Source of the DNA: Cystobasidiomycetes sp. EMM_F5
Taxonomy: Eukaryota
Direction of reading: 5' to 3'
Assembly: GCA_051047955.1 (NCBI GenBank)
Contig: JBPGPT010000017.1
Span: forward strand, 248,001 to 312,000
DNA length: 64,000 nt
Both the position numbers and the translations under genes were made by a program. The notes under the pieces were generated by a model, which saw nothing but the letters and a program-made list of their open reading frames with translations, searched no databases and was not told the origin of the DNA. Positions 1 to 64,000 of this stretch are shown piece by piece. The stretch's first letter is position 1. Each line of letters opens with the position of its first letter.

Positions 1-1
1 G

Positions 2-1147
2 CCCCGCTACGTTCCACTGTTCCAGACGCATGTCGAAGATCTCTATCTCCGAGCAGAGAACATTCTCGCCATAGACTCGTCAAACATTTCGCCTGGAGAG
101 CATATTCTCTGGCTTAACGAGCTACCGAATGACTTGACTGAACTGTCTAGGCGTAGCGCCAAGTATGCGCTAGTCGACCACAATCGCCTCATCAGCAAAT
201 TTGCTGGTGCCGATGACAGTGTTATTGCTGTTATGGATCACCATACCGATGAAGGCTATCACAAGTCTGCTGAGCCCCGTAGGATCCAGGTTCCGACCGG
301 ATCTACCTCTTCTCTGGTAACTGAACATTTCTTCTCGAAACGAGGTGTGACATCCGTCCCGACAGATCTCGCAGACCTGCTGCTGGGTGCGTTACTCATT
401 GATACAAAGAACATCACACCAGCTCCGAAAGGTAAAGCTGTTGACACGGATCTAGCATCTGCGTCCTTTTTGTTTCCGTACACAACGCTCGGTGCCAAAG
501 CTCTCCATGGACCGGACGCTGCATCCTTTTCGACGAGCAGTATTAACGGCAAACCGGCCGAGCCGCTGGCCAAAGTGGATAACGCAGCCGTTCGAGCAGT
601 ATTCCAACACACCTTCGATGCTATAGCAGACAAGAAGTTTGACCTTACAGCCCTCAACTCTCGCGATCTGCTTCGTCGAGATTACAAAGAATACGAATCG
701 AACAATCAGCATATTCGTTACGGTATCTCATCAGTTCCCATGCCCATCACGGACTGGGTGGAACGGCAAGAGATAGGGAACGACTACAAAACACTAGCGC
801 AGAAACTTGACGATTGGGGCGCTGAACGTGATTTGCGCATTGTCTGTGCACTCACGAATTATAATGTGCCTGGCAAGGAGAAGCGAGGTAAAGCACAAGT
901 CTATCTGCTACGAACGAAAGATCCGAAACAAATAATTGCGTTGCGGAGGATGTTGGTGTTCATGGTGCAGGATTCGAAAGACATCTTAAATCTGAAGGAG
1001 CTGGATCTGCCGGAGACGGACATTACAGGTTCAGCTTGGGAAGGACATGTATTTGTTTATCGGCAGAAGGAGACAGATCCCACACGCAAACAGGTCGCAC
1101 CTGCCTTGGAAAAGGCAGTATCGTACCTCGAGCAAGGCAAATTTTGA
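2..1147 (+). CDS. PPX1: Exopolyphosphatase (DHH/DHHA2 family, prune-like), 5'-truncated by the window edge
   Basis: Frame open from base 2 (PRYVPLFQTHVEDLYLRAEN...). Motifs LVDHN, MDHH (DHH), GSTSSLV, LIDT, LLRRDYK and C-terminal TRKQVAP. Confidence 0.88.
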   Translation, partial: PRYVPLFQTHVEDLYLRAENILAIDSSNISPGEHILWLNELPNDLTELSRRSAKYALVDHNRLISKFAGADDSVIAVMDHHTDEGYHKSAEPRRIQVPTGSTSSLVTEHFFSKRGVTSVPTDLADLLLGALLIDTKNITPAPKGKAVDTDLASASFLFPYTTLGAKALHGPDAASFSTSSINGKPAEPLAKVDNAAVRAVFQHTFDAIADKKFDLTALNSRDLLRRDYKEYESNNQHIRYGISSVPMPITDWVERQEIGNDYKTLAQKLDDWGAERDLRIVCALTNYNVPGKEKRGKAQVYLLRTKDPKQIIALRRMLVFMVQDSKDILNLKELDLPETDITGSAWEGHVFVYRQKETDPTRKQVAPALEKAVSYLEQGKF

Positions 1148-1309
1148 GATTGAGTAGTGCCGCATGGGCAAGCGCGGTCAGGCATCGAGGCGTGATTTGC
1201 GCATGATCAAGTCACTCAGTAATAGCACAGTGGTATCCGAAAAGATTTGGGTACAACAGCAGACTTGCCGCGTGTCAAGATAATAGTATAATATGTCAAC
1301 GCCAAGCCT

Positions 1310-3834
1310 CTAAAGCGCAACAGCGGCGGCAGTGCGTAACGCTTTGATGTGCTTGACATAGTACGGATCTGGCGATTTGGCGACCCAATTCGCACCTCGA
1401 TACAGTCGAGCATACTCTAAACACATCCTGCAGAGTCTGTCAGCTCGTGACCCCTGTAGTCAGACGATTGAGAGCCACGCACCTATACACATACATATCG
1501 ATGTCTTCACGTCGAAACACATTCCGTTTCCACTCGGCTGCCTCCGTGCCAATCGTAGCCAGCTGCTCCTGGCGTTTGATTGCCGCAACCGATTTTTTCT
1601 CGTTAGGCTTCAAGCCAATAAAGTACGCAAAGATATCGTAGACTTCATCAAAAGTCATGGAAACGGGGATGAAGTGCATCCAGGGCTGTATCCAGTCGGA
1701 GTAGAACTCATCGTAGATTGTGGCCTTGAGTACAACGCCTGCGCTGGCCAAAAGCGCTTGGAATCGTGCAGAATAGGATAAACCGTCGAGATCCAGCAAG
1801 AACTTGTAGTCGTTGATCGAATCCAGCTTGAAGCGGCCGTCAAGGCGGCTGTAAATCCCAGAATGATAGAAAGTATCGCAAGCCATCGAACCTGCTGGTC
1901 CACATTGCTCGACCTGCAAAGTCGAAAATGCAACGTCCATGATTTGCGAATTGATTGCAGTGCTGTTAAGGTTTTCGATGTGCATGACGTGTTCCTGTTG
2001 GTGCGGAGTAGCTTCAGAACAGCCGTACATGACATGGGTGCGAGCGTACGTACCTCAGTCGCTGGATGAGCGACGAGCAAAGATCTCGACGCGTTGGGCG
2101 ATGTCGATGACATTTCCAAGAAACGTCTTCGCGGGAAGTCTGCCTGGCGATTAGGTGGACGGTCATAGCCTGTACAGAAGCGGGTCAAGACCGAAGTGGA
2201 CGGAAAACAAGCGCAACTTACCTGGATTTACTGTTCCGCGCCAGTAGATTTGCGACTTCTTCTCCTGGAATGGTTTCGGAGTGTCACTGAATTTGTACCT
2301 ATCCGACAACCAATCAAGGTAATAACGACTAGGAAAGGGAATGTCTGTTTATAAAGCTGGCCATCAGCATTGATCATTATTGAGGCACAACTCTTGCTGA
2401 CCCGCTGCGCTCTCCATTGTTGCACTGCCGAACACAGGATACAAACTAGATACCGCTCTTGCGTCTTGGTAGAACTGCGAATGAAGTTCATGCAAAGAAG
2501 GATCTGAGCAGAAATCCTCTGCAGTAGTGCTGACTAGCTTGCTCTTGAAAGACGTATAATGACTGCGCCACCAAGCCAAAGTCGAAAGAATGCTGTTGTC
2601 GGGTGCAGGGTGGGGTAGCCAAGGGTCCCTTTGATCAAGCCGAGCAGCAGATCGCGGTGGACAGGTCAGCCGATACGTGTCCCAGAAAGTTTCCGTCCCG
2701 TGCAAGCGAGATGATGGATAAATATCGGCTATGACAACAGAATGGTCAGTAGCGCTTTATACAGAATTGCTTCCGCAGACGTACTGATATTACTCGTCAT
2801 GGCGGACGTTCCATGAACCTCTTCCCAGCTTGGAAACACGCGTGGGTCTGGTAATTCGCTGACTGCGACTGTAGATTGGGTGTGCAATGAACTGTTCAGC
2901 CCAGCGCGCGACAAGGAAGTCGACGCTACCAACAGGTCATGTCTGGCAGTAAACTGGCCACACTCTCCAGAAGCATGCGTAGGCCATCCGATCGGAACGT
3001 AGCTCTATTCTTTGGCTTCGGTAAACATCAAAATGTCAGTATATTCTCTTCTTTTGCACAATATGGCAACATCGTAAATCTCACGTACAATTTCCGCATC
3101 CAATGTAGCGCATGTCACGCTAACTTTTCCGCCTTCGATGTGTACCAGAGCAAATGTAGGCTGAGAGCCAATTGCCCAAGTGCGTTCTTGAATCTGCTCC
3201 GGAGAAAAGCGGGACATTAGGTTGATGCGCCGCATAAGCTGATCATATTCGTCAATCATGATGTGTTGAGCAGCTGCAGAGCGGATCAGCGAGACATCGC
3301 GTATTCCATAGCAACGCGGCACCCACAAACCGCTGCCTTGTGCCAATCGTTGAAACCATGCGGCGGTTCCTGCTCATAACGCTCGACGTAATTGATGCGG
3401 GCTTCAGATAGGGTCTGAGACTGTCGTATTAGCTTATTGCGCCAATCAAGTCTGGCTTTCGCGAGGAGAGACGGTATCGGATGACGGTCCAGGTCAAGGC
3501 CATTCATACTCTGCGGCCAATTTGTGGAGGGGAGATATGTCGAAAGCATCAATTTCGGCTTGATGATCGCCTTTGCCCGGGTGTAAGACCCAGTCAGCGG
3601 TAACGGGATTGCGACCCTGGGCGTAGTCCATCCTGGATCCAGAGGGTCGTTCCATCGAAACAGAGCGTTGAGGCAGTACAAGCCAGCGAGACCAGCGACA
3701 AAGTAGAGAAAGCGCTTACGAGACCTTCGTGCGGGAACGGCCGAGAAGAGGAGTTGCGATGGTGAACTGAAACTTTGAGATGGGTCAGGAATTGTGACCC
3801 TCATTTGCGGCCAGCGCGACTTTTCGGTACTCAT
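1310..3834 (-). CDS. Glycosyltransferase family 90 (CAP10/Cxt1-like, putative xylosyltransferase), type II membrane protein, multi-exon
   Basis: N-terminal TM segment (RFLYFVAGLAGLYCLNALF), HPI..L..A...W...L.RQS.TL..A...Y..RY...PP.GF..W block, and the CAP10 C-terminus KFLLDLDGLSYSARF...KATIYDEFYSDWIQPWMHFIPV...FRREDIDMYVYR/MCLEYARL. Stop deduced after a final intron. Confidence 0.88.
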
Positions 3835-4470
3835 TGTCGCAGCAGTCAGCTCGTCAGCCTCAGCTCGTTCTGGACGGGCGGTCGGCAACATCGAGACCAC
3901 TTCCGCTCAGGTCAGCGTTGCCATGCGCCTGCATTACAGTGCTGCTGTTTCAAAATTTCGTGAGCCGTAGCGTCACGCTTTGCCGAACTGACCGTTGAGC
4001 GATTTGGTTGCAGCCGACTTGGAAGACGTGAGCATTCGGGATCCGGACAGCAACGAGAGCACCGTCATTTTGATAAAATCAGCATACACGTCTGCTTTGC
4101 AAATCAGCCTTTCATTAGTCTCAGCTTCGTTCCAGGTCTCGACTTTCGGCATACTATGCATCAGCGTGTCCACAACGGCAGGCGAGGGCCGTGCACCCTC
4201 TTAGTATATCAAATGTCGTGCGTTCGCAAAGCTCAGTGTAGTTTCAGCAAAGTGAGCATTTTCCGATGGGTCGTCATTAGTGAGACGAAAGCCTCTATTC
4301 AGAAAACCATCGCTTTCAAATACGGGCTTCCCCGCTCCTAAAGCAAACGGAGTATCTTCGACAGACTAATAACGCGGCTTATATGATTGCAGTGTATATG
4401 CATCTAGGTCCCGGTTCTCTACAAAACAATGTGATGTACCCTGGTTGTAACTCTCCTTGAGCCTTACTGT

Positions 4471-6042
4471 TCACCGCCCAACCAGGGCTTTCGCACGCGC
4501 TAGATACTCGTCCATCGTCTCCTTCTTCGTCTTGAATGCGACAAGGCCAAGTAATGCAACGCCATAGCCGATTATCTGGGGTCCGGTAACGATGGAGCCC
4601 ATAAACACGACCGACGCCGTAACGAGCAGAATATCCTTGAGTACTCCCGACAACGTCAGGACTAGTGATGAGGCGCATCCGATGAGGAAAACGACGGCCA
4701 CATTCAGGCAAAATGCACAGGCTGCATTCGTGATGAGGATTATCGGTCCCAGCTGAGACCAGGACGAGTATACCGGTCCGAGACCCTCGTATGTTAAGAG
4801 GAGGACAAAGTTCAGAGCAGCACACACCTGTTGAATGATTGACCTAGCTCGTCAGCCGCGGTATGAGTATCGACCTGAAAAGGACCGTGACTGACCGGAG
4901 CGAAGTAGTAAAGGGATACTAGCGGGTCCATTTTTAAGCCATGGAGCAGCTTTTGGATGGCTACCAGACGGGCCGCTTCAAAGATGATTCCTAGAGCTTG
5001 GCAGATGAATCCCGATAGCGCAAAGTCAATCTCGCCGTATGATGCCAGCGCGACACCACTACTGATGCAGAGGACTATGACCAGTGTCCTCTTTGTGGGT
5101 ACTTCCAGACCCATCAGAACAGACATCCCAAGGACCGCAACCGACACAAAGGCTTTAAGCCTGTTTTGATATGATACTTCAGTCGGCTGTGCCAGTACTC
5201 AATTCTCACAGGCGAATGTGGCTCACATTTGAATAAAGCTGACGCTCAGAGTCAGGTATGCCATATTTGAGAAGATCAGTGAAGCAGAGAAGAGCGCGCC
5301 TATGGGTACAATGTTCTTCAACCACCTGTCCCAGGATAGTTGGACATCGTTGACGCCCTTAAGAAGATTTGTCGTCTTGCTCAGAATACGCGTGCCAACC
5401 GTTGCAAACACCAAATGCCATGTTGTCAAGAAGACGGGACTGGAAGGTGAGGAGGATCCATCAGTTGATGTGACACCTGGTAGCTCTCTCCATAAGTTGT
5501 CGGTGAAAACGCCTTACTACGGGAACTTGAGGTCGGACTGATATTGTTGAGGGCATCAGCAAGCTGAGAGAAACTCTATGGTGACCAAGAGCCTACGAGT
5601 ATATATTTATTGTATAGGATCTGTATTAAGCTTCAATTTAGGCTGGTCACGGACAAAGGATCTGCTATGTGGCCTACCACACTGGAAGAGAGAGCGATCC
5701 ATATGCAGATGACGATTGCCGGGTTAAACTTCTTCGCTTCTTCCTGTTGGCATTGCAGATCATCGTGGGTTGTCGAAAGGAGGCACCGCCTTGAGGTTCA
5801 GCTGCGTTCTCCGCCGGAAGTCTGCAGACTGACCGGTATCGCACCAGGAGTTGGCAGAATAGCAGCATCGTTGGCCTTTAAGAAGTCGTCCACTTCGTCG
5901 GCGTTGGTCTCGTCGGCTTCCTCAACCGGCGCGAGCTCGTCTGGACAGCGCGCCTCAGTTGCCTGTTGGCCCAGGACGCAGGCTGCGGGAAGAACCCACA
6001 TTTCTGTGCTTCTTGCACTGTTATCCTTGTGTCTGCAACCAT
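4471..6042 (-). CDS. Nucleotide-sugar/triose-phosphate transporter (TPT family, CAS4-like), multi-exon
   Basis: Spliced protein includes IWIALSSSV-ILYNKYIL-FPYPVFLTTWHL, LSVSFIQMLKAF, KMDPLVSLYYFAP and TLSGVLKDILL, typical of the fungal TPT/SLC35C-E family. Confidence 0.88.
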
Positions 6043-6177
6043 GTTGATAATTTTGTACGCATAGACACGCTGTGCCGACCGAAAAGAAAGCGCTATGTTT
6101 ACGCGCTTCAATTGATCGAAGGAGTTCAAGCTGAACTGCCATCTGAAGAAGCTGCGACAACAGCCAATATCTAACAT

Positions 6178-8012
6178 TTACAACTTGGCTTTAGCAGCCT
6201 TTTCGATAAACGTTGCAGCTACATTCTTTCGCGATATTTTGCCGGTCGCGCCTTTCGGTATTGTATCGACAATCCATACTCTGATTGGCACCTTATACTG
6301 CGGATCATATGACTGCATTAGATCATGCGAGTCCCCGTAAGTAGAGGGGAGAGAAGTAATACCTTTGTCAATTTTTTAGATACCGCCTTGATGACATCTT
6401 TTTCAGACAATTTCGACCCGGATTTGCAGACCACGCACGCCCATACTACCTCTCCATACATCTTATCGGGTACACCAAATGACACAGCCTCCCCAACACC
6501 ATCGATTGAAAGAAGGGCGGAATCAACTTCCAGTGGGGATATCTTCTCTCCACCTAGGTAAGGACATATCAGCTCCCGACCCAATTATGAAGACTCCGTT
6601 ATAGGCGCATACTCCTGTTGATCAGTTCCTTGAGACGGCCGGTGAGGATCAGATAGCCATCCTTGTCGAATTTTCCTTGATCACCGGTCCTAAAGAAACC
6701 GTCCTTCGTGAAAGACTCCTTGTTCGCCTTGGGCTGACGCGACGATTGAGCCCGCCATTTTTTACCAACTCCAGAACGTACTCACATTGTTGAGATATCC
6801 CTTTGTGACGTTAGCACCCTTGATTGCGACCTCGCCTTCGGCTGCATCGTTACCATCGGCATCGACTGTGCGAACTAGAACGCCCTGTGGGATGCCGACT
6901 GTACCCGGCTTGCGCTTCTGTGGAGGAAGCGGCGAGCTAGTCATTTGATGCGCAGCTTCTGTCATAGCGTACGCCTCTAGGACAGGCGCCTGAAGTGCCT
7001 TTTCAAGATCGTGAAATGTTGTAGGAGACAAAGAGGACGAACAGGATCGAATAAAGCGAAGCTTGGGAATGGGTGAAGGTAAAGGAGAAGATAGTAGGAT
7101 CTGGTGAATTGTCGGTACGGCCGTGTACCAGTTGGACTTGGTCGAGATCAATTCGTCCCAAAACGTTTTTGCGCTAAATTTAGGAGGAATGACTACACTG
7201 CCCTTCGCAAGAAGTGGAGCGAGAAGACCAGCTTGGAGGCCGTGTACGTGAAATCCTGGCATGACAAGGTATGAGCGATCCTCTGGTGATAACTTGTAAG
7301 TATTGATAATATTCCAATGAGTAGCTAGCAAATTGGCGTGAGAGAGCGGGACGGCCTTGGGCCTCCCAGTCGTTCCAGACGTGTGTAGTAGCAAGGCGAT
7401 GTCCTCCTCGTTCGGATTTCCGCTATCTTGAATATTTTTGCTATGACCCGTCTTTCCGCCCGAAGAAGCTTGTTCCAACGCAATGACAGCTCGCTGTCTT
7501 CGCTCGTCGTACCATACTTCCGCAATGGCGACTTTGTGTTTTCGGGCAGCCTGTACTGCAGGCGCGTCATCCTTGATTGCGCCCTTGTGGACGAGCAACA
7601 GCTTCGATTTCGCGTCATCGAGGTAAAAAGAGACTTCGGAAGCGTTGTATGCGGGATTCAGCGGAGCCGCAATGCATCTGAAGTCAGTCAATGGTCGTCC
7701 ATGTAACGGAAGATATCGAGAAGTCAATATGATATGTTGGTATAGCGTCGGATTACCCGAAGGCGCCCACCTGTGCATCCCGGCAGCGATGAAGGCCACA
7801 ACGAACTCTGCCGAGTTGATGAGCGACATACTAATGACATCTTGCTCTTGCAGCAATCCCAATCCTGCCAGCTGTTTCCGAAAATCTTCAGTCGCTCCGG
7901 TCAGTTTAGCATGACTTATTGTGTCTGTTCGGCCTGCGTGTCCAGTAGCAGACGGCGGCAGGAGCAAGGCTGGCGCATCGTGCGTATGTAAGAGTGCTGA
8001 TAGTGTTGGCAT
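6178..8012 (-). CDS. PCS60: Peroxisomal acyl-CoA synthetase (oxalate-CoA ligase, Pcs60-like)
   Basis: AMP-binding motif [54 protein letters not shown]-terminus ...AAKAKL-stop (PTS1). Confidence 0.88.
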
Positions 8013-8356
8013 AATCCGGCAAGTTGGGAGGTCGTTGACAGAGACAAAGCAGATGAGGTGGTCAAGGCCTTGCTGATGATGTATATCTCCGTCATTATCG
8101 CAAGTAGTCTCAATGCGGGAATTAGAATAATTGCAAGCAATACAGGCTAATCTACATTACATTGAGATACACAAGGCAAATCAAGGTAGAAAGAAGGTGT
8201 CCGTAACATGAGAAGTCGAAGACGAAGAGGCGCTGTGATGCATGGAGACATGCCGGATGTGAGGCACGCGTCGGAAGAGGCGGACATGCAGCAGCAGCAG
8301 CCGTGCTCACGGACGCACAGCAAACTCCAAAGCTTGGCTGAAGCGGTGTCACCATT

Positions 8357-9814
<1,458 letters not shown>

Positions 9815-10030
9815 GATGCAGACGCTGCCTGTGTTGACGAGCGCTCCCTATTGACACTTGATCCCGGCGCGTAGCCAATTCGAAATTGCCGGTCACAGGT
9901 TTCGGCGACGTGAGCTGAATGCTTGAACAGCGCTGCTGCGTAGCCTGTACTTGTCGGAATGCCAATTGAATGTCGCTGTGTTGATGCTCAGGATTGCCGG
10001 TCTGACTGAAGAAGTGTTGCAAATTCCAAA

Positions 10031-10051
10031 GTAAACACCCGCTCGACGCGT
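10031..10051. promoter_or_regulatory. Forkhead-like site (GTAAACA) and MCB-like element (ACGCGT) in the CDK1/ARP10 divergent promoter
   Basis: GTAAACA at 10031-10037 and ACGCGT at 10046-10051 within the ~320 bp between the divergent ATGs. Short motifs that can occur by chance. Confidence 0.35.
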
Positions 10052-10131
10052 TCCGTGATCACAGCGCGGACTCGTGGAAATGGCAGAGTCGAGTTGGGAG
10101 CAGTCATCCAGATTCACAACACGATGCTGCC

Positions 10132-12059
10132 ATGAGCTCGGATCAAGCAGCCCGGTCAAGTGCTGCAGCTGGCCAGTCTCTGCCGCATCGAGCAGGATCG
10201 TCAGCTTCAGTTTCGTCGGCCAGTCGCTCAGCCAGACTGACCAGCGCAAGCAATACCGCCGCGCCTTCATCGAGTGCACCTTCCTTTCCCAGGACAACTT
10301 CCACTTCCTCCTCTCTCAACGTAGCCGCCGCTTCCGCTGCCCGTTCGCGGCACTCGCTCTACGGTGCCGATGACCGAGTAGTGCTCGACTTGGGCAGCAG
10401 AGTCTGGAAGGTCGGATTCAGCGGAGAAGCTAGTCCTAGAGCAGTCTTTGATGTGACAAACGACCAAGATGAGCAACGGAGTAATGAAGCGCGGGGGCTC
10501 TGGAGCCCAGATTGCTGCAAGCAGAACAACGCCAGCTTGGAGAGGAAAATCAAGAAATGGCTAAGGAGGGCATACTACGAGTAGGTTGGCTATACTACGA
10601 GTCGTCTGTGAATCGCCGGACGGAATCTGACACGCCCTGACATGTCTAGCGAACTCATGGCAGAACCGAGGACGCGTAAAGTGATTATTCTGGAAAGCCC
10701 GCTACTTCCCTTGCGGATCAAGGACATTGTAGCAAAAATACTCTTCCAGCATTTGGGCGTTCCCAGCGTCACCTTTACGCTGTCTCCGTTGTGTGCCCTG
10801 CTATCGCTTGGGCGGATCACCGGACTAGTCGTCGACGTCGGATTTATCGAATCCATTGCTCTTCCGGTAGGTCTGACATCGAGTCACGCGTGCTTGATGA
10901 ATCTAATACTTCTCTCCGCTAGATTTACGCTTCAAGGCCCCTGTTCTCCCATTTACGCGCCACCCCACTCGCTTCGCAGTACCTGTCAGATCACCTGCGC
11001 GGGCTGCTCCATCGTTTCGCTTTGTACATACCCCATCAGCGTCCATCACAATCCCGGACTTCAACAACCTCGACTGAACCTGCCTCACGTTCTCGTATGA
11101 AACGTATAGAGACTGTGAATCCAGTCCCGTATGAGCTGCTCACGGCGTCTTTGGTAGAGGAGATCAAGACTAGAGTATGTTATGTCGAACCCGAATTGCG
11201 AGTCGCACATACTGTATCGCCAAGCGCGACACGACTCCGTTTGAATTCGGATGCTTATGATGGACTGTTGCCCCAGGAACAGCAAGCATCGAATGTCATA
11301 ACCTCCAGCACATCTACCTCTACTGATCCCAGCCTTGCGCACCTGGAAGCTGTACATACACAATATCTGCAAGATCGCCTGTACGAAAAGTACCATCCGG
11401 CAGTCCAGGGCTCCTCGTCAAACGAAACAGCTCCATCTTCCGCGTCTCCCTCGATTCGATCGCGCAAGTCTATATCGCAAGCTACAGATCTTACGTTCAG
11501 GATCGATTCAGGAACCATCACCGTGCCCGGATGGGTACGACATGCCTGCACCGACATATTCTTTGACCCTCCACACCTATCGCATACAGCAAACTATTCC
11601 TCCCACACGTCACCAGATCCTGATTTGCCCACCCTGCCGGAGGTGATACTGGACACGATTTTGAAATTGCCGGTTGATCTTCGCCGGGTCATGATTTCGG
11701 AAATTCTCGTTACGGGAGGGGGAAGTATGCTTCCTGGTTTCCCAATACGTCTCGTGAATGCGATACATGTGCTTCTGCACTCGGACAAGCGTTATACGCC
11801 ACTGAAAGGTCTGAGCGGGAGTCTACGGGTCCTGAATGGTGGAGGGCGCGCAAGTGTTCAAGATGACACCCGAAATAACGAAGATGAGGCACAGGATGGA
11901 TCTCTGGATTTTGTATGGGAACGCTCCTTACTGCCCTGGGTTGGAGCATCACTCATCGGAGCTCTGAAAGTGGGAGGGAAAGACGAGTGGACAAAGGAGT
12001 CGTACGGCGGATCTGATGGTCTTGTTAGCAGTGGAGACTGGAGCAGGAATCAGTGCTAG
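10132..12059 (+). CDS. ARP10: Actin-related protein, ARP10/ARP11 (dynactin pointed-end)-like
   Basis: VVLDLGSRVWKVGFSGEASPRAVF, RKVIILESPLLPLRIK, GLVVDVG, LKLPVDLRR...ILVTGGGSMLPGF, WVGASLIG. Confidence 0.78.
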
Positions 12060-12407
12060 TAAACTGACCGGAAAATGTGCTGAAATGTCCCGAAGTACTC
12101 AGTAAGTGCTGTCGTCGTGAAATTAGTGCTGACATAGCAGTGAAGTTGAGGGAGCGCAGACCGTGACATTAATTACTATAGAATTTTGCGCTGCTGAACA
12201 TTAGAACTCTGCTCTCTTCCTAGACACGATTGGCCTGCTAATGTGTGCAACGGTTCAGGAGGGCCGTGCGCGAGACACCCACTTCCAAATCTCGGCCAGG
12301 CAGGGCGAGGTGTCCTTCTCCTATCTGGCCAACACTGACCTCCAATTCCAGCCACTGACTTGAAATGCCGTTGCTCTGACACTCACTCTTTCACACTGAC
12401 AGCCCCG

Positions 12408-15400
12408 ATGACCGATGTAAATGGCCATCCTTGGCCTGCATCGCTAGGTCCGGAAACAGACACGCAGAATGCTTCAGCCGTCGACATGACGCGCGAAGAG
12501 CGTGTTGCTGTACTTGCACAAGTTCGTGCCCTGGCTGAGTCTATCAGAGATAGGGTACGTCTGGTCTCGCATCCCTCGTTCTGCTTTGTTTGGTCCTGAT
12601 AATTTTCCCTCCGCCACATCTGCCCAAACATGCAGAATGCAAGTGCGGACGACCTTGTGTCATCTTCCAATATCAAACTCCTTGCAAAGAAACTATCCGC
12701 CTCGTATGCTCAGATAGCGCTGCGCTCAGGCGTGTCGGTGGGCGACGCGGTCAAGGCGAATGGCAGTGCGGGGAAATTTGAGGCGCTCCATGATTGCGAA
12801 GCTGGAGATGCGCTCACCATAGCCAAAGATCTCATCGCATCAATCTTGCCTATTCTACCAGGGTGTCGGAAGACTGGTAGGAACATGACTGCCGCAGAAC
12901 GGTACTGGGAATTCAAAGACTCGGCAGAGGGGAAATTAGGCGCAGCGTGCGAGAGGCTGCTGTATACTACTGCAACGGGCATCTTAGTGAGCGGGATTGA
13001 GGCTGGCTGTAGAGTGACTAGCTGACTGGGTGTGACACAGGGTTGCTTGAATGCATTTCACCGCTTTCAAGGTGACGATGATGAGACTGCTGCGCAAAAG
13101 CAAAAGGATGGAACTGGTACGTAATGATTGTCAACTGTGTCTCTGTTTGATGAATGGCGTGGCTTTCAGCTGTCAAGAATGTCATGTGTGCTACTATACT
13201 GTCATTCATCGGCTCAATGCTTACTGGAGAAAAGGAACGTCATATCGCCCCATACGTTCGGCGGGAAGTAAGCAATGACGTTCTTGTCTCCCGGCAATTC
13301 TGACTTATTGTCATGAAGTACATGGACGTCATTGTCGAATGTACCGGCGGTGGCAGCATCGCAAAAGTCATGCTCAACTCCCGCCGCTATTCGTTTGGAT
13401 TGGACGACATTGGCAAGTTGCTTGCCGAATCGAGAGGTTGGTGCAGGCAGTCTCTTACATCTAAGACGAGGCTAAGAGTAAAGGCCACTAGATTACCCCT
13501 TTGTCAGTCCTGCTCACACTCGCCGTAGTTGTGGAGCTCGTATTTGCTGACAAACGCGTGTCGTAGACTTTTAGCCTCTTCTGGCTTGTTGCAAAAGCCT
13601 TTAATTATGCTCAAGATGCCAAAAAGGCAAACGGCTCGAAGTCCGATGGATCACTTCGCAGATTGTTTCCGGTGAAATACTACGACACAGCCTTGTACGA
13701 AGACATCTGCAAAGTACATCAAACGTTACCAATGAACAGCATCGCTGTTTTTTCGACAGTGAGTTACAGTCAATACCGTGTCGCTTGATGTTCAGCTCGA
13801 GCGAATCCTTCTCAATAGGAAGCCAGCAAGATCATTTCCCGCATCGGTCGAGCGCATATCGACCGAATTCAGCTGATACCCATAACATCTATCACAACAA
13901 ATGGCAAAGTAATTCCGCTTGATCGAACGTCACGATGGGAGAAAGGTGTGTACACCTTGGCTGTCAACGAACGATCACTCAGCATCTTTGCGTCGGCTCC
14001 CACACCGGAAGTAAGGTTATTCAATCTGAATCAGCGATAGTCCAGGGCTGAAGTTTGTTTAGAGAAATGCTGAGAGTCACGGAACGCCAATGATTTGGGA
14101 TTTGGTGTTCAGCACCGTAGTTTCTGTCCAGATAGGAGATACGGATACGGTTGCGGGTGCGTTCGCGGCAGCCCATACGTTAGACCCATGCTAAACTATA
14201 CCCCTTAGGAATGACCTCCATCCGAATCACCTGTAATCGCAGCCCGACCATCAATTTGGTCTCAGTGACAGTAGAGACCAGCTTGACGGAGTATACGACA
14301 ACGATCGGCGTTCAAAGCTCATCACTCAAGCTTTTCCAAGACGCTTTGCTTACTCGAGCAATGGTGCGCAACACTCTCATTGCTGAAGCCGTTTTATTGA
14401 TCCGATCTTACGCAGCCTTCATGCCTGGAACGTTCAGCAATAACACCCAAAGCAGTACTCCCCGATCTTGGGGTTTCTGATCAGGTCCCGAAGCCCCGCG
14501 CAACTGGAAGACCGGTTCGAGAAACGCGTCAGAAAGCCTCGCTCAGCAAAGGTATAGCACCTTTACGAGAGTTGACGCAGCCCGATCCACCCACAAATTC
14601 AGCTCAGCGAGGAGAAATACTTGAAGAGTACTTGAAAAGCAATTCAAGCCAAGCGAGTAAGGAGGATGAGGGCGCGGCACCAGATCCTCTCAAGGGACAG
14701 CAATCAGTGGCTGTACATGGCAGCACTGCCAAAGGCAAGGGAAAAGCGATAAACGATGTGCCCGAAACGGTAGTGCTCAGTGACGACGACCTGCCGGAGA
14801 TTGACGCTGACGCAACTACTGCTGGCAAGAAATCGCAGGGCGCAAAATCTATGACGATGGCGACGACGACGACGAACGATGATCCCAGACCGGCTACTCC
14901 CACGCAAGAGCCTAGAATTGTGAAGCCAAGATCGAAAGCTTCGGCAAAGTATACCGTGCAGTCGGATGATGAACCGGAGGATTCGGACTTGTCCAGCGTG
15001 AGTGACGGCAAGTCCAGCAATGACGAGTCGGAGTATGTCGCCAGTCAACAACCCAAAACAAAGACCAATTCCAGCAAGTCTACTACTCCTCGGGCTGCTG
15101 CAAGGCTCAGGAATCGAAGATCTGCCAAGTCTGAGATTGTTGCAGAGAAGCTCGACGAAGCCGTAGAAGCGGCTGCAAATACGTCCGACCTGCCGGCCAG
15201 GAAAAAACGCAAAACTGCAGAAGATCTCCTCAACGTGGACGCTCTTATGAGCGAACACGACCGCGACGCACCCATAGCGCCGACCAAGCCTCGCTCTAGT
15301 CGTTCAGTGCCTTTTGCCAGCTCTGAAGGGAAGGAGCCGCCTTCGAAACGAGCCCGTAAAGGCCGTGATTCTGGCTTCGACGACGCAACGCGACCACCAA

Positions 15401-17564
15401 ATGCCAAGTCTATCCTGGCGAAGAGTGGTGGTATCAGAGACACCAACTCCGATGGTGACAGGGATACTGATTACGACGATGACCTTCCTGGAGCGCCGAA
15501 ATCGAAAGCCAGCAAGTCTGCGCGAGGGAAGTTGCTTAACACCCGGGCAAATGGTAAAGCTCGCAAAGTTGCTTCATCCACACCAAAGCAGAAGAATACG
15601 ATCCGAGATCACCCCGCATCGCGCAATATGGCCGTAGGAAGTCCAACGACCATAGCCAGTGTATCAGCGAATGACGCAGCACGAAACAGCATCAGAACGA
15701 ACAGAACCGCAACGATGCCGACAGATACAGACCAGCCTGTAGATGACGAAGTCATGCACATCGATGTGCGTTCATTTGAGAGGTACCGCGGCAGTACCAA
15801 GAAATGCGTTACGCTCACACAAATGATGGGGGAGCAGCCACGTAGAGACGAAAGGTCAGAACCGATCACCGCCGTTCCACAGGTTGCATCTTCCGCGGCA
15901 GCACTTCAGGAATCCAAGCGCGGAACTGAGGCTCGTGGGCGCATGTTGGAGACCAATACTGCGGAGGACGGCAGTGACATGAATAATATACTGGCGGTTG
16001 CCGCTTTGGATATTTACAAAACTACGCACCCAGTGCCAGAGGAGGACCTTATCCGCAAATACACAACGATTGAAGACGACGGACAAGACGAGCACGATAC
16101 TCGTGCGATGGAATTGGGTTTGACGACAGCAAGGATGGCCTTTCCGTCAGGTAATCTGGAGATGCCGTTCGATGATAACCTTGATCTCCTAGACCCTCTG
16201 CCGCAACTACAAATTCAGAGCAAGGAATTCGTCGCGACCGACAGCATCAAACCCGATGACGACGGACAAGAAACTGCAGGCGGTACAACTCATCATGCGA
16301 TATCTGACAATGCCGCGCTCTATCGCAGAACTTCAGTTCAGCCAGCGCCAGCCCCGGTAGCACCTCATCAAAATCCTTCAGCCCCAGCGTCTGTACACAC
16401 ACTCATCGCTCCGAATGTCGAAGTCGTTGTGGTGCAACGGAAAGCTGCGCCAAGGGACCTTTTCGTTGGGATCGATCCTGAAAGTCAAGGTGTAGGCGGT
16501 GGCGCGCGCCATGTTGGAGAGTCGACCAGCGTCCCAAGTAATGTAGAGACCTTCGCCACGGATGTATTTCTCACCAAGCAAAAGCAAAAGGAACGGCATA
16601 GTACACCTACTTCGAGGACGGAGACCGCATCGAAACAGGTATTCTCTGCACGTACTGCTGACGTGAGAATGCCCGGTGATCATAGTGGGCGGGACAATGT
16701 CGGCGACCCCTTCATTGACACAAAACGTGCGAATACAAAGCGCGTCGTTGCGCGACCGGCTTCAACAGCACAGGCCGTAAATGAGACGAGGATCAGATCA
16801 ACAGCGCCGCAACGGCCAAGTGGTGAGCAACTCTCGTCTGTCGAAGAAGGTCAAGATGCGTCTTCTCGGTGGCATGGACCAGTCCGTGGCCGTCGGGGCG
16901 TTGCGGCAGAAGCTGCATCTCACGGCACCAGCTTACGCAACGACACTGAACACTCGGCAGCTGCTCGATCGCATTTTGTCAATAGAATGGATGCGCAACA
17001 GACAACTTACAGAGGAGGCCAAGCGCGAGAAGACGCCGGCGAGCCAGAAGTGCTGCATATTTTGCAAAGCCTGAACAAGGTGTGACGAGGCTGGAGTGAT
17101 CGAAAGCAATTTGTCTTACTCGTTGCTTTTACAGCTGGTTGTTTCAAATATGGAGCGCAAGAACCATAAGTACAGCGAAAATCGCATACGAGGCTCAAAC
17201 ATGGTATTGAAGGTGGTGGAGGATGGCCTGATGGAGGCTGCGACAATGGACGATGAGTATCTGCAAAGGTAAATTGTCGCTTTCGTAACATCCTAGATCA
17301 TTGTACAACTGAAAGCCGTTTCTTTTTGCCCAGAATGACGGCCTACAGCGCGCTTTTGTAAGCTCAACTGAACGCGTCTTGCGATGATACTGATCCTGCT
17401 TGGTAATTAGACAATCTTCGCACAATGACGTAACAGCACCACTCCAGGCAATGCAGCGGACCCTTCATGAACAGCAGCGGAACTTGGCCAGAAGACAGCG
17501 CATCCTCGAGGAGGGGATCGCTCTGAACAAATCGAATTTAACACTTGACTTCTTTCGGGCATAG
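12408..17564 (+). CDS. Large multi-exon protein: folded N-terminal region, ~800 aa disordered middle, short C-terminal helical/coiled-coil tail; candidate SYCP2/Red1-like meiotic axis protein
   Basis: Chain of GT-AG-bounded in-frame exons at 12408-14500, an 837-codon low-complexity ORF (14572-17085), then spliced tail exons ending ...LHEQQRNLARRQRILEEGIALNKSNLTLDFFRA-stop. The family assignment is inference. Confidence 0.55.
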
Positions 17565-17914
17565 CCGTTAGGTGACACAGTAGTCATCTCCATGATGCGA
17601 TACTGTTTACGTGTAGGCGTTGCCAATCGAAACAAGCTTATGATTGCGTACACCCTCAGACTTGTTTAAGCGAGCTGCTGTTACAGTACTGACAAGCTCG
17701 CCAGCTTCTTCCAGGCTGATATATATCTAGCTTGCAGGGCATATTGCATCTGACTGTTGCTCTCTGATCTCTTTTGAACTGATTTGGCCTGACAAACAAC
17801 GCGGTTTTATGTTTCCTCACCGAGCACTTCGGGCATCCGCGTCGCGATCGAGGCTCTCCTCACAGCGGGGGCGCGGCGCGGGGTCAACCGGGCCACCGGG
17901 TTTTAACTGGAAGC

Positions 17915-17925
17915 CTATATATATA
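17915..17925 (+). promoter_or_regulatory. TATA-like element upstream of the MFS permease
   Basis: TATATATATAT ~270 bp upstream of the ATG, embedded in a GC/CGG-rich stretch. Confidence 0.45.
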
Positions 17926-18188
17926 TGACGAACCGACCGCGCGCGTTGCAAAGGAAGTGTATAGCGAACAAGCGGGAGTCCCCGGATCCGCCGACGTGTC
18001 CGTTTATCGTCTGCTGGTAATACCTCTTTCGTCCTTACCTTCCTCATCGGTTTAGTTCTCTCTTTCCAGGCCATCTGTTTCGTGCCTTGGCACACGCGTC
18101 ATAGCAGTTCACTGTACCGACACACGGATATCAAATCGCCAACTGACAAGGTGACACGCACTTTACCAGTCTTTATTCCACGTCAAGC

Positions 18189-20258
18189 ATGTTGGGCAAG
18201 AATGTCTACGATGACAAGCACGAAGACGATCAGATTGACGCACCGGAGGGGGAGCTCGGCAGAATTCCGGAGCCCCAAGTAGTATTTGATGCAAAGGCGG
18301 AAGACAAGCTGTATCGCAAGATCGACGGGCGTTTACTGTGGATCCTCGCGCTCTTGTACCTCGTGGCCTTCCTCGACCGCGGAAAGTAAGCTTGCTTCCC
18401 TTACCATGTCTCTACATGCATACTCTGCTAATTTGACGAAAATTCACAGCATCGGCAATGCTCGTCTTTCAGGTCTTCAAGCCGACCTCAACATGACCGA
18501 CGGTGACTATTCTCTCGCTCTCAGTGAGTATAAATTTTCAGAGGTCAGGAAATATCAACTCAATCTTACTATTTGCGCGAAAGGTTTGTTCTTCGTATCC
18601 TACAATCTCTGCGAAGTACCCGCGAACCTGATGCTCAAGAAATTACGACCTCGAATCTGGTTATCATTGATCGTGTTCCTTTTCGGTGTGGTTATGGTGA
18701 GTCTATTCGGGCAGGCAACTCCGCTTCAGTAATACTAAGCTTCGTTCCCATTTTGCGACACTTCATCGCCCTTGCGTGTCGACGATCTTCAGATCGGCAT
18801 GGGTCTCATCAACACGTATGGAGGACTAATTGCAATGCGAGTCCTGCTCGGCATCTTTGAAAGTGGTTTGGTAGGTCATTTGATCGATCTGTCTGTCAGA
18901 GTTTGGAGTCCACTAACGATTCTGCAACGACATCACCAGTTTCCCGGCGCAACCTACCTGTTGTCGCTATGGGTGTGTAAACGTTCATCTCTGTCCACGA
19001 GCTGCTTACTAATATCCATTCTTATGAAGTATCCGCGCTCCAGGCTTCAGTTCCGTATTGCAGTCTTCTTCTCAGCCGCTACTATCGCAGGTGCGAAATA
19101 CCCGTTCATACATGATCTGAGCCCTAGACTTACGCCATAATTGTACTCTAGGTGCCTTTTCGGGACTGCTCGCGTATGGTATTCAATTCATGTCCGGGAC
19201 TGCCGGATACAATGGATGGAAGTGGATCTTCATTCTTGGTAAGCGTTTGCGATGCTTGGTCGAACATGCGTCGAGCTTACAGGTGGCTGCAGAGGGTATT
19301 TTTACAGCTCTGTGTGGAGCTATGTCATACTTCTTCCTGTCCGATTACCCGGAGACCGAAAAGTTCCTCAACGAAGACGAGAGAGCATGGACCATTTACA
19401 GAAAGGCGACCGATGGTACCAGTCATGGCGAGCATACCGGCCTAGACTGGACTCAAATTCGCTCTGGATTGTTCAACTGGCAGGTCTACATTTCGACAGC
19501 CTACTATTTGTCCATTGTCACGCCGCTGTATTCCATCGGCTTGTCTCTACCATCTATCATTAATGGGTTCGGTCAAGTAGGTGCAAAATCGGATTTCCCC
19601 ACTGCGTTTTGCTGACTGCTTTGAACTCATAGTACACCAGACCGCAAGTACAGCTTTTGACTGTGCCAGTCTACATTTTCGCTTGTCTATGGGTGCTTAT
19701 CTCTTCAATCCTAGCGGATCGGTGGCAGATGCGCTTCTATTTCCTCTTCTTTGATCAGTGGCTATGCATCATTGGCTTCATCATCAACATTTCGCCCGCT
19801 CCGTACGGCGCGAAATACTTTGGGCTCTTCCTCATTGCGGCTGGGTCATACGCTGCCTTGCCTACGGTCGTAGCTTGGCTATCTTCGAATTTGCGCGGTC
19901 AGACAAAGCGTGCAGTCGGCGTCTCGTTCCAGATTGGTATTGGCAATTTTGGAGGCTTGATTGCTTCGAACAGTGAGTGCAGCAGTGTCAACTTGCGTAC
20001 AGATCATGAATTGAGCAATTCCATTTTGCAGTCTACACAAAATCAGCAACCATTGGCCACGGAGTCAACCTTGGGCTGCTTGGAATGGGCATCATTACCG
20101 CTCCCCTGTACTTTATCCTCCTGCGCCGCATCAACGCCAAGCGCGATGCCGAACAGCAGAGACAGACGGCCCTTCCTGCTGAGCAGAGAACCAGATACTC
20201 CATCAAACAGCTCCACGAACTCGGAGACCGCGCACCAGACTTTAGATACTCGACCTAG
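18189..20258 (+). CDS. MFS permease, anion:cation symporter (Tna1/Dal5-like) family, multi-exon
   Basis: KLYRKIDGRLL, AFLDRGNIGNARL, EVPANLMLKKLRP, GYNGWKWIFI.EG, KFLNEDER, and C-terminal ELGDRAPDFRYST-stop. Confidence 0.9.
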
Positions 20259-20941
20259 ACTGGCTTGAAGTGCATACCTTCCCAAGTCCAAGGGAGAATA
20301 TTGTAAGAGAGAGTATCGGGTGGAATTGAGCGTTGTCAGTAGTTGATGAGGATACAAATGGTGGTCCAATCGTTTGTCACATAATCAACCCTACTACGCT
20401 CTCAGAGTGTCTGCACCTTGCTTCTCTTTACGCGCGCGCATAGCATGCGACACGTGCTGAAGATCTGCTCAAGCCAGGCACGGTGTCAAACGCCGAAGAC
20501 TGAATCTGCAAATATCACAGATCCTGGGAATGCAGACCGCCGAGTCCGTATAGCGTACATCCCACAAACGCGCTCTCGTCGGAGTTGCAAGTGTAGCTAT
20601 AGCGAGCGTAGGCCTGCCTGTAAAGCTTAAAGAAAGTCTATTGTTGCTTTTCAGCGGGTGCTGTCCGCATTTTCCAGCGTTAGAGAGCACAAGCTAGGAG
20701 GGATATCGATTATGCTCGTGCACTGGCATACAACCATACACATGCCCTTTCCTGTGTAGCTGTGTACACACGCACCACAGACGCCAGTTGCAACAGATTT
20801 CGAGCGAGACAGTTGCGGGAGCTCGAGAAGACCTGTCGCAGAAGGCTGACACGCCTCGGGCGCACAGAGCTGCGCCATGGCTGCAGGGAGACCTTGATAT
20901 TGGGATAGCAGCCAGCACACCACGTTTTGTAATATTCACCA

Positions 20942-23900
20942 ATGGCTATCGGCAGGAACAAGAGCCTTGTCGAGCCGGCGCCGGTCGCGACCGAGTCTGG
21001 TGCAGACAACTTGGATTCGCCAACCGGACAGGCAGTCACCCAGTCAGACTATGACGAGCTCGATGGGCTGCTGAATCGTCTGCAGCGTCTGCAGCGTGAG
21101 GCGCAGCCGCCGAAACCGGTACTGTCGCCAAAAACGCCAAAGACCGTCGACCAGGCAGACGGCGATCCGGACGAGCGTCCGCAGGAACCCTCGTCGCCGA
21201 CTTCGGCTCGCACGTCCAGCTCGACAAGGCGGTCACTCGCTTCGTCTCTGCTCGGCAGGTTGTCGATATCGCATTCGCCGGCAGATTTGCAACATCAACC
21301 GGGGAACCGTCAGTCGAAAGCATTATATTCATCTGATCCACCAGAGATTGCTGCGTCACCCACATCAATCGGTCGTAGTAGCGGATCTACTACTCTCTAT
21401 CAACATTTGAACCTCGTCGGCCAGGTCACACAGCTTAGACGTGGGAATAACGCATTTGCCGCGACTGCGGATGGCAACGACCGGGTGTTTGAGGATAGTC
21501 TAGAAGATACTTGTGGCACGCCAGCAAGCGAAAGCTACCAGTTTCCCGACGACTTGCTGCAGGAGCAATTTGAACTACTGGACGCTAGCGACGTGATACA
21601 AACTCGCGTCCATGGGCAGGTACATAGACTTCGCAAGACCAAAAGAGACGGATCCACTACAAGCTGGTCGCTGAGGAGAAGCCGCGTGTCGAGTCTGACA
21701 GACTCGACGCACCAGGCTCAAGACCTGCTTGACACTGCCAATCTGAATCACTCTGTCTCCTCCATAGCGATACAATCACCTACACTCGGACCTCCGCGCC
21801 TTCAAGCTCGAGAAGATAGATACGGACCGTCTTCGTATCACACAAGGCGCAGGTCATTGCCCTTGCATTTAAAAATTCAATTTCCTTCAGACGACACCGA
21901 AGACTTGTCCGCCAAAGACTTTGTCGAAAAAGCCGTGAATCTAAGCACAGAGGCTGAAGGGAGCGATACGCAGACGGAAGACGGGAAGGACTTCCTGGAC
22001 AGAGACGAGCCGGTCGATATGAAGCGGGGTGGACTTGACGTGGGAATTTCATCCTCTCAGTCGTGTAGCTCATTGTCGACTCGCTCCTCTGGCCGTACTG
22101 GCAGCAGCCGCAAAATGTCGGCGGACATAGGCAGGATGCAACCTCGATCTCCCTTTGCCGTAGAAACGCGACAATTTCGGCCCCATCAAGTGTCTAGAGC
22201 AGAGACACCTCCACACGCTTCGTACAGTGTATCGGAACATGAGGATACCGAGTCTCCTGCCAAAGCTAGCGGCGGCGAGGGAGGGTCTGCCCGCCGCAGG
22301 CGTACAATAATAGGTGCCGCGCAAGCATTGCAAGACACAGGACTGGGTATTGCAAATATGATGCGTCGAAAGAGTTCACGAGATTCTGTGTCCTCAAACG
22401 CATCAATATCAACAGGGTCTTCGCAGCCCCCGCCCGTGCCATACAATTCGCACTTGCACTTTCCGGAAGTCGGTCGGGATTCCCTTGATTCGAAAGCGTC
22501 TGGCAGTCTCAAGTCGAACATCATTCAGGGCGATCAATCACTTCCTCGCGGATATTCTCCTGTCCCCGATCCCAGTACAAGCAACAGTGTCTATGCGGGC
22601 AGCGAACCTGCTCGTACGAATGGTAGTGAATATCTACCAATACGCCGAACGAAACAATCTACCGGTAGTCACGCTACCAATCCTTCCATTACCAGTTCAG
22701 AACGGGCCACATATTTAGCATCTAGCGGCCGCCTCCAGGCTCGTGATGAGCGAGAGTATTATACAAGGCCTCGTTTTACTTCGGCGCGATCGGCATCGTC
22801 CATGTCATTCTACTCTGATGATGACGATGAGGCTGGTGGAAGTATAGCAGAGCTGCCGACTCAGAGTGAAAGGTCATACTCGCAAGCGGTAGACTTGCAC
22901 ATTCGCCGCCCCGAAGAAAGTGTACTTCCTATAGCTGCGGCGCCTTATGCAAGAAGAGCCAGCGAAACTCCAGCGCTTCATGCCAACCGACCCCCCGCAA
23001 CGGGAAGTACCAGTCAGAACGATGGAGTTTTGACGAGGTCGCAATCGTATGATGTTCGACTGGCTTCGCAGCTGATCAGCGCGCAGCACGTCCCTGAAAG
23101 CACAATCGTACAGTCGGTGTACATCTGGCTACCTGCTGATGTGTCTCAGCAATCTACGCATAAGAGCGGCATGTTGTCGAGGCTGTTGATGTCTTCTGGT
23201 CACAGCGGTCGAAAGAAGATCAGTAAGCGGGAAAGTGTTCAGGCTTTTGATACGTCTTCAACGCTTCTGCACAATGGGTTAGACGAAACTGTCAAAAAAT
23301 CCAGCAAAGGTAAAGAGCGTGAGGAAGTTTCGGTATTTGTGCCTTCGGGCACCTGGAAACGGTGTGACGCTCGCTTGGACAACCAAGGCACTCTGTCCTT
23401 ACACACTGCTGTTCGTCTGTCTTTTGCTGCGCTTTTATGTGGCCGACTAAGCTATGTCTTTCAACATGCAGCAATCTTGCATTATTTCTGCCGCCATTGC
23501 AGGTGTGCGGCGTACAGACATAAGGCAATGCGATCACTCAGTACTCGGGAGATCCCACTGTCTCTCAATCATGCTGGCCTCAAATGACGCAACCGCTGCG
23601 GATGCATCAGAGCTGAGCACACAGACCCCGACTTCACGTACAACCTCGCGTCGAGGATCTTTGGCTAACGAGACTTCGATAATCTACCTCGCTTTCAACG
23701 ATCTGTATAGTATGCAGGCCTGTACGTCTTCCGTTGCACTTGTTATTCGCCATAGCTCTGATGTTTCAACACTGTCTGCTCGCAGATATCTCCGCTTTGC
23801 ACGCCTGGGCCCAGCCAGAGATATACCCGAACTCTGTTCATAGGTACCCTGCGGATTGCGACGCTGAAATTATAGGAGATCCAACTTACGACATCTCGGG

Positions 23901-26378
23901 CAGGACGGTCACCCCACGCATCGATCGGAATGCTGGTGTCCGTCCGGCGCATCGTCGGCACGATTCGCTAGCGGAAAGAGCACTGCGTCCTTGGCGGACT
24001 ATCTCTCTCCAGTTTGGCGAATTGAGATCCTCACAGGTTTCGCAGCGCGACGGCGGTCATGTATCACATATCGCGGCAATGCTGGCTGGAGGTGTTGCCA
24101 GTCTTGGGTTGAATTCTGACGGCCGAAAAGCCGCATCGCTAAACTCAGGCTCGGCTTCGACCCACTCTCTCGAAGAGACGAGCTCAATTCACAAAGGCCC
24201 TAGTACACCTTCACTTTCAAGCAGCGTTTCGGCAGCTTCGTCATTATCACAGAGCAATGTGCCATCCCAAGCCGTGTCTAACAGTCCATCCTACTCTAGG
24301 CGGATCCTACCGGATCACATTCTCCGAGACAGGGATAAGGACAAAGGCGACAAAGAGAAGTACCGCGAATATGCGTATATTGAGGTCTCTTTGCACTCGG
24401 AAATTTTGGCCCGTTCGACTGCTGTACCTTTTGGTACGGCTATGGTGTGGCATGAGAGATACACTTTGGAGTGAGCGCCGTGCTCTGCTTCATTGGAGCT
24501 ATAGACTGATTGTGCACTTGCAGAAATGTAGGCATCCTAAGGCAGCCGCTCATTATTTCTATATACCGCTTGTCAAGAGGCCAGTCATCGCTAATGGGTT
24601 ATATCGATGTCGCTGTACACGTTATGAAAAGAGGCACTGCAGTCGACGGCTGGTATCCCGTGCATTCGGGAGACTTAGCCAAGGATGGGCATCTCGTGAC
24701 TTTGCAGGAGATGTCAATGTGCATTAAAGTTCAAGAGGCAATGATACTGCAGGCACAGGAATATGCGTTACTGGAGCAGGTAAGGAGCGAAACATGTTTT
24801 GGGTATTTAGGTGCAACAGCTCATCTTGTCAAGCAGACTTTGATCTCCGATACCGGCCAAGCTATACGCGACTTACAACGTACGCATCACATAGACCCAG
24901 ACGATCTGGCTGCTCGCCTTGTGCGCATCGATATAGCACGAGAGCGAGCTCTCGTGCGACTCAAACGCTTTGCACAAGAAGAAGTGCGTAGAAGCGATGC
25001 GGACGTTACTACGCTGTTCCGGGGCAACAGTCTGTTCACCAAAGCTGTCGAACACTTCATGCGAATCACTGGAAGCATCTTCCTCGAAGGTGCTCTGGCA
25101 GACGTCGTCAAGCGTCTGAGTAGGGAAAACATCGATGCTGAAATCGATCCTGAACGCTTGCTCTCGCATCATCCCGATGCGTTATCTGAGAATATACTCC
25201 GACTAAACGAATGGACGAGAATATTCTGGGAAGCCATTTACAATGCTAGGGATCGCTGCCCCTGGTACGTTTAGGCTATACAATCATCTCATGTAGTGTG
25301 ACTAATTTCGCAATCCGGCAGGGAACTTCGGGTCCTGTTTCGAGACATACGTCGCAGTGTAGAAGACGGTCTCAGCTCTAACCTTTCCGCTGTCGACGCA
25401 CGTAGGGCAGGCCTCACTGGCGTCAGCGCCTTCGTGTTTCTACGTTTTCTCGTACCAGCTGTGCTGAATCCTAGACCATTCGGGCATGCGGCCGCCCATC
25501 CGCCCGCACCTCAAGCACAGCGTACCCTCACACTAATCGCAAAGACTCTGCAAGGGTTGGCCAACATGACCTTATTTGGGGGGAAAGAGCCCTGGATGGC
25601 TGTAATGAATCCATTCCTGCAAGACAATCGCAGTGCTTTCGACGATTTCATCGTCAGCCTGTGTGCGCCATCGGATGATTCGCAAATTGAGGACCACGGC
25701 TCAAAGACATACGGACTATATCGCAAAGCGACAAGGTTGCGCGAGCAACAACTAGCGCCTATGATACAGGAAGGTATTGCTTCTTTGCCATACCTAGTAG
25801 ACCTTCCACGCGAGCTCGCGCTCTTGGCAACTCTGATTGCAGACGCGCGGCCGCAGGCAGCCCACGGCACTAATTCCAGGAGCATGCAGAATGGCTCCGG
25901 CGAAGCTTTGCGTACGATGTGTCTGGGTGTGCGCAAGAGGACTAGAGACGCTATCCGGATGCTTGAAGACGGCGGGCATCTTGCGCTTGTAGGAGGCCTA
26001 GCGGGACAACGTTCCATGGTCGCTCGACAAGCCCAGTACAGCATTCGTGACTTGCCCAACAGACCTCGAGGGTTAACGGTCTCGCAGGATACTTCGGAAA
26101 TAACGCCAAGCGCCTCTAACACTCGCACGTCAGCTCTCGATGGCCTACACTCGCTTATCCCGACGCCAACCCACGCCCATCGCACAAAGCGGCGCTCACA
26201 CACGGTTTCGGCGGTCAAGGCCGATCGTTTGGCGGAAGCTGCAGCGCTGGACGGCGCTGATCTACATATCCGGCTGTCGAGTTCCCCACCCTGCCTCCAT
26301 GGCCAGACTTTTACGACTTCAAGACCTTCTTTGATCTCTGCTCAGTCAGCTAATGCTGCCGTTCAACGAGTCAGGTAA
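20942..26378 (+). CDS. Ras GTPase-activating protein with C2-like domain (Bud2/Cla2/Gap1-like)
   Basis: Arginine-finger TTLFRGNSLFTKA, FVFLRFLVPAVLNP and RTLTLIAKTLQGLAN...KEPWM. C2-like region upstream; long Ser-rich N-terminus. Confidence 0.88.
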
Positions 26379-26548
26379 TGAGACTGAATCATATGACCAC
26401 ATAGTAACTGCGCTGGCGCAAAGTATATAATCTTGTACAAATAGCACGATAAGCGGCAAGTCCAGACTCATCAGGTCCATAATGTCTTGAAATAAATTAG
26501 AACAATTTGGTGGTGCTCGCTATTATGACAACAACTATCCATTACTCC

Positions 26549-27708
26549 TTACGTAAGCCTTTTTTGAGACTCCGCTTCGTACTTGTTTGCCATTTCCACT
26601 AAAGCGTCTATCATAGCCTGTCTGACCTTCTCTGATAGTTCTGCTATATCTTCCGAAGAGCTAGTATAGCCCTCGGTTGATATCGGTGGCAGCGCTGGAT
26701 ACAGTTCTGGGACATCAGTACGATGAGAGTAATCGGTCAACCACCCCATGCATACGCACCTCGACATGTCAATTCACCAGCTTCGAATCGTTTCGCGCGC
26801 CCAGAATATAAATGGTGGTAGTTTTGCATGACTACTGGAACAATGGGGAAGCCACCTTGCACGGCCATATGGAAGGCACCCTTCTTGAAGGTCTTCAAAG
26901 TGGGTTCGGCAGCATTCGTTCTCGTCCCTAGACAGCATTTCTCAGTGTCTATGAGGACGGACTCTTCGCTGGTACTGCTTACCTTCCGCAAAGATCCATA
27001 TGGACATGCGCTTAGACTTCATGAAATTGATGGCACGTGTAAAGGTGCCCAAGGCGTCTTTGCGATTATTGCGGTCGATGAAGACAGAATTGCTTAACCA
27101 CATACTGCCAACGCAATTAGCTTTTGAACCGTGCACAAGTCCATAGTAGCATACAATTGACCCAGTAAAGGTGACCATTTGAGCTCTCTCTTGGCCGTGA
27201 CTGCGGTCCGCTTTGGAAAGATGCGGCCAAGGTAAAGTATGTCAATCATGCTGCAAGGAACATACGAATTAGCACCAAGGGACTCTTAGGCAGGTATAAA
27301 GACTTGCGATTGATGATTCCCTACGAATACTGTCGACGTTTTAGGCTGGAGATGTTCTTCTCCCTCAATATTGATTGTCCAGCCCAGAATAGGACCGGCA
27401 AAGTAGTAAAATGAGCGGGCAACGTAGTGTTGTATACTCTCGCTCTTCCCGACGAGGTTCAGGGCTATAGACAGGGCGACGGCCCATGCACTCGTCAATC
27501 CCAGAGTCGTGCAATACAGGCTGAACCGCCAGTAGTAGCGAACAGTCTGATTCATCCTTGCGGCGAGATACAGGGGCACGGCGACCGGGAGAAGGGCAGA
27601 GAGAAACGAAGCTCGCTGCTGGATTGATTGCCCCGACGTCGTGAGACCAAGCAAATGTGCAGGCATCCAGATAATGGTGAGGAAGAGCAGGCCCCACTGC
27701 CAGATCAT
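26549..27708 (-). CDS. SLC1: 1-acyl-sn-glycerol-3-phosphate acyltransferase
   Basis: PlsC motifs GNHQS(MID), VFIDR, IFAEGTR, FKKGAFHMAVQ...PIVPVV. Confidence 0.92.
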
Positions 27709-28032
27709 TCAAAAAGCAGAGCTCGGTCCAGCGAGCAGCAGAGCCGCCCTAGAGACTGCGGCTCTCTAACGGTATGCAAAAGTCGGTCAAAGCATACAGC
27801 GGTATTGTCGAAGCACGGCTCTAACTAGTCCAGCGTGATCGACCTCGGTCACACTGTTACATGTAGAAGCGGCCTGGAACAGACATGGCTTGCAGGCTTA
27901 TGGCTAATTCATGCGAGGCTACGCAGCGACTTGACCAGCGGTTCGGTAGCGAGTCGCTCGAAAGTGGATGAAACGCGTTTGTGGAGAACGACTATACAAT
28001 GACAACATGTCTGCAGCTGCCTGCACTGCAGG

Positions 28033-28679
28033 CTAATGATGCTCTACTGATTCAGCAGCAGAAGTTTTTGATTGATCTTCATGCATCCTAGGCGGGATAT
28101 TGCGTTCCCTGCGGAGATAGATGCCTGTCAGATGTCTGCGAACAGCAGAAAGAGGAGACAACGTCTTACCATTTAGTACCTCCGGGACCTAACGTCTGGA
28201 TACAGAAAAGCGTGTCAGCATAGCGCAAAAGTGCAATACCGCAGATAAGGGACATACATGTCGGACTGGATCTGGATGGCGGAACCGGAACAATTCTCGT
28301 TCCATGTTGTGTAACAGCTGCGCTACTCTACGTGGATCCTTGACGTCTCTGTGCTCTTCGAACTTCACGCGCAGCTCAATAGCCTGACACCCGGGGAAGT
28401 CAGTACATTGTCGAAGCTTGAGTGCATCCGGCACGGGGTTGAGCGACGAGCGCGACCGACCTTGACCCTCCAGATATCTCGCCGGACATTCCAGTCCAGC
28501 AAGTCTTTCAAGGCTTGACGATACATTGTCTGTTTGCCATAATTGCGGCAGCCGACAAACAAGGCCATAGGATCATTGAAAGTCAGCGATTATTAAGATA
28601 GGGAAGGTCGTTGCGGCGACATTCCGCTTGCCTTGACATAGCTTCGGTGAGCTGCAGTGAATGGTTGCACTGTCGCCAT
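28033..28679 (-). CDS. NDUFB9: Complex I accessory subunit B22 (LYR family)
   Basis: Spliced MATVQPFTAAHRSYVK-TMYRQALKDLLDWNVRRDIWR-AIELRVKFE...RHPDP...PGGTKWERNIPP. First intron is GC-AG. Confidence 0.9.
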
Positions 28680-28751
28680 TGTTGGTTTGTGTTCGTCCGG
28701 TCGGCAGCAATCAGAAGTGAGCAGGTTCGCCTTGCGCCTAACGTGACCGCC

Positions 28752-30206
28752 ATGAGCAAAAGAAAGCGTGCAGAACAAGATGTTGATGGCTTGCAAGAGG
28801 ATATCGCATATAATGAAGAAGACTACAATGATGGACTGCCCCGCGATGAGAACGGCTTTGTAGAGACTGGCTTCAGCATATCCTTCGATGACTTTGACGG
28901 GTTTGACGGACTTTCGGGCGACGAAGATGAAGATATTGGTCAACAGCAAGATATTCAGACAGTAGATAGCAAGAAGAATCGCCAAAAAGATCAGGATGAT
29001 GCGCCGCGAGGTGGTCCAGGCTCACAGGTGTTGCCGGTGGCGCAGTACTTGCCTGACGATTTCGACGGAGAGCCCACAGATGGACATGAATATCTGTTTT
29101 TGGTCAGGTGAGAGACAATATTATCCAAGCGCTCCTTCCAGGCTGACTAATGCGTATCAGGCGAGAAGCCGCAGCCCATCCCGGAATTCAAGTAGCTGAA
29201 GCCTTTGTGAGGGCCAACATGCATGACAGAGCGACGCATCACAACATATCTGCCCCTTCTCCGAGTCGAGTTAGCCCTCATCGGCCATCTGAAGCCTGGA
29301 GAGACGAATACCTCAATGGTTTCCGCCTGATGCGACAAGTAAATTAGGCTGCGTCGTTCGTTTGATGCAGTCCGGAGCTAACGCAATGCTTCTAGACCTT
29401 TTCGATTCAAGCTGATCCGCAAGCCGCATTATCACTAGTGCCCGCTCACTATTTGCCAATACCATCGGCAGCAGACGAATCATCGTGGAAATCGTACATA
29501 CATGGGCGAAGACGAAAGGCTTCAATTATCAAAGACGCCGAAGCGAATGTCGAAGCGCATATGTCACACGATGGGGACATCGACAGTAGCGGGGCTTCCG
29601 CAGCTTCGCCCGTCAGGACGCCAGTCGATGACATTCTGAGTAAGTCAAGGCCGCCGATACCTGCTGTATTGCGAGCGCTCGACCAGGTATGTGTTTGAAT
29701 TTGGGCTTAGTCATGCTTGACTGACGTATATTGCACAGCCTACTGCGATATACCTCTTGGCTCATTTTGACGATTGGCTTCGGGAGAGACTTGATTCACA
29801 GCAGGTCGTAATCAAGCCTTCGACTATCTTCTTGCCACCTGCAATGCGCAGGAAACAAGCGGCGGCTGCAAAGCTTGAGAAATCTGGCACAGCTCCCGCT
29901 CCCACGAATGTGCCGCCTCTGCCAGACTTCAAGGCACTTCTGGCACCGATAGAATCGCAATGGATGTTTTCTCTCCTGTCAGTCACTGACTCCCTTCTTT
30001 CGTCAAGCGATATATCAACATTGCGCAGTCTTGTTCGTACATGTATGGAAATTGCGGATGCTACGTATTCCGAGCAGGAAACCTACAAGACAAGAGTAGA
30101 TGTTTCGGAAAGCCAAAAGCAGGCGTGGCAGGAGGTGATCAAAAGCTGCTGGATGGTCGTTGCAGCCGTCTGGGAGGGATGGAGCCAGCGCGACTTGTGG
30201 GAATAG
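28752..30206 (+). CDS. Gemin2/SIP1/Brr1 family snRNP-assembly protein
   Basis: LPVAQYLPDDFDGEPTDGHEYLFLVRREAA, W...F..MRQ, QWMFSLL...LLSSSDISTLRSLVR, terminal W.QRDLW. Confidence 0.82.
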
Positions 30207-30417
30207 CGATGTAGCATATGCGAGCGGCAGGAATATATTTCCGCAGCATTAATTGTTTCTGTATGCATCCGTCTAGTCCTGCATGTCTGCCATGTTCCCT
30301 TTACGACAAATTGTGATACTAACATTATGAACTGCGCATTCCTCTATGGTGCTGCTGGCGTATCATGTTGCATTCCTGACGTCTGTTCGTCCAGCGTCCA
30401 GATCATGGCGTTAAGGC

Positions 30418-32783
30418 CTAAGCGGTCTTGATGCGCTGGCGGGATTGCTCGTAAGTCGAAAAGTAGTTCGCGACGTTCAGGCCAAGGATCGTTCGAATGA
30501 AGAGGACCGTCAACACGATCGGTAACAACAGAGTCGTAATGAAGGTCTCCCAAGCCAAGGTTCGTGGCGGCTTGCAAACGTTCAACGGCTTGTTGCGGTT
30601 GACTTTGGCTTCAGACGCTTGGCCAGCCAGAGTCCACGGGATAGGAATGTTGAGATCATTTAGGATCTGCTCGGAGGCTGTATAAACAGCGTCAGCCACT
30701 GGAAAACGCTAACAAGCGCAACGCGGAATGACATACTGAGCTTTGCACCGCAGACCACGACTGGCACACCCGTGCCGGGGTGAGTGGAGGCACCGACAAA
30801 GTAAAGTTTCTGAATGTGGAAAGCATCAGCATGGGTTTGTGGGAGACATCCGTGACTATCATCACCTTGATAGAATCGTGAATAAGACGAGGTCTGAGGC
30901 AGAGCACCTGCAGGATGTTGTGCGATAGTCCCAAAATGCTGCCCTTGTACAGGTTGAGGTTATCTCTCCATGTTTGCGGGGTATTGATGAGCTCTGTATC
31001 GATGAGACTCTCGAAACCAACACCCGGAGCCAGGCCAAGTTCCGCTCCAAATTTCTCTGTAAGCTTACTAGCAACCTGTCTGCGTGCTCGAGATACGACA
31101 GATTCCCAATCTTGAGACTTTTCAACATGTCCATTGGCCTTTTCGATACCGATCTGACCGCGGACGGGTTTGTCTTCGAGCATGTGACCGCATGGTACGA
31201 GAATGACCAGCGTGTCTTTGCCCTCCGGTGCTGCAGATGGATCGACTCTGGACGGCACATTCACGTCTAGAAACGACACCGATAAGTCTCGTCGACTACA
31301 TGATGCTTGGAATGCTACTCACAGAAGCTTGGCTCTTCTGGCAGACTATACTCCTTGAAGATTTTGTCGAATGACTCCTGGTACGCCTCAGCCAGGAAGA
31401 TGTTGTGCGTGGTCAAACCTGGAACTTTACGGTTAAGGCCCCAGTAAAGACTGACACTTGAGCAGGTAAGTTTGGGATTCTTGAGTAATGATCGGGAGTA
31501 TGGAGTGGACGGCAACAGGTTTTGATATGCCCAGAGTAGGTCGGCATTACATACGACCAAATCGGCAGCGATGTACTCTCCACTCTCCAACGTAACGCCG
31601 CTGGCGGATTTGCCGTCTGCGCTCTGGTCGATGGACCTAACGGGTGAATTATACCGGAATGTTGCTCCGTACTTTTCACTGGCGATACGCTCGACTGACT
31701 CGACTACCTTGTGGTAACCTCCGATAGGGTACCAGATACCCTGAGCGATTTCCGTATATTGAAGGAGGTTGTACGTGGCTGGTGAATCGTAAGGGGACAT
31801 TCCGACTGTAAGAATGAACGATGAACGCTTTGTCAGTATTGAGTTCACAATTCTCAAGTCGAGGGTACACTCACGGTACATGGCTGAGAAAGTGAATGCC
31901 CGACGCATACGTTCTGTCCAGAAGTGGTTTGCCGCTCTCCGGTAGAGACGATCGAACACATGCAACTTTTCCGCCATCCTGCGTGACCATGAGCATACAT
32001 TCAGCTATGCCTAGATGCCATATACAGTAGATCTTACAATAGGTATGGTAGCTTTAAGATGGACTTGATGTTTGGGAAGTTGCGGTGCAGTACCTCTTTC
32101 AGAGAGACTTCGTAGTGAATGTGACTCTGGAAGAAAGAGACCGAGTCAAAGGCATTCAGACCTCAAAGGTTGGGAATGCGAACCTCGTTCATAAAGTTGA
32201 GGAATCGTCTGTACCCGTCCTTGCCTTCGTAGCGCTCAATCTCCTCCTTCATCTTTGCCATGTCGGTTGTCAGCGTGACTGTCTCGCCGTCATGGTAGTG
32301 GACTAGATAGTTTGGGTCGCACTTGATGAGCTTGTACCAGTCTTCTACCTTCTCGTCAAAGTCTTCGAACATTTCCTCAAAGACTATAGGTGAGATCAGA
32401 AGTCAGTGGCGACGAGGAACGATATATGTCCGTAACTAACCTTCACGCATGAGATAGAATGATGGTCCCTGGTCGAATCTATGAACACCTCCATCTTTAC
32501 CTTCGCTGTACAGAAGCGAACACCGTCCACCAGAGTAGTTTTGCTATATTTCGAAGCGTACATTAGCGATTGCTCCGCCAAGGACTACACGACATCGTAC
32601 CTTTTCCAATACTACAACCTCGAGGCCAGCCTTTGCCAAGTGAGCTGCAGTCGATACACCTCCGATACCAGCGCCTGTAATGATTAACGAATTCAGCATT
32701 CGCGGGCACGAAAGTTGGCTTTTCACCAGTCTTTACTTACCGATAATGACTACGCGAGTCTTTCCATCCTTTCCTACGCCCAT
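30418..32783 (-). CDS. crtI: Phytoene desaturase (CrtI/Al-1/CarB), multi-exon
   Basis: VVIIGAGIGG FAD motif, GGRCS, RFDQGPS.YL, GMSPYDSPATYNLLQYTE, GIWYPIGG, HNIFLAE, LYKGSILGLSH, THPGTGVPVV, and a C-terminal TM helix. Confidence 0.94.
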
Positions 32784-33251
32784 CTTGTCTTGATTTATGC
32801 TTGGATTGAAGTTGTAAATCTCCCAGACGAGGTGGCAAGCGAGCGTGCAGTGACGAAGGAGCGGCTGACAGCTTGAGGTCTTTAGTCGCAGACTATGAGA
32901 GGACTCTTCGTTGCAGCTTTCAGAAATGCAGACCTTGGCTTGAGACCAACTCGCAACTCGCGGTCCTCACTCAAATTATCCCGCCGAAACGCTTGCACGG
33001 CCTACTTTCTGCAGATCGAGAAGCGGTCGACCGATGCTAACACCGAGAAATGTGCGCAACACAGGCAGAACGATATTGATTCTTGCATGAATGCAGCATT
33101 GTGTACGGACACTCAAAGCAACTGTAGCTACGCTTTCCCAGCATCGTCGCCGGCCATGTTCGCCACCTTTTGCGCGTTGGCCTTTGAAATTTCAAAACGC
33201 GACCATGGTTTCCTTTTCTCCAGACATTAATTATTCAGCGACCATTCGAGC

Positions 33252-33445
33252 AGTTCACGGTCTGAGTCTGCGCCGTTTGCGGAGCAGGCTGGACGACACG
33301 CCGCCTTGAGGAGCTGTGCGACATCTGCAAACATCCAAGCGCAGGGCGGACGAGTCGTTCTTTTCAGCCCGTGGACTCAAAGGACACGCCAGAACGAATG
33401 CATGCCTGGGCATATGTGGTTACAACGATTTCATTCATGAAGACA
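33252..33445 (+). ncRNA. Candidate structured non-coding RNA (unassigned; possibly H/ACA-like)
   Basis: 15-bp closing stem (33252-33266 with 33363-33377, one mismatch) enclosing two further helical arms, followed by AAAGGA (ANANNA) at 33379-33384. No family recognised. Confidence 0.3.
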
Positions 33446-33931
33446 TCTACGTTACTGCCACTTAAATCAGCTTGCTGACATTTTCTGTCATTTTTGTAAT
33501 ATGCCATAAAAGCCATTGTACTGCTGTAACGTCGCATGTCAACGAGAAAAGCTGCGAAGCTGTAGCATTTGGATCGGAACAAACAATGGATTAACCCTTT
33601 GCAAACATACACGGATACTCCTTCTACTGACAACAACTTTCTTTATATGATGACAACGGGTAAAAGCACATACAATTGAGCAACTAATGATCATCATGAT
33701 ATTGGGTAGACGACAGCTTTGCAGGTATGCATGAATGTCTGCACTTTCACTCCTTTCGACTGTTTAGGATCTTGGACCTTCTGTATGATGGAAGAGCAGC
33801 GAGTTTTTGATCCGCTTCGACTGCTGCCCTCTCTTTTGTAGCGGCGACGAAAATGCACGTAATGCCAATGTTCTCTGCCCGTGAGTTTCGGTATTGATCG
33901 TCCTGCTCTGTAGCTCTCGGAGTGCCTCAGT

Positions 33932-36900
33932 TCACGAGACTACCGCAGTGGCAGGTACGATTGCAGCTGTACCGTTCGGCATGGGAATGGCGAGGCTGGA
34001 GCGAATGTTGCCGAGGAGCAGTTTGACCTCGGGAGATTTGGCAACGAACGAGTAGCGGAAAAAGGCATCGTCCTGCATCATCTGGACGAATGTTGCGATA
34101 ATATGGTATGGGTGCGGGCGATAAGCGATGAGGCGCTCTAGCAAAACGCGCACAATCTGCTCTTTGGTGTACTCTGCAGTACCGTCGAGGGTGAATACAT
34201 GTAGTATCCACTTGCTGAACCAGTTGCTGTGCGCGTTCGGGTATCGGAGGTGCATAGCCATCGCGTTTAGAATCAGATAAGAACCCTCCGGATCGAGCTC
34301 CGAAATCAGATTCTGGAGGAGCGTGACAGCCGGTGCTGATGGCAGGAACGATGGCGTGCCCGTTTGTGCTTTACTCTGAGCGAGAGCAAAGCTGCAACAA
34401 AACATGACAATCGAATTGATCATCGGTTCGTTGTACTTGCTTTGACCGTTGCCAGCCGCAAGTATCTTGTCGGAGAGTTCCGTCGTGTTGCCCAGCTCTA
34501 CCGAGCGCTGCAGCTTGCGTTCTAGCAACTGTCTCACATCCATAGGCTGCAGGGCTTGTGCAAAGTCCGACAACAAACTCGGCGTTCCGTTGTTCTCCGC
34601 TGCGGCTTCGTCCCCGCGAGTGATTTGCAGAGGGTCCGGCAGCTTTGTCGAGAGGGGAAATGCACTCGATAGGAGATTGTGCAATTGTGTGCAGCTGGTC
34701 GGAATGACGTCGCTGAGCGAATAGTAATACACCGAAAGGAATTCTGGGAAGTCATGCAAGAGTACGAGCATGATTCGAAGGGTGCCGGTATAGAGTGTAC
34801 GGAGGGTGTCTGTGACTTCACCGTTGCGGAGGAAGGGAGCGAGGAAGCGGAGAAGAGAGATGAGAAGACGATGGAATGATGACCATCCCTCGCGGTCCTT
34901 CATGCCAAGCAGCTTGGGCATAAACATGCGGTGCGACACCAGAGCCATCCACGAAAAGGTGAAGCCACTGAAGTAGAGTGGCTGTAGGGTATTGATTGAG
35001 TGACTTAGCGTGACGAGAATCTGGTAGTACGCCGTGCCCAAATGCATTTCGATAGAATGAAGGTTGGCCAACAGACTTGAGAAAAAGCGGTAGAAGGGCT
35101 TCTGCTGGAAGTGAAAGCCAAGCTCTTCATGAGACTGCGCCAGAACAAGCACTACGATGGACAGGACTTTGCTCATGTATAGGACCTTGGCAGAATGATT
35201 GTTCTTGTTTTGAGGATCGGCATGATATTTGATCATGAATGTGATGAGTTTGGCGAAAGCATCTACCGGCTGAAATAAGCCGCCGACAGGAGTTGCACCA
35301 GCCGCTTTCTGCTTGATGTAGGCCTCGACACTGACTTCCGTACAGACGCGGAAGAACAGAGATGAAATCTCCTCGCCTTTGAGGATGCCTTGGTTTTGTA
35401 ACTGGACCACAAATTCGACAAATGATTTCTCAATCTGAAAAGATGATTGATAGATCCGGACCCATTCAACAAAGCACAGTGTGAGCTGCTCTCGAATGGC
35501 ATGATTATCATTCTGCACTTTGGTCGCTGCATCCTCAGTAGCAATGCTGCGCAGATCTTCCAGTAAAGGAGCAGCACTTGAAGGGTGTAGGGCAAGTCAG
35601 TAATAGATCAGCCGTGATCACACCTGCTATACGTACAGTTCTCCGCCCTTGCCAGCCTGTACAGCTTGCGCCAGCGCTCTCAGGGTGTGCGAGAAATGCT
35701 CTCGCGTTGCGATCGAGCGATCGCCTAGGAGACACTCCCGAATCAAGCGGGCCGCGAAGTTCACAAAGCTCGACTTGAATTCCCGCATGACAAATTTGGC
35801 GAGCTGCGTATCGTATTCGGCCACCGCAATGAATCCAGATTCGAGCAATAAAACGGTAACTGGCACGTTAAATTTGCGCTGTTCCAACAATCGTTGTTCA
35901 GTGAGAGTAAACCGCCCGGATTCGATGCGATCACCTACCTCATCGGGAGCATATATGAGCCACGCTGTCACTTCCTTGGACACCTTAGCGGTTATTTCGC
36001 AGAGCCGTTGAAGGAGAAGCACGAAAGCCTCGCGTGCCATTCGCGAATCGCTGCGATATAGCAATTGTACGACCTTCTGCGAAAAACCTAGAGTAGTTTC
36101 GTCCTTCACAAATGAGCGCGAAGCTGCTATGGGAAGCTGTCGTAGCACTCGGTGGACGTCGTGTTCGGCAGGTAAATCGGACAAGCTGACGAAGTCTGCA
36201 GCTTCCGCCTCCACGAAAGCCTTTTCGAGATCGAGCATAAGTTGTGTGAAAATTTCGGTCGCCTGTTGAGCTGTCAAGAGGCCACCCGGCGCCAGACCAT
36301 CCTGAGCGGCCGGGCTCGTGCCAATTTGATTTGCAGGTCCCTCTTCGGTGTTGGACTCCTTCTGCGGAGGGTACGAAGATGATGCACGCTGAGTAAAACC
36401 TCAGTCTTGCTCATCGTGTCATGCACGAAAACACTTACTTTCTCGAACTCCTCGTACACCAGCATCTGACTTGGCTGTAAACCGCCTAGCTTCAAGCGAA
36501 GCGGATCTGGCAGCATGCCAGAATAGTGTGATGCAGCCATAGCGGCAGTATCCCAGAAAGCTTGCGAAGATCGCTCGCGATGCTTGAGCCTTGCCATATA
36601 CGACGGTGCAAGGGCATCATCTACTTCCACGACAGCTCGGTCCATTGCCACTTTTTCAACGACCGAGCAAGCTAGATCCAGATTATCATTAGCAATGATC
36701 ATAACCGATTGCTCTGGCAGATTAAGCTGGGATCGCAAAGGGGGTCAGGGCAAGTCGTCAGTTCTGTAATTCCGACTCACCTCTGTAAAGCCGTTCTGAA
36801 GCAGCAGGGTTCGAAGATGGGTGACGATACTCAGACGCAGCGGCTCCTTGCATGTCACTAAAGCAAGGCTACCAGCCAGGTTCTGCACCATCAGGTGTGC

Positions 36901-39900
36901 AGCCTCGCGCATGCGCTCTTCATTCCCTTCCATCGCGAAGTCCTTGATTGCCAATTCGCGAGTAGAGATACCCGCTATTGTGACGGATCGCTCAACTACA
37001 GGCGCAATGATTTCTCGGACAGCACTGTCGATTCCTAGCTGCACAAGCCGCCTCAACGTAGTATTACTTGAAAAGCCAGATACGGGGACGGAGAAGGTGA
37101 GATACTGCGGTACGGTAGCGAGAGCAGCGGTGATGGCATCAGCCAGCGCCAACGAATAGCCCGCTGCTCCACCGCCTGACGACGAAGATCCGAGCAGAGC
37201 GATTCCAGACGGCAGTTGCGGCAGACGGCTCGCCTGATTCTGACTTGCTTCTCCGCTGGGAGTGGTAGATCGCGGGAATGCGGCGGTTAATACAGGCCTG
37301 TCTGCCTCGGGGACTACACCGCCGGTGCCACCTTCGGCACCGGCCTCTTTTGGAGGCCTAACTCGTAGGGTAGTAGTTGGCTGGATTTCCTTCAGATCAA
37401 TGTTGATGTTCTTGCACAATACTTCAATCTCGAACTTCAAGTTGAGTTTGAGTTCTGCAAAGTGGTACAGCTCAACGAGTAGACGGAGTATAGCCATAAG
37501 CCAGGGGTTCGGTGGCCGAAACACACGAGATTTGGAACACTGCTCTAGAACCTTGCAGACGAATGGTATCGCAACAATTAGTCTGTTTGAATCGTATCCC
37601 TGGATCAGCAAGTCCTTGAAAGAAACATTCTTATGCTTGATAGGCTTGTTTTTTGCGAGCGTTAGCGCTCCCAGCCAAGCTCCGAGATTTTTTAGAAGGG
37701 TTCTTTGGTTGCTCGACTGGACAGTCTGCTCCGAGTTGAGTAATTCTTCAGCTCGAATAAGCGTCTCCTGCAGCACCTCCTTGAAAAGCGGGACGATGTC
37801 TAGGGTATCGAGGAATTGCATGTATAGGTGGTGGTTGTTTGGTTCAATGCTGATGCGCTGATCGACGAGGTAATTTGCGAACCACCTCATATACGAAGAT
37901 TCGATTGCTTTTTGCATGTCGCCAACCTTTTGATCGAGGTTGGATAGTGCTAGATTGTTGATGATGAAGAGGATACGGTCCGACGTAGCTTCGTCTGGCG
38001 TTTCAGGCGTACCTCGGTCATGAGTAGGCACATCCGGCTTTAGAGCTGTGAAAATCTTGAAACTCTCGACAGCGGCATCTACTTCCGCTACAGCGGTATC
38101 GACAATGCCATTGTCTAGAGTAGTCGACGGAGTACTGAGCGCAGCCCGCGCAACCGCAGCGATGTCGGGGTGTGTTTGCGATAGATGCGGGACGTTAAGT
38201 ATCGCCTGAGCTAGGGATGGCCATTCGTGGAGGCGGGGAAGGAATCTTGAGAGAGCTTGGATTCCGAAGCGGAACCAGTTAGAATCGGGAGCATTGCGGA
38301 GGGCATCCAAGACGTAGCGAACGGCGATACCCAGCGGTATGTAGTCAATGAGATGATGTTGGATAAGCGAGCCAAATAGAGAGGCAGTGAGGAACAGCTC
38401 CTGCTGAGGGTATGTTGAAAAGAATTTGTATTCGTCGAACAGGCCATGAAGGAAGCATGCCAAAAAGTCATGATCGTGTGTGTTGTCGGAACTTTTAGCT
38501 TGATGAAGAAGCGTGACTACGTCATCTACGCTGATCTCTTGATCATACATACGCTTGTAAAAGCTGTCGACTTCTGCTTCGATGTCCGGTGTGAAGCTGG
38601 TTACACTAATGCCAGGTTCTTGCTCGGCGCCAGGCGCGAAATTCATGAGACGGGGATGCAACTGTAAGCATTGCGTTCGGACTTCTTTAAAGAGCTCGAT
38701 CTCCTCTGGACCGAATATTTCGTGACTGTAGAAACACATGTCAGTTTTCGATGCTGCGCTCTTTTTCAAACATGCACGTACTGTGCTCGTAAGGTTCTTA
38801 AGAAAGTCGCAATGGTTGAGGCTGTTAGGCTGACTGTCGTCGGGTCGGAAGCCTGCTGGACATCCTGATCTTGACGATTTAGATCGTGTCGGACTTTAGC
38901 ACCGACGAATTCAAGCGCTGCTCGTACAAACACGCTCCCGTGCGTAGCTACAGCAGATTCCAGCCATCGCTCGTCGTCAATGTACTCTTTGCGTCCGGCC
39001 AGGGCTGCAACATCCAGGGCATAGTAGTCTGGCGATGCCTCCAGGATGTCTCGCAGAAGCTTGAAGTCGTGGGCAATCTCGAGAACTCGCGTAACATTCA
39101 AACTGCGATGTAGTCGTCTGCTGTCAGCCGGTTCTGAACAGACAGAATAACCAAATGAAACGTACTCAGACAAATTGTAAAATTCCTTGAGCTTCTTTAC
39201 CAGAAGTGTCCGGTCATCCTTTGCAAGAGTATAGAACACAATGCTGCACGAAGGCGAGCCGGCAATGACCATGCTCAGCAATCGATCACTCAGGGCAATA
39301 GCCATTTGAGAAGGCGGCGTCTACAGATTAACGAATCAGCTTCACGCCGGACAAGGTCATAGACATGTGTGCACCTTCGATTTGAACATGCTCAACAGGA
39401 CGAGTTCCGGTTCTGCTTGACTCGCATGGCCAATAAGAGCCTGCACGCGCGCTTCTGGACTATGTGCTTCCGAAGCTTGTCCTGGTCCGGCCAGTGCCAG
39501 CAATGTAGGAACTAGACGAGAATTGTTCCAGGCGGAGAATAGCCGGATTCCTATATGTTCCGCTACAATATTGATTGTGCTTGTTTCGAGCTGCTTGTTA
39601 AACTCGGCATCGAGATCTTCTGGATAAATGACTGTAGCGGAGGGCGGCAGCGAGGTCGCTGCAAAGTCATAGTCACCGTAGACCAATGTTTCGAACAGCT
39701 CGACCTGCTGTGCTCCTCGCTTGAATGACTGCCAGAGCGCGTTGATAGGGGCAAAATTGAAATTGTTTGTCTGAGCTGATAGCAACGTCTGAAGATGGTG
39801 AAGCTCGTCCGGTCGAGCATCACTGCAATGGCTCTCAATAGCTTCTCGGACGGTAGTTGCCCAGTCTATATCCTCGATAGCTGCATCTTGGGCGCAACTG

Positions 39901-41201
39901 TTTATGGCATCAACGAAAGCTTGCCCGACGAAAAGAGGCAGAGCTTCGGCTCCAGCTGTAAGGACATGCGAGCCCAGAAACTTGGCTATTATTTCCTGGA
40001 CCTCGGACTTCGAGGCTGTATCGAAGCGGAAAGCCTCGGTCTTGTCAAAGACAGTGCGGAGGAGATCGAGGGTGAACACGTCGTCGCTGACTGCGACGCG
40101 TCTGATCAAAATGGCAGCCAGATCCTCCGGTGTTTCACCCTCCTCCACTTTCGCTACCCGGCTAGACCCGCATGCATCCATGAATATGTGAGAGGCCGCA
40201 TCGGCACCAAAGAAGCGGACCATAGCCTGCAGAGCCCCACGAATCTGATCAAGATTGAACAAGCTGCTCCATGGCTCGCCTTCGATTCTTGCAACGCGAG
40301 CCTCGGAAGTGCTGTTGTTGACTCTGTAGTCTGACAGGATCGTTGCTGCCAATCGCGACGCAGCTGCTGGAGACAGGATAGCAGTTTCGAGGGATTCGAT
40401 AAAGGCGGTGATAGTCCGTTCGTCGCGGAGTAAAAGAGCGGCAGCCTGGCCAAACGCTCGACGCTTTGCCGTTACTATAGCCGAGGTTGCCTTTGTGCCG
40501 TAGATGGTATCTGGAAGAGCTAATTGCGCCAGCTCTAACAGCAGGACGACCTTTGGGAATGGCTCGAGAGCAAGCTTCTCGATCAGCAGCCGGATGTCAA
40601 TTGCTCTGAACGTGTCTGAGGTAGAGGCTGAAGGGTCGTTGAGACCGGACTGAATGGCCAAAACATATCTCTCGACTGAAGACGGATCGTTTGCGAGCTC
40701 TGCTGTCTCCATGCACAAGAGTCGCCAGTAGAGAGGAGTTTGCGGAGTCACGGCTGCGCTGCCTGGAGATATGAGTGTTGACGAAGGACTTGAGGAGGGT
40801 GAAGCGAAGTATGATGAGCAAGCGAGAAACAACCTGCGTAGATAATGATGCTGCGAATCCTGTCCATGCGCATCGATTAGCTGCATAAACGGATGTCAGC
40901 CTCGGCAACATTGATCCCACCCAGCCGCTGAATCTTGTTCAATGGGAGATCTACTCACCGCATGCACGTCGCTGTGCTTGCTCGCAATGTTGTCTTCGGT
41001 AATGTTTGTCATGAGAAAGCTGATTTGAGCCTTTACGAGGCTGACGAGGGTAGAGCCTGACGAGCCATTCCCGCTAGGCGTGGTAGAGCCAGTAGAGAAG
41101 CCCGACAGAGAGCCTGACAGCGACGACGCTGGCCGATGCGCCGTTCTGCGGGAAGCATTGTAGCTCTGACCGCCATTGTCAGTTTCCGGGTTGTTTGCCA
41201 T
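33932..41201 (-). CDS. NOT1: CCR4-NOT complex scaffold subunit Not1, multi-exon
   Basis: LVKAQISFL, LFDEYKFF..YP, DRILFIINNL, RISIEPNNH, FRPPNPWLM, LKLNLKFEIEVL, LAGSLALVTCKEPLR, QQKPFYRFFS, LLHDFPEFL, LRYPNAH, LLERLIAYRPHP. Confidence 0.96.
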
Positions 41202-41661
41202 GACCGGCGACTGTATCGAGCAGCGCGACTTGGAGTGATGTACGGCTGCTCGCTAGGCCAGTTCGTCTCAGAGACCAGCCAAGCGGCTGGCTGCCAGATA
41301 CGCGGGGCCGATATGGAGAGTGCTGTTCGTCACTGTATGGAGTCGTATCGCACACATTGTCTGTGTAAATGCTCAGAGGTTCCCAGTGTTCGCCTAGACC
41401 GTCCAGCTCGTGCTATGCTGTGCACTGGCTGCGCGCTTCAGACATTCATCGCCGTCACAGGTTTGCGTCGAGGTTGGCCTTTTTCCAGGCTTCTTCCATT
41501 CGAAACTGCCACGAGGACAATCTTTGGCCTCGACAAACAGAGTCAGAGCATGCAAGCGTACAATGTAAGGTAGCGGCACATTAGACGGTCTCCCCAAATC
41601 TCGCATGTGCAACCTGCTTGATGTGCTTTTATGCCCACTACTATGCTTGCTTTACATGCGC

Positions 41662-42898
41662 CTACACGAGCCCTCTCCGCACCGCAATCTCCGCGTTCAT
41701 TATGCTAGAAGTAGCTGCTCCTATACTGACGTTGTTACTCAGCACCACAAACTTGATGTCGAGGACGTTGCATTTCCGGACCCGGCCGACGTTGACGCCA
41801 GCACCGTCTTGAAAGTAGCGATCCAGCCGTGGTTGCGGACGGTCTGCCTCTTCATGCACAAATATACATTGCTCTGGTGCTGATGGACAACTAAGCTCCT
41901 GCGCCTCGCAGCGGTATTGCTCCAATACTTTTATGCATTCTTCCGGCGACGGTGCAGGTCGGCGCTTGAAGGAACAGGATACAACCTCTGTATGCCCGTC
42001 AAGCACATTGACGCGATTACATGAGGCTGATATGCGGAGGGGAGAGTTGGCGTGCAGGTCAAATGACTTCTTGTCTGAAGAAAGGCCACCCAGTATTTTT
42101 GATGTTTCCCATTCAATCTTCTCCTCCTCGCCGCCTATATATGGGACGACGTTGTCATGCAAGTCGAGTGATGGTACGCCAGGATAGCCAGCTCCCGACA
42201 TTGCCTGCATAGTATTGACAATGACACAATCCAACGGGCCAAAAGCCAATTCGAGTGCTTTGAGAGGTACTACGATGCCCGTGGTAGAACAATTGGCATT
42301 TGTAAGAATGAACCCCTTGTTGAGTGTCTTTTTGAAAAGCCCAGCTTCCGCTGTACGCTGGTGTGCAATAATGTCGAAATGATCAGGGTTGACGAGCGGA
42401 ACGACGAGTGGTGTTGATGGTTCTCGGCGGTAATTCTTGGCATTCGAGAAGACGGCGAGCTCTGCTTCTGCAAACTCGATTTCTGGACAGTGCAACAAAA
42501 CAGGAAGAGCACTGTCAGTCGGGTTTCGCCGCCAAGCTGTCAACGCATCTAACCTATAGGTCCGGCGACGTCGTGATCCAATCCCGAAAAGACAATCTCG
42601 CAATCGCTAAACTGTTCACTCTTGCACTCCTTGACAATCATACCCCGGACTGCTTTCGGTATGGGTGTCGCCTGCTTCCATTTTGTCGCCTTGACATATT
42701 GCTGCCCGGCAGACCGAGATGAGGCACCGAGCGCGTGAATGATGAAGTTTGGATGTTTTGACAAGAGCACGATGAATCTTTGCCCGACAGTGCCTACGGA
42801 GCGGAGAATTAGCGAAAAACAAAAGGCCACCTTTGAACGAAATTTGGCCTACCGGTAGCTCCAAGCACGCCAACGCGTAGCTTCCGTTCGCTTGCCAT
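41662..42898 (-). CDS. HOM2: Aspartate-semialdehyde dehydrogenase
   Basis: VGVLGATGTVGQRF, ASSRSAG, VFSNAKNYR, catalytic NANCSTTG, MQAMSGAGYPGV, PQPRLDR, SIGAATSSIMNAE. Confidence 0.95.
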
Positions 42899-43183
42899 GC
42901 TAGTGACCTGCGGTGAGCGGTGCGCGCAGTTGACTTGTCTTTGCAATGCGCCTGGTGAAGAGATAGACCAAAAAACAACGGCTGTCAAGAAATACTTGAC
43001 TCGCAGCGGTGGCAAACAGGGGTTCTCTTTCCGACGAAGAATGCAAGCCACAGCAGAGACTCAGAGTGCAACTCAGTCCAAAGAATTGGCATGGGTTACT
43101 ATACCCACGTACGGGAGCTTTCCTTTGGTTGTACAACAACAATATACTGCAATGCACTTTTGCGGGTCTCATCGACGCGCTTG

Positions 43184-44155
43184 CTACGGACTGAAATTAT
43201 GGTCATCCATATGATGTGACGATGACCTCCTCGCATGCTGATAGCGGTCTCCGTCATCCAGATCATTGACATGTTCCTCATCTGGCAGCTTGTCCTCCAG
43301 TTCATCCGGTTCTTCCTCCGCAGCTTCGGCACGCGCTGGCTCCTCGGGGTCAAGTTGTAGTAGTCTCTTGAAGGCAAGAGTGAAGAATGGTCTAATCTCA
43401 TTGAGTTCCATTTGCGCAAAACCGCTCACCTGAGATTGACGTATTAGCAATGTATATATCGATGACGAGGTGTAACACGTACGTTCAATTCGACAGGATT
43501 GAGCGCAGAAAGACCTTCGCGTGCCTTGCCTTGCCGTACTTCTCGCAAGTCCTTCAGAAGAGTTCGGATACGTTCAGGTTGCGGGATGTCATCCGGCGCG
43601 CTGAGCAGATAGCGTTAGCAGCGGTCACAAGGGTGGACGCAAACGTCAAGCTTACGCTTCCAACAACATTCTCGCAATCTCCATGTAATTGAAGGGTAAT
43701 GGCGAGAAGGCGACACCAGCAGTCTCTTCACGGAGCATTCTCTCCAGATGTTCTGTGTACGCCTGCTATTTCAGCTAGAGTCCTGCGCGACACAGAAGAA
43801 GACACTATCACACACCTACAGTCAGCCATACAGGCGGAATTATGCGACATTTTCGCTTCTTCTTGAGGTTGACTGCCAGCCATAGTGGCACTTCCGCTTT
43901 ATTGGGAGGCGTAAAGGGTCCACAATCTCTCTGTCAAGGACGCAGAGTGGGTAATATTGTTGGAATGAATATCATGTCTACTATCAGCCCTTGCTTCGAC
44001 AGTAGTCGCGTACTTTGATGTTTCGCACTCACGCCCGACAACAAACGCGTTTTCGGCAGTCGGATACTTGGAACAATTTCGACAATTTCCTCTTCTGCGA
44101 CAAAGTCGAGCTCCAATGGACTGAAGTTTCCGCGCAGAGTTGGAGGTAGTGCCAT
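43184..44155 (-). CDS. PSF2: GINS complex subunit Psf2
   Basis: MALP...[65 protein letters not shown]. Confidence 0.93.
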
Positions 44156-44464
44156 CAGCAACGAAGGCAGCAATCACAGTATTGACAGGTTGGCAAACAG
44201 CTATTCGCTGGCTTTCGAGACTTTTGCATAAACCTGGTGTGATAATATGTTTCGAATGTATTTCTTGAATGCAAACTTTCCATGCACGCTCTGCTTTGTC
44301 GTCGCACGATTGACTGGGAACCGATAGGTCCTGCTACATTATATACTTCACGAGAATTTACAACGACATCATGAGAGGACCCTGCTGATCTGACATACTC
44401 CAAGCAATACACAATGATACTAATTTCAGCCATCGCGCAGCTGATACCGTGCGTACTCGGCAGG

Positions 44465-46786
44465 TCATGGTTCCGCGTCGCCCTCGTGTGTGTGATATGT
44501 TGACGCAACCGAAGGCGGGTACGCTGATGAGGGGGAGTCGTCGAGTGGGAGATAGCGCTTTTGTGAAATGCTCAGACCAAGCGGCTGAGGCTCTTGGTGG
44601 AGAAATGAGTGAGACGGCTGAGCATATCCTTCACTACTCGGACTTGGCATATGCTGTTGTGCAGATCGTGCCGTAGGAGGCGGCTGTGAGGACGGCGACT
44701 GCGTTCGAGATTGGCTGGAGTGTTTCTGCCGCGCATCAAGCGGCCCTGTAGGTGCTCCAGGGTACGTTGGCATGGCGTCGAAAGTAGGGTATGGATATAA
44801 ATTTCCGCCCTGAGCCGCGTCGCGTTGCGAAATGACTTGCTGCATCTCATACTGTTGAGATGGATGGTGGATATTCTCTTTATGCGAATCATAAGGTGGA
44901 ACTCTCCGGCTTTCTTTGCCATACGGGGACGCACGTCCACTCGTCAATTCATTTTGCGCAGCCCGAGTAGGTTCCGTTGCGTGACCATATATGAGATCCT
45001 CGTCCCTGGACTGAACAGGCGACGCAGCTGGCGTACCATATACGCTGCCTTCCGCTGTCGTTGTCCGGTAAAGGTTTACTGGCGTCGGAGCACGCAGCGT
45101 TTCTGCATCGTATGATCCTTGTCCATATCCTGCAGGATCTATTCGTGATGCTATCAACGGGTGCTCCGCACTATCCTGGCTTTCCATTGCTGATGACGCT
45201 GGTTGTCCCTGACCGCGGCTTGAAGACCATCTTTGCGCACCACTGTTGCTTTGTAGAGCATCTGTAACGAAGATTGCAGGTTTACTATGTCGTGGTGCGT
45301 AATCATACACATGCCTCTGCTGTCTGCGCAATGAGCCGTGTTGTATTAATCGAGCCTCGATAGTTGGCGAAGCGCCGGTACCATCCATGTGCGGCAGCGA
45401 TCCGTCCACTAGAGCTTGCGCTGCACCTTTCCTTGATCTGTGAGATGCGTCTACTATATCAGTATTGAGCTGCCATCAGGTTGAGGTTCACCCCTTACTC
45501 CATCTCGGCGACGACAATCGGACGGACTTTAGCCATCTTCGCGTAGATATAGTATGCTGCCCATATGGTTATGAGGAAAGATATACCTAACACGGTCCAT
45601 TCGACGACCTTCTCTTTAGTAATACCTGCAGGTTTCTCCTGTCCGAACACCGTGCCACTTCACGATAGACAAGAAGCATGAAGTCAGCTGAGTGCTGTGT
45701 GGATTGTCCATAATTGCCTTACAGGTATACTGCCATCAGCTGCTTGGGTAGGGTTATCACAGCAGTAACGGTGAAAATCCAGAAGCCCATGCCAGCCACG
45801 GAAAAACTGTGTGAAGTGAAGTTGGTTAGGCTGGTAGCGGCAATGTACAATTAAGACAGAGAAGCTACTTTCCAAGGCGTGGTTAGATGCCCAGGAAGCG
45901 CTGACAGCCGAGCCATGAAAGCTATCATGAAGCCGCCCTCTCGGATCACTCGAGTGATGCAGGCGAAGGTAATGTCATTCTGCTCCATTCGCCGAGCGCG
46001 AGCGGCGCAGCTGTAACGGAAGACGAGGAAGTTTCCCCATTCTCCTAGTACTGTTCCGAAGGTCCTCAGCTCGTTGCTGTGCGTATACAATTGACACTCA
46101 CTGGTGCCCAGGCAAACAATCGCAAAGCCAATCCATAAGCCGTATATGAGACCGCACAGCAGGCAGATGACTTCATGACCGAATAAAGGAGGAAAGCTGA
46201 TGACAAAGAGGATGGCCACCCAGATGGTCCAGCCGGCGGGTAGGTCTCTGACTTTTTCGGATAATGGTTGCAACCATCGAATGATGTCGTCGTGGTATAT
46301 CGTTGCAAGCGCGACCACAACACTGAGTAGGATCAGAATGGCGTAGTACTTCCAGTATTTTCTCTTTAGCAGGTCTTTCGGACTGAAATCGCCGAGAGCA
46401 GTCTTGAAGACGCGTTGTTTTTTGGGCTTGTTTAGTATATTGCCGTCCGAGCTGTCTGTAGACATTTCGAGCAGTGCCTTTGGCGCCTTTGGTTCGTAAT
46501 CGTATCTCCTATCTTCCTGTTCCGCGTACGGTCTGCTGTCGTACCCACTTTCGCGGTCACGCCGCTGCCGTTGCGGTTGCAACTGAGACATCATCATGCC
46601 GTGATTCTCGTTGCCGTAGCCAGTCGATGGGTCATATGCTTCCACATCATACTGCTGCTCCCTCGGCCGTTGGCTGTATCCATTTGGCTCGTATTGATAT
46701 TGTGGCTGTTGTTGCTTTTGCGATGCAGACACCAACGGATACGCCGAATCTGCATGGGCAGGATGCGCGTACGGGTGCCCCGACAT
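44465..46786 (-). CDS. TVP38: Tvp38/DedA (SNARE-associated, VTT domain) membrane protein with long low-complexity termini
   Basis: WVAILFVISFPPLFGHE, GLIYGLWIGFAIV, GEWGNF, ARLSALPGHLTT. Confidence 0.85.
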
Positions 46787-47219
46787 GCTCGCGCGCGATG
46801 TCAAGTACACGCCTGCCACCGTCTAGCTGTATTCACTGTCCCGGCTGCTGTCCAGATTTCCCTTGTCAACGCGCGTGCTGATCAGAGACCCGTGTTGATG
46901 GGGTCTGGTGCGTCGAGCTAGACAGAGGTATCATTCGCACGCAGCAACGCCAGCACCTAGATGCTCAGAATCGTGTCCACACAGCGTTGTGGGTGACGGT
47001 GAACGTCGGTAGCGTTGCATGCTGCACTGCCTGCGACTGTTGCCGCAACTTTGGGGCATGCATATATACTTGCCTTGGCGCTAGAGGGTCCTTTCACAAA
47101 AGCATGTCGAGAGCAACGACAACTACATTGGGTATCGACTCAACACATCACTGAATGCTACAGGCGATATGCTTTGCACCGTCTTCTTCCTACTTAGATC
47201 CACTGCCCACTTCTACAGA

Positions 47220-48833
47220 TCACGTAGAGGCCCGCTGGTATTTCGACAGGTCCGGCGATGAGGAAGCACTGCGATGCTGTGACGGCGCACTCTGGAGCAA
47301 CTGGCCACTTGAGCGTCCCGGCGATCTGGCTTCCAACGTCTTTCTCTTGTCCGCTTGAATGCTCTCCCAACCTAGTCACAGGAACGTCAACGACGACCGC
47401 TTTGCTCAACCGCATGCGACTTACTGTACAGCCAAGTCGCACCCAGTACTAAGATTGAGCCAACAGCGACTCCGAATGTCAGCCTATAGTCAAAGAATAT
47501 TATGCTCGCGACGAAGGTGAGCACAATTGCCGCGGAAGCCGAAAAGGTCTTGCTGACTGGAAATTGCAGCACATGGCCTGGACTCAGTACTAAACTTCCA
47601 CTGGGAACAGATGCGTTCGCCGACGTACCGTTGTCTGCATACTTGATTGCCAATGCAGCCAGTAAACCCCCTACGATTTGCACAAGAACGACGATACAAG
47701 GCAAACGGGAAAACCCAGCAATGAAGAAGGTCCAGTAGGCGGGAACTTGTGTTGTTGCATAAGTTCCTGCGTACTCGGATACGCTGACGATCAGGGCCAC
47801 AGCCAGGCCAAAGCAAGCCAGTTGGATATTGCGGATCCACAAGCCAGTCTTTCGCGTTCTTCCATTTGACGGCATAGCCTTTAAGCGCCTCTCAAAATAG
47901 CAGCCAGAAAATCCAGAGCTGAGACAGGCCAATACGACGGCAATCATGCCAATCATGGGACGCACGCCCGATGTAGCGATTGATGCGTTGCCAGCGGTAT
48001 TTGCATGCGAGGCGAGCTGAATTATGGCTACTCCCGTTGGCAATATACCGATAGCGAGCCATTGTAATCCGGACAGCTTTCGATTGAGTAGAAGAATGGA
48101 GAAGAGCGCGGTTGACGGTATTTTGAGCTGATAGCTAACTTGGAAAGCGGGGCTGTTCGAACAGGATCCGCATGGTCAGATGCGATAATTTTGTTCCAAC
48201 TTAAAGGAACCCACACTGAGAGATTTGCAGCAGCCACGTACTGAGCATTGTTTTGAAACGTAAAAAAGATGGCGGGTATAGCCAGTGTGAACAGATCGGG
48301 CGAAAGAAATTCTCGTCTCATGCGGGCCAGGCGCGCCGCGATGGAGACAGATCTGCTCGCACATCTGCTCCTAGGTACTCCGCCAGAGCTCTCGACGTCC
48401 TCGGCTAGCTCGCTTCTATTGGAAAGCTCATCACCAGAACTCCTGCGTTGACTGTCCATGCCGGACAGCTTTTCGTCTTCGAAATCATCCTTGCTGGAAA
48501 GCAATCTTTCCTCTTCCTCCTTGCTCACTGTCACGTCGGATGTGATGTGGACGACAGGAATACCCAAGCCAAGGTTGACCCCAGATACTGCTTCCCTCTC
48601 CTCCCGTTTCATCAGATTGCCGACTTCGAACCATGCGAATAAGAGGGAGGCGAAGAGTTTGCCCAATTCTGTCAAGACCACTGCGCTTGATGGTCGATAT
48701 CTCGCTTGTCCTGCTTGTTGCCGTGTTTGCGAAATGTGTAGAACGACTGCAAGACGCGTGTAAGCGGCCCAAGCTGGTTGACGCATGTGGGGTAGTGAGT
48801 TGCTTACTAGCCAGTACCGTCAATTGTAGACAT
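47220..48833 (-). CDS. Nucleotide-sugar transporter, SLC35A (UDP-galactose transporter-like)
   Basis: PSSAVVLTELGK, LAIPAIFFTFQNNAQYVA, QLKIPSTA, SSGFSGCYFE, LWIRNIQL, GGLLAALAIKYADN. Start codon uncertain. Confidence 0.85.
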
Positions 48834-49662
48834 AGTGCTACTAGGGCGATAGTCTTGATGTGCGCAAGCCTGTTCCAGTTTCAGTCAAGTCAGTCGCCCA
48901 CACCGACGCAGATTCAGGGGTAATAAGCCAGACGCCTACATTTTGTGCAAACGACGGGCGTTTGAATGATGCCCGACAACGATACAGTGACTGAGGTGAG
49001 ATCCCGTCTGATTTGCTGCTGTGCTGTTGACGCGCGAGTGCAACCGCGGACGAGAGTGCTGTTTGCCGGCTGGACGTCGTCGGCAATAAATCGGAAAACG
49101 TGACCTTATTGAACTGGATAGACGACGTGCAGGAGTACATATCTCCTTATTGAACTCGATAGAGTGCAGGAACACACATATCTTCTGAAATGGCTGTATG
49201 TACTATGTACTGCGAGCCCACACTCTGAGCAGACACTACAGACCGCGCTGGTAACGGCTTATTGCGAGGGGTGTGCCATTGGTAGTCGCGTACCCTGTAA
49301 CGTCTTCAACGCGTCTATTGATTTCTTGGGCACTGATCTTGTACGATGCGTGCCATACACAATGTATATCGCAACTGTCAGCCTTCGCTTCTTCCATAGC
49401 GCGCTTGCATCGCAGCCGGTCTGTGTCATTCAAGCGAAGCACTTCGACGATTTAACGGTTGGCGACTGCCGGGTGGTCATTTTGCTCTTCCTTAAAAGTA
49501 GCATTGCGGCGTGACTTGTTGTAATCCAGCCTAAATATGCCTTACGCGACTGGCAATGATCCCGGCGCGCCAGATGCCCGCTACTTGCGGATGTGACGGA
49601 AAAGGTCGTGACAGGCAGTCTGAGCCGGTATGCCTTTGGAGTGTTGGTGACGAGGAGACATT

Positions 49663-50301
49663 CTACGTGTGGTCTTGCTCAAGTTTTGCCAGACCTTCAA
49701 CTAAGTCATCCATGACATCTCTAGTTTGCGACGTCGGTATAATAGCTTCTTCCAAAACATCTGGTTTGGCCGGCTCTGCTTTCACGACCTTTCGTGTAGG
49801 CTCGAGTATTCCGCTCGTCCTCTTGCTTGTGCCGGTAGTTACGCCTGTTGCATCATCGCCCACATCATCGGGCGGCTCCCAGCCAGGAGCAACTTTGCGC
49901 AGTTGTTCCTTCCTCTTGCGTGCCTTTTCCTGTTCCCTGCTCTTGAGAAAAGCTAGACGCTTTGCATGCTGGTCTCGCAGCGATGTGATCCGCTCAGAAT
50001 GCGAGACATGCGGGGGCGCTGGCGATAAGACGTGGTCCTCGAGGCTGTATGGGTAAACAAACTACATGGCTGTCAATGAAAGCTGGTGTAGAAGGTAAAC
50101 GTATGCCTACATAGGCCTTGATATCGTCCGGTAGCGGATGTATGTCTGGCGGCAGCTCCACCTTTGCAATCGCATCAGCTGAAGCGGCCTCACTGCGAAC
50201 GCTGCAACATGACAACCCACAGGCCTCGGCGTCCACGTCGCAGGGGAGCGTATCAAGGGGATAAAGTCTACAAGACTGTTCGAGTCATGCGGTTGGGCCA
50301 T
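49663..50301 (-). CDS. Small hypothetical protein with coiled-coil segment
   Basis: Spliced LPPDIHPLPDDIKAY-FVYPYSLEDHVL...RLAFLKSREQEKARKRKEQLRKVAPGWEP...GILEP...DVMDDLVEGLAKLE. 5' end uncertain. Confidence 0.6.
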
Positions 50302-51343
50302 GAGGTACTGTTGCTTCAAGGCCAAGTCGTTTTGGAAAGCTGCAAGTCGCATCGGAAGCGTCCTATATGCATTTCGTATCGAAGACTGCTGATGGAAAGT
50401 AATTATCACGTTCACTTGTCTGTGCTCATCCTTCCGTATCACGCTTCCTGATCTCTGTTAAAGCTGACGTTTCCATTGATTCGTTTATATGAAAATCAGT
50501 GCTGACTGACTTGTTCGCAAGCGATTCTAGCGCAATGCTTCGCGTTGCAACTCACGCACACACTGATTACCCAGCCGTTCACATTGCGGTTTAGTCCCAG
50601 ATGTTCGACTTCCCCGCAAAAGGACTTACATCAGATACACCCACACCTTACGTGTCTTTTGCTTGCAGGGCTCAATAACGCAATTACTGGCAGCATCTAC
50701 AATGCTGTACTTTATCAAAGATATTGGTTTCCTCCTGGTGCATTACGTCGGCTATCGTGACGAATCCGCTATATCCCCCATAAGCCCTTGGGCTTAGCTT
50801 TCAATCCGCAAACTGCCATACATACTATGCGGTATGCACTGCGATGTAGACCGTAGAAGCATCTCCCTCTGCGAACAATAAGTCTCGTCAGGGTCCTATT
50901 ATGCCAGCTATAACATGAAAGCCAGCTTTGTCCGAATCACGTTCGCGTTATTGAGCCAGTATTTTCCGTTCGATGCGATTACAGAATCTGGGATAGTATA
51001 CGGGAAAACATACGCACTTGCTGATGCATATAGCGGAGTTCTGCGATGTACCGAAACGGCCCCATTCTCCACCTTTTCCTGAAGCGAACAAGAATCGAAT
51101 TTTGCCTCATCAGATATAGACAAGTCATGTTCAATGACAATTTGAGTATATAGCTCCCGCTTCTGTGAGATTTCCGTGTATCTTTCAAATCATTCAAAAA
51201 TCATCGTCAAACAATGTATAAATCTGACAATAATACAAGCTTTTTGCGTCAAATGGACAAAGGCTGTGCTGTTTGTCACGCATGCAGACTGCTCAGTCAT
51301 TGTCCTCAGTCGAAACGTAATTGCTGTCGCTTTTGCTCGACTG

Positions 51344-51405
51344 TTCTCGCGTCGTCCAGTAGCTTCTGGATTTGCCACCAAAGTAGGGAACTTTCCATCG
51401 TGTTC
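51344..51405. promoter_or_regulatory. Putative heat-shock elements upstream of HSP70
   Basis: GAActTTCcatcgtgTTC at 51388-51405 (gapped nGAAn array), plus a phased degenerate array TTC/GTC/GTA/TTC/GAT at 51344-51371, 150-210 bp before the ATG. Confidence 0.5.
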
Positions 51406-51556
51406 CGTCACGAAAGCGAAAGTCGTAAAACTCTCACATTTTGCGAACTGCAGGTTACCTGTCTCCCATCGCAAACTTTGCTGCACTTGAACCTGCACGC
51501 ATACCCAGTTTTCAAGACTCCCACACACATTCACACATCACTCGTATTCTTTCATA

Positions 51557-53803
51557 ATGCCAAAGGCCGTCGGTATTGGTGAGTAACGGCAAGCCACTTT
51601 TGGGCGGTAGAAGGCATGGTGCTGACACCTCTCTCTCTCTCTCTCTCATAGATTTGGGTACTACCTACTCCTGCGTTGGTGTCTGGCAAAATGACCGTGT
51701 CGAAATGTGAGTTGCATGAATCTACTCTGCCGTCATAGAGGGCCCGTGCCTGACCAAATTTTTGTAACACAGCATTGCCAACGACCAGGGCAACCGAACT
51801 ACACCATCCTACGTTGCTTTTAGCGACACTGAACGTCTCATTGGTGATGCCGCCAAGAACCAGGTCGCCATGAACCCCGTCAACACCGTCTACGATGCCA
51901 AGCGCATGATTGGACACAAGTTCTCTGACCCAGAGGTTCAATCCGACATGAAGCACTTCTCCTTCAAGGTCGTCTCGAAGAACGGTGACAAGCCAGTTAT
52001 TCAAGTCGAGTACAAGGGCGAGACCAAGGACTTTACTCCTGAAGAAATATCCGCGATGGTTCTGCTGAAGATGAAGGAGACTGCAGAGGCCTTCCTCGGT
52101 GGAAACGTCACTGAGGCAGTCGTCACCGTCCCAGCCTACTTCAACGACTCTCAGCGTCAAGCTACCAAAGATGCTGGTTCCATTGCCGGCCTCAAGGTCC
52201 TCCGTATCATCAACGAACCTACTGCAGCTGCCATCGCTTACGGTCTCGACCGCAAGGGAGAGTCCGGCGAGAAGAATGTGCTCATTTTCGATCTCGGTGG
52301 TGGTACATTCGATGTTTCCCTTTTGACGATCGAGGAGGGTATCTTCGAGGTCAAGGCTACTGCTGGTGACACGCATCTCGGTGGTGAAGATTTCGACAAT
52401 CGTCTCGTCAACCACTTTGTCCAAGAATTCAAGCGCAAGAATAAGAAGGATCTTTCCGGCAACCCTCGTGCTCTGCGCCGCCTTCGCACAGCATGCGAGC
52501 GTGCAAAGAGAACTCTCTCGTCTGCTGCTTCCACATCCATCGAGATTGATTCTCTCTTCGAGGGTATCGATTTCTACACTTCCATCACCCGTGCCCGCTT
52601 CGAGGAGTTGTGCCAGGATCTTTTCCGTTCCACCATGGAGCCAGTCGAGAAGGTACTCCGTGACTCCAAGATTGACAAGAACTCCGTCAACGAGATTGTC
52701 CTCGTCGGTGGATCTACCCGTATCCCTCGTATTCAAAAACTCGTATCCGACTTTTTCAACGGCAAGGAGCCAAACAAGTCTATCAACCCAGATGAGGCTG
52801 TCGCTTACGGTGCTGCAGTACAAGCTGCCATCCTGACTGGTGACACCTCTGAGAAGACCCAGGAAATTCTCCTCCTCGATGTCGCGCCGTTGTCAATGGG
52901 TATCGAGACTGCAGGAGGTGTCTTCACTGCCCTAATCAAGCGCAACACTACTGTCCCGGCCAAGAAATCCGAGACCTTCTCCACCTATGCCGACAACCAG
53001 CCCGGTGTACTTATCCAGGTCTTCGAAGGTGAACGTGCGCGAACAAAGGACAACAATCTGCTCGGCAAGTTTGAGCTGTCTGGTATCCCACCTGCACCAA
53101 GAGGTACTCCTCAGATCGAGGTCACGTTCGACGTCGATGCCAATGGTATCTTGAATGGTGAGTGGCACAATTGCGGAGAAATTTGGATGGATGGCTAATA
53201 TACTTGGTCGTTTACAGTACACGCTGCAGACAAGACGACTGGCAAATCGTCGAAAATCACGATGTAATATTTCTTTCATTTTCAAGCTTAACGTCTCATC
53301 TTGCTGACTTTGCTATTTTTTCTCTCTTCTTCCCCTCTTGCGCCTATTCATATAGCACGAATGACAAGGGCCGTCTTTCAAAAGAAGACATTGAGCGCAT
53401 GGTCTCTGAGGCGGAGAAGTACAAGGCCGAAGACGAGGAAGCTGCAGGACGCATCAGCGCCAAGAACGGTCTCGAATCTTACACCTACTCCCTACGCAAC
53501 TCTGTGGAGGGCGATTTGAAGGACAAAATCCCAGAGGCGGACAGGGAGAAGATTCTCGCTGCTGTCAAGGAAACTTCCGAATGGTTGGATGCTTCGCAGG
53601 AAGCCTCAAAGACCGAATACGAGGAAAAGCAAAAGGAATTGGAAGCAATCGCTAATCCCGTCATGGCGGCCGCGTATGGAGCTGCTGGAGGTGCACCTGG
53701 AGGAATGCCAGGAATGCCAGGCGCTGGAGGAATGCCCGGAGGTGCTGGGTTCCCAGGTGGAGCGCAGAAGTCCGAAGACATTGATGTAGAAGAAGTCGAC
53801 TGA
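51557..53803 (+). CDS. HSP70: Cytosolic Hsp70 (Ssa-type)
   Basis: [64 protein letters not shown] repeats, C-terminal EEVD. Confidence 0.98.
51629..51647 (+). repeat. (CT)9 microsatellite forming the polypyrimidine tract of HSP70 intron 1
   Basis: CTCTCT... tract lies between the GCTGAC branch point and the AG acceptor. Confidence 0.85.
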
Positions 53804-54264
53804 GCTGGGTGCTTTCTGCACATAGAGTGAGCTTTTCTTTCCTTGTGTTGTATCAGATCAGCAGCGAAGAAGAAATTTGAATAAAATTTTCAGTCGGATT
53901 TTCCATAGAGCGCGCCCTTGCAGCTAGCTCTTACTGACATACATTCAAGTAACTGATGAGACTGCGTATTCTTTTGGGGATGTGTTGTCTCCACTCGACT
54001 AGGAAATGTATAGCTAATGCCAGGTGTCTCAGGTGGCGAAAATAGGAATCACTTCAGCTAGGGACTCAGCGAAGTCCCAACTCTGCTCCGCTGTCAAGGC
54101 TACAATTCACGCGCAGTTATTTACTATGGTCGTCGTGAGGATGCCAATATACGTCTCTCTACCAGCCTCTTGTTAGCTTCCCGGTATAGCTGACGGCTTG
54201 ACCTTTGACCCGCCACCTCGACTGACTCTGGGTATTACTCATAATGCAAGATGATGCCCTACGG

Positions 54265-54295
54265 TATAAAGGTCTTCGTCTTCTTCTTCTTCTTC
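54265..54295 (+). promoter_or_regulatory. TATA box followed by (TTC)n pyrimidine tract
   Basis: TATAAA at 54265-54270 and (TTC)5 at 54281-54295, ~115 bp upstream of ATG 54386. Confidence 0.5.
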
Positions 54296-54385
54296 TCTTT
54301 CACCACACTCTTCCTGAGCTCTACCGAAAGAGGGATTGCCCAGGTCCCACATCCATCAATTCAACTTCACCTCATTCATACAACT

Positions 54386-55070
54386 ATGCACTCACAGTAC
54401 ATTTATACCATCTGCGGGGCACTCGCAAGCATCATGCTCATATCAGCTGAACCAGTAGAAGCCCTCCCTGTTCGTGGGGCGTTGGGAGCAGTTGGATTTC
54501 GCGCTCGGGCTGCACGGAGAGCCGCTCATCTCCGTCAACATCACGAGCAAGAGCTTCTGCAGAGGAGCATTTCGACTCGTGAACCCGAAACAGTCACATA
54601 CGCCTGTACAGACGAAACAGTGCCTCAAGCTGGTAGACCAGGAAGCAGATTGACATTGCAAAGAAGGGTTGCGGATTGGTGGTCGAGTCATCTACATCCG
54701 ACAGCCTCGACATCTGCACAAGCTAGTCAAGCAGCTGTTTACGATTCCTACGTGTAGGTCGCGGCGACACACTCCAAACGAGGCACGGGCTTACATTTAG
54801 GACACACAGGAACAGGAAATCGATGGAATCAGCGGAGATGAACAAAGCAGCTATGCAAGCCCGGCAGCTTCCAGGAGACAATTCTATAGGATCTGAACAT
54901 CCTCAACCCAACGAACAATCAGTCTACGAGTCGTACATGTGAGTTTGCATTTTCTTGGCAGCACGAGCCGGAAACTAACGGATATTTATAGAGCCGCCAT
55001 GGACGCAGCGACGGCGACGGCAGCATGGGCCGCGTATACTCCTGCTGGTCCATCACCGCTGAGACATTAA
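54386..55070 (+). CDS. Orphan small secreted protein (3 exons)
   Basis: Signal-peptide-like start MHSQYIYTICGALASIMLISAEPVEA-LP. Two phase-2 GT-AG introns join an open frame ending ...AAYTPAGPSPLRH-stop. Confidence 0.6.
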
Positions 55071-55293
55071 TCGGGATTGGTTCATAGATAGTAATATTGG
55101 CATTCTTCGATCTTCTTGTGCGCAATGTTTCCCTTGAGGGAGCACGCGCAGACCGCCTCCACGTCATATCCAGCAAGAATCACACTGGTTGTGGTACAGC
55201 ATAATGATACAATCAGTTCACGTTGTTGATACGGAAAATACACAATGCACGATGCTATAACTTCAACGCTAATCTTCACGTCAAGCCTGCCTA

Positions 55294-56184
55294 TTAGAGC
55301 TTTGCCTTAACGGCAGCATCCTCATTCACCGCCTGTCTAAGCGATTCTACAGATTGCAGTATCCACTCCGTCCCATCGTCTCCGCCGAGCCACTGTTTAT
55401 CCGCCAATGACAGCCCTTCTTCTGGCACATCGTTCTCGGCCGACCCATCTTCCAGCGCTTTCTTGAGCCCAAAGACGTGACTTGTTGCTTGCGAGCCGAC
55501 ACCCGTTTGCCCTTGTAAGCAAGCGATTGCGAGGATGGATGTGAGTGTTCGGCCTAGAGGCCCCACTGGCGAAGGATCGCTCAACACTAGCGAGTAGTGC
55601 GACTCTAGGATGTGTACAGGTAGATCAGGGTGATATTGACCGAGCTTAGAGATTAGCTTGTCGTGATGTGGTCGATATATAGAGTCCCATAATTCGCGAC
55701 CTCGCTCGAAAGCTGGTCGAATAGTATTAAGTCGAGATATTCTGATTGTAAAGTATAGTGAGCTTCGATAGATATAGAGTCTAGACGTTTAGTGTCATCT
55801 TACAGACCTCTTGGGTTGATTTGATAAATGTTGAGAAATACCGTCCGCCGCAAAGCATTCATGCAGTACGCCGAGGTTATTGATGACGGACGCGATGCCA
55901 ATGAAGCTTATGCTCTTCAGCCCGCCCTCGCGCATCAGTGATGCTTCCGCCGGTGTCTTGTCAGTCCATTTCCACAATGATTTCAACGCATGGGGAGCAT
56001 TGAGAGCGAAAAGCGTGCCAACAGCGACAGTCAACAGAGCGTTCTTGGACGTTTGTACTTGAGACTTTTTGTGCAGAGCATCCAGCAGCTGTGCAAGCTT
56101 CTCTTGACCGGCAGTAGACCCGACCGGACTTCCACGACTCGCGATGAGCTGCTTGACGGCGGGCGACAGCGAGACCTTCTTCAT
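55294..56184 (-). CDS. AhpD/carboxymuconolactone-decarboxylase-like peroxisomal protein (Pxp2-like)
   Basis: LMREGGLKSISFIGIASVINNL, GRELWDSIY, HYSLVLSDP, RTLTSILAIACL...SHVFGLKKA. C-terminal KAKL-stop (PTS1). Confidence 0.72.
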
Positions 56185-56366
56185 GGAGACGCTTGCTTGA
56201 GCACTGTGTTAGAAAGAAGGCCTGCAGCTCTCAGGACTTTACCGAGCTGGTTCGGACGGAATCTCCGGAGGTCCACAATCAGCCCCTATTCTCAAAGACA
56301 TGGTGGTCGTGACTTGCTTGGTCGCTTGTCAAGGCCAGCACTTGCCATACTGCAGACTGCTTCGAC

Positions 56367-58166
56367 ATGCCGTCTCAGGCCAAGATGTCGAGATCCATTC
56401 TGGATACGGATCTGTACAAGCTGACCATGCAGGTGCGACCGGTCTCGATGACGCGCAGGGCTGCTGTTTACGTCAAGGCTGAGGCTGGCGTGACTTCCTA
56501 GAATGCCGTACGAATCTGCTATCCCGATGCAAAGGTCACGTATCGCTTCAAGAACCGCTCCGCTTCAATGCGTTCCAACGCAGAGGCATTCGCGTACATT
56601 CAGGACGCCATCAAGGCTATGGACAACATGCGTCTTACGCCAGAGGAGAAAGGATGGCTCACAATGACATGCCCTTATTTTCCAAAAGAGTACCTCGACT
56701 TTCTATCGACATTTGAGCTGGACAGCAGCAAACAAGTCAGGTTAAAATGGGAGGACGACGGAACCGGGTTTGGCGATCTCGACATCGAAAGTGAGCAAAT
56801 CATCCTGTGCATGTCTCCGCATATCTAAAGTAAGGCCGTTGTGCTCTTAGTCGAGGGCCTCTGGAAAGAAGTCATCCTGTATGAAGTACCTATCCTGTCC
56901 ATCCTTAGCGAAGCGTACTTTCGCTTTGTGGATAAGCATTGGGACTATGTTGGTCAGAGACTGGCTGCAAAAGAGAAGGGGATGGAGCTACTGCGCGAAG
57001 GGATCGTCTTTTCGGAATTCGGAACACGCCGGCGGCGCAGCTATCACGGACACAAGATCGTTATGCAAGGTCTTATCGACGCTCGTAATCACCTTACCGG
57101 CGATGGCACTCTCCGTGGTAAATTGACGGGCACAAGCAATGTCCACCTGGCGATGCTGTTCAACGTTAATCCCGTCGGGACAATTGCTCACGAATGGATC
57201 ATGGGTGAGGCCGTAGTGACCGGAAAATGTCGCATGTGGTAATGTATGCTCTTCCCAGGCATTGCGGCTATGGAAGGTTACGAAGGCTCGAATGCATTGG
57301 CAATGAAGACCTGGGAGAAGGTGTATCCCGGAGGAGCGCTACGAGTTGCGCTGACTGATACCTTTTCAACAAAGCGTATGCTTCATTCCGCTCAAGCACA
57401 ATCTGATTTCCGCTGATATCTCGCCAAGCGTTCTTTGATGATATGAGGGCAAATCCTGATTTGCCTAAAACATGGAATGGCTTGCGGCAGGATTCCGGTG
57501 ACCCATTCGAATTCATACACGTTGCTATTGGCATGTATAAAGAGCTAGGGATCGATCCATCTACGAGTGAGTGGAGACCTGTTTCCGGTGAATAGCCTGA
57601 GCTCATGCTATGAATCGCAGAGAACATTGTCTTTTCCGATGGTCTGCACGTGGACAAGGCAGTCAAGCTAGCCGCCGCTGCGAAGCAGGCAGGCATCGGC
57701 TGCTCGATGGGAGTAGGGACTTTCTTCACTAATGACTACAGATACAAAGAAAGCCCAGATCCCGATAATTCGGAGGGAGAGGGAGACGTTGCTGAGGGTC
57801 CAGTCAGCAAACCTATGAATATGTAAGACTTTTGTGACGATTTGCCTTTGCGATCACTGAAGACTGAGGTGGTGATGGCACACAGCGTGATTAAGCTGTA
57901 CAAGATCAACGGCATCCCATGCGTCAAGATCTCTGATGAGATGAACAAGGTCAGGCGGTTCCCACTCGCAGCGAGCTGACATATCCTGATGCAGCCATTC
58001 TTGTATTACAGGTTATGGGCGAGAAAGACGCTGTGGAGATGGTGCGACAGAGGCATGTGTCTTTCTTGGTCCATGTCAGAACATCAGCTAACACCATTTG
58101 TGCAGATTCGGACTGGACAAGGGTCAAGTCCTCGCAGGTCAGCCACAAATCGTGCAGGCGACGTAG
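56367..58166 (+). CDS. NPT1: Nicotinate phosphoribosyltransferase
   Basis: SILDTDLYKLTMQ, ILYEVPILSILSEAYF, FSEFGTRRRRS, GTSNV, GTIAHEWIMG, ALTDTF, GLRQDSGDP, IVFSDGL, GVGTFFTND, KPMNIVIKL, VKISD. Confidence 0.95.
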
Positions 58167-58307
58167 AACCACACTCCGGAAGAGCCATTGGGTAGAAGTC
58201 ACAATGTCGTTGTAGATGTCCTCATGAAAGGGTAATTTTCGCTGTGTAAATGACATGCCCTGAGACGCGACTTTCGGTCACTAGCTTTGTCCTCTGACGC
58301 ACCAACA

Positions 58308-61300
58308 ATGCGGGCAGCTGGCCTGGTGCTACTGCTGCTGAGTGCATTACCGCCGCTGATCACTGCTGTCAAGCGGCAGGACTTCAAGACTTGTGCACAA
58401 GCTGGCTTCTGTAGGCGCTTGCGAGACTTGCCGGTAACGACGGGCTCTTCCCCATATTCTTTGGACCCAAAGAGTATTGCATTTGATAGTGGGAGCAGCA
58501 CACTCAGCGCGGCCATCCTATCGTCCATATACCCAGAAGCCAAGTTTTCACTGCAGTTGGCCGTCACGAAAAATGGACTTGCCAGGCTCAAGATTGATGA
58601 ACTCGCAGGCCTGCGACAAAGGTACAATGAGACTGCACAATGGGTCTTGGTGAAAGAGCCCGAATTATCGACCAGTACAGTCTACAAGAAGGATAAAAAT
58701 GGCAAAGGGAGCACGCTATCCTGGGAGACTCGAGGTGGTCACCAGCAGCAAGCCAGAATTACATACAATCCGCTCAAAATCGATTTTCTACGCGATGGTA
58801 CGGTGCATGTGGCCTTCAACGACCAGAATCTCTTCCACATGGAGCACTTCCGTGTAAAGAATATCGGAGTAGACCAGCAAGATCCGCCGACAGCCGTCAT
58901 TGATGATGGTGTAGTTGCCGCAAGATCCCAATTCGAGCCTTTCACGAGCGAGGATGGGGCTTGGGAGGAAACGTTTGGATCTAATACAGACTCTAAGCCG
59001 AAAGGTGCGGTTGTCTGAGATTCAACTTCAAAAAACTTATACATGGATCGCTCTTCCAGGACCAGAATCCATCAGTTTTGATGTAACTTTCCCCGGGTAC
59101 GAGCACGTATTTGGCATTCCGCAGCACGCTAGCCCTCTGTCCTTGCGTACTACTCGGTATGTGATATTCGTCTGACATGCACCGCTAAACCTGAAATTTT
59201 GTCGTCAGCGGGGGTGATGGAGCCTTCACAGATCCCTATCGCCTATACAACGCCGACGTGTTCGAGTACGAAGCTGATTCGGAAATGTCCATATACGGAT
59301 CTATCCCTTTCATGCATGCTCACAAGGCTGGCTCAACCGTAGCTGTCTTCGATGTGGTTGCGAGCGAGACTTGGATAGACATTACAAAATCGTCAAAGTC
59401 AACACATACGCACTGGATGTCTGAGTCCGGCATTTTGGACTTGTTCGTATTCCTTGGCCCGACCACAGAGGACGTTTTCGAGACGTACGGCCAATTGACG
59501 GGGACGACCGCCCTGCCACAGATGTTTGCGATCGGTCACCACCAATGCCGATGGAATTACTTAAATCAAGAAGACGTGGCAGAGGTTACACGTAAATTCG
59601 ATGAACACGACATTCCGTTTGACGTTATTTGGCTAGATATCGAGTATGCGAAAGAAGTAGGTTTGGAGGGCTACCGGGTTTATGGTCTTGACACTGAGGA
59701 AACATTGTTACAGCACGAATACTTCATTTGGGACCGCGCACATTTCCCCAAACCGGAAGTGATGCAAGATGCTCTCGCTGCAGTGGGTCGGCAGCTAGTC
59801 GCCATAGTCGACCCGCATATCAAACGCGACGATGGTCTATACGTCTACAAAGAGGCTCAAAGTCTTGGTATACTCAGCAAGCAACCAGACGGTGTGACAG
59901 AATACGAAGGGTGGTGTTGGCCCGGGTCTTCGGCGTGGGTGGACTGGCTAAACCCAGCAAGCTGGCAATGGTGGACTGGCCTATTCAAATTTGACAAGTT
60001 TGTGGTATGTTAACGGGCTTAGTCTCGAAATAGACAGCACTCAAGCGGCTTTCTGCTTGTATTAGGGTTCTCGCCCAAATCTCTACATTTGGAACGATAT
60101 GAACGAGGTGACCAAATCCCCTTGCTTACAGCAGTGCGCGGGCTTACGATTACGATCACTTCTAGCCTGCTATATTCAGCGGGCCAGAGATATCAATGCC
60201 TCGCGATAACGTGCACTACGGCGGATGGGAACATCGTGACGTACATAATATGTTTGGGATGCTCTACGTAGGTCTTTCTGCGATCCTATTTGACGCCGCC
60301 TTCACCTAATGTCTCTTTAGCACAACATCACGTCACAAGCGTTGATTGCTCGCGAACAACCTGCCAAAAGACCATTCGTTCTCTCGCGTGCGTTCTTTGC
60401 AGGCTCCCAACGCTTTGGATCGATATGGACTGGCGATAATATGGGGACATGGGACCATCTTGCTGGGTCAGTTCCGATGATCCTTGGTAACAGCGTTGCA
60501 GGAATGGCATTCAATGGCGGTAAGTTGGCCTGTAGAATGTAAAACGATCGATCATGGTAGACTGACAGGCCTCGTAGCCGACGTTGGCGGGTTCTTTGGC
60601 AATCCTGAGCCTGATATGCTCGTGCGCTGGTATCAGAGCGGGGCCTTCTATCCATTCTTCCGAGCTCATGCGCATATCGATACAAAACGTCGCGAACCAT
60701 ACTTGTTTGATGAACCGATCCGCGGTTATCTCCGCGATGCCATTCGTCTGCGCTATTCCCTTTTGCCGGCATGGTATACAGCCTTTTTCCACGCCAGTCT
60801 TAGCGGAACACCCGTTATTAGACCTCACTACGTCGCCTTTCCCCAAGATACCAACGGTTTCGCTGTTGATGATCAGTTCTTCGTCGGTACTTCTGGTCTT
60901 TTGGTACATCCCGTTGTGCGGAAGGATGCTGAAGATGCATCAGTCTACTTAGCAGACGACGAAGTAGGTGACTCACTTGACAGGATGAACGTGCATGCTG
61001 ATGGCCCTTTGCAGCCGTATTACGATTATCACACACACGACGTGTACATGGGTGGCAAAGGCAGTAGCGGAAGTCGTATAAGTGTTCCTGCGCCGCTGTC
61101 AAAGTTACCTCTGTTTCATCGTGGGGGTTCGATCACTACTCGACGCGACCTAGTGCGACGCGCCGCCCCATTGATGTGGCGTGACCCGATATCTCTGGTG
61201 ATTGCACTGGACAGATCTGGGTCCAAAGCAGGTGGAGATATCTACATGGATGACGGATCATCATACAGCTATACTACCGGACAACTTATTTGGCGGGCTT

Positions 61301-63370
61301 TCGAACTCTCTGCGGCAGGAGACAAGATATTCTTGAGGTCGTCAGACCTGGTCAAGAAGTACGATGGTCTGAACGAAGACTTTTTAGCCGTTGCTGCAAA
61401 CTATGATCGCCATAACAAGTTTGCCCAGTCGATCAAGACAGTCATGGTAGATGAGATTACTATACTAGGCCTGAAAACGCAACCGTCGTGCATTCGCTCG
61501 GGCAGCGGTCAGACTGGTCTAGCTCACACGTGGAATGCAGGTCTCGCCTCAAACGCGGGCAAGCGCAAGTCCGGCGGTAGGGCAAGTATACTGCGCATAC
61601 ACGCCGCAGGCCTTCCAATAACGGAAGACTGGGAAATTATCATTGAGCTTGACCCATCTAGAAGATGCAGCGCTGCGCAGGCTTTGGTTCAAGCAGTTTC
61701 GCTCGAGGATCCGACTTGCCCTGGACCTGGGCAAGCCCGCTGCCGTAACGTTGGCCATATCTCTCAATGCCTGCTCATCAGCCGCGTCAATGACGGAATT
61801 TGCGATCCAGAATGCTGTGACGGCTCTGATGAGACCGATGGCAAGGTCCAGTGTCCTAATGTCTGCGCACAGTTGGCGAAAGAACACAAGGCAAAGGCCG
61901 ATGCAGAGGCTCGCGTACAGCGGGTTGGCGCAAAACTTCGTAAAGAATGGTCGATTTACGGCATGAAGGAAAAACGCAAATTGGAGAAATCCCTCGCTAA
62001 GCGCCGCGAGGAGACTGCTACGTTGGCCCAACGAGAAAGAACATTGAAAATCGTACTAGAAAAGCTAGAGAAAAGCGAGGCCAGCGACATTGAACGAAAG
62101 AAATCCAGTACTTTGTATAAGAGGCTGGAAGAACACAGAGAAGCTCTGACATCGCTGCGGAAACAGCGCACTCACTTGCAATCCCAGATTGGGGATCTTC
62201 AAACCCTTCTGTCTGACCTCAAGACTTCGTTCAATCCAAATTATCAGGACATGGCAGTTCTTGGAGCAGTGCGTGCATTCGATGACTGGCGCAAGAAGCA
62301 CGCCTACGAAATCACTGAAGAATCGCCCGTCGGGCGGGGCGAAGCCGACTCTGCTGAAGGCGACACTGCAGTCGAAGAAGTACAGCCAGCAACGCTTGAT
62401 TTCGATGAGATTTCAGACGAAATTCTTCTTGCGATGGAGGGAGAAGACTCGCTCAACCTGATTAGCGAGTTAGATGCTACTTCTATAGCCGACGATGCAA
62501 CCAGCATGCGTGAGACGGCAATTCTCGGATCAGGTCGCACCGTAACTGACACGAGACGTTTCTCCACACAGTCTTCCGTCTCGAGGAGTACTTACCTGAC
62601 AGCCTCCGACCCCATTACGAGGGCATGCGCAAATCTCTCCTGGACGTGCTTACCAATTTCGGTCTCATTTCAAAGACTGTTGTCGAGAAGAGCGAGCGCC
62701 CTGATGTCTCAAAAGCTCGCACAACATACCAAGATGCAGAGCGATCTTTGCGAGACAATGAACGCCAAGTGTCCGAAAACGAGGCATCGCTGAAGAAAGA
62801 CTGGGGAGCCGACTGGGCATGGAAAAAGCTGGAGGGCCAATGTATCGAGAAAGAAGCTGGAGAATATGTGTACGAGCTCTGCTTCTTTGATAAGGCATCC
62901 CAACGATCAAACAAAGGCCATGGTACGACAAATTTAGGGTGAGTGACGTAGCATGCGCTATGACAAAAACGTGTGTTTAATGTTATGCTATAACAGCAAC
63001 TTTGCCAGTTGGAACACAGCTGCGTCAGTAGGTACACCGGAATACTACCTGAAACAGTCGTATGAGAACGGACAGAGGTAAGCATACCTGAGTTTGGTGA
63101 GGCGAGTTGGATCTGATGAATAATATGCAACATTCAGGTGTTGGAACGGTCCAGATCGATCCGTAGCTGTGGAGTTCATCTGCGGCACTAGTAATGCGTT
63201 ACTTTCTATAATGGAGCCGTGAGTCAGGCTCCTTACGCGGCGAAGCAATATGCTAACATTTTGCTTCCAGCGAAAAATGCACTTATTTGTACAAAGTGCA
63301 GACGCCTGGCGTATGTGTTGAGCCCGCTGTACAGGGGAGCGACGAAGACAGTCACTCGGACGAATTATGA
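58308..63370 (+). CDS. Glucosidase II alpha (GH31) - beta (PRKCSH, LDLa-like + MRH) fusion protein, ER-luminal
   Basis: Signal peptide, then [15 protein letters not shown], catalytic WNDMNE and [21 protein letters not shown]. The frame continues without a stop into CRNVGH...[18 protein letters not shown]...CPNVC, a coiled coil, [10 protein letters not shown] and the MRH domain ([28 protein letters not shown]...TPGVC), ending SDEL-stop. Confidence 0.9.
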
Positions 63371-63521
63371 CATTTGTCTTGTGTACGATCGTCAAGCATA
63401 TCATAGCAGTGATGCAGAAGTTTATGAGTTTGCAAAAATCACCTATCCTATATCATGCTAGCTAGGAATGAGCGCAAAGCTTCTCCGTGATCAGCTGATA
63501 CTGTATGCGAAGATGAGGTCT

Positions 63522-64000
63522 TCAAAATGTGGCAGATTCTTGGTTATAATGTGCTGCGCGAAGTGCCGTTCCGTCATCCAGGGATGGCTTCGCGTCGGGC
63601 CGCTGAGTCTTTTGCATCTTCGTGGATAGTGCAGCCAATTGCACAACCGGATACCTGACGATAGTGCTCTTAAATACGCTTTGCAAGACGTTTGACTTTG
63701 CGAACACTCGCTTGGGCAGCCTGTGCCGCAAAGCCCAGTAACCCACGCGAGCACGTCTCTGCTCCGCAGGTGGCGCAATGACCGGTAAGTGCTCGAGGAT
63801 GGGAGTACCTTCGCAATAGAAAATGCTCATCTGAATCCATCTCTTTTGCTGTTGCAACCTAGCGCAATTGACGTATCGAGCACAGAATTGGTAGAGCAGC
63901 GTATCCTGCCGACAATCGATAATAAAGAACCATTTTCCCTTCTGATCTTGATCTTCCTGCATCGTGACAAGCCCGAGGCTTTGTGCATTACATTAGCCTT
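63522..64000 (-). CDS. 3' end of an unidentified gene running out of the window
   Basis: 146-codon ORF convergent with the glucosidase II gene; no recognisable motif. Confidence 0.35.

Follow-up and report, generated by a model that had tools for sequence, protein, structure and literature searches.

Does the locus described here make glucosidase II as a single polypeptide, and if so, is this a peculiarity of one genome? In two studies (PMC3103398, PMC7585303) the enzyme is presented as an obligate heterodimer in which the beta subunit provides endoplasmic reticulum (ER) retention and glycan presentation, and in which contact of the beta G2B domain with alpha is essential. Heterodimeric ER glucosidase II is represented by GANAB/PRKCSH in mammals, Rot2/Gtb1 in S. 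cerevisiae, Gls2-alpha/Gtb1 in S. pombe, and the Chaetomium thermophilum enzyme (5dkx, 5jqp). In contrast, the 64,000-nt stretch of Cystobasidiomycetes DNA analysed here (the window) carries one gene and one predicted chain in place of two. Our reading, which we regard as very probable, is that it codes for a single-chain, ER-retained glucosidase II of the Pucciniomycotina that arose by an old gene fusion.

Gene structure and domain content

The gene has 13 exons, lies at 58308-63370 on the plus strand (as do all of its features given below), and specifies a fused glucosidase II of 1461 aa. The splice model reproduces exactly the limits proposed by the initial annotation, with the start codon at 58308 and the HSDEL codons plus stop ending at 63370. 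Exons 1-7 are at 58308-59004, 59060-59156, 59209-59656, 59714-60004, 60066-60107, 60166-60267 and 60321-60519, and exons 8-13 at 60578-60963, 61015-62509, 62572-62938, 62997-63077, 63138-63218 and 63271-63370. The 12 introns, all of GT-AG type, measure 51-62 nt, and the spliced frame is free of internal stops. tBLASTn aligns the fused homologues P0151 and P0003 colinearly with the gene, and a public NCBI model (P0294, "glucosidase II", Cystobasidiomycetes sp., 1481 aa) is the same protein except for two splice choices. A Pfam scan, which had been suggested as a check on the fusion, found GH31 and PRKCSH families together on one protein: six families are above the cut-offs on P0294 (PF13802, PF01055, PF21365, PF12999, PF13015 and PF07915), and a single ORF of the window carries the GH31 TIM-barrel, GH31 C-terminal and PRKCSH-like domains.

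The chain begins with a signal-peptide-like segment (58308-58370), read from the sequence without a predictor and the sole such segment in the protein; a hydrophobic N-terminus precedes the motif VKRxDFKTC in all 37 long homologues. The GH31 N-terminal, galactose-mutarotase-like domain follows at residues 82-322 (58551-59380, introns 1 and 2 inside; PF13802, E 6.3e-44 on P0294, with partial matches on the window ORFs), and then the TIM-barrel catalytic domain at residues 366-694 (59510-60783, introns 3-7 inside; PF01055, E 1.1e-108). Within the barrel are WNDMNEP at residue 520 (60090-60168, with intron 5 breaking the motif) and WTGDN at residue 595 (60426-60440), instances of the GH31 motifs WxDMNEP and WxGDN, which we take to hold the nucleophile and acid/base aspartates, respectively. 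WxGDN is found in 38/38 fused chains and W.DMNEP in 33 of them, the exact string being absent from the remaining five. The proximal C-terminal beta-sandwich occupies residues 702-794 (60805-61134; PF21365, E 1.1e-17) and includes the in-frame intron 8 (60964-61014). The distal C-terminal domain covers residues 806-964 (61168-61644), its last residues are EDWEIII, and its end matches that of a conventional alpha subunit, P0012 (976 aa). Stand-alone alpha subunits terminate at the equivalent of residue 964, and the fusion point coincides exactly with where this domain stops. The best PDB sequence matches of the alpha part, for which only the C-terminal third was compared, were 5dkz_A and 5dkx_A, and in fold (Foldseek, AlphaFold2 model) the distal domain best matched 5dl0_A and 5jqp_A, with GII-alpha of mouse and human next. 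In domain set and domain order the alpha part agrees with glucosidase II alpha of the heterodimer; it carries the catalytic signature motifs as well, and is predicted to be a hydrolase of Glc2Man9/Glc1Man9.

The beta part starts at RCRNVGH with the second LDLa-like module (LDLa2) of the G2B domain, residues 996-1039 (61738-61869), recognised by PF12999 and by PDB sequence matches to 5jqp_B (102-161), 5f0e_B (40-87) and 7jty_B (86-236). Next come a charged, probably helical region, termed a coiled coil in the initial annotation (residues 1040-1180, 61870-62292; 18 K, 15 R, 15 E and 18 L in 141 aa), which is colinear with stand-alone betas, and an acidic region (residues 1190-1250, 62320-62502) with 19 Asp and Glu against one Arg in 61 aa. 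The MRH (mannose-6-phosphate-receptor homology) domain region, a predicted mannose lectin, is at residues 1308-1446 (62736-63322, introns 10-12 inside; PF13015, E 2.7e-27 and PF07915, E 4e-12 on P0294, with partial matches on one window ORF). The chain closes with HSDEL, an HDEL-type ER retrieval signal (63353-63370, including the stop codon), and 33/37 long homologues end in xDEL or xEEL. These elements follow the order seen in the beta subunit of the heterodimer, and stand-alone betas of the sister subphyla Ustilaginomycotina and Agaricomycotina, among them P0216 (Violaceomyces) and P0223 (Coniophora), share 38-46% identity with the window protein over LDLa2 and the helical region and are colinear with it over the MRH domain.

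The beta part is nevertheless reduced. Stand-alone betas of these subphyla measure 520-620 aa and each have a signal peptide and two DG[ST]DE modules, whereas the window beta part has no signal peptide, is continuous in frame with alpha, and lacks 60-80 residues at its N-terminus that an independent gene would require. The DG[ST]DE motif occurs exactly once per chain in 38/38 fused proteins and twice in 11/11 stand-alone betas. PF12999 is covered from profile position 75 to 170 (of 176) in the fused chain, while a stand-alone beta matches from position 16. In place of the first module (LDLa1) is a degenerate linker of about 31 aa that lacks the DGSDE calcium site, and LDLa2 has gained a cysteine, Cys1006 (61768-61770), present in 28/29 fused sequences and in 0/11 stand-alone betas. 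The beta sequence, MRH domain and SDEL end named in the initial annotation are present, but the beta moiety is incomplete, as the signal peptide and the calcium-binding half of LDLa1 are missing.

The junction and its linker

The two parts meet within the 1495-nt exon 9, in a single stop-free frame; both other frames are closed by numerous stops across the junction. The alpha strand ends at residues 958-964 (61624-61644), 31 codons follow (61645-61737), and RCRNVGH begins at 61738. This agrees with the original description of an alpha C-terminal strand reading into beta with no stop or intergenic gap, and no hydrophobic N-terminus, and hence no second signal peptide, is found after the junction. 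A linker of about 25 aa had been proposed; it is present, but its length is 31 aa (residues 965-995). An independent source, a phyllosphere metagenome run (X1), supplies a 151-nt contig that spans the junction with no differences over 61597-61745.

Alignment of 29 fused sequences identifies the linker as what is left of LDLa1. Its two cysteines are Cys972 (61666-61668) and Cys989 (61717-61719), the latter within LEDPTCP; in a 34-row alignment the Cys989 column is invariant (34/34) and the Cys972 column at least 90% conserved. The LQSPxCP motif of fused linkers aligns with GTSACP of stand-alone betas. All features of the fused group in the 29- and 34-sequence alignments (DWxI, a cysteine-containing linker with LQSPxCP, and LDLa2, in one frame) are present in the window. 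An AlphaFold2 model of residues 800-1045, built from the 34-row alignment, had a mean pLDDT of 80.7. Means of 10-residue blocks were 83-97 for the alpha distal domain (model residues 11-170) and fell from 76 to 44 over the linker and LDLa2 (69-76 in the linker), and the model does not support any docking or disulfide pattern. Foldseek searches with this model of the distal domain, linker and LDLa2 recovered glucosidase II alpha and other GH31 structures only.

A linker of this kind could be a cleavage site, with the fused precursor maturing into separate alpha and beta chains that stay together through LDLa2 docking or a disulfide. The window linker does contain Arg-Arg (SRRC) and that of one rust sequence Lys-Arg, the conserved cysteines could join the cut chains, and the linker structure is predicted with only middling confidence. 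These two are, however, the only dibasic pairs among 29 linkers, so that a conserved processing site is not apparent from the alignment, and the conservation that is seen resembles a folded LDLa1 relic. Kex2-type proteases act past the ER, while this chain bears an ER retrieval signal. We consider such processing unlikely, and a chain that stays intact would be the expected product.

Separate products might also be made alongside the fusion, alpha alone through an alternative 3' end or beta alone from an internal start, in which case stoichiometry would not be fixed. This seems very unlikely, and nothing speaks for it directly. The junction has no intron, and no strong donor (GTAAGT, GTGAGT or GTATGT) occurs in 61550-61800; alpha alone would have no retrieval signal; and the first methionine past the junction (MKEKRK) is downstream of LDLa2, so that a beta-only product, having no signal peptide, would be cytosolic. 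Translation of the whole reading frame as one chain is the reading we favour.

Distribution of the fusion

A survey of relatives for the fusion, also proposed at the outset, found that it recurs: PF01055 and PF12999 occur on one protein in 37/49 long homologues. Every fused homologue with an organism name (36/36) is from the Pucciniomycotina, including Microbotryomycetes, Mixia, Atractiella and rusts. The subphylum was confirmed for Mixia, Atractiella, Meredithblackwellia and Phakopsora (Pucciniomycotina) and for Violaceomyces (Ustilaginomycotina); the other genera with the fused protein are likewise placed in the Pucciniomycotina. Public models such as those of Rhodotorula toruloides (P0158, 1499 aa) and Microbotryum intermedium (P0003, 1508 aa), like P0294, share the fused architecture, the linker pattern and the xDEL end. 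The Mixia model (P0153, 2122 aa) has an additional HLH domain and no xDEL end, and looks over-extended at its 3' end. When 1.84 billion proteins were searched, 15 of the 150 best-ranked cluster representatives aligned across the junction in one stretch. The fusion first attributed to "this lineage" is real, but it is a trait of the whole Pucciniomycotina and is not private to one lineage.

Among the best 120 of 444 matches to the beta part (word-index protein search), no named stand-alone beta came from the Pucciniomycotina; those that were named belong to Ustilaginomycotina and Agaricomycotina. A search with the alpha C-terminus, a weak test with 18 matches, gave named stand-alone alphas only from Cantharellus, Agaricus and Parajaminaea. 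Within the 64-kb window, tBLASTn with nine stand-alone betas found no separate beta gene. The same search gave a weak recurrent match at 8826-8864 (+), best E 0.45, considered as a possible LDLa1 remnant; it falls within a CDK-like kinase gene on the opposite strand (8495-9223, minus) and was rejected as chance.

A quick tree built from the beta part unites the fused forms in one clade (44 of 60 rows, SH-aLRT 97) that includes the window, and P0267, a stand-alone beta, groups with those of Tremellomycetes. The window groups with 11 environmental fragments, and named relatives beyond its own clade are at most 50% identical to it. The tree and the taxonomic range suggest that the fusion originated once, at the base of the subphylum. 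A fused ORF of 1527 aa with rust-like motifs (P0176, P0285) is present on 40 contigs of only 4793-5696 nt; these short contigs resemble spliced transcripts and may represent transcripts of the fused gene in relatives.

That neighbouring genes were merged by an assembly or annotation error is scarcely credible: fungal annotations do often merge gene models, and P0153 may be a case of over-extension, but here the frame crosses the junction unbroken in a single exon, an independent contig bridges the junction, the 31 codons between the parts leave no space for a terminator, promoter and signal peptide, the beta part is without the N-terminal residues of a separate gene, and the same junction and conserved linker are found in 37 long models and many contigs of different sources. 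Recurrence in 37/49 homologues and in 15 of the best 150 representatives, together with the conserved linker, rules out a chance ORF. It also rules out a local assembly error, which the initial annotation had named as a way in which the fusion could fail.

A proposed tethered glucosidase II and its meaning

The organisation of the chain suggests how a fused enzyme would work. The single N-terminal signal peptide would bring all 1461 aa into the ER, where the GH31 part would trim the two inner alpha-1,3-linked glucoses off N-glycans. The distal MRH domain would bind mannose arms and bring the glycan to the catalytic site, a role that falls to a separate beta subunit elsewhere, and the C-terminal HSDEL would hold the entire enzyme in the ER. 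With the C-terminus of alpha covalently tied to the beta moiety, retention of alpha and 1:1 stoichiometry would be free of non-covalent docking. According to PMC3103398, the S. pombe substitutions E73A and E114A, one in each LDLa module, each abolish alpha-beta association and alpha retention. Loss of the beta signal peptide and of the calcium-binding half of LDLa1 in the fused chain is consistent with docking being no longer needed. Both hydrolase and lectin activities of the chain are predictions from its domains and motifs.

Public databases already contain fused gene models under the names "glucosidase II" or "Glucosidase 2 subunit beta", and from record to record this one protein is called "subunit alpha", "subunit beta", "glucosidase II" or "hypothetical protein". 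The initial annotation had left it undecided whether the fusion had been reported: it is known to databases, and a description of a natural alpha-beta glucosidase II fusion was not found in the literature searched, a scope that took in neither subscription journals nor supplementary files. The system is not new in kind: interacting subunits commonly fuse during evolution, and the gene models are available to all. On balance we favour the fuller claim that covalent fusion is the only form of glucosidase II across the Pucciniomycotina, with a single basal origin, that half of the G2B docking domain has gone and its cysteines have been rewired, and that this is undescribed in print.

For annotators, the conflicting record names of one protein are a caution. 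Decay of the signal peptide and LDLa1 after tethering shows which parts of beta serve only to hold alpha, and the fused chain offers a natural 1:1 construct for full-length structural work and glyco-engineering. The fusion is also a discrete character favouring monophyly of the Pucciniomycotina. If it is indeed the only form and of single origin, it would be a clean rare-genomic-change marker for a subphylum that includes rusts, anther smuts and red yeasts, and a natural single-chain version of an enzyme otherwise always described as a heterodimer.

Reading frame and gene model

The glucosidase II gene (window 58308–63370, + strand) joins the alpha (GH31) and beta (PRKCSH) subunits in one chain. 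A single forward frame is open from 60514 to 62793, and both the ORF list and the DNA show the end of the GH31 enzyme running directly into beta sequence within it. Both other forward frames are repeatedly interrupted in 61500–61900, and a scan of 61550–61800 for a strong fungal splice donor found none. Pfam assigns three families to this one ORF (GH31 TIM barrel, GH31 C-terminal and PRKCSH-like, the last being glucosidase II beta), and MRH-type families match the next ORF downstream. The initial annotation had placed an alpha-beta fusion in one gene at this position, and it is confirmed by the open frame, the closed alternative frames, the lack of a strong donor and the presence of domains of both subunits on one ORF.

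The region 58359–63270 is colinear throughout with fused homologues (tblastn, two query homologues). Twelve introns were positioned by eye and then checked in scripts; all are GT-AG and 51–62 nt long. The resulting 13 exons specify 1461 codons without a stop, from an ATG at 58308 to a terminal HSDEL followed by the stop codon (63368–63370), and the junction (residues 964/965, bases 61644/61645) lies within the 1495-nt exon 9. A public NCBI model of this gene, P0294 (1481 aa, 'glucosidase II [Cystobasidiomycetes sp.]'), belongs to the same 90% cluster as the window ORF. It is identical to our model at all 1461 aligned residues, and its whole chain matches PF13802, PF01055, PF21365, PF12999, PF13015 and PF07915, each above the cut-off. 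The only differences are two added blocks of 3 and 17 residues. At intron 7 (60520–60577), P0294 uses an acceptor 9 nt further upstream, adding 'GLV', and at intron 8 (60964–61014) an in-frame 51-nt intron is taken as coding, adding 17 aa. Since the homologues compared lack both insertions (3/3 at the first site, 5/5 at the second), the public model is probably 20 aa too long.

Short contigs matching the junction region were found in two phyllosphere-metagenome runs, X1 and X2. The X2 matches cover 61483–61633 and 61691–61841 with 1 difference. An assembly error at the junction, which the initial annotation named as grounds for rejecting the fusion, is not borne out by the X1 contig, which matches 61597–61745 with 0 differences and has 48 and 101 bases flanking the alpha end. 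A relative is represented by a 1527-aa fused ORF (P0176, on 40 contigs; P0285), with motifs WLDMNEP, WQGDN and ...RDEL that agree with those of rusts. These contigs, assembled from public runs, are just 4793–5696 nt long, scarcely longer than the uninterrupted 4.6-kb ORF, from which we infer that they represent spliced transcripts.

Elsewhere the window holds ordinary eukaryotic housekeeping genes, and nothing ties them to the fusion. They include an AMP-binding enzyme (6762–8156, -), a CDK-like protein kinase (8495–9223, -), the CCR4-Not subunit Not1 (33932–38895, -) and, just upstream of the glucosidase gene, a nicotinate phosphoribosyltransferase (56982–57242, +). An ORF at 51552–52892 (-) matches PF10712, 'NAD-specific glutamate dehydrogenase' (Pfam, E 5e-82), and is antisense to a strong Hsp70 match at 51768–53198 (+; E 7e-219). 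It is probably not a gene, because PF10712 is known as a family created by antisense reading of Hsp70 genes.

Anatomy of the junction

The two parts are joined at the final strand of the alpha distal domain, and a conventional alpha of 976 aa (P0012) ends exactly where the alpha part of the window protein does. In an alignment of the window protein with 28 fused sequences (29 rows), a conserved DW(D/E)I... strand closes the alpha part. After it come about 30 residues that include a conserved Cys, followed by L(Q/E)(S/D)PxCP and (F/Y/R)CxNxGHxPxC. The 34-row alignment A1 shows no variation at W960, C989, C997 or anywhere in the CCDGSDE block, and conservation of at least 90% at C972 and C1006. 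In a comparison with stand-alone betas (11 sequences), LQSPxCP falls opposite GTSACP, where their first LDLa module ends. The fused beta half has neither a signal peptide of its own nor the two-module G2B domain of a stand-alone beta; upstream of the aligned segment, the signal peptide, WKCLDGS and the NDDYCDCPDGSDE calcium site are all absent. Consistent differences are seen in the DG[ST]DE motif, present once per chain in 38/38 fused proteins and twice in 11/11 stand-alone betas, and in the start of the PF12999 match, at profile position 75 in the window protein and 69 in P0176 but 16 in a stand-alone beta. Matches to PDB sequences start at residue 86 of human beta and at index 40 of an 88-residue mouse fragment.

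The Cys of GHxPxC occurs in 28/29 fused sequences but in 0/11 stand-alone betas, which suggests a rewired disulfide. No conserved cleavage site stands out, since just 2/29 linkers contain a dibasic pair, and proteolytic processing of the fused chain into separate subunits is the less likely reading. In an AlphaFold2 model of residues 800–1045, the distal domain is confident (block means 83–97), and the model's best structural matches are, as expected, glucosidase II alpha. The linker and LDLa2 are not confidently predicted (block means from 76 down to 44), so the model is neutral on a docked arrangement, speaking neither for nor against it.

Distribution and origin of the fused gene

When 1.84 billion cluster representatives were scanned without a profile, the best 150 matches included 15 proteins in which one aligned stretch crosses the junction (P0001–P0010, P0014, P0015, P0017, P0022 and P0042), one being a full-length Microbotryum intermedium protein of 1508 aa. 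A search limited to long proteins returned 49 matches. The Pfam scan that the initial annotation had proposed as a check found alpha and beta families on one protein for P0294. Of the 49 long proteins, 37 carry both GH31 and PRKCSH families, the remaining 12 being without this combination. The fused proteins are 1398–1564 aa long in 35/37 cases, the outliers being two gene models, one truncated (Melampsora, 1240 aa) and one over-extended (Mixia, 2122 aa). The latter, P0153 of Mixia osmundae, has an extra HLH domain (PF00010) and a C-terminus without xDEL, and its gene model probably continues into an adjoining gene.

All but one of the 37 are named, and every name is that of a Pucciniomycotina genus. 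They include the rusts Puccinia, Cronartium, Melampsora, Phakopsora and Austropuccinia, as well as Rhodotorula, Sporobolomyces, Rhodosporidiobolus, Microbotryum, Phenoliferia, Pseudohyphozyma, Meredithblackwellia, Mixia and Atractiella. Taxonomy was looked up for Mixia, Atractiella, Meredithblackwellia and Phakopsora; the remaining genera likewise belong to the subphylum. The fusion had been proposed as a trait of one lineage; it is present there, but also throughout the named Pucciniomycotina matches (36 proteins).

Searching with the beta part among proteins of 451–2000 aa gave 444 matches. The best 120 of these contained no stand-alone beta from a named member of the Pucciniomycotina, all such entries being long fused chains, and the named stand-alone betas among them (520–620 aa, without GH31) came from Ustilaginomycotina (taxonomy looked up for Violaceomyces) and Agaricomycotina. 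The C-terminal part of alpha gave only 18 matches, with named stand-alone alphas from Cantharellus, Agaricus and Parajaminaea. Indirectly, these sequence searches suggest that no second, separate alpha or beta gene exists beside the fusion.

In a maximum likelihood tree of the beta part (60 rows, quick IQ-TREE run, the distant row being from Mortierella), all 44 fused rows form one clade (SH-aLRT 97), separate from the betas of Ustilaginomycotina (99) and of Agaricomycotina. Within this clade the window protein clusters (99) with 11 unnamed environmental fragments, in a group separate from the rusts (100), Mixia, Atractiella and Microbotryomycetes. The Mortierella polycephala protein (P0197), at 1294 aa about twice the usual beta length, carries PRKCSH domains without GH31 and has a very long branch (3.09). 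Counting the Cystobasidiomycetes label of P0294, five Pucciniomycotina classes are represented among the fused forms, and the simplest reading would be one fusion event preceding their divergence.

Functional motifs and proposed working

Taken separately, both halves are typical of their families. The catalytic signature strings are intact in the window protein (WNDMNEP at residue 520, WTGDN at residue 595); all 38 fused chains compared have W.GDN, and 33 of them have W.DMNEP. The exact W.DMNEP string, which surrounds the presumed nucleophile and is split by intron 5 in the window gene, is absent from P0171, P0173, P0177, P0183 and P0184, all of which keep W.GDN; this may reflect gene models that miss a small exon, or real variation. 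The window chain has a hydrophobic, signal-like N-terminal segment, a recognizable MRH domain (Pfam) and an HSDEL C-terminus, and 33/37 homologues end in xDEL or xEEL. In Schizosaccharomyces pombe, either of two single substitutions in the G2B domain, E73A or E114A, abolishes the interaction of alpha with beta and reduces the level of alpha in the ER (PMC3103398). An Arg-Arg pair at the start of the distal domain (residues 802–803) is at least 90% conserved among fused proteins and may correspond to the pair described in published work.

The fused architecture is already visible in public gene models, one of them for this very sequence, under names as inconsistent as 'glucosidase II', 'GH31 protein', 'Glucosidase 2 subunit beta', 'Glucosidase 2 subunit alpha' and 'hypothetical protein'. 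Literature searches, which covered bioRxiv and papers with open-access full text, yielded no description of a natural alpha-beta glucosidase II fusion. The fusion is real and clade-wide but apparently undescribed in the literature. Evolution often produces subunit fusions of this kind. Here, a covalent tether would have taken over the task of keeping alpha attached to the module that retains it and binds glycans, after which LDLa1 may have degenerated into a short disulfide-containing linker, with LDLa2, the helical region, the MRH domain and the HDEL end being retained.
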